Origin: Elsinoe ampelina | Lineage: Eukaryota | Reading direction: 5' to 3' | NCBI GenBank assembly: GCA_010093995.1 | Contig: ML992502.1 | Coordinates: 2,488,728 to 2,552,727 of the forward strand | DNA length: 64,000 nucleotides | In this document: positions 1 through 64,000 of the stretch, piece after piece | Numbering within the stretch: the first letter of the stretch is position 1 | Layout of the letters: each line of letters begins with the position of its first letter | Program-made: the position numbers and the translations under genes | The notes under the pieces: generated by a model | Seen by the model: the letters and a program-made list of their open reading frames with translations, nothing else | Databases searched by the model: none | What the model was told of the DNA's origin: nothing

Positions 1-1488
1 CAGACGACGAGAGCGTCTGGCGCGCGGGAATTTCTCTCCCTCCATCGGACCGAGTGGTTGTGAGGCTCTTGCCTCGGAGACGAAAGGGTTCTTCATGGGC
101 GGTGCAATTTGTTATTCGGGCGGGACTGGTTTGTTGTGACGATGACAAGACGCCGAGAAGTGATATCCACTCTGGTTCCGCGCTCAGCATCTCATTATGT
201 TGTCGGCGACGCTATTCTGGACTCTCGACAGAGTTCGAGGGCTGAAGTGGCTCAGCACAAACACTTGCACAGGCCTGAAACCCCTCGATGCAGTTCGCAG
301 CTGGCCGGCTCAAAACGGTCTAGGTCGATTCGTGTCGCGGGAAGCGGAAAGGCAGGCAAAAGGTTCACAAATTCTCACATTCCGCGACTTCTCCTTGACC
401 GTTTCTCGGTTTCTCATCGGAGAAAGACTACAGCCCGTTTTGACTTTGCTTCTGACATCAACGGCATTCTCACATCTCACTCATATGGTTGTTTCGATCC
501 TTCACGGCCGTTGAGCGTCGATAGTTCACGGCCACACCCTAGAGCGCCACTCGTGGTCACCTGGGATTCGTACGAGACCTGTCTGACCGACCACATTCCC
601 GACCCGTCCAGGTGTTGTTGAATCCTTGCATACGACTCGTGATCGACCCATGGGCCATGGCGCCTTTGCGTTGTCCACGCACTCCCTCATTCAATGAGCC
701 AGCCAGTCATTCGCTCCTTTCGGCACATGGCTGCGAGGGATTGGGAATATGCTCTCAAGCCCCCAGGGCCAAGCTCCTGCGACCCTGCGTTGTGATCGCC
801 TACGCTATCGTTTTAGCTCGGCGTGGCGCCACGCCCCCGTCCCACGCGCCATCCAAACCCCGTCAGTTTCACTCTCCCTCGCTGTCGTTGACCTGTCGAG
901 CCCCTTGACGCTGCCGCTGCGATTCCTGGAATGCTGTATCACGTCGGCAACCCGGCTCGACAGGAACCTCGCACTGGCTCCGAAATGACCGACTCGTCAT
1001 GCGTGTCAGCGTGCTTCGTATTCGATGTGCCCGACTTGGGCCTCGTTCGCTCCACAGGCATCCACAATCCTGCCCAGAGCGCCCACTTTGATCTCAAAAC
1101 AGCGATCAACACTTCGATATTGGTCCAGCTGCGGCTCGTCGTCCCCTACCTTTGGGCCTGCCGCCTTCAATTTAGGCTTAGTCGAGTCCGGCGAGAACAT
1201 CCGTGCTGTCTTTTTCTGTCCCATCCTTCGTAAACCTTCTCGCGTGGCGGGACCCGATACCAATTTTCACTCTGAAGGGCAACGCCTTTTTAATCTCAGA
1301 CATCGCTTTACTGGAAACCTCGCTCTTCCACAACGCTCGAGCTTGAAACACGCCTTCCTTGGTACGTCGTCAGTGCCAGAATACACTTTCGCTTTTTTCT
1401 ATAATACTTCAAGGGTAAGTTCCACCTCTCCTTGTCCCATCATCAGCTTCACATTACGACAACAACCCAAGTCATTCGCTATATAATC

Positions 1489-3708
1489 ATGGGTAACAGT
1501 ATCTCATCCTCAATCCTTGCAGGTCTTGGAGTCGCCGCTCGCTCTTCCACTACTACAAGACCAGCCACAACCGCCACCAGACTTCCAACCTCATCTACTA
1601 GTGTAATTCCAACCACCACTAGACTCCCGACGACCACAACGGCCGTCGTTTCCAGCAGCATGACTTCCGTCAGCTCAAGCTCCACCGCTGTGCCGGTCAC
1701 AGGCGGCTCAGTGGCCAACACCATCCTTGTTCTCGCAAAGGACACTGATGGCTTGTACACTTCCACCTCCGGTCTCAACGGCTACGGCATTCCTTTTCAG
1801 TCAATCATTGTTCCTCAGTCCGGCATCCAGCTCCCAGCGCTGAACTCTTCGGCTACTCAGGGTAACTTTGGTGGTATCATTGTTCACGCTGAGGTCTCCT
1901 ACGACTTCGGTAATGGCAACTGGTCCAGCGCTCTTACCCCTGCCCAATGGGCCGACCTCTATAACTACCAGACCGCCTTCGGCGTCCGCATGGTCCGCCT
2001 TGATGTCTACCCTGGTCCCAACACTGATTCCGCTGTCATCTCTGGCGGCTGCTGCGGCTCTGGCGTCGAGCAGGAGTTCAGCTTCACCGATGTCTCTGCC
2101 TTTGCCTCTGCACAGCTTAAGACTGGCGCTGGTGTCAGCTCCCAGGGTCTCTACCACTACCCAGCGTCCATCACCAACACCACCAGGACCAAGCAGATCG
2201 CTGCTTTTGGCCCCAGCTCCGACGGCACTTTCGCTAGCGCTTCCGTGGCTGCAGTCATCAACAACTTCGACGGTCGCCAGCAGATGGCTTTCTTCACTTC
2301 CATGGCTACTCAGTGGAATTTGCTTTCCAACTACGCCCAGCACTCTTGGATTCACTGGATGACTCGTGGTCTCTTCGCCGGTCGTCGCAGGACTCTCCTC
2401 GGTACCCAGATCGATGATGTCCATCTTATCACTGATATCTACTACCCTGCCGGCAACCAGTACCGTGTGACAAAGGAAGATCTCGCTGCCCACATCCCGT
2501 GGATGGCCGACATCAACTCTCGTCTTCCTGCTGGCTCCAACTATGTGGTCGAGCTTGGTCACAACGGCAACGGTGACATTGAGAACGCTACTGCCCAGAA
2601 CGCCGGCGCTCGCGTTTGTGTCCCAACCGAGGCCATTGAGTACGATGAACAGATCGACACCGCTCTTGAGTTCCAGAAGCCTCTTGGCTCCGGTACCAAC
2701 ATCTGGCCTGCCACTCCTACCACCTACGGCTGGAGCGAGGCCTGCGCCAACCTTGACCCTCTCGCCTTCTGGTTCAGAACTGCTGCCAACCGTGATGCCT
2801 TCATGCACTTGTCGCACACTTTCACCCACATGGCTCTCAACAACGCTACCTACTCTGACACGGCCAAGGAGATCCAGTTCAACATTGCATGGATGAAGCA
2901 GCTCACCATCTGGAACGCCTCCCGCTTCTCTGCCAACGGTCTCATTCCTCCTGCCATCACTGGTATGCACAATGGTGACGCCATCAAGGCTTGGATGGAC
3001 AATGGCATCACTCAGGTCGTTGGTGACAATACCCGCCCTGTCCTCATGAACAGCGAGAACGAGTACTGGCCCCTCATCTCCACCGTCGCCAACAACGGCT
3101 ACGATGGCCTTCTCATCATTCCCCGCTGGGCTACTACCATCTACTACAACTGCGACACTCCTATCTGCACCACCAACGAATGGATTGCCACCTCTGGAGG
3201 CTCCGGTGACTTCACTGCTCTCCTCAACGATGCCCGCACTGTCAATGTCCGCCACTTGCTCGGTCTCCACCAGGATCCGTTCATGTTCCACCAGGCCAAC
3301 ATGCGCCACCACGACGCCGCTCAGACTACCATCGGCCCCGTCTCCGGTACCTTGTCTCTCCTCCAGATCTGGACGGAGACCGTCACCCAGGAACTCACCC
3401 GCCTGACCAACTGGGCCATTGTCACCCTCAAGCATGACGACATTGGAAAGGAGTTCCGCAACCGCATGACCCGTGACAAGTGCGGCTACAAGCTCAACTG
3501 GAACAAGTCCAGCGATGGCAAGAGCTTCACCTCGGTCACCGTCACTGCCAATGGCAACACCTGCGGTGCCCCCATCCCAGTCACCTTCCCAGGTGATGCT
3601 TCAGGATCCGGTACCAAGGACAAGATCGGCAACGAGCCCCTCATCATGTGGGTCACCCTCAGCGGACAGCCAGTGACTCTCACCCTGTCCACTCCTCTGG
3701 CCATTTAA
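1489..3708 (+). CDS. agd3: Agd3-like polysaccharide (galactosaminogalactan) deacetylase, CE18-type, with Ser/Thr-rich N-terminal region
   Basis: Intronless 739-codon ORF from ATG 1489 with strong codon bias. Motifs GTQIDDVHL (DD pair), HLSHTFTH (metal His pair), HNGNG, PPAITG, RWATTIYYNC and FMFHQAN match what I recall of Aspergillus Agd3. Confidence 0.85.
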   Translation: MGNSISSSILAGLGVAARSSTTTRPATTATRLPTSSTSVIPTTTRLPTTTTAVVSSSMTSVSSSSTAVPVTGGSVANTILVLAKDTDGLYTSTSGLNGYGIPFQSIIVPQSGIQLPALNSSATQGNFGGIIVHAEVSYDFGNGNWSSALTPAQWADLYNYQTAFGVRMVRLDVYPGPNTDSAVISGGCCGSGVEQEFSFTDVSAFASAQLKTGAGVSSQGLYHYPASITNTTRTKQIAAFGPSSDGTFASASVAAVINNFDGRQQMAFFTSMATQWNLLSNYAQHSWIHWMTRGLFAGRRRTLLGTQIDDVHLITDIYYPAGNQYRVTKEDLAAHIPWMADINSRLPAGSNYVVELGHNGNGDIENATAQNAGARVCVPTEAIEYDEQIDTALEFQKPLGSGTNIWPATPTTYGWSEACANLDPLAFWFRTAANRDAFMHLSHTFTHMALNNATYSDTAKEIQFNIAWMKQLTIWNASRFSANGLIPPAITGMHNGDAIKAWMDNGITQVVGDNTRPVLMNSENEYWPLISTVANNGYDGLLIIPRWATTIYYNCDTPICTTNEWIATSGGSGDFTALLNDARTVNVRHLLGLHQDPFMFHQANMRHHDAAQTTIGPVSGTLSLLQIWTETVTQELTRLTNWAIVTLKHDDIGKEFRNRMTRDKCGYKLNWNKSSDGKSFTSVTVTANGNTCGAPIPVTFPGDASGSGTKDKIGNEPLIMWVTLSGQPVTLTLSTPLAI

Positions 3709-6700
3709 GCATCTTGTTTCACGGCTGCATTTGTTCTTCATTGCACATAAATCACGACTGTCTCACGGCTCTACAATTTCCTAGTCATCACAAATAGGGG
3801 CGAGGGTTTTCTCAAAAAAGTTTTCACATCTACCAAGTAATGTCGAGAATGGCAGATTGAAGGGGTGTTGGATACTGTATTAGCATATTACACTCTCTCC
3901 AAGGGAACGTTTCCTGCTTCACTGCAGTGTATGCGCAAGCACCATCATCGGTGGAGCATATGACGGGTAGATACAGTAATCCATAATGATCAAAAACAAT
4001 ATTCGATACAAACGTCCTTTCACGCATTGTGACTTTTGTTCTTTTTCACACCACCTTCCTTATTCTTCGCCGATGACTTCATCTCATCCTTCCATCAACG
4101 TCCGCCTTGCATCTCCAACGTCCGGCAATTGCGAACAAAATACAACAAGGAACGCCCGTTGAGCAAACGGTATTGACACGCAACGTCAACATGCATTAAC
4201 GTCTACTTGTCCGTACCAACGACCACTGCACCCCAGGTTAGGACGCCTCCCCTCCTCCCCCCATTCATCCCTCCATCTCCCTTCTGCCCTTCGCACTCCG
4301 TATGTCCCCCACCATACCCATCCATCCACCTACAGCAGCCACAACAAACAAGCCTCCCAAACCACTTATGTCTCACCCAAACGCCCGAACCACATCTCCC
4401 CCTTCCACGCCCTCGTCCCAACCCACTGGGTGCACCGGGTGTTTCTGAACCTTATCCACGTCACCCACGTCCAGCCAGAAGCCAAGCATGACTCGCCACC
4501 CACCTCTTCGCACCGGCAGAGGCTGCGTGGCTCCTCCTTTACCCATGGATGGCAGGGGGCGATAGTCCACGGCGCATGGCTCAGGTACGAGAGCTTGACA
4601 TGTTTGAGCCGGCGATGGACCATCGGCGAGAGGTGGGTGGTTTCAGTGGGCAGACGACGGCCCGGGCATTGCACCCTACGAAGCAAAGCCAGTGCGATAA
4701 CTTAGAAGGTGTGTTTGCCGTGAGTGCGCATGGAGACCTGCAAGATCCGCAACCCACTGCACGATCATCCTATCTCATCCGCTCCCAACTCTCTGCTCGG
4801 CGAGCAGATGCAGCTTTCCCTCCGAAGCGCCGACGCAGACACCCAGCCAGCAAGGCAGCAAGCCAGCAAGCCAGGCCCGCGCGCACCTTGTTTCACCCTC
4901 CCGGCTCCCTGGGGCTGGCCCCGGCGAGGCGAATACGAGATCTCAAAACGATAGTCCCGGGCGTGGGTGTTTTGATTTTCACCCCACCACCCACCCATAC
5001 ACACCATCCATGTAAGCATGCATTATCCCCTCGGGCATGTCGTCAGCTCACACGCGTCAGCAGTGCGTATCTGTGCTGAAGGTCCCCATGCGCTATGTAT
5101 CCCTCCCATAGTGGAGACGATTCGTCGCACGCGGATACACGCGGCTGCGAACTTGTGATCGTCCGGGGAGGTGGTGGTGGGCCGGGCCATATGGCGCGGT
5201 AGGGCGATGGGGCTAGCAAGGGTGTAGGACGATTGTGGTTTTCGCTGTGCCGTGTGGACAAGGACGAGCGTGAAGGTGCCCGGGCCGGGCGAGGGGCCGG
5301 AGGGGGGTCAGGGCGGTGGGTGATGGGCAATGGGCGCTGGGCAGGGGGGGGGTTGCACGGTGAGGATGGGATGGAGGGGATCTTCGTTGACTCGTCGTGT
5401 GTGCCTGTGCCTGTGCCTAGATGAGGGTGATGGCTCCAAGCGAGCTTCGGCTGTGTATGCAGGCCAGGTCTGGGATGTTCTGCCCCCCTGCGGTGTGCGC
5501 TACGGTATGGTTCAGCGTGGTGCATGTCGTCTGCATATCGCAAACGCAGGACGCTGCAGGTATCATGCGGCAGGGTGGACGAACGCTTGTGACAGCGGCG
5601 ATCAATGTCTGGACTCTGCCACGGGTCTGTAAGCGAGCAGGTGACCTTCGTGGGTTTGTCGGAGGGTTCTCGTGCTGGTGTGATCGTGGAGAGTCAAGAG
5701 GCTTGAGGAGGATTGACTATTGACAGGTCTCAGATTGTTACTTTGAGACGTTTGATATGGTGGTGATGAGTGTCTCAAAAGTATTGGCAAGCCTCACGGG
5801 TCATGTGATGGGAGGCAATCCTTCGACAATGTGGATTTGTCAGGCATCGGACGAGAGTTGTCTAGCTTCACATGTGCTTGTGGTTTTTCCCATACGTAGT
5901 AATGTTATTCGAGTACGGGAGATAGGTTGCGTGTCAGTGATATTTGCCAAAGTCCTACCAGGTAGACGTCAAGAAAAAGCATCATAACAGAATCCTAGTA
6001 CTTTCTACGTCTATACACTACCAACACTGGAGTGTAGTACGGGTGCAGGAGGAGTTTTCAATTTCCTGGCATCATCCCGTGTCCAAACCAGACACGCCTC
6101 TACTCCTTCTTGTGGTCGTCAGAGTTGAGCACCCTATATTCCTTCCTTGACAGTCTCGAGCCTGCGTGCCATTGAGCTACATATCCTCTGCCACCCGGTA
6201 CCAACGTATGCTATCTCCAAACATGATTTGCTCCGGAGGTGTGACACGAACAACGCTTGAGAGCGTGGCCCGTCCAAGGACTGTGATACGAGTGGTTCAT
6301 TTTCATTGATACTAGCCGTGACTGACGAGTGCCATTGCCGCGTCGGGACTTCTTGTAGCGCCTTGAAATAGCTGGTATTAATCCAGTGTCTCCTTACCCT
6401 GTTACACGGTGCTGGAAGTCATACGGAGCTGTGGGCCATACCATCAAGCCACGAGCGACCGAAGCTACCAATGACCGGAGCCACGATGAGTGCTGCATAG
6501 CCACTCGGAGCGATGGAAGTACGATGGTAGCTTGGAACTGTGTCTGAAAGTGCTATCGTGCTGCTGGCAGCATCTCTGAAGGCTCTTCTACCTGTCGCTG
6601 CTAACGCTCCTGTCAGTATCGCCACTCCTTACCTATTGGTGTGCGGCTGTCGTCTTTGCTGCAACCTGTCTGACCCCAGGATACACGATGCGTGGTCTTT

Positions 6701-7218
6701 GAATGAGGAAAAGCTGCTGAATATGTACAACCAACTCATAGGAAAATACTGTGAAGTAGGGGAGGATTGTTCACCAGGGTTGAAGCCCATCTACTTGTCA
6801 AGTATCATGGCTAGATTTGTGATGAGGTCCTGGAAGAACACAAGGTCAATCTTGACTAAAAGCATAACAAATCCTTCCTACTCTCATGACGAATAAATCA
6901 TATATATGCAATAGCGGGCTTCGAAGGCGGCCATCAATATCTCGACGCAGCGGATCAGCATTCTAATGGAGAGATGAGTCGTTTTGATGACAGTGTTGTC
7001 ATTTTATATCCATTTGCGCCAAGACCGACTCCGACTGCGCCGCAGAGCCGCCTTCATCATCTGGGGAAAAACCACGCGAGCTGAATGCACCTTCACATTG
7101 AATCACCTCTCCTTCACCCCCTTCGCCGACATCTACTCTTCTCCGACCTCTTTTACGTCAATCGCTATGCTTCATTCCCTCACTAAATGGTGACCAAATA
7201 TCTTAAGACCACTTCACC

Positions 7219-9214
7219 ATGCCGCGCGATCAGTTTCTCCGACAGACTCTTGGGAATAACTTCTTCTCGGACATTCGAAAGGTCGGCGCTATCATGGTTT
7301 ACACCAAGCTGATTACTGACGATTCACAGTCGCGCGTACTCGTCGTCGGCGCTGGAGGTATCGGATGTGAACTTCTGAAGAACCTAGTCACGACGGGCTT
7401 TGGCGAGATCGTGGTCGTCGACCTAGATACCATCGACCTCTCAAACCTCAACCGCCAGTTTCTATTCCGTCATTCACATATCAAGAAGTCGAAGGCGCTC
7501 GTGAGTCCCATGCGCACAAGGGCGATCATACTAGGACTGAATCACTGACACACGTCAAGGTTGCGAAGGAAACTGCCGGCAAATTCAACCCCACTGTACA
7601 GATCGAAGCGCATCATGCCAACATCAAGGACTCGAATTTCAACGTGCAATGGTTCAAGAGCTTCGGACTCGTTTTCAACGCGCTGGACAACCTAGATGCC
7701 CGCCGCCATGTCAACAAGATGTGTGTCGCCGCGGATGTGCCCTTGATCGAGAGTGGTACTACAGGATTCAATGGACAAGTACAGCCTATCAAGCCTGGAC
7801 TCACGCAATGCTACGATTGCACTCCGAAAGAGACCCCGAAATCCTTTCCAGTCTGCACCATTCGAAGCACGCCGAGCCAACCTATACACTGCATCGTGTG
7901 GGCAAAGAGTTATCTATTCACTGAGCTTTTCGGGACAAGCGAGGAGGACGCCAACGATGTTGACAACACAGAAGATGCGGACAACAAGGAGGAGATTGAG
8001 AACCTGCGCAAGGAGGCTGCTGCGCTAAAGAAGATACGGGACAATCTGAATGGTGGGCACGCATCACGCGACGTCTTTGAGAAGGTCTACCACGAGGACA
8101 TTGACCGGCTCAGAAGCATGGAAGACATGTGGAAATCACGGAGGCCGCCAGAGGCCATCAAATGGGACGATATCATCAACGAGGCAACCAGTACCTCGCC
8201 CTCTGTCCTGGTCGAGGATCAAAGAGTCTGGAACCTCCCTGAGAATGTCGCCGTCTTCAATAGCAGTTTGATCAAGCTCAGCCAGAGGCTCGAACAAATG
8301 AAGGCGGCCAGCGTCGAAGTGCCCGATGCGCCACCTCCAATCATCACCTTTGACAAGGACGACCGCGATGCTCTCGACTTCGTGGCCGCCGCTGCCAACC
8401 TTAGATCCATTGTCTTTGGTATTGAGACAAAGTCACAGTTTGACATCAAGCAAATGGCTGGGAACATCATTCCGGCTATCGCAACTACCAACGCTACCAC
8501 AGCTGCTCTCTGCGTGCTTCAAGCATTCAAGGTCATGCAGAACAATTTCGACAAGGCGAAGATGGTATTTCTGTCCAAGTCGCTGGATCGTGCTCTGGAT
8601 GCAGAGAAGCTGGCCAAGCCTGACCCATCATGCGCTGTATGTGGCACTGCAAGAGCCACGCTCTCCATTGATCCAGAGCGAGCAACCCTACAGGATTTCG
8701 TCGAAGGTGTCCTGCAGAACAAGCTTGGGTACAAAGACATGAGTGTGACTACTGAAGCTGGTGTTGTCTTCGACCCGGACCTAGATGATAATCTCCCCAA
8801 AAAGCTCAGCCAGCTCGATATCGGCAAGGACGCATTCGTCACCGTCATCGATGAGGATGATGATACTCAACGAGTCAATCTGGTTATCGCCATCGCCGAG
8901 ACGTGAGCTGGACCCCTCCCCCATGTCCGTAATTTCTGCTAACATCCTTCAGTGAGCTGCCCGAGCCCTCTCCACCCGTCATACTCATGCCAGAGTCTTT
9001 GGACATCCCCAAGAAGAAGCCTGTCGTAACGATCCACGCCAACGGTGAGACGAATGGCTTATCGGACCCTGCATCCGGCCAGAAGAGGAAGCGCGATGCA
9101 GAAGACGACGAGGTTCAGATTGAGGCTGGAGCGCCGAAACGCAGTAAAGTCGAGCAGAGCAATGGGTCGTCCATCGAGATCAATGACGACGACGGTGCAA
9201 TTGTCCTCGACTGA
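7219..9214 (+). CDS. UBA2: SUMO-activating enzyme E1 subunit Uba2, 4 exons
   Basis: [27 protein letters not shown], catalytic [10 protein letters not shown] and [12 protein letters not shown]. Introns at about 7282-7329, 7501-7559 and 8902-8951 with GT/CTRAC/AG signals. Confidence 0.95.
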
Positions 9215-9240
9215 GGATGGAGGTGCCATCGAGACGACTT

Positions 9241-10411
9241 TCACTTCCTGTCGTCAGCATTTTCCTTTGTCAAACACGATACCCGGACTTACAGTAGCGC
9301 TCAACCCACCGTCGAGGTTCAACACGCAGTTGTGGGCATAGCCATTCTGGATGAGGAAGAGGACTGCATCGGCGACCTCATCGGCAGTACCGAAGCGCTT
9401 CAGGGGGATACGAGCAGCAGCCTGCTCACGAGCTTCTGGGGTCATGGCTAGAAGGACGACGTCAGCTGGGCGGATTCTTGAGCGATTTTCGGATTCAAAT
9501 GAATGTATATTAACGAGTCTATGGCAACATATAGACAGCGAGAGGCTAGAGCTCCAAGCGAAGCTCGCCCTGTGCATAGGGAGGAACATCCAATACGAAC
9601 AAGTAAAGAAATCAAGCTCACACCGTGACTTACCATCTGTCATATCCGTCTGCACATACCCCGGCAGCACAGCATTCACCCTCACCCCCGACGGTCCCAA
9701 CTCGGCCGCCAACGCCCTCGTGAACCCCACCACCCCCGCCTTACTCGCCGCATACGCCGCTGACCCCATGCCCCCATGCGTCCCCAGCAGCGACGCAACA
9801 TTCACAATCACGCCCTTACCCACCTTGTCGCCCGCTGGTCCCACATCCTCCTTCTCCCCCTTCCCCTGCCCCTCCTCCTTTCCCCTGGCCCCCTGCCTCA
9901 CCATCCTCTTGCCCGCCCACTTCGCCCCCCACAAACACCCCATCAGATTCGTCCCCACCACCTGCTCCACCAAGTCCTCGCTCGTCCGCAGGAAAAGTGA
10001 CTGGTGACTGATGCCGGCGGAATTGACGAGTACATCGACTCTTTCCTGCCGGGGGATAGTTTTGTCGAGATCGTGCCAGAAAGAGCGCGAGGAGATGTCC
10101 CCTGCTACCACGCGGTGAGGGGGGGAGGAGGGCGCGGGGGAGGGGAGGGTGGAGAGCGCCGTGGAGAGGGTCGAGGGTGTGCGGGCTATGAGGGTGAGGT
10201 GGCACCCGTGGGAGGCGAGGAGGTGCGCGGTGGAGAGGCCGATGCCGCGGGAGGCGCCGGTTATGAGGGCGTGGAGGCCGGAGAGGGAGGGAGGAGAGGA
10301 CGGGGGGTGGGAGGTGTGGGTTTTGCGGTGGGAGAGGGGGGTTGGGCGGAGGAGGATGGGGCGGGGGAGGGCGTGGAGGAGGTGGGAGGTGGGGCGGAGG
10401 GCGGGCTGCAT
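9241..10411 (-). CDS. Short-chain dehydrogenase, 3-oxoacyl-ACP reductase (OAR1/FabG-like) with a likely mitochondrial presequence
   Basis: TGASRGIG, NSAG, YAASK and NAVLPG motifs. Intron 9633-9448 restores MTDAMTPEAR. The C-terminus after GGLSAT is uncertain: stop at 9254 if unspliced, or about 9241 after a GTAAGT intron. Confidence 0.85.
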
Positions 10412-10777
10412 GGTTAGTGAGAGGGAAGGAATGGAAGAGGGTTGATGAGGTGGATGGTTGGGTGTTGTGGATGAAAGGAAAAAACGTGAGGATGGACCTC
10501 GAGGTGAGGTTGTGGAGCTGGAGCTTCAGATTCAATCTCAGCTTGGGATGGGAACTTCACTTCCTGCTGTGACGACCACCTTTCGGCGACACCAAGATGG
10601 GGCTGGTTCAATACGAGATCTGAACGTAGGATGGCAAATAGGTTGAGATTTATTGATCATCATTGTGAGCTACGTTGATATTCCTAGCATCTCCCATCCC
10701 GTGCTTCTCTTTCTTAGTAGTACGATTTCCCTCTTGCCTCGGAGGGCATCTCCAATCCCTTTCAGTCGCCGTGTACC

Positions 10778-12672
10778 TCACTCATACTGCGCCCCTGCCT
10801 TCGCATAGAGGTCATCATCGATTCGAATGGTGAACTCAAGCGCTGCCCCTCTGATCCTGACGTCCAGGAAGTAGGTCAGCTTCACGCATCCGGTACTTTC
10901 GATGGTCTGGTAAGCGTCTGGTGGGAACTCCTGAGTTTCGAACTCTGGCTCCGAACTCGTGACGGTACAAAGAGGTATGAGATCGTCGAGTCCTGGATCC
11001 TTCAAGTCGCCGTCGTAGATATACAGCTTCTCTTGAACTGCGTATGCGTCGTTCCAGTCATCGACGACTGCGCTACTGAACAGACGATAGAACTTGGTCT
11101 TCCAGGTCTCGTCATGCGGAATGTCTTCGCCTTTGCGAAAAAGCCAGTCGGGAACTTTGGCACGATAGCAATGCTCATTCTCGTCCCACACTTTCTGGCT
11201 TTCAGTATGTTTACCAGCTTTCCACACCACCTCTTTGGAGAGAGCATATCCTCGCCTTGCTTTGCGGCATGTCACCATGCCTCCGTGGAAAGCCTGGTAG
11301 GCTGCACCTTTGACGATTGCCATGGCACCCTGGAGTGGTTGATGGACGAGTAGCCCCGGCAGGTCTTCCTTGTCCGTCGCATCAGCCACAAATAGTCCAT
11401 CATCACCGCTAAATCGTTTGCGAAGCTCCGAATACACGTACGGCCATTGACCGCCACCACCAACAAGTAGTAAGTGTTGCGGCCCTTCACCAGAAGCCAG
11501 CAATGCAGCCCGACGGTATTGACTCTCGATCAGCTCCGCAGCTTTATCGATCGTTGGCTTGAAGATTGCGCAGACGTCTTCGCAGGACAAGAAGATTCGG
11601 CCATCTTTGATACCACTCCCAGGGTTGTCGAAACGACTGTCGAGCCGGATCCATGAGCTCTTTCGGTTCTCTTCGTCGCCATTCCCGTCGAAGGTATCCT
11701 TGATTCTTTCCCACACTTCGAGAACATCCTTCCAGATACTACCAGTCTGCTGCATCCTCGCGAATGCCTCTGGACCCATACGCCCTTTCAGATGATCGGC
11801 GAACCGTTGGTCGACGTTCATTCCTCCCTCTAGCGCCCCATCTCCAATTGCGGCTTCGCTGAACTCCAGCTGCGGTGTGGTCTTGAGGACTTTGTAGGTG
11901 ATGACATCGATAGTCCCTCCTCCGATGTCACAGTTGATGAAGACGTCGTCCTTCTCTGCATTGAAGGCCCGGACTGCTCCCAGGGTGAAGATCGCCGCCG
12001 CTTCGGGTTCACTCACTACCGTGAGATTCTTGCTCATTCCTGCCGCTACCGCAGCCCTCCGGGTCGCCTCTTTTGCAGCATCGGACCATATTGCTGGTAC
12101 TGTCAATATCCACTCCCATTTCGCATTTGACAAGACCTTGTCCGTGAATCGGGCCTCGAGTGTTTTGCTCTTGGTGACTGTGTCGTGCACCTGGCGTAGG
12201 AAAATAGTGACCACTTCTTCAGGGGACTTGTCTGCTGCTCTACACTTCTCTCGGATCCTTTCGTGGGTGATGCCACCCGGTATCTTTTGACTAGGGTCCA
12301 GGGCCAGCTTGAAGAACTCAATGCAGTCTTCTCCAGGCTCGAGCTGATTTCCCCAGCGTATGACATTGCCCCTAGCGTCGAGTTTGATCTTGGTGGGATT
12401 TCGATTCGTTTTCCCGCCTGGCCAGCTGTGTGTTGTCAGTATTCTGCAGCAGGAAGTGAATACGAATGACTCACTCCTCGAAGGTCCAGATCTGTGCTGG
12501 CTGATCCTTGGTGTACTCGTGGAAGACGGCAACGCTGTATTCATTAGAGCTTCCTCGTGAGGACCAGCTTTAGCAAAGCTTACCAGGTAGTTACGTTACC
12601 GAAGTCGACAGCTACGGCTAGTCTCCGACGGGATGACCGGACGATGCGGCCTTGATGAGTCCGCTTTGACAT
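10778..12672 (-). CDS. Atypical Hsp70-family (HSPA12-like) actin-fold ATPase
   Basis: Spliced model (introns 12583-12535 and 12474-12426) gives AVDFGNVTT...WPGG, TVPAIWSD, SEPEAAA, DIGGGTID and LVGGGG. No canonical lid or EEVD tail. Confidence 0.85.
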
Positions 12673-14036
12673 ACTGGATGGTGAGGTAGAAGAGAGCACT
12701 AAGAGAGGTACTGAATAGTATGGGTGACGATGATGTATAGTGAGTTGGTAAAGACACTCAGAAAGAAGTAGTTGTGAACTGCCAGAAGAGAGAGAGCTGA
12801 TACAGTTGACTCCGTGTTAGTAGCTCTCGTTCTCTTTGTGAATAGAAAGAAAGATGAATGAGAGGAGCCAGGATATGTCAGGCTTTGATGAGTAATGTGT
12901 GAGCTACTGAGACGGTATAGGTGGACCGGAAATGTAGGAGATGAGGAGTAATGGTCTGTTGCCAACCTGTGTGACTTGATGTGAGGTGAGATAGAAGGAT
13001 CCAAGCATGGATGAAAGCTCGTTCGAGAGAGCTGGTAGTTGCAGGAGAAAGTGGTATGGGAAACTCCGAACTGCACCAAGATAGCTGCTGGATGAATGAG
13101 AATGATATGCGGTGGAATGGGCTAGAGATAGTATCAATATATGTGGGCACTGGTGCCTCTAGTAGTGAGTGTCTGTGACATTCACATTTGGCCAGTCAAT
13201 GAAGCCCGTAGATTGTTCAATGGTTGTGTCATTTGTGAGGACTTCAGGGCAGTGGTAATGAAGAGTGAGAAGTAATTGAGCAAGCCTGAACACTGGTAGT
13301 ATGCGTTCATCGATCAAAGTAGAGACCCAGGTAGAGACGGCAATGCCTAGAATGGAGTAGCGTACATAGTACGCCGGGGAAGAGGTGATTTGATCGTACG
13401 GTTGGCCAAGTCCAAGCGACGACCATCGATATTGCTCAAGGTGAAGTGAGGGACAATACGGAGAAGATAATATTGGAGAGAGTGAAGGAAATTAAGATGA
13501 TGATATCCGTGAAGAACAAGGATGAAGGGGCGGAAAAGGGCAACGCAGTCGGAGCTAGGAAGGTGAAGGTTTACACCCATGGGAGCCAGGAAGGGAAATA
13601 CATATGTTACTGTGACATTGATGTAGTGCGAGCAAAACATCAAGTTATGAAGTGAGCAGATAGCTCCAGTCAGATGAGTAGATCATCAGCCTCGCAGAAG
13701 ACGTCAGCGGAATCATTCACATGCCAAACAGTACAACCAGGTGCATCATAGGAGATATCAACATCGTTCTCCACCCACTTCTTTGCCCCAAGCCCTTCTC
13801 TACATCTCTGCTCCATCGACTTCCCTTCTCTCCTCCTCCTCTCCACCATCTCGGTTCTGAAAGGATCTGCGCATTTCAACGAACACCACGCACGTCACCT
13901 ACCTGATCTTCTCACTTACCATATCGCCAGACCCATCTCATTGCTTCATCTACCTCATCGCAGCTCACTCACTTCACTTCACTTCACACACTATACTGGA
14001 TTCAGTGGAACGGTACGGCGTCAGACATAGCAAGCA

Positions 14037-15391
14037 ATGCTGTCGCACTCCCGATCTCGCAGGTCTGCTATTAAGCAAGCAACAGAGATACAGAAGATCG
14101 TTGTGCAGCCTAAAAGGTTGAGCAAATCCGAAAAGTTCAATCGCCGAAAGAGGTGGCTGGAAACAGCAGTGAGGAAGGGCGAAGTCGATATCATCTTCCA
14201 CAATGGAACGATGAACATCGTCAAACATCAGAATGATGCCTGCGACAATGATGCAGACGATAGCAGCGACGACGAGATGGTTGACCAGGACGAGGAAGAT
14301 GGCGAAACGGACGATCCCAACTTGAGCGAAGAGCAGAAGACGATCAGAGTGCAGCGCACCGAGATCGAGAAGCTATCTGCGGACAACGAGGAGGCCAGGG
14401 AGGAGATCTTCCGGCTTACAAACGAAAATCAGGATCTTAAAGGCGAGCGTAACGTCGAGGATGTCCAGAAACTCGGTCAGTTGATGCAGACCCTTTTCCT
14501 GACTATCGAGAACTTCGCAAATCTCCAGTCCGATAGTCTGAGCAATGGTAAGTTGCGCTTGTGTGATTGGGTCCATGGCTGACGACAGTAGGTATCGTTG
14601 AGAGGAAGAATAAAGGCAAAGATCTTACCAGGTACCGGTGGCTCAAGGATCAGATCCCACACTGGAATCTGTCGAAAGACAGAGACTACCAGAAGCATGT
14701 TTTGATGGCCATCATCAGCATGAGCTTTGTGGCGCATCATTACGAATTCGGTCCCATGGGTCCTAGCTCGAAGAAGGGAGCAGAGTTGGCCAACTTTCTC
14801 GACCCATTCAAAGGTTTGTCGACGTGGGTGTAGACCGTGGTGGTTAGCTGACCGTATCAGGGTTGGAACAGAGACACCTGTACAAAAGACTCACCAAATC
14901 CGTTGAAACCGCCCACCGTCACCTGCGACCTGATGGCGAAACGTCGCTGATGCGGGCTCGAATCAGCGATCTCCGAAGCAGATTTGACGTATGCTTGAAA
15001 GACCTCACAGCTGTGGATGTCGCAAAGCATGTCAAGGACCTGAATGACATCGCCGAAAGAGCTGCGAAATTGTCGGACCGAATTCATTTCAACCAGGCGA
15101 CGTTTCGTTTGTGGCCTTACGGGGACAGCTTCTTGGACTGGCACCGATCCAAAGAATACAACGAGAGTCTTCACAAAGGCCTGAAGGAACGTACCAATGA
15201 AAAGGACAATCGGATCCATGCCATTGTGTTTCCCGGCTTGGTGAAGAATTTCGACGAGCAGGGCAATGAGGTAAGCAATCTTTTGGTAGAAAGTACTCTA
15301 GCTGACAAGTGTTGACTAGACAGGTGAGGTCCTGTTCCAGGCCAGGGTACTCTTCGAAGCGCCCCATGATACTGCACATAAAAACCAGTAA
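14037..15391 (+). CDS. Hypothetical protein of about 405 aa: acidic patch, coiled coil, C-terminal 'IVFPGLVK...G...EVLFQARV' motif
   Basis: Four exons (14037-14547, 14589-14813, 14861-15270, 15320-15391) join in frame with canonical splice signals. Heptad-like segment RTEIEKLSADNEEAREEIFRLTNENQDLK. Confidence 0.7.
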
Positions 15392-15738
15392 AGAATCCAG
15401 ATGATCATCACCAAGGCAGCACAGTCCTGAGGATGAATGGCTGTGTTGTTCGAGGCAAGATGCCTGCAAGCCAGGCCATCAGGGTTCGATAGTGGTTGAT
15501 TCTGGACGACGAGGACTCGGCTGCGAATGGGTTGTGACATAGGTCGAAGGATCAAGTACAAAGTCGCATATGGCAAGAGTGGCGGAGGGCAAGTGGGTAG
15601 GCTGACTAAGCTGGGACAATTTTCGTGTCTGTCTTCAAGCAAACATCCCATTGGCGCTTATTCCTTGTCAACCACATTCCAATGTGATGTGATACTACAA
15701 ACAAGCGCATGCTAGATCTGGTTTAGCAGCACTTTACA

Positions 15739-16189
15739 ATGGCCGAGCAGTCAGAATACGTGACGCTGGTCAGCAGTGATGGGTACGAATTCGTCGTCCA
15801 AAGATCCGCGGCTGTCATTTCCGGCGCCATCAAGAGGATGCTTGATCCGAATAGTGAGCACTAGCTGATCGTACGTTTCTTCCTCATCGACTTACGATTG
15901 TCAGGCGGCTTCGCTGAATCCACCACTGGCATCTGCAAGTTCGAAAACATCAAGTATGCTTCCTTGCTCGGATAGGGACAAGCAGTGACTGATTCGCCAC
16001 AGCGCCATTGTCCTGGAGAAGGTCTGCGAATATCTTTACTACCACGAAAAGCACAAAGATGCCAAAGACGTCCCAGACATGGATATACCACCAGAGTTGT
16101 GCTTGGAGCTGTTGATGGCGGCGGATTACCTGAACGGTACGTGCTTCTTCGATTCATTCACAAGCTTCGGCTGACCTCGAACAGTTTAG
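15739..16189 (+). CDS. ELC1: Elongin C, 4 exons
   Basis: Spliced product MAEQSEYVTLVSSDGYEFVV...VLEKVCEYLYY...IPPELCLELLMAADYLNV. Not captured by the ORF track because of three introns. Confidence 0.93.
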
Positions 16190-16521
16190 CATGATACCCA
16201 CAATAGATACGACTCACGAATACGGAGCAGCACGATCATCCTTTGACACTGTTTGACCCCGCCGTGATTCCCCTCACAAGTATCCCGCATCACGAGCATA
16301 TCCGTCCGGTCTTTTCTCCATGACAGCGACGTCTATAGTTGATGCTATATCGACATTCCATGAGATAAGAGTCTTGCTCGAACTTCCCTGGGACTTTGAC
16401 TTTCTTGTTTGGAGACAAATATTTGATTTCTTTACCAATATACAGACCGTATGTGTGGGTATCTCGAGTGATTCGTAATCTTGTACAAGTATCGAGTGCC
16501 GGTCGCCGGACCATGACAGCT

Positions 16522-17634
16522 TCATAGTCCATCCGAATGGATCCCTGCCTGTGTGAACAAGTCCCGCTTCATCTCTGCAACTTCAACTTTCCTCTTGTCC
16601 AACGACTCAAGAGTCCTCCGTGCCCGGTCCACCTTCTCCAGCATCACCGGCGCAGTGACGGACTCTTTCCCCGAAACCTGCTGCACCAATCTCGCCTTGT
16701 TCTCAATCGCATCTATCCTCTCCTCCAACACCCTTCTCTCCACCTCCTTCAACACCAACACCACATTCCTCTCCCCAAACTCCTCCACATGCTCCACAAA
16801 CAACTGAAACGGACACAACGCCCTTCCTTCCTTCACCAGCTCACTCCTCCTCTGATCCCCCCCAAAAAACCTCGTCCAATACGGACTCAACATGGGCGTA
16901 TTCACCACCTCCCCACCATCGCCCCCATCCCTCCTCCCCCCCTCTCTATACCCCATCCTCCTGCCCCCCTCTTGATCCCGCCCCTCATACCGGCCCCTGA
17001 ACCCCTCCTCCCACTCATCCCACACCACCCTTCCCGCCAACACATTCTCCCCTCCCTCAACCCCATACGCCGGCGCAATCTCATACCTCACCCGCATCTG
17101 CCCGACCAGTCCCTCGTAAACCCCCCGCGCCGCCTCCCTGAACACGGCATCAATCAACCCGTTTTGCCCCTCGTATGTACACAGCTCCACGCTCTTGAGC
17201 GCCATTTCCTCGGCCAGTAGCCGGAAAAGCGCGCGGAAGGGACGGTTCGCGGTGTCGTAGTAGTACAGCGCTTTGGAGGCGATGCTCACTCTTCTGAGCC
17301 CCAATCGTGTAGCCGGTGGTAGGTCGGAGAGGAAGTGCACGGCTGACGCGCACGAGGTGGAGAGGCGGAATGTGTTTCCCCCCAAGAAGAGGGTGGAGAT
17401 GGAGGGCTGTTCGGAGCGGGATAGGAGGAGGAGGGGGAGGTAGGGCGCGGGAGTGTGCGAGGAGAGGTGCACAGGTTGGGCGCCGGTGGTGTCGAGGAAG
17501 GTGCTGGGGGTGCTGGCGGGGCGTTCGGTGAGGATGAGTGGGTGGGGGTGCACGAGGAGGTGGGTGTAGATTTGGTGGCGGAGTTCGGGGGGGAGGCCGC
17601 GGAAGGGGAGGTGGTGGGAGGTGTTGGGGAGCAT
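16522..17634 (-). CDS. Hypothetical protein with an N-terminal F-box-like motif
   Basis: PFRGLPPELRHQIYTHLL, followed by LLLLSR and FLGGNTF, as seen in fungal F-box-like hypothetical families. ATG at 17634. Confidence 0.65.
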   Translation of the reverse strand: MLPNTSHHLPFRGLPPELRHQIYTHLLVHPHPLILTERPASTPSTFLDTTGAQPVHLSSHTPAPYLPLLLLSRSEQPSISTLFLGGNTFRLSTSCASAVHFLSDLPPATRLGLRRVSIASKALYYYDTANRPFRALFRLLAEEMALKSVELCTYEGQNGLIDAVFREAARGVYEGLVGQMRVRYEIAPAYGVEGGENVLAGRVVWDEWEEGFRGRYEGRDQEGGRRMGYREGGRRDGGDGGEVVNTPMLSPYWTRFFGGDQRRSELVKEGRALCPFQLFVEHVEEFGERNVVLVLKEVERRVLEERIDAIENKARLVQQVSGKESVTAPVMLEKVDRARRTLESLDKRKVEVAEMKRDLFTQAGIHSDGL

Positions 17635-17869
17635 GGTTGGTGGTCTGGTGCGGGTTGGCGAGGAGAGGGAGGCGGGAGGAGGTTGTGGTAGGGGAGAGGG
17701 GAGTGTTATCGCTATCGGGGTGTTGGATGTGGGGGCCGGTTGCGGAGGGTACGGATGACGTGAGTATATTTGGTACAGCAGAGGACAAGTAGCGAATTCT
17801 TCCTCATCCACTTCACCACTCATACATTTGTAGAACTCCACAACGATGATTAGATGCAAAGACACTATC

Positions 17870-20016
17870 CTACAATTTTCCTCTATCCAAAAACCTCTTT
17901 GGCAGATCCACCCATCTGCTCCTCAAATACTCCGCCACATTCTTGCCCAAGAAATCATAACTAGAACTACAGCTCACTCCTCTATCCAGATGATCCTTGA
18001 GCAAGAAATGCACCGCTCGCATATTCTTGAGCTCGAAACGATCAATCTTCTTCCCGTTGTACTCGTCCGCTAGCAAATCTACAATCTTCTCCGTGCTCAG
18101 CAGCGTCCGCAGCCAGTCCCATTCGTCTTGTCGTCGGACCCAAAAGCCGACGTTGCAGTCTGAGCCTTTGTCTCCCGAGCGGGCGTGGACAATCCAGCCT
18201 AGAGGCCCTTGGATCGTTGAACCGTAGTCTTTCGTGGACGGAGAAGACGTGACGGGCTCATCTGGTTGTTGGGAAGGGTAGGTCTTCGTCTGTGATGGAG
18301 GTGGTATTACCACTTCTTCTCCATGCCAAAGATTCACTGCGTGCTGGACTTCAGATTGTGGTAGTAACGTGACGTAGTACTCGTAGATTGGCTTGGGTAA
18401 GGCCTGTCTCCAGTCGAGATGTGGTGTTGCTCCAGGGTAACCTTCCATGATGGGGTCGATGATGGGTCGGAAGAAGTACTGCGGCATCAAGTACTCTTCC
18501 TTCTTTGCCTGCGCCAGGATCCGAAAGTCGACGGTCGCTGCATTCTGATTGCGAGCATTGACTGCGGCTGTGCCGTTCAGCGTAAACTCTAGCATGGTAA
18601 ACAGATCCTGGTAGGGTTTTAATCCATGCCTGATCTGTGCCTCCATCATCTGCGCCTTCTCCTCAATGTCCAGCCCAGTCATAAACCAATGTGCCTCAGC
18701 CTGATACCCTCCCTTTGCAGTCAATCCCACCTTCGTCGTCGGCGGCGGCAAATCCCCCTTCACCCCTCTTACCGCCACCCGATTCCTCCCGACGTCCTCA
18801 AACCACATCTCATCCAACACCGCCGTGACATCCGAATTGAAATACCACGGCCCCTGAACCTCATACAACAACTGACTAGTACAAGTATCCACGCTCACCT
18901 CTCCCCCACCCCAAAGACTCTTCGCAATCACCACCTCCCCCTTCCCCCCAATCTCCGCGATCGGGTACCCAATATCCTCCCACATCTTGCTCTCCAACGC
19001 CTTGAACCCCGTAAAATTACCCCCGCAAACATAATTACTACACTCCACCAAATGCCCCGCGACAAACGCATTCGCCAGCTCCGCAATCCTCTCCCGTCCC
19101 CAACCATGCCACCACGCCGCCGCCCCAATCACCGGACTAGCATCACTGACCCTACCAGCAACGACGATATCCGCGCCCCTCCTCAACGCTTCCGCAATCC
19201 CAAGCCCCCCGAGGTACGCCTGCGCGTAAATCGGCTCAAACTTCCACTCCTCCAACTTCTCGCCCGTGCAGAGATTCACGAACTCCTGCCCTTCGTTGCG
19301 GCATTTCTTGATGGCGTCCATGACTTCGTCGCCGCTCACCCACGCTACCTTGAGGTTGAGTCCGCGCTTCTTGACCAATTTGCGGACTTCGAGGTAGAGT
19401 AGCTCCGTGTCGCTCGCGCCCGCGTTGACGGCGACTTTGATGCCGTGGCGGGCGATGTCTTCGAGCGCAGGGGAGAGGGATTCGAGGAAGGTGGGTTCGT
19501 AGGCTGGTGGAGCGGAACTGGCCGCGGGGCCAGCGACGGGGGAGAAGGTCGAGGCTGTGCTGTGGTATTTGCTGGCGCCGCGGGCGGTCATGTTCGCTTC
19601 GGAGAGGAAGTCGCCGGTGATGATGTCGATGGGGTCGTCGGGGTGGTAGGCGGCGAAGGTGGCGAGGGCGTGGCGACGGTCGGAGGCGGAGCCGGAGCAT
19701 CCTTGTGAGGTCAGTGGGGGTAACGAATGTTGGTGACTTCGTCAATGTCTTGCTGGTTGTGACGGGAACGAGGAGTTCAGTTTGATGAATGAGCCTTGTT
19801 CGGCATGACGTGGATAGTGTGCATTCGAGGATCAGATATCCGGGTCAACGCCAACAGGATTCTGGCAAATCGCCTGGTAGTACCTTTCTTCATTAAACTA
19901 CCAGGCTGGAATCCAGGTGATTGTGAAGAGGCGCATGCATTGCAGCAAAGTCGGAGAAGGTGAAGGAAAAGTGCATGCTTACCTGCGATGCGAATAGGCC
20001 TCTTCCCAGGCATCAT
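17870..20016 (-). CDS. Acyclic terpene utilisation AtuA-like (DUF1446) protein
   Basis: Spliced N-terminus RPIRIAGCSGSASDR (intron 19982-19702). Motifs GDFLSEANM, AYLGGLGI, GRVSDAS, GHLVEC, QLLYEVQG, ARSGDKG and LGKNVAEYLR. Confidence 0.9.
19872..19906. repeat. 10-bp inverted repeat GCCTGGTAGT/ACTACCAGGC (TGGTAG-N17-CTACCA dyad) inside the AtuA-like intron
   Basis: Read directly from the sequence. Confidence 0.8.
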
Positions 20017-22800
20017 AGATATCTTGATTGGACTGTGCACAGATTACAGAAGTGAAGTAGAAGTGATGGGAAGGCAGTAGGATGCAGTCAATAGAGAAGC
20101 TTGCTCTACCTCGGTGCTCCGCCTCAAGATGCGGAGATGCGGGGAAAGCTGGGGCTGCTGTTGTTCACGAATCAATGCTCGGGGATCTCTCGCCGAGATG
20201 TATTGCCGGATCGACCGTGTTTACAAAAGACAACATTAGAACAAGGGTAGTCGAATATTGCCCATCGATCAAGACCGGATCTATGTATAGTCAGTTCGAA
20301 TCTTTTTCGGGAGAAGGGGCGACTTATAAAAAAGGACAACGCCGCCGACCATCCGAAAGTAGCCAGCAGCAGTCAAGGTCATCCACACTTGGGACCATCT
20401 CCCGACGCAGCCCCTCCGCCCCAGCACAACAGAGCCGACCTGACAACTTCCAGGAACCGCTGCGAAAGCCCCCAAAGCACGACCATGTGAAGCAAGTAGC
20501 ACAGCATCCTCAAGTCACAAAGCCTCTGCCATGATCGAAACAAGTCAGAAGACGCTAGATCATTCTCATCTCCAACTAGTCCGGGTGCAAGAAACAACAG
20601 ACAAGCCAAAGCTTTGATCCTCACTCGAGAGAGGTCCCGTCGTTTCCGCAGTGATCCGAACAAGTCTTCGACGATGCAGATCCAACGACTCCTTCCCCAT
20701 CCCGCACATGGTGTTGACCGTGCAGTCTCTCCACTGCAATACTTGCCTCACACGATGATCCTGCCTTTAGAAACCTCCCGCCAACCCCCAGTCGTTGCGG
20801 AGCAGCCAAGTAGCCTGCTTAAGAAGAGCCACCTGCAGACGACCCGCAACAACATCTCCCGCCACCCACAGAATCACCAAGTCCAGTCGAATCGCGAGAC
20901 GCACCAATCATCGTTGACCCAGACAGAGCACTCTCTCTGTTGTATAGCACTGCTCTCTGAGACTAGTCTTTGATTCCCATGCCGTGGACAAACCAGGCGG
21001 AGGGCTTTGAAGCGGACAAAGTACATCAGCAAAAACCGCTTTGCTCCATGCATTGTGAAAGGGAGCGTATGCGCATAGGGAGACGACTCCCATGTCGCAT
21101 GAGTGTTTCGGCGCCCACCGTCGACCTTGCATACAGGGATGCAGGGGAGATGATTACCGTGACTGGTCAGATACTGCTTGTTGTTGGCTGATGCCGAGAC
21201 AAGTGCTTGAGGTTGTGTGTAATGGAAGAAGAGGTGGAGTAGAGGTAGCTCCAAGGCAATTGAGGAGGCGTGCGCAGGTCAAGAGTCATTCGCCAGCTGA
21301 GGTGAGAAAGGGTGAACGACATTCCGCCGGGCAGGGTCTAGTGCAGAGCTTGAGGAGGACCAACGACAACGACAAGACATCATAACAATCGACAATGGCT
21401 GGACGACCTTGCTGAAGCTTGAAGATGGCCAAGGTGTATCGACAGGTGACAGCACTTTGTGTGGAAGAGGACAACCTTGCTAGATCCTTTTCAAGATCGT
21501 ACTGACAAGTGTCGCCCTCAAGTGAATGTGCCATCCCTGCCGATCTGTTGGAAAGCCATCTCCAGCTCTAGCCGTCCAGCCACCCGGTATTGCCATGACA
21601 TCAGGTCGCCGAGTCCACGAAGGTCCTTCCAAGATGCAAAAGAAAGCGGAGATGGCGATTGCCCACCATAGCTTCGAACAGCGAATGATGCTCCTTGTGT
21701 TCGACCGCAAAGACAACTAATTCAAGAAGTCCGACGCCCCTCGCCTGTACTCTCTCCTCATCCCATCGAACCGAACCAACAAACGATCTATAGACCAGAG
21801 TAATATGTCTGGCCAACCCGGCGTGCGCGCCCCCCAGGGGATCTTAACGGAAACCCGACGCAGGACCGAGCCAGAACTGCCTTCCCCAAAAAGGATCAGG
21901 CACCAAACGCCCAACAATGCTTTCAGAGCCCGCATCAAATGCCCCTACATAACGCAGTGACAAAAGTCGCAGACTCCTAGTGACAATGCCAGTGACTTCC
22001 TGCGAGAACAGGACCGCGGGGCTGATAAAACCGATGGATATCTTAGGGTTAAGTTCCGGACGTCGAGCGCGTCACCGGACCGAGACGACACAAAGAGGCA
22101 GGGACGTGGATCGTGCTGGGAGACCTGTCGATGCTCTTCGGGTTGCTTCGGCCGGAGTGGTGACGCCTCGTGAGAGTTGCGGGTGGCAAGTCGACGTTCG
22201 TTACCGAGGGGAGAGTGTTGTGCTTGGTCTGTGAGGCTCAATTGAGCCGAGAGAGTGGTGTTTGGATCGTGGAGGATTCATGCGCCCGACGATTCGAAAT
22301 TTGGGCGGACTGCAGGTGTTCCGTGTATGTGTGGTGGAAGATGCTTAGTTTGTTGAAGTGAAGCTCTGTGAAGCTTTGTTGGGAGCACGCGTCGCGCGTC
22401 CCTTTCGGGCAAAACTCGGGCCAATTTTTGGCCCATCGGCCTGTAGAACAGTCGATGTGGAGATATAAGATCTCACGTAAATAAGCAGGGCGCAAATTCA
22501 AGAGCTGCATGAAATTGAGTACTTTTGGGTTGTCTGCTACATTCCTCGGGTATCATGTTGATCATATCTCTCACGCAAAGCACTCCTTCTATAGCGTATG
22601 CGGTTGAGCTCGTGCAGTTGTCCCCCCCTCGAACTCGCTCCTCCATCGCACGCTCATCTAATCGACTGCATAGAGCGTCTCATTCGCCATTGCGCCTTGT
22701 TTGCGGGCATTGCGCCATGTCCACGGCGCCACAGCTGCTGCAGGTCTTCTGCTCCTGCTTTGCCCTGTACGTCCTAGATATCCTTTATTCCTCCCTCCAC

Positions 22801-23182
22801 TCAATCTGACATTGCTGTGTCCCCATTCTTCGATGCCCTCGCTCCAGATATCCAGAGAACGTTGTTGCATCTGATCAACACATTTCCGAGTGTGCCCTTG
22901 TTGTCCCCGCCAATGATCTCCGCTGCATCTGCCAATTGTATATTCATGTACGAGTCGACCGATACAAGGCGTCCGTGGTACTCAGTCTCGCCCCATTTCA
23001 AGCGTACGACGATGTCTTTCTCGACCCTGTCAGCTTGTCAGTATGAGCCTTTCGCATCGACGGGACAGCGTGGTCGCATTGTCGGCCTCTCACTAGTACG
23101 ATCGTCCGCTTAAATAAACCAACATGCATACTTACAGCTCTTGAAGCATGGGTCGAGGGTTCTTCGGGGCTAGTATTGACAT
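22801..23182 (-). CDS. SMX3: Small nuclear ribonucleoprotein F (SmF)
   Basis: [47 protein letters not shown]...IRCNNVLWI. Intron 23135-23027. Confidence 0.92.
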
Positions 23183-23671
23183 CTTGTTGGGCCGGTCCGA
23201 GTTGGTGGGCGCTGGGCCGATCGAGCTACCTTCGCGTTCGCAATATTATTCCTACGCTGTACAAAGTTGACCAGTGACAAGGCTTAGAGTCCAGTCGTCG
23301 CCTCTTGTCGAAGGTGATAGCGGAGGGCGGTAGAGATAGATTTGGTCTGCACAGCTCGAAGTGAAGTTTTGGAAGCCGACTGCTCCAAAAAGGTTTCTTG
23401 GCACAGACGTCTCCTCGTGACCACGTGAGAGACGACAACCTGCTTCAGAGTTTCCTGATGAAAGCGGCGGCCGAACATCCTCATGTTTCTTTTTTGGTAA
23501 TGTGAATCAATTATCTTTGGTACCTAATAATACATATGGAAAATGTACCTGCATGTCCGTGCTAGGTAGGTATCAAACAGAAGTATAGGTAGAATAAATA
23601 ACAAAAAACTCCTAGCCTGCTTTCCGAACAGTCATCTCGACTCGCCAAAATCAATTCCCCTTTTGCAGCAT

Positions 23672-24883
23672 CTACGAATCTTGAGACTTGACAGAATAGC
23701 CTCGGGTCTGGACGGTGGTGGTGGTGACAACGTTGATGCCATCAGGGCCGCTCTTGCTGAGCTCGACAACCTCACCGTGTCCTCCGGTCGTCTCCTCCTC
23801 ATGGCCCATCATGGTGACGTTGCCACGCTCAGTGTCGGCGTTAGTCTTGCCTCTGCTTTGCTCTTGTCCGTATGTACGGGATCGGGTGCCAGAGTTGGTA
23901 GAGCCGAAGTTGGGGAAGAGGCGGACGATGAGGGGCTTCAGGGCAGGGACTGGAGAAATGTCAGCAAAGGGACGGTAGATACATGACTACCATAGAAACC
24001 CACCGGAACTGCAAATGATACCGACTGTGCACTCAGTGATGGACCAGATACCGAGGATGATGTTCTCCCATGAGAAATCAGTGGCGCCATTGGACTTGAT
24101 GAACTGGGCAAGACGGAGGATGGAGACGATGATGACGAAGCCACCGACGGCGAAGACAGCCATGAGCGCAATCTTCTGTCTCTTAGGAAGGTGAAGGTTG
24201 GTGAGCACTGGCATGGGAGACAGAATAACCATGAAATCGGTGATGATGTTCATCACTGAAGCTTGTTAGTGGAATTATGTTTGTTATGTTCAAAACAACG
24301 TACCAGTGTTGCCAATGAAGATGGGCCAAGTAGCCATGCACTTTCCGGTACCCTTGAGGTTCCAGAAGGACTCAATAGGCCAGCAGATGAAGATGCATCC
24401 GAAGAAAGTCCAGAGACCGTACACAACCAATATGCCAATCATGACCTTGACCGCGATCTGGAAGCGAGGGGTGACGAAGATACGTCTGTACTGGAAGAGT
24501 AGAGAGAATTTGGTGCAGGTGAGGGCGCCATTGTATGTCCATAGAGTGAGCCATAAGTACTTCAAGAAGTGGGATACTTGGTCCGGCGTGAGATCGGCTG
24601 CGTGATATCCCAGACCGTACTTGTCCTCTGCAAAGACTATGTCAGCTGGTTTATACTAATGCGATCATCATCACTTACGCATGACAAAGGAACCTAGGAC
24701 TGCGAGCGAGAAACACCAAGCGAAAATGATAAAGACATCTTCCACGCCGAAGTTCTTGGTGATGGCCAGATGTGAGTACAGCCTTCCGATGACGGTGATA
24801 CCAGCGAGAGCCACCATAATGCTTGCACACAAAACGAGGTCCCCATCACGTTTCTCCGCAGTACTATGGTCAGGTGCAGACAT
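23672..24883 (-). CDS. PTH11-like integral membrane protein (fungal rhodopsin-domain GPCR), multi-exon, no CFEM seen
   Basis: RLYSHL..FGVED, GLGYH, TKFSLLFQYRRIF, CWPIESFW, NIITDFMVILSPMP, LHLPKRQK, WSITECTVGIIC and LPALKPL. Three introns; stop at 23672. Confidence 0.88.
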
Positions 24884-26258
24884 CGTTGTGGTGTTGAAGG
24901 CTGATGTGCTTCGCGAAATGGAAGGGAAAGTATGGTACAGTGGTGACAGAGGGGAGAACTCCGAGAGGCTTCGCTAATGATTATAACTTGTTCCCACTCC
25001 CGTTGACCACAAATTATAGTTCCGGCAAATACAACGTTGGCAAACAATGAGGAGGGTAGAACGGGTGAAGCGTTCGCAGACCAGACGCTCGATTGGGGTA
25101 ATTCAACAACGTCGTGAATCCTTGCTGGTAGATTGGCGCTGGGTGCCTTAGTAGGGACTTGGAAAACTGCTGCACGGTGGAGGGCCATCTCAACAACCGT
25201 TGAATCCAATCCGCCTCCCAGTCGTTCTAAAAGTCGAAGCGAATAAACGTCCAATGGAATGCATCCTTTCGCACAAATTCTACCAGTCAGCCTCTGCGCT
25301 TGCGGCGATCAGTTTATAACGCCGGATTATTGGGTCTTTCGAAGTTGTCAGGGAGCCCTTGTGCAGAAGGTGGAAGTGGGTCTTCCAGGAGTCCCACCTC
25401 CACCGGGACAACGGTGAGGTGGAGTGAGGCTATTGTCGACTCTGACTTCCTCTCGGAGCGAATAGGCTCAAACTTCGTCGTCGTTGACGTGGACTTTGAT
25501 GTTGCCACCACCGGCTCTTCGATGATGTTGAAATAAGTATGCGGGTACAGAATATTCTTGCCTGAAGATGAGAACATGACCAGCGATCACAAACAACGTA
25601 AGAGCAGACGATTCCGCATTGGGCGGGACACCAATGGTTCGACGGGTAATCTAGCTTGGATGCACAGTCGTGACCTTACGAGAACACCTCGGGGCCATCT
25701 GTGGGAGGAGTCGTTGGCCTAGTCGTCCATCGAGAGGTAGTCGCGCCTCCGGGAACAATGAGAAAGCTGTTCGTGTATTAAACTCTACAGCCTGGGCAAA
25801 CGTCGTTGACGCCACTTTCGACGCGCATGAGAAGTCCTGTCACTCGGAGGAGTTCCTCGCCGGAGACGCCGGAAGTTGTAGCTGAGAGGTTTCTTGCACG
25901 AAGAACCGTGAGTGTTCGGATGCGGAGATGGTGTCCAGCCCGTTGTGGAAGGGCATCCCGTCCCCCTTGTCCAGCGTCGGAGCCGCGGTGTCGCCGCCGA
26001 CGCCCGCCCCAGAAGAGGATCTCCCGATCCGCCACGTGACTCTGCACCCAAAAAAACGCGCTTCCGAGCTCAATTCCACCATCATCCCTTCATAACTTGC
26101 GCAAAGGTGACGATGGGCATGCAAGACGTGACAAAGCAGTGGAGCCTACTCTCCAACAGCTCTATCAGCGCACATGCTACCAGGCATAAGTACCGTCCTT
26201 CCCTGATCCATCTTCACCGCAATGACAGTGACCGTTCAACTCTTTGTTGACTCGCAAG

Positions 26259-27888
26259 ATGGACTTGCGAATACTCGCATCGAACTTTGAGTTCAAAACG
26301 ATCGATGGACCAAGATACCCTCCGCCGACAAGACCTCGGCATGGAGATACTTTCGACGCCAAAGAATTGACTTCACCTTCGACGTTGAACCACGAGTCTC
26401 CAAGCGGTGCCGTTGACGATACCTTTTTTCAAGCAGGGCAACAAACATCCTCGGCTTGGAATACCAATGCATCTTCTGCAACACGAACTCCCAACGAGAT
26501 CGAGAGCAATAGTCCGAAGCCGCAAGAGAATGCAGTCGGTATCGTCCCGAGCTTTTCCTGGCCTCCTAAGAACAAGTACCGCGTATTAGCGGCATGCCTC
26601 ACTTACTTTGGGAATGGAATGAACGATGCCGGTATGCCAGCCCTTCGTATGTTTCCACTACCCAGTCGCTGACTATTCTCCGTAAGCTCCCGGTGCCCTA
26701 ATCCCCTACATGGAAAGAGGATATAATATTGGCTACGCAATCGTCTCACTCATCTTTGTTGCGAACGCCGTTGGGTTCATCACGACGGCTTTCTGCTCCG
26801 ATGTTGTGCATTCGAAACTGGGACGAGCAAGAACCCTAATGATGTCTGAGATCATTATCGCCCTTGGGTATATGGTAATAGTCTTCACACCACAGTTTGC
26901 TGCTGTCGTAGCTTCGTAAGTCGTCACGTCCATTAATGGCAATACATCGTGGATCTAACGTCGACCTACCAGCTTCTTCCTTCTTGGTCTCGGGTGCGCT
27001 TTCAATCTTGCCCTAAACAACGTCTTTGTGTCCAATCTCTCCGGATCTACGGTATTGCTTGGTGCTGCACATGGGTCGTATGGGGTAGGTGGACTGATTG
27101 CCCCACTCATCTGTACGGCCATGGTATCCAACGGCATTCCATGGTCGCGTTTCTACATCATCACGCTCGGGCTCCGGGTTGTTACCTTCTTCTTCACCGG
27201 CTGGGCCAACCGAGGATATGATGAAGAGCCGACTAGCAAGTTTGCCGCATCTTTGGAGCTTCTGTCAAGTCAACAAGCAGAAGTGCCGAGAGAGCAGACC
27301 AAGCTGCAACTTCTGAAGCAAGCCCTGCGGAACAAGACCACTCTACTCGGCGCACTCTTCATTTTTGCCTACCAGGGCGCCGAGGTATCAATCAGCGGCT
27401 GGGTCATCTCCTACCTCATCACCGCCAGAAATGGCGATCCTGCTCAGGTAGGGTACGTCACCTCCGGCTTCTGGGGAGGCATTACATTGGGCCGCTTCGT
27501 CCTCGTCTACATCGCAGGCCGAATTGGAGAGAGATTGTCGGTATACATCCTTATAGCAGGATCCATTGGCTTGCAGCTCATCGTCTGGTTCGTACCAAAC
27601 ATCATTGGAAACGCTGTGGCGGTGGCGCTTCTTGGCTTGCTACTAGGTCCTGTATACCCTTGCTGCGCTACCATTTTTGCACGACTGCTGCCATCACGTA
27701 TACAAGTCTCGAGTATCAGCTTCATCAGCTCGGCCGGCAGTAGCGGAGGTGCCGTGGCCCCTTTCATGACTGGACTGCTGGCCCAGGCGGTCGGAACTTA
27801 TGTGCTGCATCCTATCTGCATCGCAATGTTTGTGGTGATGACTATTTGTTGGAAGCTGTTGCCGAAGACGACCAGGAAGGCTGAATGA
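26259..27888 (+). CDS. Major facilitator superfamily transporter (BSC6/FucP-like)
   Basis: GNGMNDA|APGALIPYME, HGSYGVGGLIAP, YQGAEVSISGW and SGFWGGITLGR. Introns near 26632-26686 and 26916-26972. Start codon uncertain. Confidence 0.85.
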
Positions 27889-28657
27889 AAGACTGCAGGG
27901 ATACATGGAAGAATGTAGCAATGCAAGAATGCTTGTATGAATGAATGAATGGATGACTGCAATCCATCGACCTGAACTACCAGAATCGTTATTCGTTGGC
28001 ATGATCAGCTCAATTACCACAAGCAGATAAAATCTGGTTATGGAGACACCTCAGCCACATGACTCGTGTACCGACCCGTCTCGACCCCAGGCCGCTCGCC
28101 CAAGAGTCTTGGGATGCTTGTCTCTACATTGGCAATTGCTTGTCACACAAAATATCAAGAACCTCCGAGTCCACGCTCAACTTCAATCTTCATCAGGCAG
28201 AATACTCTCAAACACAATGCAAACAACGCTTCCTGGCAATGTCTCATCTGTCGAATGTGGCGAGAGCGATGATGTAGCCGAGAGTCACAAATCTTGTTTT
28301 TGTGGCTAGTGTGTTAGTGCATGAGCCAAAGTAAGTCAAAAAACAAGCCCCGTTGCTGCACAGTGACAGCACATTTCTCCGCGCCGTCACCTCCTCCTCA
28401 CTCATCTTTCCTTGCATGTTGTGACAAGGCTGTGTCTGCAAGAGCTCTACACCTGATCATCAGCGCGGTCTCCTCACGATCTTGCCCACCGGATGCCTTC
28501 ATGAACCATTGAATTTCACGCACGTAGCAGTAGGCCGCGCAATAGAGCACAGCCACAGCGACCAGCGATTGGGACAACATCCCGATTATCGATTTCAGAA
28601 CGACAAAATACGCAACGGAAGTTTCTCAGTACCTTTCCCTCACGATTTTAACCCAAC

Positions 28658-30622
28658 ATGCGTGAGTATCTCCCACTGCAGCTAGGCGTCGAGGCTGACC
28701 CGATGCAGACACAATTCGCTCATCAGCGCGGCGAGAGGCGTGGAAGTATTATGACGGAGAGTCGAGAAATTACAATCCCTTCGCGAGATCCACACGCAGC
28801 GGACAACGACCGGCCAACGATGAAGAAGCTCTGAGGACGGTACGGACTGCCGATAGCATACCTTCACAGCTCGAGGCGGATCGCCGGGCAGAGGCCCAAC
28901 AACAATATCCTCATCCTGATCGCGCGGGGACTGCGCCAGCACCCCAAGCGAACGGGCATGATCACCACCACCGCCACACAAAGCACGCCCAACAAGCGGA
29001 TGCGTCGACTCCACAGACACTCGTAGGTAGTATGGGCGACCTTGAGAAAAGAGAGACACCGGCGGCGGACCCTGCCAATGCATCGACCAGCACAGATGCG
29101 ACTGCAAGGGAGCGAGAACCATCAATGAGTCGCTCATCAGACCAGCATAACGAGAAGCCTGGATTGCGGAAAAGGATGATGGGGAAATTGCACAGAAGCA
29201 ATACGGCGGATACTCATGAATCGGGAATGAGTGAGAGCAAGAAGAGGCGCAAGAAGCACATTCCTATTATCACTCAACTCCGCGCAGTGTTCCTCGGCTC
29301 ATGGATCAACATTCTCCTGCTCGCGGTCCCCGCAAGCTTTGCGGTGAATTATGCTCATCTCAGTGGAGTCGGTAAGTACCTTGAGCGACCAGATGTCACA
29401 AACAGCAGCTAATCCATCACAGTCAACTTCGTTGTGGCTTTCATCGCAATCATCCCACTAGCAGCAGGACTGAGTTTCGCCACCGAGGAACTGGCCATGT
29501 ACGTCGGCGAAACCATCGGCGGTCTCCTAAACGCCTCCTTCGGCAACGCCACCGAGCTGATCGTATCCATCATCGCCCTCTCCCAAAAGAAGATCCTCAT
29601 CGTACAAACCTCCCTCATCGGCTCCATGCTTAGCAACCTCCTCCTCGTCCTCGGCATGTGCTTCTTCGGCGGCGGCATCACCCGCGTCCGACAACACTTC
29701 AACATCACCGTCGCACAAACCGCCTGCTCCATGCTGGCCCTCTCCATCGGCTCCCTCATCATCCCCACGGCCTTCTCCCAATTCGGCGCCAACACAGACC
29801 AACAACGCGCACAAGAAGGCGTGGCCCCCATCTCCCGCGGCACCTCCATCATCCTCCTCCTCGTCTACGGCTCCTACCTCTTCTTCCAGCTCAAGACCCA
29901 CGCAGGCATGTACAACGAGCCATCAAAGAAAGGCGAGAAGTTCGCCTCCAGCAAGAAGGAAAAGGGCGCCGTCTTCCACGGCATGGCTCACATGGGCGCC
30001 GGCACGGCAGCCATGTCCGGCGGGCAGGTGAACCAGGAGAACCTCGTGCAGCGGCCCGACGACGACGAAGAGGAAGAACCCACTCTCTCCGCCATCGGCG
30101 CATTGATCACCCTCGGCTTCTTCACCGTCCTCATCGCTTTTTGCTCCGAGTTCCTCGTCTCGGGCATCGACAGTCTGACGTCCAAAGGCGTCTCCGAGGA
30201 ATTCGTCGGGTTGATCCTCCTGCCTATCGTGGGGAATGCGGCCGAGCACGCGACGGCCATCACGGTGGCGTGTAAGGACAAGATGGATTTGGCGATCGGT
30301 GTGGCGGTGGGGAGCAGTCAGCAGATTGCCCTGCTGGTGTTGCCGCTTATGGTTGTGATCGGGTGGTGTGGGTTGGGGGCGCCGGAGGAGATGACGTTGA
30401 ATTTTGATGGGTTTCAGGTGGCTGTGTTGTTTATTGCGGTCTTGTTGGTGAATTATTTGATTCAGGTATGTTTGTTCGCGATGGACCAAGGGGGATATGC
30501 TGACGTGCGTACAGGATGGAGAGAGTCATTGGCTCGAGGGAGTGCTGCTCATGTCGACTTATATCATCATTGCTGTGTCGGCTTTCTTCTACCCGGTAGA
30601 GCTTGAGGGTGGTGCTGAATAG
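28658..30622 (+). CDS. Vacuolar Ca2+/H+ exchanger (CAX/VCX1-like) with a long N-terminal extension
   Basis: Alpha repeats GNATE and GNAAEH, and C-terminal DGESHWLEG after intron 30466-30513. A micro first exon ATG C (28658-28661) plus intron 28662-28708 reads in frame into the 29032 ORF. Confidence 0.9.
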
Positions 30623-30822
30623 CATTGAAGCGGTCGCAGATTGTTTGAGACCTCCATGTAATCAAGTGTCTTCGTTTCTCATATATAGTTGTCATTCAAG
30701 AGCTTGGTCTCGACTATTCTCTTCCTGCTCGGTATCTCGCCGCGACTCCACACGCCATGCATCTTCGCCCTAGTTTCTCCTTGCCCATCTCGCAGGCCCC
30801 GCGTCGTATGCGCTTCAACACC

Positions 30823-32579
30823 TTAGTAGCTCCTCCCAAACATGACCCACTTCTTCGCCAATTCCGCACACTCTGGGTTAACACACTTGGTTTCGCCCTC
30901 GACCAACCCCTCCGGCTGCTCGAACGGAATACACAAACTCTTCGCGCCCATACTCGGGGCTCTCACATCCACCTCCCCGCCCTCCAGCGCCGCCTGCTGT
31001 CCCGCTGATAAGTCCTTGATCTTATCCTCGCATTCGCCACCCAGACAGTGCGGGATGACGCAGACATTCTTCCCGTTCAAAGTGGGGACAAAGTCCTTCC
31101 ATTCCGTCACGATCTTTCTGTGCGCCTTGTACTCCTCGTCCGCCTTGGTGAACATGTCCTTCTGGATCTGCTCGAGCAAAGCTGGGACGGCAGTGCCTAG
31201 CTCTGCGATGGGGATGCTGCCTTTTTCGCCCGTGTCACGACGAGCAGTGGCGACGACATGGTTGGCGCTGTCCTTGGGTCCGAACTCGATGCGGAGCGGG
31301 ATACCCTTGAGTTCGTAGTTGTTGAATTTCCAGCCGGGGGAGTACTCTTCACGCATGTCGGTCTCCACACGGACATCCGAGGAGCGGAGCACTTCGGCGA
31401 GAGCTTCGACTTCGCTGTAGAGTTTTTGGCGGTCTTCAGGGGTTGTTTTGGCGGTGATGCCGACGGGGATGAGGACGGCTTGGGTTTCGGCTACTCGTGG
31501 TGGGATGACAAGACCTTTGTTGTCGGAGTGGGTGAGGACGGCGATGCCGATGCTTCGGGTGGTGAAGCCCCAGCTGTTTTGCCAGACGTGGAGTTTCTCC
31601 TTCTTTTCACCTTCTTTGGCGCTGGGATCTTCTACGGTAATGTCGAACATTTTGGCAAAGTGTTGGCCGAGCAAGTGGGCGGTCGCGGCTTGGATACCAC
31701 GGCCGACGGCGCCAACGAAGCCTTCGACTGTGAGAGTGTAGTCGGCGCCGGGGAAAGTCTCGTTCTTGGTCTTGGTGCCCTTGACTACAGGAACAGCGAG
31801 GAGGTCCTCGTAGCAGGCGGCATAGACATTGGTGAGAATCTCCATGACCTCCTTCTCGGCCTCGGCCTTGGTGAGATGTGCAGTGTGACCTTCCTGCCAG
31901 AGGAACTCGCGTGACCGAAGGAAAGGCATTGGGTGCTTGAACTCCCATCTGACGACGTTGTTCCACTGGTTCAGTTTGAGTGGCAGGTCGCGATGTGATC
32001 GGATCTTCTTGGCGTAGTAGCTGTACATGGCTGTCTCCGAGGTGGGACGTACAGCCAGGCGCTTCTCCAGCTTGTTCTTGCCTCCGTGTGTGACCCATGC
32101 GACCTCAGCGGCGAATCCTTCGAGATGCTCTTCCTCACGGGCAAGATTGGCCTCCGAGATAAAGAGGGGGAAGTAGCAGTTCTTCACACCCATCTTCTTG
32201 ATCCTCTTGTTCATGAATTCTTGTATGCTTTCCCAGATATTCCAGGATGATGGGGCGTAGATGTAGCAACCAGGAACGTCGGTGAAGTCGAGCATCTCTC
32301 CTTTCAGAATCACCTGCTGATACCACTCGGAGAGGTCGTCTTCCTTTGCGACATCAATGCCGATCAGTGCAGCCCCCTCCATCTTCTTCTTCCCTCCTCC
32401 TCCACCTCCACCTTGCTTTGTCGCTTGCTTCTGTTCCTTACGCTCTGTAATTCATGATCAGAAGGAGAGACTCGCTGAAGAAGCTTAATAATACCTTTCG
32501 GCTCCTTCTTTGGCTTCTGCGGCTTTGCGCTCTCCACTTTGCCGTCCTTCACCTCCGGCATGTCTGAAGGCTCCGCCAT
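30823..32579 (-). CDS. Prolyl-tRNA synthetase, cytosolic (eukaryote/archaeal type)
   Basis: RPTSET, QWNNVVRWE, FLRSREFLWQEGHT, QNSWG, PGWKF and C-terminal FGRSY. One 5' intron near 32446-32494. Confidence 0.95.
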
Positions 32580-32902
32580 GTTTGCGGGGTTGTACCGAAG
32601 TCAATGACCTTATGATAGACCAATTGTATGGATAACTCGTGCGCAACTTGAGATTTGAACGAACGAGGATCTGTGGAGTGCTCGAAGTGTGCGTGGGAAG
32701 ATCTGATGTGATTCACACCGAGACACACCGAGAACAATTTGGTGCGGGCGGACCCCGCGACAGATCTCTATATTTGGTCAACCGTAATAAGAGGTCGCGC
32801 CGGTAGATATTCGGGCAACGCGTCCGCTGTCAAGAACTTTTGTCGCAGCTTGAGAAGCTCTAGGGCATGATCTTGCAGAAGTAGTATCACAGCACAACAA
32901 GC
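32580..32902. promoter_or_regulatory. Short bidirectional promoter region between ProRS and CCT1
   Basis: Only 323 bp separate the divergent start codons of two housekeeping genes. Confidence 0.6.
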
Positions 32903-34697
32903 ATGGCCGGCATTTTCGAGTCAGCGCGCAACAATGGCACCCTCTGTGTGTTGCTCATCGTACATTACCTTTGTCGCATGCTAACACATCCTAGTCCTCG
33001 GCGGCCAGAAGATCAGCGGCACAGACGTGAGAGAGGCCAACGTCTTAGCGACGACAAATATCGCGAATGTGGTGCGATCATCCTTTGGTCCTTCGGGACT
33101 GGATAAGATGATGGTGGACGACATTGGTGATGTGACGGTGACCAACGATGGAGCGACAATCCTTTCACTTCTGGACATTGAACACCCAGCCGGAAAGATT
33201 CTGGTAGATCTGGCACAGCAACAAGACAAAGAGGTCGGAGATGGAACCACCAGTGTGGTGTTGATTGCTGCGGAGCTCTTACGAAGAGGAAACGAGCTGA
33301 TGAAGATGCGAATACACCCGACCACGATCATCACAGGCTACAGACTAGCACTACGAGAGGCCGTGAGGTACATGAACGACAACATCAGCACGAAGGTGGA
33401 GACTCTAGGCCGGGAAAGTCTAGTAAACATCGCCAAAACTTCAATGTCAAGCAAAATCATCGGTTCAGACTCGGATTTCTTTGCCAACATGGTTGTAGAT
33501 GCGATGCAGTCGGTCAAGGATGTCAACAGCAGAGGCGACGTAAAATACCCAGTCAAAGCTGTCAACGTGCTCAAGGCGCATGGCAAGAGTGCTACAGAGT
33601 CAGTGCTCGTCAAGGGGTACGCTCTAAACTGCACAGTGGCCAGTCAAGCGATGAAGACGCGGATAAAGGACGCAAAGATTGCTTGCCTGGATATGAACCT
33701 GCAGAAAGAGCGCATGAAGCTGGGAGTACACATTACCATCGACGACCCAGCGCAACTGGAGAAGATCCGAGAAAGAGAGGCGGGTATCGTGCAAGAAAGG
33801 GTCAAGATGATTCTCAATGCAGGAGCCAACGTAGTCCTTACGACCAAGGGTATCGACGATCTCTGCCTCAAGCTCTTCATCGAGGCTGGAGCTCTTGCAG
33901 TTCGTCGTTGCAAGAGAGAAGACTTGCGCCGGATTGCGAAAGCCACTGGAGCCACTCTCGTATCTGCCCTTTCGGATCTGAATGGCGACGAAAAGTTCGA
34001 GGCTTCAAGCCTGGGTAGCGCAGAGGAGGTCGTGCAAGAACGCATCTCGGACGACGAATGTATCCTTGTCAAGGGCACCAAAGCACACTCCTCGGCCTCC
34101 ATCATCCTGCGCGGAGCCAACGAGTACTCTCTCGATGAAATGGAGCGCTCGGTCCACGACTCCCTCTCTGCTGTGAAGCGTACTCTGGAATCTGGTCGCA
34201 TTGTCCCTGGAGGCGGCGCTGTCGAGACAGCCTTGCACATCTACCTTGAAGAGTGGGCTACCTCAGTAGGCTCCCGCGAGCAGCTTGCCATTGGAGCATT
34301 CGCCGCCTCTCTCCTTGTCATTCCTACCACCCTTGCCGTCAACGCCGCCAAAGACTCTGCCGAGCTGGTCGCTCAGCTGCGTTCTCGCCACGCCCTGTCA
34401 CAGCGTGTTCAGGCACCAAGCAACGACCCACATGCTCCGGCAATTGCCGCCACACAAGCGACCGAGGATGAGAAGGCGTTGGCCAAGAAGAAGAACTATA
34501 AGAACTATGGACTAGATCTGAGTAAGGGCAGAGTCGTGGACAGCCTTAAGATGGGTGTTCTGGAGCCGAGCATGAGCAAGGTGAAACAGCTCAAGAGTGC
34601 TGTGGAGGCTTGTGTGGCGATCATGCGTATCGACACGTTCATCAAATTAGATCCGGAGCAGAGAGGTGGTGGCGACGATGATGGGCATGGTCACTGA
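32903..34697 (+). CDS. TCP1: T-complex protein 1 subunit alpha (CCT1)
   Basis: [12 protein letters not shown] after intron 32947-32994; [26 protein letters not shown] and VPGGGAVE. Confidence 0.96.
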
Positions 34698-34859
34698 GGG
34701 AAATGTAATGTACAGGGACGTTGATACCCAAACAAACGAGAAGCGAAATGACATGTCTGGCACCCACGTGCAACGTGAAGCCGTACTGTGGTTGTTTTGC
34801 ATTGGTGGCACTGGAGTTGTGTAGTACATTCTTCTGTTTGCCGCGCTTTGCCACAAGCA

Positions 34860-35120
34860 TGCCTCCATCCTATCCTTCACGTACTCCCTTGGCGCAATCG
34901 GCTGCGGCCTCGGCACCGTATCCACATGAGCATTCGCCTTGACCAAAAAGACATCCCCCGTCTTGAATGTCGGCTTCTTCGACGTGACAAACAAAAAATT
35001 CAACGGGAAACCATAATCAAAGGGCACGGCCGACTCGATACCCTCCATCTCCTCCTCGGTCAACTTGATCTTCAACCCCTCGATATTCCCCTTGAGATGC
35101 TCCCCAGACCTGCATGAAGC
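34860..35120 (-). pseudogene. C-terminal remnant of an aldo-keto reductase (aryl-alcohol dehydrogenase/NorA-like)
   Basis: CRSGEHLKGNIEGLKIKLTEEEMEGIESAVPFDYGFPLNFL...PRPQPIAP resembles the last ~90 aa of this family. No N-terminal barrel is visible upstream, and the frame runs on into the CCT1 3' end. Confidence 0.7.
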
Positions 35121-35723
35121 TATAACCATCTTTCCCAATTGGGAATAGTCCACGAATCTGACCAATCTAACCGTCTCTGCTTCCTCTCTTCACTTTTTCA
35201 TTGCAGACGGAGACTTTTTGGGATGGTATACTACCAGGACAGCCTCAGGCGTCACGCTCCGAATGGCATGTGAAGTCTCCGATGGATACCCCCCTGGACC
35301 GACCGTAGAACAGCTGCGCAAAAGCGTGATGCACATCACGGGATGCCACGTGCGGTTGATGGCATTGGACGTGGCACTCTTGCATCCGACCATCATGGCG
35401 AGCAATATCTGTACAGACTCATGAGGTTCGCTTTGTCTTGGAATTCCACACTGGTCACGTGGTCCATGGTTCCGTGTATCGGCGGCGTCGAACCATAGCC
35501 GTGCCAGCAAGCATCCGGAGGACTTATGAGTTGCAGTAATTGGTTGGATGTGAGGAGTCACATGCTGGTAGTACACAACTACCACAGAGGCTGTGAACTT
35601 TGTCCATGTGAAAACCCTGCAAGTGTTTCCTTTTTCTTGATTTCGATCTTATAATACCAGGCCAAAATTCCACAATATCAGCAACTTTCATCACTTAACG
35701 AAGACCGCCACGCAGCCACAACG

Positions 35724-36380
35724 ATGTGCCGAAGACTCTGGCTCCTGTGCCTCTGCAGCCGTCAAGCGATTTACATTCACCGGTTTTGCAAGAACAAAGA
35801 GTGCTACAGGGGAACGCATAGACCAACATATTCGCCCCTGCAACCGGAAACATGGTTGTGTCAGGTCTGCGAGACGGAAGACTTTGACGAAGCTCGCGGT
35901 ATGTTCACCTCGATGCGACTTGTTGCACTTACGATTTGACTAATATGGACAGCTACTGGAGCAGACAGTCCGACCGAGGAGTCGCCAGCCATGCCAGCAA
36001 ACGACCCAATCTCCAAGCTACTGGAGGTGATGAAAAGACGGATCTATTGCCAGAAAGATGCGTTGGCCGTCCTCACCCACGAAGTCGACATCGATGCACT
36101 CGACGACAGAGGTCTTCGTGGGGTTCTCACCTGGTTCGATCTCATATACCATGAACGACGCCAGGAGTTCCGCGGATTCTCTGTGCCGCCGACCTGGGCG
36201 CAAGTGACCAAGCTGAGCAGCACTCAGCTTGAGGATCTGACTCTGGCGGGGCAGGCTGAGGGCACAAGCTTGCCTCTCAGCGGCGCAGGCCCACGCACGT
36301 CCACCAGCCTGAACGAAAAACCTTGCAGCAACTTGTCAGACGCCGAGAATTCAGATTCCGATGAAGAACACTACATCTGA
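35724..36380 (+). CDS. Met-Cys cysteine-cluster protein A (about 200 aa, 2 exons)
   Basis: MCRRLWLLCLC..C..C..CQVC. Intron 35899-35952 (GTATGT..CTAAT..CAG) joins the 35991 ORF in frame. TATAA at about 35650. Confidence 0.7.
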
Positions 36381-36505
36381 TCGTCGGATGTGAGTGGTAC
36401 TTGATTAGGCGACTAGATTTGATGGGGCGCCGGGTCTGGCGGGTTTCAAAGAGGGGTTGTAGCAGATCAGACCATCACCGATAGTATGAATTGACGAGCG
36501 CCACT

Positions 36506-36537
36506 TCTGGTAGTACCCCGAACAGAATGCTACCAGA
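36506..36537. repeat. TCTGGTAG-N16-CTACCAGA dyad
   Basis: Read directly; intergenic between genes A and B. Confidence 0.75.
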
Positions 36538-37154
36538 GTCGTCCTTCGACTTGTCGACCAGTCTTGCAGTAGCTTCATCGTCGGGTGTCAAGGTCTGCCC
36601 GATTGGGCCGCACCGCAGCTTCGTCGGTAGTCAGGCATTCCGTCGCTCTCCCCTTCGGCTCACCAACTTCTCACCAGCGTACAAATAGTAGAGATGCATG
36701 GAGCCGACCACAAAGGACCAGGACTTGCCACGAAGTCTGCCACGAAGACTAGCGCTGTTGCTGATGTGATGCAGCTCTCCGCTAGACGTCACAGATCAGA
36801 AAGTAGCAAACAATTGGGCAAAGCCATAAATAGTCTGACATTTTCCAATTTCAATTCCGCTTGTTCCACAGCATACTCATTCCACACTGCAGTATGTCTT
36901 GGGCTATCGAGGGGTGGAGCGTCCCAGAAGGCTTGGCCAGGTCAAGGGGACATAAAAGGCATGTATCTCTGTATACATCCGAGTGGACAAAGTCGTGAAC
37001 ACCAGTCCCCGCTCCGACACTGTCCTCACGACCTTGACACCCTCAAGCACCTGTCTGCTTCCCTTACTCAAAGGCCCAACCCTCGACATCTCCCCTGTCC
37101 CCACTGCCTATCCCCTCGACCCGCCCCCCCATCACCGACCTTTCCCCCTCCACC

Positions 37155-37889
37155 ATGTGCCACAAACACTTCCTCACCTGCGCCTGCGGCCGCGCCGTCC
37201 TGGAGATCGAAGACCGCTGCAAACCCAGCCTCGACGGACCACCCTGCTACAACGAGTCGATCGACGAGATCGTCCGCCACCCGGACTCCATGCCCTGCAC
37301 CCCCTGCCTCCTCCTCGGCTGCAACTGGCTCAACATCTCCCACAACGAAGGCAGGCTGCAGCTGCGCACCATCGCCACCGAGACGCCCATCGACCCCTCC
37401 ATGCCGAGGATCGTGCACGCAGGCGTCATGTCCGATGAGGAGCTGCCGTACTGCATTCCGTTGCCGGTGACGCCGGAGCCGGAGCCGGAGGCGGAGGCGG
37501 AGGCGGAGAGGGAGGCGGAGGCACGGGCAGGGGAAGTGAGGGATCAGGCTGGCGGTGGGACGGGAGAGGGGACGCTGGATCCGGCGGTGGGGTTTCGGGG
37601 GTTCAGTCCGGCGGTGGTCGCGGTGCGGCCTGTTTCGTTACCCAGTCCGACTACTTCGGTGGGGAGTGCGGAGGGGTACACTACTCGTGGCTCGACGCCG
37701 GAACTCGTGGATCGGAGACCCTCTTTCTTTCGTCCTGGGCGCCCGAATGTGCTCCGGTCGGTCAGTCCGGCTGGGTATCGTTGCGATCGGGACGTGGTTT
37801 CGCGGACGAGGGTGACGAATTGGCCGGAGTGGACGGGAGAGGAGGCGAGGGAGGCAGGGTTGGAGCTGCCGGGGCGTGAGGAGGGATGA
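37155..37889 (+). CDS. Met-Cys cysteine-cluster protein B (244 aa)
   Basis: CACCATG context; MCHKHFLTCAC..C..C..CTPC; acidic/Pro-rich tail. Confidence 0.75.
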   Translation: MCHKHFLTCACGRAVLEIEDRCKPSLDGPPCYNESIDEIVRHPDSMPCTPCLLLGCNWLNISHNEGRLQLRTIATETPIDPSMPRIVHAGVMSDEELPYCIPLPVTPEPEPEAEAEAEREAEARAGEVRDQAGGGTGEGTLDPAVGFRGFSPAVVAVRPVSLPSPTTSVGSAEGYTTRGSTPELVDRRPSFFRPGRPNVLRSVSPAGYRCDRDVVSRTRVTNWPEWTGEEAREAGLELPGREEG

Positions 37890-38222
37890 GTGAGGGTTTT
37901 TGGTTGGGTTCGGAGCTTGATGGGAGTTCTGGGGGTATCATTGCTTTCTTGGTTCTGCTTAGATATCTCGTATAGTGTTGTGGACTGGAATGATTCAAAT
38001 GAAAAGCTATCAAACCTATCTTGATTCAAACCGTATTGTGCTTCGAGACTTGTATTTTCCAGACGAATTCATCCTTGCCAATGCTGTGCTTACCGATGTT
38101 GTCGGCAACCTGATCACCAAGACTCATTCAAAGGTCCGAGGATCAAACGTTTGCAAGAACAGACAGGGAATCTGTCTACTGCTATTCAGGTAGTATTAGT
38201 TTGCCATCGTATGCGCGTTGTC

Positions 38223-38251
38223 TGGTAGTTCTTCCCGGATCAAAACTACCA
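38223..38251. repeat. TGGTAG-N17-CTACCA dyad (8-bp arms TGGTAGTT/AACTACCA)
   Basis: Read directly; intergenic between genes B and C. Confidence 0.75.
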
Positions 38252-39823
38252 CACCTGTTGGGAGTGCTGTAATGTATTGATTCAACCCTTGCTAGTTCCA
38301 CGCGTGGAGAGTCGGAACGCGTGATAGTAACCTCTCACCACAAGTCGTGTTGCTGCCTGGAGCTGATACCGTACCCGGGGAGCTGCATGCGATTGTCAGT
38401 TCACAGCCATCATGTGACATGATCGAGATACCGAGACAACATTCTGATGGGACTCAGCTAGACCCCGAACAAGACGTGAGCCTGCCTGTCAACGGTGCAC
38501 GGCAGGTCCACAGGTGGTAGTAGTGACAGTAGCGTATCGGATGGTAGCACGTCACCCGGCTATTTCAGGACCCTGTGTGTGTTACAAGATGGCCAATATG
38601 GTCTCCGAGCTCCATTGATCCGACACGGACGCATCACCAGCTGCAGATCGTGAGCAGGATGATTCTAGCTCTCTGAACTGACACGGCATGACTGCGATCC
38701 TAACTTCCACCTGCTCCATGGCTGGAGAAACCTTGGACGGGCGGTGTGTGTGATGGTACAAGAAATGCCATACGAGTCCTCCTGCGCACTCTGAATGCAG
38801 CTAGATAATAGTGAAGCACCTCGTTCGTGTCGGTCTGTGTCCTTGGAATCCTTTCCCACATGTCAGAATGGACCAAGCAGAGTGCATTTCCCTGTTGTGG
38901 ATGGTCGCTGAGTGCAAGAGCGTTCCTACTACTTGGAGAGTACCAGGAATATTGAAGGAGGAAGACCAGACGCGCCGAACATGTAGGATCGTCCTCGCAA
39001 AAAGCCTCATGATAGTGCAAAGTTGGCGAATGATTGGATGTCTGGTGGGTAATCGCCAGGATTTCATAGAGGGCGGCTGAGCGGGCATATGCATGAATCC
39101 TATCAGACTGCCGTGCCCGAGCACCGGTAGATGTTGTATGTACCATGGGGCCCCACACCATGTCCGTGCTTCGCTCTAAGGTCGCACGTATGCGCGGCTG
39201 GGGTTGACGCTGCGTCTAACGAGCAGATCCTTCCAGCACTCGCTCTGTGATGCGATCAGCCACGATCGGGACAAGTCGGAATCATTGAGGCGAGAGGATT
39301 ATGGTGTGTCGCACTCGTCGTTGTCGTTCTGCAGAAGTAATCTCGCTTGCTCGACGTGTATTGCAATCCGAAATGCGCACGACATGCTGATAGTATTTTC
39401 GACGAGTATGGTGTTGCAGGATCCTGGAGTTCAAGGCGTGATGACAATTTTGATGTTTGCTGCGAGTTGTATCTTGGTGCTCGGATTTGAGACTGTACCA
39501 CATCTCGTAGCAATCATGCTTGGATGATTGGTATAGATCCTTTGAAGCAGGAAGAGCAATTTGATGCACCTCAGGGTAGATTTTCCATGGTCGACGATTA
39601 TTGTGCCCCTCATCTTCATCGAGGATCGAACTGCCAGAATGAAAGCGACAAAGAAGGAGATAAAATGGTCGCCATGGACAGAAGAAACTGCACAACTTCC
39701 ATCTCAATCAGCTGCTGGACTCACCAAAGGTATCCTCTCCATACCTCCGTCGGAACGCCAGCAGTCATTGCCCTCCCTCCCTCCCTCTCTCGCCTCTCCC
39801 AAACAATACACAGCGCAACCACA

Positions 39824-40308
39824 ATGTGCGGTGGCCAACCTGTGTATTGTCAATGCGGCCGCCTACTCCCAAAGGCATTTGAAGCCTGCCCAGGCTTCGG
39901 TATGAACCCCCTGTGCCCAGAACCGAAGAATGCAAGCGACCTTGAGGATTCCATGACACATCCAGGTTGCGAGAGAAACTTCTGTCGTGGTCCAGGGGGT
40001 GATGCCTTGGAAGAGGAGGACTTCGATGACTCGGGAGACGAGTTGGTCATCGACAGGCCGGTAGGAAGAGTGAGTACGACGGTACTGCTCAGGTGAGTCT
40101 GCTGTGAATTATGGCCTTGATCATGTGCTGACCGTCTGGTAGATGGAAGGCTTGGGCCGACGACCGTCATCAACGGTCCTCTCGAATGCGGCCCTCGACT
40201 ACCAGCCGACAAGCAGACCAAGCAACATCAGACCAGTCCAGCAATCGACCTGGAAGAGGTGGACCTGATCAGCAAGATCGGTATGCAGGTCGAAAGCCGC
40301 CGAGGTGA
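39824..40308 (+). CDS. Met-Cys cysteine-cluster protein C (C-terminus depends on intron choice)
   Basis: CACAATG context; MCGGQPVYCQC..C..C..CERNFC. Candidate donors GTGAGT at 40070 or 40093, acceptor at 40142, giving stops at 40268 or 40308. Confidence 0.65.
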
Positions 40309-40749
40309 GCTAGAGGTGCCGGTGAGGACGGCGAGGCTCACGCTGGGCTGGTCTGGGCTTTGGTTTGACGAGGTGGATTTGGCTGGGTCTGAGCAGAGTC
40401 ATTCCAGATTGAGGAGTCGGATTGAGGACAGGAGAAGTGGCTGAGGATGTGGCGTCGGAGTTTTCTGTACACAGCGCTGTGAGATCGCAATCATGAATTT
40501 CCCTTTGAGACTCCTTGATGACTCAAATGCCCGTGCAGACCGTGAAAGTGGCGATGAGTGACCTGCTGGTACCTCTCCATCTCCGCAGTGCTATCAGGCT
40601 AACCCAAGCATGTGACGTACGTCTGCAGAACGTGACGTGGAGCGGGAGAAGAGCTCTGCAGTGACGGGCAGGTGAGGGCTATCCCCAGAGTGCGCCCACG
40701 TCTGCAAGACCAGGGGTTGAATGAGTAGGTCGTGGCACTGCATCAGCTG

Positions 40750-40779
40750 TGGTAGTTTTGACCCTGGGTAGAACTACCA
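40750..40779. repeat. TGGTAG-N18-CTACCA dyad (8-bp arms TGGTAGTT/AACTACCA)
   Basis: Read directly; intergenic between gene C and the GH127/146 gene. Confidence 0.75.
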
Positions 40780-41602
40780 GAAAGAGCATGCAGCATCTAA
40801 AACTCCTCGAAGGCGTAGAACGATACCTAATGCATAAGTTTTAGCCTCCGAGTGATATCTATAGCCTCAGTACGACAAGCTATCATATTCGAGGTCGTCG
40901 TCAAGTAAAAATCCGAGATTTTGGCAGTTCTGCGCTGCCATGCCCGCTCACTCTTGCACGCCACTGTAGGTGAAGCCTGTGGGAGACCAATTAGGTCAGC
41001 TCCGATTGAGGCTAGTCTATCACAAATGATCATGATCCGAAAGCCCAAAAAATGTACTGATGTAGTTGTGTACCTTGCAGAAACAAAATGCAGGATCGTC
41101 ATCCGGGGTCCTCCATGTTCCGGTGGGGATGTAGATTGATCGACAGCAAGCGAGTACGGAATCGCGGACCAGGGGAAGAGGACGGGTCGATGCTTTCACG
41201 AGAGTCACTGCCGCGATCTTCATGTTGATGATTATGGATAGTAGATATGCAACACGCCATGTAGTGCATCGAAAACCGACACCTGCTTGACAAAATACTA
41301 CCAGAAACAGGGCCTATGACCTGTATATCCGGCTGAGCCAGCAATAGCTGATAGTACCTTCTTCTATACTACCAGGTCTGGGAGCCATACTATCTGTATA
41401 GCTGAGGATATGCTACAAGTCCTGCTAGTTTCAGAGATGCGTACCCCTCAATCTGTCCTGAGCATGATAGCTGGTCATTTGCCATAATAGCATGTCCCAG
41501 TCATTCTGCCTCATCCGACTATCTGATTGACCACTCACTGACTGACGCAATCCTACCCGACCACTATCTATATTTCTTCTCGATTTACCATGCGATCTTC
41601 CT

Positions 41603-43474
41603 TCATGTCGGCAGACTCCCACTAGTTCTCCAATACACATTGTAGTTGACCTCTGAAGCATCGTAAAAGGGACTAAGTTTGACCTGCTGCCCGGCCGACG
41701 TGGCGGTAAAGTCAAGAGTACCATTGGATCTCTTGATGGAACCAAGCTCAATATCCGGCACAACGGTGAGTCGGGTGTTTCCGTAGTCGCCGGACAGGAT
41801 CACGGGACCGTAAGCCACGGCCGCCATGCCTTGGTCATCATTGGCGGCGATCGTACGCAGTGCAAGAGGGATGCGGATCTGAACGGTGTCTCCAGTCGCC
41901 CAATCACGCTCGATACGAGCATACCTGCCAGATATGATGGTAAGACCTTCGACAGGTTGGCCGTTGACGGTGATTTCAGCGCCAGTCGTCCAGGCTGGGA
42001 TGCGGACACTGATGGCAAAGGTGCCGGAGCCATCCACACGCAGACTTGATGTGTCTGCAGCTGGGTAGTTGGTGGTCTGCGTGATGGTCACATCTTTCTG
42101 AGTCCAACGAAGTGTCGACGGAGCAAAGAGATTGACGAAGAGTGTCGAATCATCGCGGTAGTAGATAGAGTCGAACAGCTTGGTGTTTGTCTCCACACCA
42201 GTGCCTTGACAGCACCAGAAGGAATTGTAATCTGTGCTCCATGTGCCTCCTCCCCAAGCTGGACCTACTCCACGACGTCCACCAGGAATCAACGGTGTGA
42301 AGTAGGTAACATGGCCATGGTCGCTGTGCTTGTGCTGTTGACCGACCAAGTGGTTGATCAAGGCGTTTTCGTAGAAGTCAAAGTATGATGAGCTGGTAGG
42401 ATCAATACTGAACAATTCACGAGTGAGCTTCAGCATGTTGTATGTGTTACATGCTTCAGCAGTGTCGTTGGTGAGATATCCAGCGATGGCGTTGGGCGGG
42501 CGGAAGTGCTCTGCCTGGCTGTTGCCACCGATGGCGTAGGTGTGGGCCTCTACGGTGAAACGCCAGCCATTCCGAGCGATGTCGAGATATCTCTGCTCGC
42601 CAGTAGCCTTGTACTCGCGTGCAGCACCTATCCACTTCGGGACCTGAGTGTTTGCGTGAAGACCATTGAGTCGATCAGTATTGGCGGCGAGTGGGTCGAA
42701 TACCGCGGCGTGATCGAAGCGTTGAGCGGCAACCAAGTACTTCCGGTCTCCAGTCTGGTAGTATACATCTGCCAAGACCTCGTTCATGCCACCAAACTCT
42801 GTGGCCATCTGAGCTTGCATTTGAGCATAAGTCAGTCTCGAGGTCCGGAAATTGACCCAATCGGACAGCTTGACCAAAACATCTCGGGCTGTGGTGTCAC
42901 CAATGTTGCGCCAGACGTCGAGCAGACCTGCCATAGTTTTGTGAACGGCATAGTATGGCACGTTGCCGTTACCAAGGGTTCTGGCTTCCAGCTTGTCGAA
43001 TTCCGATTCCGGAAAGCCGGAGAGGTATCCGGCATTGTAGCCAGCAGCCGCGTTATTATCTTGTGCCTTTGCAAGCTCTTGCACAAAAGACACGGCTCGG
43101 TCGCGACACACAGTGTCTCGCAATTGGGCATAGCACTGAGCCCAAGCTGTCAGGAAGTGGCCCTGGGAGTGTGTGCGGAAAGGGAAGTCAGGTGCTTCCC
43201 AGCCTCCTAATGGTTGCGCGCCGTTTGTGGATAGCTTGTGGTTCATGCGGAAGTTGTATACCAGCCGATCGAGTGATATCCATTTGAGGTAGGTAAGGGT
43301 TCGATCCTGGTTGTCGAGCCATCTTCCAGTGCCTAGAGTAACTTGACTTAGGCCGAAAGGCCATGCGGAGACGCCACTCTCAGGTGCTGCTGGCGGGACT
43401 TGGGCATTCGCAGATTGCCAGGGTATTAGAAATGCGGCAAGGCAAATCTTTGCCAGCTGAGTATCGAGCAACAT
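41603..43474 (-). CDS. Secreted beta-L-arabinofuranosidase-like glycoside hydrolase (GH127/GH146, DUF1680), intronless
   Basis: Signal peptide MLLDTQLAKICLAAFLIPWQSANA; motifs GGWE, GHFLTAWAQ, EFGGMNE, HANTQVPK, EACNTYN and FWCCQGTG. Confidence 0.9.
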   Translation of the reverse strand: MLLDTQLAKICLAAFLIPWQSANAQVPPAAPESGVSAWPFGLSQVTLGTGRWLDNQDRTLTYLKWISLDRLVYNFRMNHKLSTNGAQPLGGWEAPDFPFRTHSQGHFLTAWAQCYAQLRDTVCRDRAVSFVQELAKAQDNNAAAGYNAGYLSGFPESEFDKLEARTLGNGNVPYYAVHKTMAGLLDVWRNIGDTTARDVLVKLSDWVNFRTSRLTYAQMQAQMATEFGGMNEVLADVYYQTGDRKYLVAAQRFDHAAVFDPLAANTDRLNGLHANTQVPKWIGAAREYKATGEQRYLDIARNGWRFTVEAHTYAIGGNSQAEHFRPPNAIAGYLTNDTAEACNTYNMLKLTRELFSIDPTSSSYFDFYENALINHLVGQQHKHSDHGHVTYFTPLIPGGRRGVGPAWGGGTWSTDYNSFWCCQGTGVETNTKLFDSIYYRDDSTLFVNLFAPSTLRWTQKDVTITQTTNYPAADTSSLRVDGSGTFAISVRIPAWTTGAEITVNGQPVEGLTIISGRYARIERDWATGDTVQIRIPLALRTIAANDDQGMAAVAYGPVILSGDYGNTRLTVVPDIELGSIKRSNGTLDFTATSAGQQVKLSPFYDASEVNYNVYWRTSGSLPT

Positions 43475-44044
43475 GTTTGATGGAAGGAAAGATGAAGTGG
43501 AGGTGTTGTAATCTACGGAACCATACCTACTGCGGAGCATTTTATGTGGACGACCAGCACCTGGGAGAAGACGTAGCATATTGCCACCCACCGGAGCACC
43601 AAGCAGACAAAGATAGACGGAGGGCACTTGTTGACACGCGGTCAATGCTAGCGCTGTCTGAAGAGGCAGGAAGAGGGAAGGTCAAGTCGAGAGTCACAAT
43701 TTTGCCTCTGAAAACTGCGGAGAAGCGGAATGCGGGGGCTCTCTTGGCACGGCCTTGCCGCGGAAATGTGACACGTGACCGGCCTGCGAATTCTGCCTGC
43801 CGCGCTGCGCACTCCTCGCTTTCACTCAGTTACCAACTCCCTCGTTTTCGTTCTCGTCTCTCCTCGAAGTAGGAGATATCAGGCGGCCAATACACACCCG
43901 AGATCACCGGGTGTCCTGATCTCTATCAAGTCCTGCTGCCGATTCGGACGCCGATGCCGATGGCGAAGACGAACAAGACAGTCACCGAGATTTTTAGGTC
44001 GTCAATCACACCTCGGAAAGGCAAGAATTGGAGGACTGCTTCAG

Positions 44045-44171
44045 CATCTGGTAGGGATGTTAGTGCAAACACTACCAGATGTAAGTGGCAACTCTCAAAG
44101 TCTGCTATTCGTACTTAAATGCTAGGTTCTAGTAGTGGTTCTGGTAGTAATTGCACGATAAATCCTACCAG
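44045..44171. repeat. Two tandem dyads: CATCTGGTAG-N17-CTACCAGATG (44045-44081) and CTGGTAG-N17-CTACCAG (44141-44171)
   Basis: Read directly; in the divergent region between the GH127/146 gene and gene D. Confidence 0.8.
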
Positions 44172-44997
44172 GACTGGCGTTCCTCAGAAACTGAGTACAT
44201 TTGGAGGTGTGACTGACGACTTAGAAATCTCGGTACGAGGACCTTTTGGACTACTCAACAGGTACCGCCGTGGATTCGCATTACATACACACTGCTTCCT
44301 CTGCTGGTCCGCGACTTCCAAGGCTCTGCAGGAACCCGCTGAGAGTGTCGTCCTCTGGCCTCGAGGCTCAACTGGCACTGAAATGTCTCAGTAATGGTGC
44401 AGATTGGGCCGAATCACAGCATATTCTGGTAGCACATGCGCAGCCGATCAATCCGCTCGGGTCATACGACTATCGAATGCTGCGTCTTGAGGCGGACTCG
44501 CTGGTACCACTCCAACCTCCGTGCGTTGTGATGGACGACAGACGCCTCACAGACACACATGTGCAAGAAGTGGAGACAGTACAATTATCAAACAGTCTCT
44601 GACCTGTCGCACAGTGTCTACAATGATTCCCGTTGGCAAGTCCGCACGGTACAAGGCGGGAAGGTATCTCGAGCAGGTTTGCACAGATTAATTGTGCTAC
44701 AGACTAACATCTTCACTTTTTTCCGTGTGCAGCTGATTGGATGTCAGCGGTCGCCAAACTTCTTGTGCAGTCTCAGGGGTAGATTGCAAAACTCGACTCT
44801 CGGGTATCTGCATACGATGACATGTCCTTGCGAGGTGTACAATGGTAGCTCTTTGAGTAGCCCAGGATGCCATAAAGAGCAGGGCTGCTTGTTCTCGTTC
44901 ATCTACATTTTCCTAACTTTCAGCATTCTTGAACCCCTTCCCACTTCTATTCACCCATCTTCCCAACTCAACCTCATATTCCTTATCCTGTATCACG

Positions 44998-46236
44998 ATG
45001 TGTATCTCAAGAACATACATTTGTCGTTGCAGAGACTACAGGGAGAAGTTCACACGGGAATGCCCTCTGCGAAGGGATGGCCGGTGCAGCCAGGAGATCA
45101 ACGCACCGATGATGCAGACTTCCTGGTGTCCCCACTGTGTGGCCATCAGAAATATGCAGGCGTCGGGCAAGATGCGTTCGCAGCGCCAGTTGGCAGCACC
45201 GTGGGAAGAATGGAGGGCGGATTGCTCAGAGCATCTCGCGCCGCTGAACTTTCCAACCTGGCCGAGTGCCATGGTCCCTGGAAGTTCACAGTACGATCGA
45301 GTCTTGCCTGACTCGAGGCAAGAGCCACTCGTCCTCTTTTCCTCCATTCCAGAAGGCGAGGTCATCCCGCCGCTGAAGAAGATGGAGGATTGCAGAAAGC
45401 GATCAAGGGACGACTCACCAAAGCAGACAGCCGCCGTACCACTGCCACCTCCGAAGCGGATCTGCCCCAGCTCAAGGGCGGTGGGTTCTGGTTCGAACGG
45501 CAGAGTCGTTCCTCTCGGCCATACAAGCAGGCCAATCCCAAACCTACGACGTTCGACTCAGCCGCCAGTAGTAGTAAGTGCATTCAGTCTCGACAACTTG
45601 GCAGCTTGCTAATTAGCACAGCCTTCGTCAAGTATCGCTGCGCCCCAACGTTTCCCAACAAAGGTAGCCTCTTCCACTGCCTCATCTGCGTCACCAAGAC
45701 CACCGAGGGCACAAAGCCACGCTTCCACCTCGTCCGGGACTTTTGATCTGTTCCGGATTGCTCCACGTCCGGCGCATTTGCCAGATCAGCCAATCCGACA
45801 GGTCTCTCCCTCATCTCCGAGGGCTCCTATGGCGGTCATGGTTGCGGCGTCCGAGGAGCCTGCTCCTGTCAAACCGGTGCGGATCTCCTGTGACAGCTTC
45901 CTCTCGCAGCAACCAAGCGAGGAGTCTCTCACCTCGGGCACGGTGGCACCACTCGACGTCTTCAATCCATTCAGGGTTGCATGGATGAAGGTGCCCTCGC
46001 TGGCTCGCAAGCTGGAGGGGGAGATACTGGAAGAGGACGGGAGCGTGTGCTCGGACGGAACGCTGCTGGAGTCTGATTTGGAGGAGACTGGCCTTCGGAT
46101 AACCCTCAGGGAGTTCGGAGACTACCTTGATGTCTTCAACGACCTGTGGGCGCCGAAGTCGGGTCAGCTGTGGCGGGCACAGTGGGCGGCGGCAGATCGG
46201 CTACTGGAAGACAGGGTCGCGATAGAGATAGAATAA
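44998..46236 (+). CDS. Met-Cys cysteine-cluster protein D (about 396 aa, 2 exons)
   Basis: MCISRTYICRC..C..C..CPHC. Intron 45574-45621 joins the 45778 ORF in frame. Basic motifs RKRSR and PPPKR are possible NLSs. Confidence 0.72.
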
Positions 46237-47358
46237 CAATTTCACTACTTTGCTTCATCTCAAGTTGACAGAAGTGAAAAATGGTCATGTGATTTGGCAC
46301 TCGAGTCATGTGATGTCAGCCGATGAATTTCGCTAAATCGCAATTTGCCACTTCCATCCAACCCAACACCTGCGATCTCGATGGACATACCCGGCACTGC
46401 AATGCAACTTGCGCCGCCACGTTCACCACTATACTCACGTTTACTGCAGGTTCAGACATGTCGCGGACCCGTACAATTCCTCGCAGAACTTAGTACCATG
46501 CTGCCAGATCGTGCAGTCATTCTTCCTAAAACAAGGTGGGGACGCTCGAACGGAGACGTATCCTTCGTTCGTGATTAGGTGAATCTATCACGAGGTAGGT
46601 CCGACGTCATGGCACATCCGTGTGTAGACTGCAGTCTGAGGGTGTTTGCTGGTCCCGCGAAATAACTTGATCTTCTTAGAACTGTCAAGCTGCCACGTCA
46701 AATGGGTCCGGCTTCTCGCCTGTTCAAGCCTCCTGTGAATCATCTCGAAGCTCTGTACGGTTCGACTCGGCACTTTGTGGTCTCGACCGGGTTCCTGCTG
46801 GCTGCAGCTCCGACACGGCAATGAGAGAGTGGTAGCACAATAGTGGGATGTGCGCACAACATGACTCAGGTGCTGGAAAGAAGGAGTCGACGCCTCCGAG
46901 TATATCCCACCGCGGCACCCTGGTAGGACCATCGATCAGTGATACTACCAGCCTCCTGGCAAAGGCACAAGATCACGGCGTCCTGAAGAACGGGCTTGTA
47001 GCTACACATGACAACGCACGAGCCGAGTTCGAGACCACGAGAGCCCAATTTTTGCCCGGCCATGATGGCCAGCTCCCCTTAGATGGAACACTGACACAAT
47101 TGCTGAAGAAGGTGTGCCCGGTGTGTGCCTCCTGCATGATGGGTTTCACAGATTCGCTGGCAAGAAGGATTGTTCGGGCTGGCCTCAGTCCACCCTATCG
47201 TTTCGCGAATGCTTCACGACGAGGGAAGGCTCTTCATCCATCATGAGGGTATATAATCCCAGGTCATGGATGTTGATTCATTTTCAGAGCATGTCTATTC
47301 TTCCATACATTCATACCATCGAAGACTATTCAGCACCACGCAGGAGTCACAAAGAAAC

Positions 47359-48500
47359 ATGTGCGTCCTCGCCCCGTTTCTGTGCTCCTGCTCAACCCTC
47401 TACGAGTACCTCCTCGAGTGCTACCGAGGATTCGACAATCAGCTGAGCGAACACCTTCAGTTTCGCCAGCTGGAAGAAATCGCCCCATGCGCCATCTGTC
47501 AAGCAGTACTGGCAGGTAAGATCCGGCTAACCTGGTATGACAGCAGAATAGCAGAAGAGCGACTCGAATGGCACTTCCGTTGCAGAGCGACAGCCCAGCA
47601 CGGACCCTTGTCACAGCAACGACCCGATCTCCCTGAGACTTCTGTGGAGATCCGGAAGACGACAAGAGTCTTGTTGAAGTACGATGGACGAAGCAATGCT
47701 CCAGCGCTACCTCCCCTCATCGATCCCATGTGGGTACCCAGAGTGGTCGACTCTTTCAACGACCACGTGTGGAGCAAGGTAGAAGCCGCTGCGCAGGAGC
47801 AGGAGCTCATGTCGTCTTCTTCTCTGGTAAGTGCTCATCCCCAACTGATCAAATACCAAGCTGACCATTCACAGCTGCCCGATGCTGAGCTCGCTTCAAT
47901 GCTATTCAGCGACACCAGGTTACTGGAAGCGCACGTGGCGATTCAAGAAAGTACTGCAATCACCACAGCGACATCATCACGAGTACGGTTCTCTCCTCCT
48001 CCTCCCGTTCCACCCTCTGACGGTCCCAGTCCGACGAAACCTACCACACATACTTCGAAAGCCCCTTCGAGTTGTCCGCCCCGACCCCTGGCCCCTCCAC
48101 AACCCTCCCAACCCCCGCCCCCAGCTCCGCCCCAAACACCTACCTCCCCTCAAGCACCGACACATCCATTCTCTCCCAACACTGGCGAACCGGCATCTCC
48201 CACTCACAGCCCAAGCTCGGCCGACCATCATCAGCCCACGCATCGGCGCGCAAACGCGTCCGCTCCAGCCTCAAGAAGCGCGCCAAGCCCATCCCGCCAT
48301 ATCGACCCGGCGTGGAGGCCGAATCGGCGATCTTGTCGAAACATTTCGCGCTGATGTGCCCGGATCGAGTGAAGGATGTGTACCCGCTTGAGGAGATGTG
48401 GGAGGAGATGAGTGGGGTTGTGCAGGGGCAAGGGTCAGGGAGCAGGAGGGCTGCGAGGCAGGAGGATTTGGTAGTCGATCGAATTGAGATTAGTGATTGA
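47359..48500 (+). CDS. Met-Cys cysteine-cluster protein E (about 348 aa, 3 exons)
   Basis: MCVLAPFLCSC..C..H..CAIC. Introns 47827-47874 and 47983-48029 join the 48072 ORF in frame. RKRVRSSLKKRAK is a possible NLS. TATATAA at about 47250. Confidence 0.7.
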
Positions 48501-49840
48501 TGAGTTTCTCGGTGTTGGCATGTAGTGGTCCGTGAATTTGCCGTGTCTGAGGGTGCGCTAAGGGTCGGTAGTTGGGCATGCATGTTCGCGCTGTGGCGTT
48601 TCGGATGTCTGCATGGTGTGGGACGCCTGATGGGTTTTGATATCAAATCAAGAAATGGTTCTTGTGTAGCTTCGCATGCATTCCTTCGTTCGGTTCCATG
48701 ATGTTTGCTGGGGTGAGGGACCAGTTATTTGAAGACACGCTCGTACCGATATGAACCTCGCATGGATTGCATTCGGACGGCTCGTTATGAAAGTAATATC
48801 AAGTCTACTAGCTCGACGATGGATCGTCGCCGCGTGCCTGAAGGCTATTCGAGTGCTTCAGGCATGGGGGTCGAGCTGGTAGGAGTGCGTCATGACAACC
48901 TACTAGGGCGAGCTCAAAATATTCTCACCAGGCTTGCAACGAATCCTCCAAATTGACCAAGACATCACCCTTCAAGCAGTGGTAATCCTTCGAAGCTACA
49001 GCTTTCACGCTTACCCTCACGAAGACAGCGACTATCGACCACCGCAATGAACAGACCGGCGTGCGAGATTATAGATCATGAGGGCACGATCAAATCTATC
49101 AAGTACGATCTGGCGAAGACGAAGGCGGAAAAGCGGGCAGCAAGGATCACTTACTGCGCGCTCCGAAACATGCAAGGATCGCGAAAGGCATTACAGGAAG
49201 CATTGCCACGATGGCTATCCCCAGCTACCACAGTTAATGGATTCTCGAGAGGCGACATGTGAGGTGGTTCCAAAAGCGTCTGGAAGTTTCACACACTTCC
49301 GTCTTACTAGTGCTCAAGAAGACATACCCCACCAGCCTGGATGAAAATTGACCCTGTCACATCAGCCAGTGCTCGAAGATCAAGAAGATGCGGTTTCCGT
49401 CGGCTGGTCAGCCTACAGATACGTGATGTGGTTTTTTCGCTCCTGCATAAGGCAATGAGTCCCATTCTGTACAACTAAGCCATTTGGACGAGACCTTCTG
49501 CCCTGCAGTAGCTCGCTTGATTGATCTACGGTGATGAGTTGTCGTTACAAGAAGCTATGGAACGTGCAGCAAGCTCTTCGGAATGCTGCATGGTGGCTAC
49601 GATACTGCATGATGCAGTGCCCGTGACAGGTGCCAAAGTGACCAAGCATGGCGAGGAACAATCCAACATGTCATCGACTCTGGTGACCACTACCAGACGA
49701 GCACACACTTGCGAAAGACATAAAGACCGCGAAGAAACCACCAGAAATCAATCAAACCACCAGCATCCTTACCTTTCCCTCCTCGGATCTCACATTTTTG
49801 GTCCCTCCCCTCCCAAAACCACAAGCACCCACCACCAAAA

Positions 49841-50311
49841 ATGTGCCAAAAGATCCACCAATTCTACGCCTGCGCGCACACCCAAACGCGCATCAACGCC
49901 TGCGACCGCGTACTCCGAAGACGACGATGCCGCGCCCCTCCCAGCTCCCCTCTCTACATGGCGCCCCAAGAACAAGGCTGCCCGTCATGCCGCAACGATC
50001 CCTCGAGCACTTGGTACGACTTCAATGGACCGAACACGTTTCGCCCTGCTGGGCTGGGGCAGACGCCGCTTCAGCTGGACAGCAGGTCGGAGCGCTCGAG
50101 GGGCAATGGGCTGGGGCTGGGGTTGCTTGGGAGGGTGACGCGGCAGGTGAGGGGGTTGTACGAGCGGGTGAGAGGGCAGGGGCAGAGGCTGTCGCCGAGA
50201 CAGTCGAGGCAGAAACTGGGTGGGACGAGGGAGAGGGCGACGGGAGCTGGGAGGGAGATTGTCAGGCCGACGTTGGTGAGGAGGTGGACTTTTCCGTTTC
50301 GGGGTGGGTGA
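49841..50311 (+). CDS. Met-Cys cysteine-cluster protein F (156 aa)
   Basis: AAAAATG context; MCQKIHQFYACAH..C..C..CPSC; Arg-rich tail. Confidence 0.75.
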   Translation: MCQKIHQFYACAHTQTRINACDRVLRRRRCRAPPSSPLYMAPQEQGCPSCRNDPSSTWYDFNGPNTFRPAGLGQTPLQLDSRSERSRGNGLGLGLLGRVTRQVRGLYERVRGQGQRLSPRQSRQKLGGTRERATGAGREIVRPTLVRRWTFPFRGG

Positions 50312-51111
50312 TGGGGTTTGCTGGCAGGATGAGAGTAGATAGTGCTGGCGAGGTACCTATGTACCTTGCGAAATGAATTGATGCGTGAAACCACACTTGA
50401 ATTGTTTGACCTTGGCAGGCGAGCTGGCGAGGAGTGAGATCAACCAGTGATTTGTGAGAGATGTCCTGGTAGGTAAGTTCAAGCGCTACGTGAGATGCGC
50501 GGCTATTGGTAGCCGATGTATTACAAGCTACAGCGCTTGCCGGAGGCGCTAGTTCATGCTGCCGATGTGTCCTGGACGCCTAACTCGAGAACGACTTGTG
50601 CGGGAAGACACCTGGTGATCAAGACCATGTAGTGTAACCTTCGTATTCAGTCACACTTGATTGCTGATTTCCTTGGACGAGGGTTGTAGTCTGCTTGTTC
50701 TGGCGCATGTGGTTCTTGGCTGAGCTCGCTTTTGGCTCAGGCTCCTGTGATCTCCATGAGTGGAGTCGATTGCGACGGATTGGTAGCACGTCTACAAGCC
50801 GTGACAGGTGCAGAAGATCCTGGTAGTTTCTCCGTGTGGGAAGGCGGATTATCGAAGGCTATGCTGGTACCCGGGCGCATGATCGGGGCATGTTGCAGAA
50901 GATGGCAAACCATCGTATCCGACCAGGTATAAGAAGCAGCATAATCATCCACGAACACCGTGCCATCATCAGCAGCAGCATTCTTTCCAACTCTGACCAG
51001 ATTATCCAAGCAAGTAACGCTTACCATTCTTCACATCTTGATACTGACACATGACAAGCGTCATACCTTCGAGTACCTCCCTTCCTCCAAAGTCATCGAC
51101 CCTCGTCCACC

Positions 51112-51705
51112 ATGTGCTACCAGATTGCTTCGGAGCGGATTTGCGGTCATGTCGAAGTCACACACCCGTCAATATGTCCTGGCCCTGCAACATTGTGCAA
51201 GTCAATCCTGGTCGAGTTCCGACGTCCGGCAAAGGAGGACAGACTGTGCTTCAAGTGTGATCCTCCACTGGCGACATGGAGAGCAAAGGAGGTCCACTGG
51301 TATGGGTACTTACGGGAGGATAGCTCTTCCATCTGGCGGCAGATCATCCAGGAGCTGCACGAGGATGACACAATAGCCAAGGTGGAAGAGATCTACGCAG
51401 CTCAAGAGAAGGAAGACAGACGAAGCCTAGGGAGAAGTCTGGAAAGGTTGGCAAGCCTGATTCGGGGACGGCCAGACAAGACAAGGCTGTCCCGGGATCG
51501 AGCTGTAGAGGTGGAGCACATTCTGATGTGGGACGAGGAACCGAGGAGGACGATGACCATCAGCCGGGCCAGGCAAAGGGTCGTGAAGAGGTTTCTTGAG
51601 GGGTCGAGGCTGTGCTCGAAAGAGATCATGGGTTCGAGCAGCGTGACGGAGTTTGACCGGGCAAATTTTCGGCCAGTAGACCTTGGGTTTCCTCAATGGA
51701 GATGA
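51112..51705 (+). CDS. Met-Cys cysteine-cluster protein G (197 aa)
   Basis: CACCATG context; MCYQIASERICGH..C..C..CFKC; helical, charged tail. Confidence 0.78.
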   Translation: MCYQIASERICGHVEVTHPSICPGPATLCKSILVEFRRPAKEDRLCFKCDPPLATWRAKEVHWYGYLREDSSSIWRQIIQELHEDDTIAKVEEIYAAQEKEDRRSLGRSLERLASLIRGRPDKTRLSRDRAVEVEHILMWDEEPRRTMTISRARQRVVKRFLEGSRLCSKEIMGSSSVTEFDRANFRPVDLGFPQWR

Positions 51706-53143
51706 TTTGCCACACGCTTGAAGCAATGCTGTGAGTCTGCCGCTGTCCTTCCCTCCTGATCGTTGGCGTTGATTGGTCCGATGGTAGTCAACATTGGCAA
51801 AGCTGGCGGCGAGAACAATGTTGTGGTAGTTCAATCAGGCTGAGTTGATCTCATGTGTTCATTCCCTCTCCATGCGCGTCGCCAGAGCTCCCCAACGGAA
51901 GTCTCTTCTCATTTGGCTGAATGGGTGTTCGGCATCAACGATCAGGAGTGAGGTGGATACCAGCTCGCAGCCACAATCTATGTGTGGCACAGCTGCGACA
52001 AAGCTCGGATGCGACCGAAAGATTGCTTGCATGATTGCGTCGAGGTTGTGATGACCGAAAAGCCGGGAAAAAGGGGTTATGGAGGAGGTGGGTCCAGGCA
52101 AAAGCAAAAGCGACATTCAAAACGAAGACGACGCCAAAAGAGCCCGCGCTCGATCTAAGACGTGCAGATGCGGCAGCCCCGACACTACTCAAGACCAGTG
52201 CTACTGCAGACGATTTGAAATCTGCAAACAAAGTTGGCTCCAAGTCACGCCCCATGCGCCCCCATCGCCGTGACGATGCCATGTTTATCTTGCAATCACA
52301 CCGGAAGCATCCCTGCAAGCTCGCTGCACACTTCCTACAATTTCATGGCTGGCTGATGGCCAATATCTGCTAGCCGAGGCATAGCATGGCATCTTTTGGC
52401 AAATGGTCGTGGTATAGACGTTGGTGTCTCGTGTTGTTCATCTAAAAGCAACCTCGGGCACTACTTGAAGATCGACAATGGTTCCCCCGAACCAGGTGAG
52501 CCGCTGACAGATGGGCAAGTGAAAGAGAGGCGATCATTCCGGGGAGATACCAACCAAGTTCGGTTGTCGGGCATGCCCACGAGACGGCGATATAAAGAAA
52601 AAGGAGATGAGCTGAGACGGACAAGGACTTGCAGGAGCAGACGCCACGCCCGCTATGCCACGCGATTGGCCGCTAGCTGTCAAACGAGGTTCGGCCCGGA
52701 CGAGCAGTGGAGATTTTTCAGCCGCCCAGGCTACCGCTTTACGAAGAGTAATGCCGCCCGTACCTGATCTGCCAGCCTTGAGACGGCCGACTCGCCGATT
52801 TAATCTCGACATATGCACGACCAACACCCAAAACTCGCCCAAAGCAAACTCGGGCCAACACGCTGACGGCCTGTTCATCCCTGTTGGGCTATCAAACCTG
52901 CCGTACGAGGTCATTTGCAACCGAAGAAAGCAGCCATGCTGACTTCACCCACCGCTGCCCTCTCCGCTCGGTCCAGGTGCTCTACCCATGAGATGGGTTG
53001 ATCTGATAGACTTCTCTCCTTTTGCTCTGCATTGTCCGACCTTCATTCTCTCTTCATGACCGTTTAGCACTCTTGACCGCTCTGGCTGGTCCTCTCTCTG
53101 TCCGCTCAACGTCTCTGTCGACCATCACCACACGGCCCCCGAC

Positions 53144-54142
53144 ATGTCATTCCTTACCAGAGCTGCAGTTGCATTTGCATTCTTTACACTCGTTTCAGCA
53201 CAGACGACTTGCTATTACCCAGACAAGACCATAGCCTCGACAGATATCCCATGTAGCAGTAATGGACAAGCCACGCACTGCTGTCCTTCAGATTCGTTCT
53301 GTATGAGCAATGGGCTCTGTGCGGGAGGAGGTGTCTTGTCAAGAGCTTCATGCACGGATCAGACATGGGGGGCAGATCAGTGCGCGAGAGTGTGCCGAGA
53401 CAGTATGGCATCCTAAACAGATCACTTGACACCTGCTGACTTTCATACAGCAAACCCGGCGAGCAGGGTATCACTTACACCTTGTGGAGGACAGAGCTTC
53501 GCCTGCGGACTGAATACAACTTCATGCCAGACAGGACAGGGCATCGTCACTTTCGAACGACCAACCGCGCTTGTCCTCAGACCGGCCCAAGTAGCAGCGT
53601 TACTCGCAGCACAAGGTATCAACACGACCACCCCTTCGCCCTCACCAACACAGACCGCATCCGAGGAGCCACTCTATGTGGACGGCCAACGCATGTACCC
53701 TAGCTCAACCGTCCTTGCTCTTGGACTCGGCATGGGCTTCCCACTCGCATTCCTCGTCATCGCAGTCATCGTCATGTACCGAAAATTAAGAGCAAGGGCA
53801 CCACGGGATATGTATGACCCGCCAGATCAACCTCCTGTACCCATGGTGGCCAGATCGGTCTCATCACGACCCTCCACTTCGTCAATTGGACGCTCACCAA
53901 CAATCCATACCATGCACTCTTCGCATACACTCCACGAACCGGCTACCATGCCAAGATCATTCCTCGACCGCTACGCGCAGAAGGCTAAAGAAGATCCCGA
54001 AGTACACGAAATCGATATGGGCAATCCGAGATACGAGCTGGGTCCCAATCACGTTGGACGAAGTCTCTCTCGAGCTGAGCTCAACGGTTCGCAGCCGGTG
54101 GACACGTGGAGGAAGGTCAGCAAAGAGCCGATAGGGTACTGA
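53144..54142 (+). CDS. Signal peptide + Cys-rich ectodomain + Ser/Thr linker + single TM + cytoplasmic tail (Mid2/WSC-like sensor architecture)
   Basis: MSFLTRAAVAFAFFTLVSA; TCYYPD..CC..C.SNGLC..RASCTDQTW; TM LALGLGMGFPLAFLVIAVIVMYRK; tail motifs HEID and RYEL. Intron near 53403-53450. Confidence 0.82.
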
Positions 54143-54534
54143 GAACAATATCCATCACTTGACGATAATGAACCTGCATGGTACCTGGATGAATGTGCAT
54201 GAATGGCTGGTTCCTGGTGGGCATGATCCAAGGATGTACCAACACTCTTATTGTATTAAAACATTTGGCTGTAGAAAGGACAAGACAGTCTGATAATCAG
54301 AGACGTATATATTACTATTCTCACATGTGCCCGCTCGTCGGGTTCAGCCACTACAATCACTGCAATGTGTCGCGGTCACACGTAAATAGTCGCACTTTCC
54401 GCTTCCATTCTACCCACTGGAAGCACGGAAAAGAACACATCAGGCTGGCTTCATACACCGAAGAACACAACATTACATCCCACACATCATCTACTCAATC
54501 GAATATCAGAATCATTCGAACAGCATTCGACTAC

Positions 54535-57500
54535 ATGGCATCCCTTCTATTATCCGCATCTCTCCTCGCCTGCATCGCTTCCGCTTTGCCTCTTAATTCC
54601 CCGCTTCTGCCTGCCTATGACTACATCAGTCAGTCGCGTTTGCTATCTACCTGACGTTTGCTGACACTACGCAGTTGTCGGAGGTGGTGCATCAGGTCTC
54701 ACTGTTGCGAATCGACTATCAGAGGATCCATCCGTCACAGTCCTTGTCATCGAAGCCGGAGAAGCAGATCAAGCTGAACCGTCAGTTCGATCGCCATTCC
54801 TTGCAGGTCAGAACATTGCCAGTCGATACGATTGGAACATCACAACAGCTCCGCAAACGTCTCTCGACGGTAACCCTCGAAGGATTTCGCAAGGCCGTGT
54901 GCTTGGGGGCGGAACCACAATCGGAGGTCTGTTATGGGGTCGACCAAACAAAGGAGACCTAGATGACTGGGTGCGTTTGGGTAATCCCGGATAGGGCTGG
55001 GATGATCTCCTGCCGTATTTCAGAAAGGTATGACAAGTCACTGGTGACTGCAGAGCATCTCTGACGAATCCTAGACCGAGTCTTACTTTGCCGGACTGTC
55101 TCGTCGTCAAGAGGTAGCTGGACCGACAGCCCAGCAACTTGATGCATTTGGCTACACTGGACCGGTACAAGTCAGCTATCCCGCCTATGCTTATAATCAG
55201 TCTTCGAGCATACTCGCTGGACTCAACGAGCTCGGCTTTCCGAGTATGGCAGACATGAGCTCTGGAGAAATGTCCGGCGCGGCTGTTTTACCTTTGACCG
55301 TAGACCCGTCCACGAATGAGAGATCGGACGCACGCACTGCTTATCTGGACCCGTATCTCGCCAGACCCAATCTCAATATCGTCACTGGTCATACAGCGAC
55401 CCGATTACTTTTCGAGAATTCGTCCAGTGTCACCACGCCAGCTTTCGCCTTCAATGGTAGCACAGCCATTGCCAGTCTGCTTCCCCTCCAAAGTGGTATC
55501 CGACAACGCTCAGAAGGGACCGAGAATGCAGCTCCGGCCGGCTCCTGGTCTTGGAAAAGAAGTCAACGTGCCAATCTACCTCACATCATCCGACGTCAGC
55601 AGGTCCAAAACACATTTCTCCGCCCAAACGGTCTGAGAATCAGTGGCGTTGAGGTAGGATCTTGCTACGTCGTTGCGTGGCTCAGAGCTAACACGATGAA
55701 GCTAGCTACCAGTGCCGTCAGCGTGAGGCGAACAGTCAGCGCCACTCAAGAAGTCATCCTTGCCGCAGGCACAATCAATACGCCTCAGCTGCTAAAGCTC
55801 TCTGGTATCGGTCCTTCGCAGGAGCTTCAAGCAAGACAGATTACAAGCAGGATTGATCTGGTTGGAGTAGGAGCCAACTTGCAAGATCACTATCTTTTGA
55901 GCCTGACATGTATGCCGCTTCGTCGTTCCCAATCTACAAACCTTCTGACATCTACCAGATCCCTCTCGATCCTCCCGCTTCACCTCTGGAGGTCTTGTGC
56001 GCAATTTGACCAATGTAACGTCCTCGGTCGGTCCACAAGAAGCAATTGTCTTGCCACCTCTGGCTCGAGTTTCCAATCGCACAACACAGCTCACCGCAAC
56101 TATCCAGTCTCAGACCATCGCCGAGTATCTGCTGCCCGGAACAGATACAACCATCGTCACCGGCTTTCAAGCACAACGTACGTTTCTTCTGGAAGCCTTC
56201 CTCAGTACCACAAGGTCGTTCTAGGAGATGATTGGATCGAATGAGGGAGGCTGGGCGATTGTGAATAGACGGTCACTGTCACGGGGGACAGTCACACTCG
56301 CATCCTCGTCCCCCTTTGAAGCACCCAACGTTGATCCTCGCTACGGCGTCAATTCAGTCGATATCGAGCTGCTGATTGAATCAGTCATGTTTGCAGAGAG
56401 ACTGTTCATGACTGCTCCTTTTCGCACCACCAATAGCTCGGCGCTCCGCTCGATCATGTCGTCATCTAACATGCAGACTATCGTACAACTTGTTCAGGAG
56501 CGTGTACAGACATCATACGGTCTAGTCGGAACAGCCTCGATGTTACCTCGGACTTTAGGTGGTGTGGTCGACTCGCAACTCCTGGTGTACGGGACCACCA
56601 ATCTCAGAGTGGTCGATGCGAGTGTCATGCCACTGATCCCAGCAAGCAATCTACAAGCTGTCGTCTACGCCATTGCAGAGAAGGCGGCTGATCTGATTCG
56701 AGTGGCAAGGACTGGATCTGCAGTGTCTTTACAAAGCAGCCAGACATCGAACTCAGCAGCATCATCGATCAACAGCTCGATAGGCCCAGGAGTCTCTGCG
56801 TCACGATCCATTTCGACAGGTACCGCCAGTCCCGTAGCCATATTTTCAAACACGATTAATTCGGCCCCAGTCTTGTCGGACCTCTCCGGAGCACGATCAA
56901 CCCTATCGAACATCTTCGGCAGTTCTTTGCCTCGGACTCTGGCTTCACAAACGACAGTACCATCCACAACGGCGCCCTCATCAATCAGTACCACGACATC
57001 AGGACTGACCAATGTGCGGACAACTTCTCACGCAGCTCCTTCGAATCTGCCGGCTAGATCTACCTCTACAGCTCCAGGCACCAGCTCGGACTCTCAAGCT
57101 CAGGGAGTGACTGGTATTTTGGGTTCCAGCGATGCTAGGTCTACAATACTGGCGACATTTGGGACTTTCGGCACGGGTATGGTCATGTTGAGGCCAGGAA
57201 GCTCGCAGCCAGCAGCATCCTTGACCTTGTCAGACACTGGAATTACACGCTCGACAATACTTGGTACGTTCGGCACTACAGGCACTGGCGTCGTGGTGGT
57301 CAATGTACCCGCGCTTCAAGGACCGACGAACACTCCTCAGGCTAGCTCAGCCGTGACCACCACTTCACAGCCGTTTGTGGCCGCGATGAACTCATCAGCC
57401 TCACCAATGGGCAACTCCAGTATTTCTAGCACGCTTGTAGTGAGACCCACCTCCACGATGGTGGACAATCTTGTCATCCGTACCGTGCCATCTGGCTTGC

Positions 57501-59308
57501 AGCTACTCAACGACACCACACCAGGATGTACCACAAGGTGTCCAATGCCAGTATATGTCACAACTGTTTAGCGGACGGTCATAACTTCTGTCTCGATCAG
57601 CACCATGTCACACTTGTCTCCTACCTTGGTGGCTTCTAGCTTGTCGTATCCATGCACCACTTTGACAATAATCAGGACCAGTACTCTCAGTATCACTCAG
57701 CCTGGCTATGCAACACATCCCACGACAGTCCCATACCGGATTTCTACCGTGGTCCTACCTCTGATACTGTATCTGTCCCAACAACTCGTGCATCCGGCTT
57801 CTGCGGTCGCATCGTCGATGGTCGGAGCTGCACCACATCCCACGGCCGCCACTCCTGCTATACAGACGATCCCGCCACTGACGGACAGTCTGCATCCTGC
57901 ATCTATTGTGACTGTAGCACCCGCTGTCTCGTACGCTATTTCATCCTACTCTGGGGCGACGTCAACAATCTCTGGTACCCATCCCAGTGTCAATGGGTCA
58001 GGCTTGGTCACCACAATCACTTCATCACATCCTACAGGCGTGACAGTGTATGTGACGACAATCTATACCATGGCATCACCATCCGCTCCGACCTCGACGA
58101 ATACCAACCCATCATCCAGCAATACCCTCAATTCAGCGGGCGTAGCATCAACGACCACACTCACGAGTCCTTCTTCGACGACTACCTTTGACAGTGCTTC
58201 TGGGGCTTCTGTGTTTTCCGTCGCAATGGCAAGCGCAATGTCCTCCTTGTTCACACAGACGGTCACCACTGCAGCTTCGGGGTCAACATCGACGTCTTCG
58301 CCATCCTTATCCACGTACTTGAGTACCGTGACGACTGTAGTGACAGTAGTGACAGGCTCTGGCACGGCTTCGACTTTGTGGCAATCTACGTGCCCATGCT
58401 CGACGAGCACAAATTTCGCTGGTCCAGCTGGTACAGCCACTACTTCGGCCCCGAGTCAGTCATCTGTTGTATCGCCTGGGCCAAGTTCAGTCCCCCCATC
58501 AGGAGTGCCGTCCGCCACTTCAGCAGTCAATTCGATCGCGTCATCGGCTGCAAATTCGTTTGCGAGCAGTGCATCTTCAGCGGCATCCATGGCAGCATCC
58601 ATGTATGGGTCTTCGGCAACTTCCATGGCATCCTCGATGGCGTCGTCATTCCAGTCAACGGCATCTCAGATCGCATCGTCTGCCGCCTCCAATTTCAGAT
58701 CTTCGGCTTCCCAGATCGCCAGCTCTGCTGCATCGGTGCACGGTACAACCGCCCCAGCAGTGGCGAGCTCTGCCATCTCGAGTCTTGGTACTGCAGCGGC
58801 AGCTCAAATGAGTAGCCACATTTCAAGCGCCTTGGCCCGTCCAAGTGTCACTACCACGACTGTTGCACCCTCGTCAGCATCAAGACCTGTGTCCACTGTC
58901 ACTTCGTCACCAACAGCTTCGACTTCGCGACCCGGGTCGACAGTCACCTCATCCCCTGCAGCCTCAACAAGGACGTCTTCGCCAGGTGTTTCGACAATCA
59001 CTTCGTCCCCGAGCCTGAGCACCAGAACAAGCAGTCCAAGTCTTTCGACACTGACCTCGACCATCTTGACGAACAATCAGAGAACCACTTTGACAAGCAT
59101 CGTGACACCGAGCACAAGCAGTAGACCAGGGAGCACAAGTACTCAGAGCTCGATCAACCGCACATCGCCGCCGATTACGGGTGCAGCCACCAGCTCGGTG
59201 GGCGTCATCACCTCGACGGTCACAAGAGCGATGGCTGGAAAGGAGAAGCAGCCGAACGAGGGCTTGGTCCTGGCTGTGGCCCTGGCTCTTCTTGGAGTCT
59301 TGATGTGA
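54535..59308 (+). pseudogene. Secreted GMC oxidoreductase (AA3) domain fused to a Ser/Thr-rich tail of over 800 aa with a hydrophobic C-terminus; interrupted by three in-frame TAG codons
   Basis: Signal peptide; YDYI|VGGGASG, VLVIEAG, GRVLGGG, EVILAAG, VGANLQDH, LSRGTV, GGVVDSQL and LRVVDASVMP. Four introns. In-frame TAG at 54992, 56222 and 57569; reading frames stay continuous across all three. Confidence 0.75.
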
Positions 59309-59662
59309 TTGTGAGACCCGTCGTGATCGCGGGAAGGGGTGGACCAGAATGGTAGATTAGAATAATTCATCACATAACATCTTGATCAAGAATGGAACCG
59401 CTTTCAGATTGCTCTAAATCTTCTTGCGTTTCTAAGTGTGTCAGTATGACTTTGATGAAATCACTTCCATTCCCAGTGTTGTGAAAGGTGTGGAGAAGCC
59501 ACGACGCTGAACAGCCAGCCCCGTCCTCGAACTTCCATCAACAGCTCGCGCTTTTTCCTTCAGTACTTGCACCACAGTACACTAGTACCTCGGCATCGAA
59601 TTCCAATCTAACCACTGAGGATGCCTTGACCTCAATTCAATCTGGGACAAATCATCATTCTC

Positions 59663-61515
59663 ATGACAAAAATGGCACCCACAACGCAACCCTCGCGGAC
59701 CACCACGCCGCGGGATCTTGTCAACACGCTGCTGCGAATAGCGAATGACCCATGGCATTTGATTTGGTTGTGTCCATTGTTGGTCTTGGGGGATATGATC
59801 TTGACGGCTGGGGTGATTTGGAAGATACCTTGTGAGTGGATTTTGATGGTTCATTGTGTTGTTTACACGGGCTTGGGGGGTGGTGGTGGACGGCTGAGAG
59901 GGGAAAGAGACTGGGGTGCTCGATGGGGGATTGGGAGGGGGGGATCGAGGGGGTTGGGAGCGATTGATCTTGCTGATGGACGCTGGATGGGGATGTGATT
60001 TGGGATGGGTCATGGATCCCATTGCTCCACCTCTTCGGCAGCCCTCAACCCAATCCGATATCCCTTCGAGCCACGCCTCCTTGGACTGGATTTGCTCGAA
60101 ACGCTACTTCTCGAGCCACTGTCCGCCTCATCTCCTTCCTACCAATCCCCCCTCTCCCTCCCTCTCAATCCCCTCACCTCTTCCCTCGACTCATCCACCC
60201 GCCCCATTCCCTCCCCACAAACCCCAATACACCCTCACTAACCCCCTCCCCTCCAGACACCGAAATCGACTGGCGCGCCTACATGCAACAAATCACCCTC
60301 TACCTCTCCGGCGAACGCAACTACCTCAAACTAACCGGGCAAACCGGCCCCCTCGTCTACCCAGCCATGCACGTACACATCTACCACCTGCTCTCCCACC
60401 TCACCTCTTCGGGCAACGACATCCTCCTCGCGCAAACCCTGTTCGCGGGGCTGTACCTCGCCACCCTCGCGCTTGTCACGCAGTGCTATCGTCTAGCGGG
60501 GGTGCCGCCGTGGGTGTACCCCCTTTTGGTGATGAGCAAGCGGCTGCACTCGGTGTACGTGCTGCGGCTGTTCAACGATTGCTTTGCGGTTTTTTTTCTC
60601 TGGGCGGGGATATACCTCTTCCAGACCGGACGGTTCAGGGCGGGGGCGTTGGCGTACTCGCTCGGGGTCGGGGTGAAGATGTCCCTCCTTCTTGCGTTGC
60701 CGGCGGTCGGGGTGGTGTTGTATCTTGCGCAAGGAGCGGGAGGGGCGTTGGGGAGTGCGATGGTCATGGTGCAGTATCAGGTGTTGATGGCGTGGCCTTT
60801 TGTGGGGTACCCGAGGGAGTATTTGGGTAGGGCGTTTGAGTTTGGGAGGAGGTTCGAGTGGAAGTGGACTGTGAATTGGCGGTGGGTGGGGAGGGAGGTG
60901 TTTGAGGATGAGAGGTTCGCGAGGGGGTTGATGGTGGGGCATGTGGTGGTGCTAGGGGGGTTTGTGGTGGAGAGGTGGTTGAGGGAGGCGGGGACTGGGG
61001 TGGGGGAGGTGCTGAAGAGTTTGGTCTACCCGGTGAGCGAGGCGAGGAAGAGGGCGTTGAAGGGGAAGGTCACGCCTGAGTTTGTGCTCACGACGGTACT
61101 CACGGCAAATGTTATTGGGATGTTGTTTGCGAGGAGTTTGCATTATCAGTTCTACAGCTGGTTGGCGTGGGGTACGCCGTATTTGCTTTGGAGGAGCGGG
61201 CAGAGTCCGCTGGCGGTTGTTGGAGTGTGGTTCGGGCAGGAAGTGGCGTGGAATATCTACCCGAGTACGAAGAATAGCTCGATGATGGTGGTGGTATGGT
61301 TGGCGGCGCAAGTGTATGGGGTGTGGGCGGCGCCGAGGGTGGAGGAGTTGTGGAAGCATCAGGAGCAGATTGCAAAGGGCGAGAAAGAGGTGCCAAAGGT
61401 GGAGGCGACTCCTGCGAAGCCCAATGGGTGCCAGGCCGTCAAGGACGATATCGATGCTGTGCCTTCGCCGAGAGAGACTGCTTCGCCTGGAAAGAGGAAG
61501 ACTCGGAAACGCTGA
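59663..61515 (+). CDS. ALG3: Dol-P-Man:Man5GlcNAc2-PP-Dol alpha-1,3-mannosyltransferase Alg3
   Basis: KIP|YTEIDWRAYMQQ across intron 59832-60256; GQTGPLVYPA, SKRLHSVYVLRLFND, WTVNWR and ARSLHYQFY. Start at 59663 or 59672. Confidence 0.93.
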
Positions 61516-61785
61516 CCGGCCTTTTCGGGGTCCTAGATACTTTGCAGTCTCAGACTCGGGTGTATCGCTACTGGCGGCCACCAAGACCCATACTCGTCGA
61601 TAGCCAAGTTCCATGACCGAGTCCTGTCATCCGATCCATGTATAAACTATTCCGAGGTCATCTGTATGGATCTTGCTGGATGCAACGGTCCCCCTGGTCC
61701 TGCATATCATCATGATGAGTGCAGCAACAAGCCCTCGTCAAGCTTCTTCATATAGTATATGAAGCGTAATTATCACTCCAGGTCT

Positions 61786-62220
61786 TCACCCCTCATCCTC
61801 CCCCTCCGAGTCCGAAGGCGGCATCATCCCCACCCTCTCCTCCTCACTATCACTCTCCTCCCACCCTCTCCTCCCCGTCTTGAACTCGGCAGGCCAATAC
61901 CCCATCTTCATCCACCTCTTCTCATCCCTCACAATATTCACAATCTCTCCCGCGATCTTGTTCTCCCTCTCCGCCAGTGTCGAGGTGTCCACCACCACGT
62001 AAGACCCGCGCTTGACCCATATCGTGGAGCGGAACTTTTGGGCGAGTTCGACGAGGAGGCTGTCTGATTCGGGGGACGGGGAAGAGGGAGGCGTGACGTG
62101 GTAGAGGTTGTTACCGGCTGCGCGGAGGATGCGGCAGATTTGCTGCGAGGGGGGCAGGGTGGAGGGCGGGGTGAGGGTTTCTTCGGCCGCGGCGAGGATG
62201 TTGCGGCGGGGTTTGGGCAT
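61786..62220 (-). CDS. eIF1A-domain (S1/OB-fold) RNA-binding protein, EIF1AD-like
   Basis: AAGNNLYHV, ELAQKFRSTIWVKRGSYVVV, KIAGEI, GYWPAEF and an acidic tail. Confidence 0.88.
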   Translation of the reverse strand: MPKPRRNILAAAEETLTPPSTLPPSQQICRILRAAGNNLYHVTPPSSPSPESDSLLVELAQKFRSTIWVKRGSYVVVDTSTLAERENKIAGEIVNIVRDEKRWMKMGYWPAEFKTGRRGWEESDSEEERVGMMPPSDSEGEDEG

Positions 62221-64000
62221 ACTGGACGATCAGGCTGGTCGTGGAAAGGAGAGGATGGGCAGTTGGCGAGGAAAGAACGTGGTCACGGCGCGAGGTCGAG
62301 GTTTGGTCAATTGGCCATGAAAAAAAGTCGAGAGTGACGTTTGGGGATGGCGCGGGGCATTCCGCCGGTGCGTGTCCTCAAGGCCAGGCATGAATGGACA
62401 TTATGTCTGTTATCACTGTGCTGATTCGACGAGCTGTCTTTGACGCGGCATCATGCAGCGTATAGCTTGGAACTTTTGCGATACAACGAGTATGGGATCA
62501 ATCTCAATAGATTTGGGTGAAGGTTTGGCGGAGAAGATCAGTGACAGCGCGAAGTAATGATCCCTCGCAAATGAAGGTATGCCCAACAGGACGATTTGTC
62601 GTACATCCGTATATCTCTTGCCTCTCATCTGCCATCTTCTGAAAGCATATCCGTGCAATGGATCTTGAGGCATCTAGAGATTCGCGATCATCATTGGTAC
62701 GGGATGATTCCATGAATTCGTCTTCAAAACTTTTGATAAAAGGCTCGTGGTGACCCATGAGTCTGTAAATGTCAATGTCACTTACTGACAGTGGAGCGCA
62801 GTCACCTATCTATCGCTCCTAAGGTGGCCTTTGTAGGATGATTGGAATTATCATCTCTTCAGGCCGAGTCTCGCGTTGAAGTCCGACGAGTAGAGTACCT
62901 GGTTCATTCGAGCAGTATGCCATGGCCAATCCTCTACAGCGCTGGCGAGTCTGACCATGGCAATGATGGACGACGTTCCTCATGACTCAGCTTGCTGAAG
63001 TGCATAGGACCGAGCTGGTGGTCAACCGAGGCGTTCAGTGTCGTGTATATCATGATAGCAACGCGCCTGGCAGCTGTCTTCCAGGTCTATCCATCAGGTA
63101 GCTCGCCGTTCGCCATGATATCTTCAGATAGGAAAGTATGGACTGATGATGTTCCTACCGGCTTCACCCTGTAAGGCCCGCTTGCCTACCTTGTACCGAT
63201 GTTCCAACTGGTAACCTTACACCCCCGCCACCTTTCTCCGGACTCATCAGAGGCTACGTGGGGGCGCACAATCGCAGCCCATCATGTCCAGACACGTACA
63301 GGACGCATGAGAGGCCAGATTTCGTCAATAGGGTATGACCCAAGCTCATCCAGCGGAGCTTTCGTCTCCTAGTATCAACGGCGGTGCTCTTGATGCACTT
63401 CCAACGCCTACGGCACGAATGATGCCATCGAGCAGATCCTCCATGAAGCTCCCAGGTCCAGCACCTGGCAGAATTGGTTAGCTCTTGAAAAGGCAAGAAA
63501 GACCGAGGGCGGGCTCGGGCGAGACTAGCGGCGATTGAATCCAGTACCCCACGCCTACCACAAACTTTATCCCGTCATTGTTTATCATGATCTGCTGCCA
63601 TGTAACGCGCTTTTCACCGCCTCTTTCAAGTAGCAATGACCGTTGTGTGTGTATCGATAGTATGTTGGAGCTGAGCAGAAGGGAAGATGGAGTCTGTGGG
63701 TGCAGGAAGCTTGATACCTCAGACTTCACAATACTTGTAGCACAGACACTGCTCCACTGCAAAAATCGCGTAGTGTAGCGTCCGTCCACGTCCCGTAATT
63801 GGCTGCAGAGCTACCTTCAAAATATCTTGCCTCGCCCTTCTATCAGAGGCGCGTCTTGCATGACATGCTGAGAGACTTCAGAGTCTGCTTGTCAAATCCT
63901 GCTTCCCTACCCTCCACAAGTTCGCTCATGCAGTAGCCCAGACCTTGTGCACTAGCGTCTGCGACTTGCAGTAGTGCATCCTCCTTATTTCGCCGCTCCG

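Follow-up and report, generated by a model that had tools for sequence, protein, structure and literature searches.

Seven neighbouring + strand open reading frames (ORFs) of Elsinoe ampelina, the fungus behind grapevine anthracnose, start with Met-Cys and have a common spacing of Cys and His residues. The explanation we favour, with about even confidence, is that they are an old tandem family restricted to the genus, encoding intracellular proteins in which an N-terminal module that probably holds two zinc ions is followed by divergent, largely disordered tails. The genes, A to G, lie in a window of 64,000 nucleotides, which is the whole stretch of DNA that was analysed. They are arranged as follows, together with one unrelated gene.

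35724..35898 and 35953..36380, + strand: gene A, two exons around a 54-nt GT..AG intron (35899..35952), 200 aa when spliced
37155..37889, + strand: gene B, intronless ORF of 244 aa
39824..40444, + strand: gene C, ORF of 90 aa at 39824..40096, deposited model of 187 aa
41603..43579, - strand: GH127 beta-L-arabinofuranosidase-like gene, not a member, inside the array on the opposite strand (Pfam PF07944, 7.8e-103; PF20736, 5.6e-23)
44998..45573 and 45622..46236, + strand: gene D, two exons around an intron at 45574..45621, 396 aa, model proposed here
47359..48354, + strand: gene E, open frame of 331 aa, deposited model of 303 aa
49841..50311, + strand: gene F, intronless, 156 aa, ORF equal to stored protein P0010
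51112..51705, + strand: gene G, intronless, 197 aa, ORF equal to stored protein P0001

The gene array

The ORFs and their translations agreed with the first-pass annotation of this DNA, which had described seven + strand ORFs with Met-Cys starts and a shared Cys/His spacing. The window contains 68 ATGTGY sites, and 21 of these open ORFs of at least 50 aa. The pattern ^MC.{6,8}C.{9,11}C fits exactly seven of the 21, all on the + strand and within 35724-51112. When the window, as 1580 six-frame segments, was searched with a profile of the seven, the members scored 42.4-77.1 bits and the next best segment 10.6 bits; no further family member was found in the window by this search. The pattern count and the gap between member and non-member scores bear out the spacing proposed for the N-terminal module. 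GC3 was 0.57-0.80 across the seven genes, compared with 0.57-0.74 in six known genes and 0.48-0.55 in seven intergenic pieces. This likeness to known genes, at values above those of intergenic DNA, together with the match of the gene A splice to a deposited protein and with RNA contigs that show several members to be transcribed, indicates that the seven ORFs are real genes.

The splice model for gene A was confirmed by an RNA contig (run X1) that joins 35897 to 35952, skipping 54 nt with GT..AG ends, and the spliced translation is identical to the deposited 200-aa protein KAF2227087.1 (P0006). Exon 1 of this gene is essentially the module, and exon 2 encodes an acidic tail. Gene B, which has a GC3 of 0.80, encodes an 8-Cys module, an acidic tail of PE/AE repeats and a conserved C-terminal stretch. 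Contigs of run X3 lie over 37167-37571, with some run X1 depth in these bins, and the exact ORF product had no match in the protein collection searched. The deposited model of gene C removes 40093-40149 and ends at 40444; an X1 contig (39791-40257) passes this annotated intron unspliced. The intron proposed for gene D begins with GTAAGT, has a CTAAT branch site, ends with CAG and contains an in-frame TAA, and exons 1 and 2 are in frame. GC3 of gene D is 0.62/0.64, exon 2 is overlapped by an X1 contig (45664-46214) with exon 1 left uncovered, and the tail contains a basic RKRSR cluster. Neither an orthologue nor a deposited model of gene D was found among the collection proteins of 226-721 aa.

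Two in-frame pieces, 47516-47551 (36 nt) and 47827-47874 (48 nt), are removed in the deposited model of gene E. Its tail is Pro-rich and basic, and no RNA contig was placed on 47359..48354. Genes F and G both encode a CxH variant of the module. Gene F has an Arg/Gly-rich tail with a pI of 12.0 and some run X1 depth in its bins, and gene G is covered whole by an X1 contig (50945-52072). No DNA repeats were found between the paralogues, and no upstream words common to the genes rose above chance; co-regulation is therefore unsupported. The array is supported as a real, old, same-strand tandem group whose products carry a common Cys/His scaffold right at their N-terminal end. The accompanying idea of a 'candidate system' gained no support, either from upstream words or from functional links between the genes.

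A Cys/His module at the N-terminus

Read from the translations, the ligands of A-D follow M1-C2-x6-C9-x-C11-x10-C22, and those of E are the same with x9 (C21). In F and G they follow M1-C2-x8-C11-x-H13-x7/8-C21/22. The next ligand is C27 in A, C31 in B and C, C30 in D and F, H32 in E and C29 in G, and the final pair is a CxxC at 44-51, except in C, where it is a CxxxxC at 49/54. The A-D pattern contains seven conserved Cys, an odd number, and His replaces Cys in E, F and G. The N-terminal 58 aa of the seven proteins hold 6-8 Cys, compared with at least six in only 5 of 533 other ATG-started ORFs of the window. Identity between paralogues is otherwise ~15-33%, and Met1-Cys2 is invariant in the seven paralogues and in six orthologues.

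Seven or eight Cys/His within 55 residues, with CxC and CxxC and no other conservation, are the hallmark of structural metal binding. The first ~55 residues would thus form a small Cys-rich module, most likely folded around two zinc ions, with seven conserved Cys/His ligand positions from Cys2 on and one variable position. The CxC or CxH knuckle would probably lie in a β-hairpin and the CxxC where a short helix begins. AlphaFold2 models of low confidence (mean pLDDT 45.5 for G 1-112 and 56.6 for B 1-70) have strands flanking CxC/CxH, at 3-8 and 15-20 in B and at 5-8 and 14-17 in G, and a helix that begins just past CxxC, at 49-53 in B and 51-58 in G. We infer zinc binding, the fold, an intracellular or nuclear location and an interaction or regulatory role for these proteins; the adaptor, regulator or conflict roles suggested in the first-pass annotation are likewise putative. 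Alternatively, the Cys residues could be paired in disulfides or could hold copper or iron-sulfur clusters.

If the module is a true zinc domain, it would be an undescribed small metal-binding fold at the very N-terminus, new to the fungal repertoire, and the array would be a clean case of a kept domain with replaced tails. For the biology of Elsinoe, seven adjacent genus-restricted genes are marked in a crop pathogen, two of which (B and D, as read here) are absent from the deposited protein set. As it stands, this is one among many lineage-restricted fungal families without a function, and its value is moderate.

Conservation in Elsinoe and comparison with known families

Orthologues were compared in E. 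batatas and E. fawcettii. The pattern Cys were retained in all six orthologue pairs, the sole loss being the extra C55 of B. Identities of module and tail in the five valid pairs were 53/40% for B, 90/28% and 93/65% for C, 98/83% for E and 95/92% for F. Among these orthologues, sequence conservation is thus higher in the module than in the tail, which agrees with the earlier proposal of a shared module fused to variable tails. The E. batatas orthologue of B (P0009) aligns across residues 1-233, that of E is P0008 and that of F (P0004) is 93% identical. In E. fawcettii, the match of gene C to its orthologue (P0007) is limited to residues 1-90, and residues 1-111 of G, whose conserved part is residues 1-112, share 71% identity with P0002. 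In this species the C and G orthologues lie on a single contig (locus tags 23g004770 and 23g004800), and the downstream neighbour of G is conserved there as well (88.7% identity), so the neighbourhood is at least partly syntenic.

The tails contain 51-63% disorder-promoting residues and range in pI from 4.6 to 12.0. No similarity was found between the A and D tails (BLASTP E = 6.1), and the tails are, as far as tested, unrelated, as had been claimed. The module would be the selected, common part of these proteins, and the tails would be lineage-specific and charged and, for the most part, disordered. Those of A-C are acidic and those of D-G basic or NLS-like. Through such tails, every paralogue would have separate partners or a separate location. 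A profile search of 1.84 billion protein representatives gave nine matches at E <= 1e-3, eight of them in Elsinoe; the ninth, a bacterial repeat protein, was judged spurious. All nine matches of a word-indexed search were also in Elsinoe. These searches are consistent with an old tandem expansion of a gene for what would be an intracellular protein, an expansion that can be detected in the genus Elsinoe alone.

The seven products were compared by hmmscan (E <= 1) with the families of Pfam-A, represented by 24,736 models, and for six genes no family was returned. For gene G, the only family was FH2, which stayed below its cut-off (E 0.11; 12.1 bits compared with 34.8). The zinc-finger families Zn2Cys6 (PF00172), CSL (PF05207), Copper-fist (PF00649) and TAZ (PF02135), like the other zinc fingers of Pfam-A, gave no profile match. 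The seven-gene profile had no matches at E <= 10 among 177,635 distinct PDB sequences. VIA-align with a low-confidence model against 48,161 chains reached a best Z of 2.2, with four chains at Z >= 2. The view that these genes match no characterised family thus held in Pfam, in the PDB sequences and in the profile search of the protein representatives.

Three known zinc modules resemble the array in part. The CSL or DPH3 (Kti11)-type zinc finger also builds its metal site from a CxC knuckle and a distant CxxC; in the array, Gly follows CxC in B and C, and F reads C-P-S-C. However, CxC and CxxC are ~36 residues apart in the array compared with ~19 in CSL, two more conserved Cys lie between them and one at residue 2, and the module is fixed N-terminally. 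The copper fist of fungal Ace1, Mac1 and Cuf1 is a zinc-containing DNA-binding Cys/His module that starts from Met1 and is followed by variable regulatory regions. The array resembles it in having a fungal, Met1-anchored Cys/His module but differs in ligand spacing and has no Pfam match to it. Zn2Cys6 proteins likewise carry an N-terminal fungal module, with ~6-7 Cys able to hold two zinc ions, but their spacing (CX2CX6CX5-12CX2CX6-8C) and the downstream fungal transcription-factor domain are both missing from the array, which again has no Pfam match.

Family limits and alternative readings

A to E are joined by sequence. For F and G, it is cysteine spacing, and no other feature, that points to common descent with A-E. 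In each of six tests of Cys-spacing alignment, none of 300 composition-preserving shuffles with MC fixed reached the observed score; F scored 14.0 against A-E (shuffles 4.7 +/- 2.5, ~3.7 SD above the mean) and G 15.2 (4.6 +/- 2.3, ~4.7 SD). Sequence profiles did not join the two groups. Alignment of the A-E and F/G groups by hhalign gave a probability of 0.4% (E 0.16), and in leave-one-out HMM searches A and B ranked 1, C 2, D and E 3, G 15 and F 27 of 534. The scores of F (2.3 bits, matched by 104 of 1000 shuffles) and G (3.3 bits, 78 of 1000) were unremarkable, and those of D (5.4 bits, 14 of 1000) and E (7.4 bits, 9 of 1000) were also weak. The proposal of a single family of seven therefore stands on spacing and does not stand on sequence profiles. 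These profile results would fit two unrelated small families, A-E with CxC and F-G with CxH, lying side by side and alike by convergence or chance. We regard this as unlikely, since the spacing of F and G is closer to A-E than in any shuffle, the second half of F (C-x8-C-x16-CxxC) has the exact spacing of B as read from the sequences, and all seven share Met1-Cys2 and are adjacent on one strand with no other member in the window. The family could instead be wider than we propose, as a local expansion of an unnamed Ascomycota superfamily of 'MC...' Cys-rich proteins that has diverged beyond the reach of HMMER and is not specific to Elsinoe. This possibility, which we hold tentatively and rather doubt, concerns range and not mechanism and is compatible with the zinc-module reading. 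Many hypothetical proteins of Pezizomycotina have an MC start and a nearby C-G-H, and for a relative with nothing but the ligands in common, a mostly-Cys profile of 58 positions cannot reach significance among 1.84 billion proteins. By language-model features, the closest clusters in the ESM Atlas consist without exception of unnamed hypothetical proteins from Ascomycota that have no Pfam family, with scores of 0.90, 0.89 and 0.88 for the G module (194, 57 and 52 members) and 0.85, 0.85 and 0.84 for the B module. By the calibration of the tool, however, scores below 0.9 are leads only, and of 100 shuffled proteins 4-10 score as high as 0.9. The profile search gave no relative outside Elsinoe at E <= 1e-3.

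Other readings concern what the module does. The invariant Met1-Cys2 may matter in itself, with the free Cys left by Met removal working as a switch that depends on redox state, oxygen or metal, such as an N-degron uncovered on metal loss. Alternatively, the metal in the module may be copper or an iron-sulfur cluster in place of zinc. Plant ERF-VII oxygen-sensor substrates start with MCGG, as does gene C. Methionine aminopeptidase removes Met before Cys (review: PMC4692089). The array shares its invariant Met-Cys start with Cys-branch Arg/N-degron substrates (plant ERF-VII, animal RGS4/5), but in the array Cys2 opens a series of seven regularly spaced ligands. Plain descent also predicts a conserved start codon beside the first ligand, we know of no Cys-branch N-degron oxidase in fungi, and nothing in the window bears on this reading, which we consider very improbable. 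Equally speculative is an undescribed, Met1-Cys2-anchored seven-ligand metal domain whose free Cys would tie stability or activity to metal or redox state, in tandem sensors or adaptors of Elsinoe or Myriangiales that are possibly related to infection. It is also improbable, if slightly less so, that the genes encode extracellular candidate effectors, small Cys-rich proteins with disulfides that leave the cell by means of a cryptic signal peptide or with no classical one at all. Smallness, Cys richness, lineage restriction, fast evolution and tandem arrays are typical traits of secreted Cys-rich effector families, and the array has all of them in a plant pathogen. By eye, the N-terminus of gene A is borderline, with RR ahead of a short hydrophobic stretch. 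Against this, no signal peptide is evident, the other six N-termini are polar by eye, and cleavage of a signal peptide would remove Cys2, the first conserved ligand. The odd Cys count of A-D and the Cys-to-His swaps in E, F and G suit metal ligation better than disulfides, and the long tails are charged and disordered and contain basic clusters. Across the seven proteins, the most hydrophobic 19-residue segment contains 9-13 hydrophobic residues.

Seven Met-Cys genes with a common Cys/His spacing

The array lies in a gene-dense stretch of ordinary fungal chromosome (GC ~53%), and the Pfam matches flanking it on both sides are housekeeping genes: a CCT chaperonin subunit, prolyl-tRNA synthetase, a UBA2-like E1, ALG3 and eIF1A. 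One Pfam-matched gene stands among the seven on the opposite strand.

32985-34694: CCT chaperonin subunit (Pfam)
41603-43579, - strand: GH127 glycosidase gene, among genes A-G (Pfam)

The seven + strand ORFs (genes A-G, 35724 to 51705) were found at exactly the positions reported in the first-pass annotation, and the translations of all seven have the Met-Cys start and Cys/His-spaced N-terminal module that it described. As read from the translations, the module (the first ~55 residues) is spaced M1-C2-x6-C9-x-C11-x10-C22 in A-D, with x9 in place of x10 in E, and M1-C2-x8-C11-x-H13-x7/8-C in F and G. The next ligand is a Cys 5-9 residues further on (His32 in E), followed at residues 44-51 by CxxC, or by CxxxxC in gene C. 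The second half of F (C-x8-C-x16-CxxC) has the exact spacing of B. Over their first 58 residues the other products are 15-33% identical to A, and the columns without variation in a MAFFT alignment were M1, C2, C11 and the last Cys of CxxC.

The window contains 68 ATGTGY sites, 21 of which open an ORF of at least 50 aa. Exactly seven of these 21 fit the pattern, all on a single strand and within 16 kb. A-G carry six to eight Cys, and at least six were found in 5 of the 533 other ATG-started ORF N-termini of the window. A profile of the seven genes was run against 1580 six-frame segments of the window; members scored 42-77 bits and the best non-member at most 10.6 bits, revealing no further or decayed copies there. 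These ORF, pattern and profile tests bear out the original observation of seven Met-Cys genes sharing a Cys/His spacing.

How far the seven form one family was assessed by alignment and HMM. An alignment scoring Cys positions alone exceeded 300 of 300 shuffles, with Met-Cys held fixed, in all six tests, among them the comparisons of F and of G with A-E. In leave-one-out HMM searches among 534 N-termini, A-E ranked 1st to 3rd, F 27th and G 15th, and the scores of F and G were reached by 104 and 78 of 1000 shuffles, respectively. Profile-profile comparison of A-E with F/G gave no significant similarity (probability 0.4%, E 0.16). Because the leave-one-out and profile-profile evidence is uneven, A-E are taken, on sequence grounds, as one family, and F and G are treated as a CxH subfamily tied to it through ligand spacing, start, strand and adjacency. 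The joint alignment and HMM proposed for all seven held for A-E; the sequence profile did not join F and G to them, and their unity with A-E rests on ligand spacing.

Proposed metal ligation and the search for relatives

Seven conserved Cys/His positions in ~50 residues, including CxC and CxxC, stand out in modules where nothing else is conserved. Structural metal ligation fits this better than disulfides do, given the CxC and CxxC motifs, the replacement of Cys by His in E, F and G, and the odd number of Cys. In the simplest arrangement, two zinc ions would be bound, with a variable eighth ligand. We consider the zinc-module reading evenly balanced between right and wrong; metal binding, location and role are inferred. 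AlphaFold2 models of G 1-112 (11 rows, pLDDT 45.5) and B 1-70 (7 rows, pLDDT 56.6) were too poor for fold comparison. In both, strands flank the CxC/CxH motif and a helix directly follows CxxC, a placement as in a treble-clef or zinc-ribbon-like knuckle, and one to which we give little weight. A VIA-align wide fold search with the low-confidence B model returned Z of at least 2 for 4 of 48,161 chains (best 2.2), which is noise level; these chains, small ribosomal proteins, were discarded.

The tails, which make up the remainder of each protein, contain 51-63% disorder-promoting residues, range in pI between 4.6 (A) and 12.0 (F), and in D include an RKRSR cluster. A relationship between the A and D tails suspected by eye was rejected (BLASTP E 6.1).

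The first-pass annotation recognised no characterised family, and none was matched in Pfam, PDB sequences and 1.84 billion representative proteins. Six of A-G had no Pfam match and G matched only FH2, below threshold, while the profile had no match in PDB sequences at E <= 10. Against the 1.84 billion proteins it gave nine matches at E <= 1e-3, eight of them Elsinoe members and orthologues. The ninth, P0003 (2668 aa, 13 stretches), was rejected as additive noise: this bacterial-looking protein is repetitive and rich in Thr, Ser and Asn, and its score is a sum of weak matches to the repeats. All nine proteins returned by a word-indexed search of longer proteins were from Elsinoe, and a metagenome scan for the single protein P0005 yielded 117 matching pattern stretches, none of which was confirmed. 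The parts of the literature consulted held no description of this family, which is weak evidence of absence for a family without a searchable name. The nearest ESM Atlas neighbours of the G and B modules were unnamed Ascomycota clusters (0.84-0.90), which is only a lead that A-G may be the recognisable part of a broader Ascomycota group that has diverged very far. One neighbour cluster bears the automatic name 'TAZ-type domain-containing protein'; with no Pfam TAZ match, this identity was set aside. The class that fits A-G best is that of small cysteine-rich metal modules, of which they would be an undescribed variant restricted to the genus.

Gene models, transcription and conservation in Elsinoe

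No contig source was recorded as RNA, and the status of the sequencing runs was read from the contigs themselves. We take run X1 to be RNA-derived, behaving as cDNA, because canonical introns are missing from two of its contigs. One joins 35897 to 35952 in gene A, skipping 54 nt with GT..AG ends; the other is without the CT..AC intron of a minus-strand transcript. The first joint matches the intron originally proposed in A, and the spliced translation is the deposited 200-aa protein. The position of this intron (35899-35952; after codon 58, in phase 1) coincides exactly with the junction of module and tail. Tails may have been exchanged as exons of their own; an intron at this boundary with RNA support was seen in gene A only.

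X1 contigs also cover C (39791-40257), G (50945-52072) and exon 2 of D (45664-46214). Some contig depth falls in bins over B and F, and contigs of run X3 cover 37167-37571 of B. Contig cover excludes D exon 1 (44928-45511) and E (47264-49015), which is not evidence of silence. The GAG/GCG repeat of B (37474-37521, a Pro-Glu/Ala-Glu run) draws pieces of unrelated high-coverage contigs from runs X2-X4, so the depth spike in its bin is a low-complexity artefact. Third-position GC is 0.57-0.80 in A-G, which resembles six known genes (0.57-0.74) and exceeds seven intergenic pieces (0.48-0.55).

The deposited collection contains the proteins of A, C, E, F and G and lacks B and D in the form read here. 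Gene D is a 204-aa ORF ending in a single TAA, after which the frame stays open in the same phase. A candidate 48-nt intron (45574-45621; GTAAGT, CTAAT branch site, CAG) would remove the TAA on excision.

44998-46236, + strand: gene D, spliced model, 396 aa after removing the 48-nt intron

No resembling protein or orthologue of the D product was found among the 226-721-aa proteins of the collection, and the deposited set apparently lacks gene D. In gene C, the annotated intron (40093-40149) is retained in the sole RNA contig over it (39791-40257). Only the 90 residues ahead of this intron are matched by the E. fawcettii orthologue, and gene C may in fact encode the 90-aa ORF product. The deposited model of E cuts out a 36-nt in-frame 'intron' (47516-47551) with good signals (GTAAGA, CTAAC). 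It may be coding, since its translation would supply a T-W-Y-D stretch matching the one after CxxC of F.

Orthologues of B, C, E and F were found in E. batatas, and of C and G in E. fawcettii. Module identity exceeded tail identity in all five valid pairs: 53 vs 40% for B, 90 vs 28% and 93 vs 65% for C, 98 vs 83% for E and 95 vs 92% for F. The pattern cysteines were kept in 6/6 pairs, the sole change being the extra C55 of B. G residues 1-111 (51112-51447) are 71% identical to residues 1-111 of E. fawcettii D9617_23g004800 (P0002, 341 aa). Residues 112-341 of P0002 match a separate ORF at 53450-54139 (88.7% identity), 1.7 kb past the G stop. G here is an intronless ORF, and the RNA contig continues beyond its stop. 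From these matches, P0002 looks like a gene model fused with the next gene; the 19% tail identity obtained for G is void, as the remainder of P0002 is that next gene. The downstream-gene match and the locus tags of the C orthologue (23g004770) and the G orthologue (23g004800) show that the E. fawcettii neighbourhood is at least partly syntenic; synteny, like paralogues elsewhere in the genome, was judged from deposited proteins alone.

Expansion history and intervening transcripts

No word was common beyond chance to the seven 500-bp upstream regions: random sets reached the observed maximum in 200/200 cases for 7-mers, 72/200 for 8-mers and 126/200 for 9-mers. No DNA repeats were found between paralogues; the repeats seen were short chance pairs and, within B, the GAG/GCG run. 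Unshared upstream words and the lack of inter-copy repeats indicate that the expansion is old and bears no mark of a co-regulated 'system'. The first-pass interpretation is partly supported: a family, its novelty relative to described families and an old expansion hold, and the idea of a system has no support.

Between B and C, a minus-strand spliced transcript spans 38179-39749 (CT..AC intron 38383-38431 in + strand coordinates); no long ORF in it is convincing, and its 171-aa frame has no Pfam match. Between D and E, a 132-aa ORF (46848-47246) also starts Met-Cys. With a single Cys among the first 60 residues it is off-pattern, and its start is probably a coincidence.

Follow-up and report, generated by a model that had tools for sequence, protein, structure and literature searches.

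Can a gene whose reading frame is interrupted three times by a stop codon still be in use? This question is raised by a locus on the forward strand of Elsinoe ampelina contig ML992502.1, within a stretch of 64,000 nucleotides (the window), where a GMC-oxidoreductase/mucin gene carries three in-frame TAG codons. In Fusarium and Neurospora, sexual-stage A-to-I mRNA editing converts premature UAG to UGG, and the original prediction held such editing and a young pseudogene formed by CpA-to-TpA transitions to be equally viable. Stage-specific restorative UAG-to-UGG editing of a live gene now seems to be the best explanation, with a probability that we put at roughly 0.8.

Gene structure

The gene is composed as follows (window coordinates):

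54535..59308, + strand: GMC-oxidoreductase/mucin gene; five exons, 1,527 codons plus TGA, three in-frame TAG
54535..54628, + strand: exon 1; first ~17 codons signal-peptide-like, as judged by eye
54629..54674, + strand: intron 1 (46 nt); contig loose end at 54675 matches the exon 1 end
54675..55027, + strand: exon 2; FAD-binding start of GMC_oxred_N (PF00732, PF13450), contains stop 1
54992..54994, + strand: TAG site 1, codon 138, A at 54993; conserved Trp column
55028..55074, + strand: intron 2 (47 nt, GT..AG); splice joint in run X3
55075..55653, + strand: exon 3; domain match and translation
55654..55701, + strand: intron 3 (48 nt, GT..AG, in frame, AAG acceptor); splice joint in run X6
55702..55909, + strand: exon 4; RNA contigs and translation
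55910..55958, + strand: intron 4 (49 nt, GT..AG); splice joints in X3 and X5
55959..59308, + strand: exon 5; holds GMC_oxred_C, the Ser/Thr stalk and stops 2 and 3, and ends in the TGA at 59306-59308
56222..56224, + strand: TAG site 2, codon 500, A at 56223
57569..57571, + strand: TAG site 3, codon 949, A at 57570
57572..59308, + strand: open frame after stop 3, 578 codons, the first 71 conserved
59261..59305, + strand: hydrophobic C-terminal 15-mer, GPI-signal-like by sequence

From N- to C-terminus, the layout is a hydrophobic leader, a GMC oxidoreductase domain, a Ser/Thr-rich stalk and a hydrophobic tail. No frameshift occurs across the 1,527 codons, and the in-frame stops before the TGA are three in number, every one of them TAG; translation and RNA contigs agree on this and on the intact splicing, as had been described, and the peptide contexts given for the three stops were the same on re-reading. 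A DNA search found the gene to be single-copy.

RNA evidence at the stops

All four introns are supported by RNA-type contigs (joints for introns 2, 3 and 4, a loose end for intron 1); the runs carry no RNA label on record and were taken as RNA, their nature being shown by the splicing itself. In run X3, which comes from a different study than the possible source runs of the assembly (tissue unrecorded), spliced or gap-free contigs bridge all three TAG sites at a depth of 4 to 9, with no other letters at any of them. Because of this, the TAGs are not assembly errors, a concern that had been raised from the start, and they are transcribed unedited in the X3 sample. Each of the three premature stops lies inside a spliced exon and is kept in spliced contigs. 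At contig level, where rare variants are dropped, no A-to-G rows were found in four runs over 6.6 kb. Runs X4-X6 represent another strain (differing from the window at 54066), and among the pieces listed for them none spans a TAG.

Orthologues and constraint past the stops

Of the 110 homologues that extend across both flanks of site 1, 106 have Trp in the site's column, in line with the earlier identification of this position as the conserved GMC Trp, and the remaining four, which have a gap, are exactly the four Elsinoe/Sphaceloma orthologue models. All four of these omit the site, with four differing gap lengths, and two resume directly after it, as if the TAG had served as a false acceptor. 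At site 2, Trp is present in E. fawcettii, E. australis, S. murrayae and Myriangium, while the E. batatas model skips the site and the other homologues mostly have Tyr or Phe. Site 3 is the exact model end in E. batatas, E. australis and S. murrayae (three of the four), and Trp in E. fawcettii. In all three columns, Trp is thus found wherever an orthologue has a sense codon, which supports the proposal that Trp is plausible at each site; the CAG or other codons feared at sites 2 and 3 did not turn up in this comparison of protein models. The stops appear to stand at the same spots in the relatives, judging from gaps and ends of predicted proteins rather than from DNA, and this sharing spans ~0.6 substitutions per site of tree path in a quick version of the tree (59 of 133 rows used). 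The chance that three random nonsense changes would all be TGG>TAG (i.e. with Trp as the prior codon) is 1.5e-5 if all single-base paths are allowed, 0.0016 for transitions only and 0.004 for CpA/RIP-type changes only.

In E. australis the tail is a separate model with an adjacent, consecutive accession (43/61 residues identical to this gene), which goes out of frame past these 61 residues; this departure may be a real frameshift. A metagenome scan of 80 loci contained no orthologue (best 53% on short segments), and a search of shorter proteins gave 12 matches without an Elsinoe fragment. The Trp at site 2, being limited to Myriangiales, could have arisen through an edited TAG, in which case editing would date to the ancestor of this order.

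Comparison of protein models (rather than DNA) further suggests that the frame downstream of these seemingly common stops is constrained. Relative to E. batatas, 452 of 494 residues are identical in the GMC domain after stop 1, against 210 of 288 in the linker (Fisher p 1e-11), and the after-stop domain is not clearly lower than the segment before stop 1 (124/130; p 0.19). Relative to E. fawcettii, the residues after stop 3 are identical at 55 of 71 positions, compared to 112 of 264 in the linker (p 1e-7). Neutral simulation at linker divergence yielded 6.6 to 7.9 new stops per branch, with at most one new stop in 5/300 and 0/300 runs. At the GMC-domain divergence from E. batatas, one or no new stop was gained in 14 to 39% of neutral runs, and the E. 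batatas pair by itself is therefore compatible with decay. Taken together, the seemingly shared stops, the Trp columns and the constrained downstream frame favour the reading as an editing-dependent gene.

RNA context of the sites

Around two of the stops, hairpins are predicted that resemble anticodon loops:

54984..55003, + strand: predicted site-1 hairpin; 7-bp stem, 6-nt loop, A third in loop, z -0.95
56194..56252, + strand: predicted site-2 hairpin; 7-bp stem, 6-nt loop, A third in loop, 11-bp outer helix

The site-1 hairpin depends on window size and is gone in folding windows of at least 81 nt. At site 2 the z score is -3.27, none of 200 shuffles was equally stable, and the site ranks first in stability of the 140 UA sites in the mRNA. 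Among these 140, only sites 1 and 2 combine a stem of at least 6 bp with a loop of 6-7 nt that has the A as its third base, by criteria picked after both had been seen. Site 2 fully matches the context of fungal editing sites, with U at -1, purines on the downstream side and a hairpin loop; stable hairpins are absent at site 3 and at the AMA1-like site discussed below. Over these four sites, 11 of the 16 free flanking positions carry a base preferred in Fusarium (p about 0.01).

A second gene with the same feature

Elsewhere in the genome, an AMA1-like gene of the Cdc20 family has a TAG where 101 of 104 homologues have Trp; its A is at 2947484 of contig C1. The models of E. batatas and E. ampelina both excise this TAG as a 30-nt false intron, and that of S. 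murrayae begins downstream of it. In F. graminearum, too, AMA1 belongs to the genes with an edited premature stop codon (PSC genes; PMC10776026, PMC13251820). The same gate on a second gene would make editing a property of the genus, rather than of one gene.

The AMA1-like site came from a Cdc20 search in which 11 of 149 rows had stops: five TAG rows were read, one of them being this site, and six rows had TAA or TGA only. No stop of this kind interrupts SPO11, SPO22 or the RID-like gene in this genome, all three of them PSC genes in Fusarium. Among kinases, of which 125 of 193 candidates were scored, 23 of 137 matches had stops, and all 23 were judged intronic on inspection by eye; WD40 repeats had none in 150 matches; no PSC-like stop was found in 10 MFS matches (9 of 324 candidates scored). 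Two of 26 rows of other GMC genes had stops (one intronic, one a TGA row), none of them recognised as PSC-like, and the deaminases gave a single TAG, which was intronic. De novo scanning for stops with long or coding-like frames on either side was dropped, as both scans failed to tell TAG from TAA/TGA and left the known sites below threshold. A reassigned code in which TAG means Trp was rejected, since TAG terminates ordinary WD40 genes (L140, L141) and the Trp codons of kinases read normally.

Candidate editing machinery and proposed mechanism

Tad2-like and Tad3-like genes (L149 and L153, which we take to be Tad2 and Tad3 by motif) and a DUF726 Ame1-like gene (L004) are present. To our knowledge, Tad2 and Tad3 are universal in eukaryotes, and hence lend weak support to editing. 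The three genes would correspond to the Tad2-Tad3-Ame1 complex of Sordariomycetes, in which Fusarium Ame1 needs MV at 500-501 (PMC11087585). In contrast, MV is missing from the 50 residues that precede the catalytic Ser in the single Elsinoe Ame1-type protein, which shows VA or KS at the likely offset, as placed by hand from the Ser-Asp spacing and not by FgAme1 alignment. The gene is in one copy, without duplication, whereas Ame1 is duplicated in Pyronema (Elsinoe being listed with one). Solved structures gave no match to the Ame1-like protein, and the Atlas gave DUF726 clusters only.

Because the Ame1-like protein is without the MV that Fusarium requires, an independent origin of Elsinoe editing is possible. 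Such an origin is also assumed for Pyronema confluens (Pezizomycetes), with its sexual-stage A-to-I editing outside Sordariomycetes. A separately evolved Elsinoe system, the third in ascomycetes and the first in Dothideomycetes, which works without the Sordariomycete form of Ame1 and has converged on AMA1, seems slightly favoured over the opposite.

In most cells, the spliced mRNA would keep UAG at codon 138, and translation would not get beyond a stub of 137 residues. At a certain stage, with the ascostroma as the most likely place, the A of each UAG would be converted to inosine by an adenosine deaminase, so that the codon is read as UGG (Trp); by analogy with Fusarium and Neurospora, editing of all sites would give the full 1,527-residue protein. 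The probable candidate for the enzyme is Tad2-Tad3, the editor of tRNAs, which, together with an activator, would act on the anticodon-loop-like hairpins. Partial editing of site 3 would produce a 948-residue form without the anchor tail, and full editing the anchored form.

Alternative explanations

Instead of editing, translational readthrough or a UAG suppressor tRNA could insert a residue while the RNA stays unchanged. This would fit the unedited RNA, the conservation of the frames and an Ame1-like protein that has no MV, and the tRNA survey scored 63 of 820 candidates, with tRNA-Trp not among its 18 matches. However, three leaky stops in series would leave almost no product, none of the 18 tRNA loci has a CTA anticodon, and the code is not reassigned, given the WD40 terminators and normal kinase Trp codons mentioned above. 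When a near-cognate tRNA reads UAG, the residue put in is mostly Gln, Tyr or Lys, which mismatches the four sites, all of them Trp columns; readthrough is therefore considered improbable. Marginally less credible still is an editing relic, i.e. stops that were fixed under past editing, which then lapsed in a largely asexual pathogen and left the genes recently dead. Against this stand 1,527 codons with no frameshift or extra stop, constraint that holds on the short E. batatas branch, intact reading of the SPO11, SPO22 and RID-like genes, and reports of asci and ascospores.

Another alternative is regulated splicing that takes out the stops, which is the assumption built into the public gene models. 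Site 1 does lie within a GT..AG stretch of 24 nt, site 2 within one of 51 nt and the AMA1-like TAG within one of 30 nt, and cuts of this type are made in five public models. Yet these cuts vary between species, two are far below the real introns of 46-49 nt, conserved Trp motifs are deleted by them, the spliced X3 contigs keep the sites, and site 3 is without any modelled cut, which makes splicing very unlikely. The least probable is an ordinary pseudogene from RIP-like or random nonsense mutation, even though, read on the opposite strand, TGG>TAG amounts to a CpA-type transition, the genome has a RID-like gene and the catalytic His is lost. The gene's TpA/ApT of 0.59 and substrate index of 1.20 equal those of the window (0.57 and 1.25), 57 CAA/CAG targets are untouched and the gene is single-copy, so that raised TpA/ApT, depleted CpA/TpG and repeated sequence, the marks of RIP inactivation, are all lacking. 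In addition, the stops seem to be shared over ~0.6 substitutions per site, and the His loss extends to the intact-looking Myriangium. With stops apparently common to several species and ordinary RIP indices, the young pseudogene can no longer be called equally viable.

Relation to known editing systems

In the literature searched, restorative UAG-to-UGG editing is reported only in Sordariomycetes and Pyronema, and the present host, a Dothideomycete, does lie outside these lineages, as the original prediction had thought would be noteworthy. Which ascomycetes edit beyond Sordariomycetes and some Pezizomycetes is an open question in a review (PMC11156358), and pseudothecial fungi have been named as uninvestigated for editing (PMC7306014). 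As in the F. graminearum PSC 'pseudogenes' (PUK1, AMD1, FgAMA1, FgRID1, FgSPO11; PMC10776026, PMC13251820), the TAG stands at Trp, gene models contain false introns, TAG and TGG appear to switch among relatives, a hairpin context is predicted at two of the sites and, at gene level, AMA1 is among the targets; that many F. graminearum PSC genes encode disordered proteins was also counted as a likeness. In contrast, the table of 71 PSC genes of that species has no GMC gene and at most two sites per gene, whereas here a GMC gene has three, and editing is shown there but inferred here.

The four exact adenosines in two genes are RT-PCR targets in a Dothideomycete. If editing occurs without an MV-form Ame1, there would be a second route by which a tRNA editor is turned onto mRNA. 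Public Elsinoe gene models would conceal such genes behind false introns, while TAGs in Trp columns could flag editing lineages using DNA alone. Editing would also mean that the sexual stage of these crop pathogens, about which little is known, is under selection.

Protein product

The GxGxxG FAD motif and both Pfam domains (GMC_oxred_N and GMC_oxred_C) are present, as in fungal AA3_2-type GMC oxidoreductases, and the nearest solved structures are 6ze2 (E 5.6e-24), 6xut and 6o9n. Two active-site positions are of interest:

56519..56521, + strand: Gly599, column of the first GMC active-site His, aligned to solved structures
56648..56650, + strand: Asn642, column of the second active-site His/Asn; H 112, N 14, Y 6 of 132

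The Gly599 column is His in 127 of 132 homologues, and Asn or Gly in five Myriangiales orthologues, including the intact-looking Myriangium. By alignment, this is a GMC domain without its catalytic His, i.e. without a residue expected of an active GMC oxidoreductase. The product is probably a secreted, GPI-anchored GMC-fold protein on a mucin stalk, and, because the usual catalytic His is lost, our best guess is a function in the walls of asci or ascospores that is structural or non-standard. Unlike AA3_2-type enzymes, the protein combines the replacement of the first His by Gly or Asn with a ~870-residue Ser/Thr stalk and an anchor-like tail, and its Myriangiales clade sits on a long stem branch (0.85).

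The GMC-mucin gene and its internal stops

When its five exons are spliced, the GMC-mucin gene gives 1,527 codons and a closing TGA. Exons (window positions):

54535-54628, + strand, exon 1 (matched by a loose contig end)
54675-55027, + strand, exon 2
55075-55653, + strand, exon 3
55702-55909, + strand, exon 4
55959-59308, + strand, exon 5

Introns 2, 3 and 4 have exact joints in RNA-type contigs, and the only internal stops are TAGs at codons 138, 500 and 949 (sites 1, 2 and 3; 54992, 56222 and 57569), as the original prediction of an otherwise intact, normally spliced frame had it. The gene is single-copy in a DNA search, and Pfam finds GMC_oxred_N and GMC_oxred_C in its protein. Contigs of X3 (an RNA-type run from a study separate from the two possible source runs) span all three sites with zero alternative letters (one sample, depth 4 to 9). 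The TAGs are therefore no artefact, lie within exons and, in this one sample, show no A-to-G change. A RIP-like origin, which had been offered as an alternative, is contradicted by RIP indices equal to those of the window and by 57 CAA/CAG codons left untouched.

Orthologues and constraint beyond the stops

In a quick tree of 59 of the 133 rows, the best homologues (Elsinoe batatas, 87%; E. fawcettii, E. australis, Sphaceloma murrayae and Myriangium duriaei) form one clade with the query (SH-aLRT 100), and the path from the query to E. australis amounts to about 0.6 substitutions per site. These homologues, together with the E. ampelina protein compared below, place the host in Elsinoe and make it almost certainly E. 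ampelina (Myriangiales, Dothideomycetes). Site 1 is indeed the predicted conserved Trp, found in 106 of 110 homologues covering both flanks, including Myriangium; the four gaps are the four Elsinoe/Sphaceloma orthologue models, each cut differently, two of which restart directly behind the site. At site 2 (window 56222), Trp occurs in E. fawcettii, E. australis, S. murrayae and Myriangium (the E. batatas model skips it) and is confined to Myriangiales orthologues, the 132 homologues having mostly Tyr (57) or Phe (25); a change from Tyr to Trp takes two steps, via TAG or a Cys codon. At site 3, the E. batatas, E. australis and S. murrayae models stop one residue ahead of the TAG, while that of E. 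fawcettii has Trp and continues. Trp is thus plausible at all three sites, as proposed, being present at each column in some orthologue model.

The E. australis tail after site 3 is a second model with an adjacent accession number, which is out of frame after 61 residues and later matches the +1 frame of the query tail (E 5e-15), reflecting either a modelling artefact or a genuine frameshift. Judging from predicted proteins, the stops appear to be shared with other Elsinoe/Sphaceloma species. The M. duriaei model (P0005) begins just ahead of site 1, without leader and FAD motif, and also lacks the conserved tail; it may contain further hidden stops or be a poor model.

Between query and E. batatas, 124/130 residues are identical upstream of stop 1; downstream of it the counts are 452/494 for the GMC domain and 210/288 for the linker (GMC domain versus linker, p 1e-11). 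Against E. fawcettii, 55/71 residues are identical past stop 3 versus 112/264 in the linker (p 1e-7). By these protein comparisons, the reading frame past the stops is under constraint. Neutral simulation at linker divergence yields about 7 to 8 new stops on each branch; at the lower divergence of the GMC domain it yields 2 to 3, which makes the GMC-domain comparison weak taken alone.

A second gene with a TAG at a Trp column

A Cdc20-family search of the genome gave two canonical genes and a third on contig C1, which we take to be AMA1-like by elimination:

G000:C1:2947485-2947483, minus strand, exonic TAG of the AMA1-like gene (L132), in a motif that contains Trp in both the CDC20-like and the CDH1-like paralogue

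Among 104 homologues covering both flanks, this column holds Trp in 101, Arg in one and a gap in two (E. batatas and a poorly aligned row); no orthologue from E. fawcettii or E. australis turned up. The residue is also Trp in Dothideomycetidae sp. 11243, a close outgroup. The public E. ampelina protein equals the genome translation over the 427 residues compared and drops the same 10 residues as E. batatas where the genome has TAG. In both models a 30-nt false intron conceals the TAG, and the S. murrayae model begins downstream of the site. FgAMA1 is PSC33 of F. graminearum, and the AMA1 stop had six independent origins within Sordariomycetes. No such Trp-column stop was found in SPO11, SPO22, the RID-like gene, all 23 kinase matches with stops, or other GMC and WD40 matches of the host genome, which argues against a general pattern.

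Proposed RNA editing and its alternatives

Two genes carry real exonic TAGs at Trp columns with constraint downstream, and spliced RNA of one sample is unedited. The reading we favour, with a probability of about 0.8, is A-to-I editing of the TAGs, at a presumed stage and by a presumed enzyme; we infer that the same stops occur in other species.

Readthrough instead of editing would agree with the unedited RNA of X3 and seems unlikely; ordinary host genes terminate in TAG, and no CTA-anticodon tRNA was among 18 tRNA loci of an incomplete survey. Editing that has lapsed is quite unlikely, the frame being apparently maintained past the stops. That splicing removes the stops, as the gene models with skipped or cut segments would have it, is very unlikely beside X3 contigs that retain all three TAGs, and a pseudogene is highly improbable given the constraint.

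Returning to editing, the literature consulted (PMC11087585, PMC10776026, PMC9600606, PMC13431901, PMC10041177, PMC5496914, PMC11156358, PMC13251820, PMC8295512, PMC7306014) describes it as common in Sordariomycetes, of separate origin in Pyronema, not found in Aspergillus nidulans and Botrytis cinerea, and of undetermined range in remaining groups (PMC11156358, PMC7306014). One study records premature stops at PSC sites (stops corrected by editing, UAG to UGG) in single species of other classes, with no editing data attached; the supplementary tables of the same study contain no Elsinoe, Myriangium or Dothideomycetes, and its supplementary figures S5-S6 may include such species. Literature searches, which took in few subscription papers, gave no account of editing or of PSC genes for Elsinoe or for Dothideomycetes at large.

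The host genome has Tad2-like and Tad3-like genes and three DUF726 matches, one marginal, one presumably Mil1-like and one Ame1-like:

L004:1285-3540 (G000:C11), single Ame1-like gene, without MV

The MV dipeptide on which Fusarium Ame1 depends (PMC11087585) is absent from the equivalent stretch, as placed by hand, which puts the protein outside the Sordariomycete system as defined, though it may act similarly. The supplement of that paper lists the four Myriangiales Ame1 orthologues apart from Aureobasidium and Zymoseptoria, and these would be a different or fast-evolving copy if the list is in tree order. The genome also holds two cytosine-deaminase-like paralogues (L147 and L150). These we assume to be Fcy1-like.

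Folded in windows of 61 nt, sites 1 and 2 each form a 7-bp stem with a 6-nt loop whose third base is the A, preceded by U, an arrangement that resembles A34 in an anticodon loop. Only these two of 140 UA sites have this shape (a criterion chosen afterwards); none of the 140 folds more stably than site 2 (z -3.27), and the hairpin of site 1 disappears in larger windows. The folds give no stable hairpin at site 3 or the AMA1-like TAG, where the A is unpaired in most windows. Of the 16 free positions flanking the sites, 11 hold a base that is preferred in Fusarium (p about 0.01).

Protein product and neighbourhood

The active-site columns of the GMC domain are altered:

56519-56521, + strand, first active-site His column, Gly in query
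56648-56650, + strand, second active-site column, Asn in query

All five orthologues have Asn or Gly at the first column, where the remaining 127 homologues keep His; the active-site His is lost throughout the Myriangiales orthologue clade, whose stem branch is long. Judged by eye, the protein also carries a leader, a Ser/Thr stalk and, at its end, a hydrophobic tail. The best reading is a putative GMC-fold protein anchored to the wall, its catalysis altered or absent. From the editing model, a part in ascus or ascospore walls might be guessed.

The upstream gene at 53417-54142 contains a stretch that looks transmembrane and matches nothing in Pfam; contigs of all four runs cover it, and three of the runs carry T>C at 54066, the mark of another strain. 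Four divergent kinase-like matches cluster about 21 kb ahead of the window (G000:C2:2453060-2467401; L031, L032). Close behind the GMC-mucin gene lies the 5' part of a gene that is ALG3-like by eye, in which X3 and X5 contigs join 59831 (from 59800) to near 60224 onward, suggesting an intron of ~390 nt.
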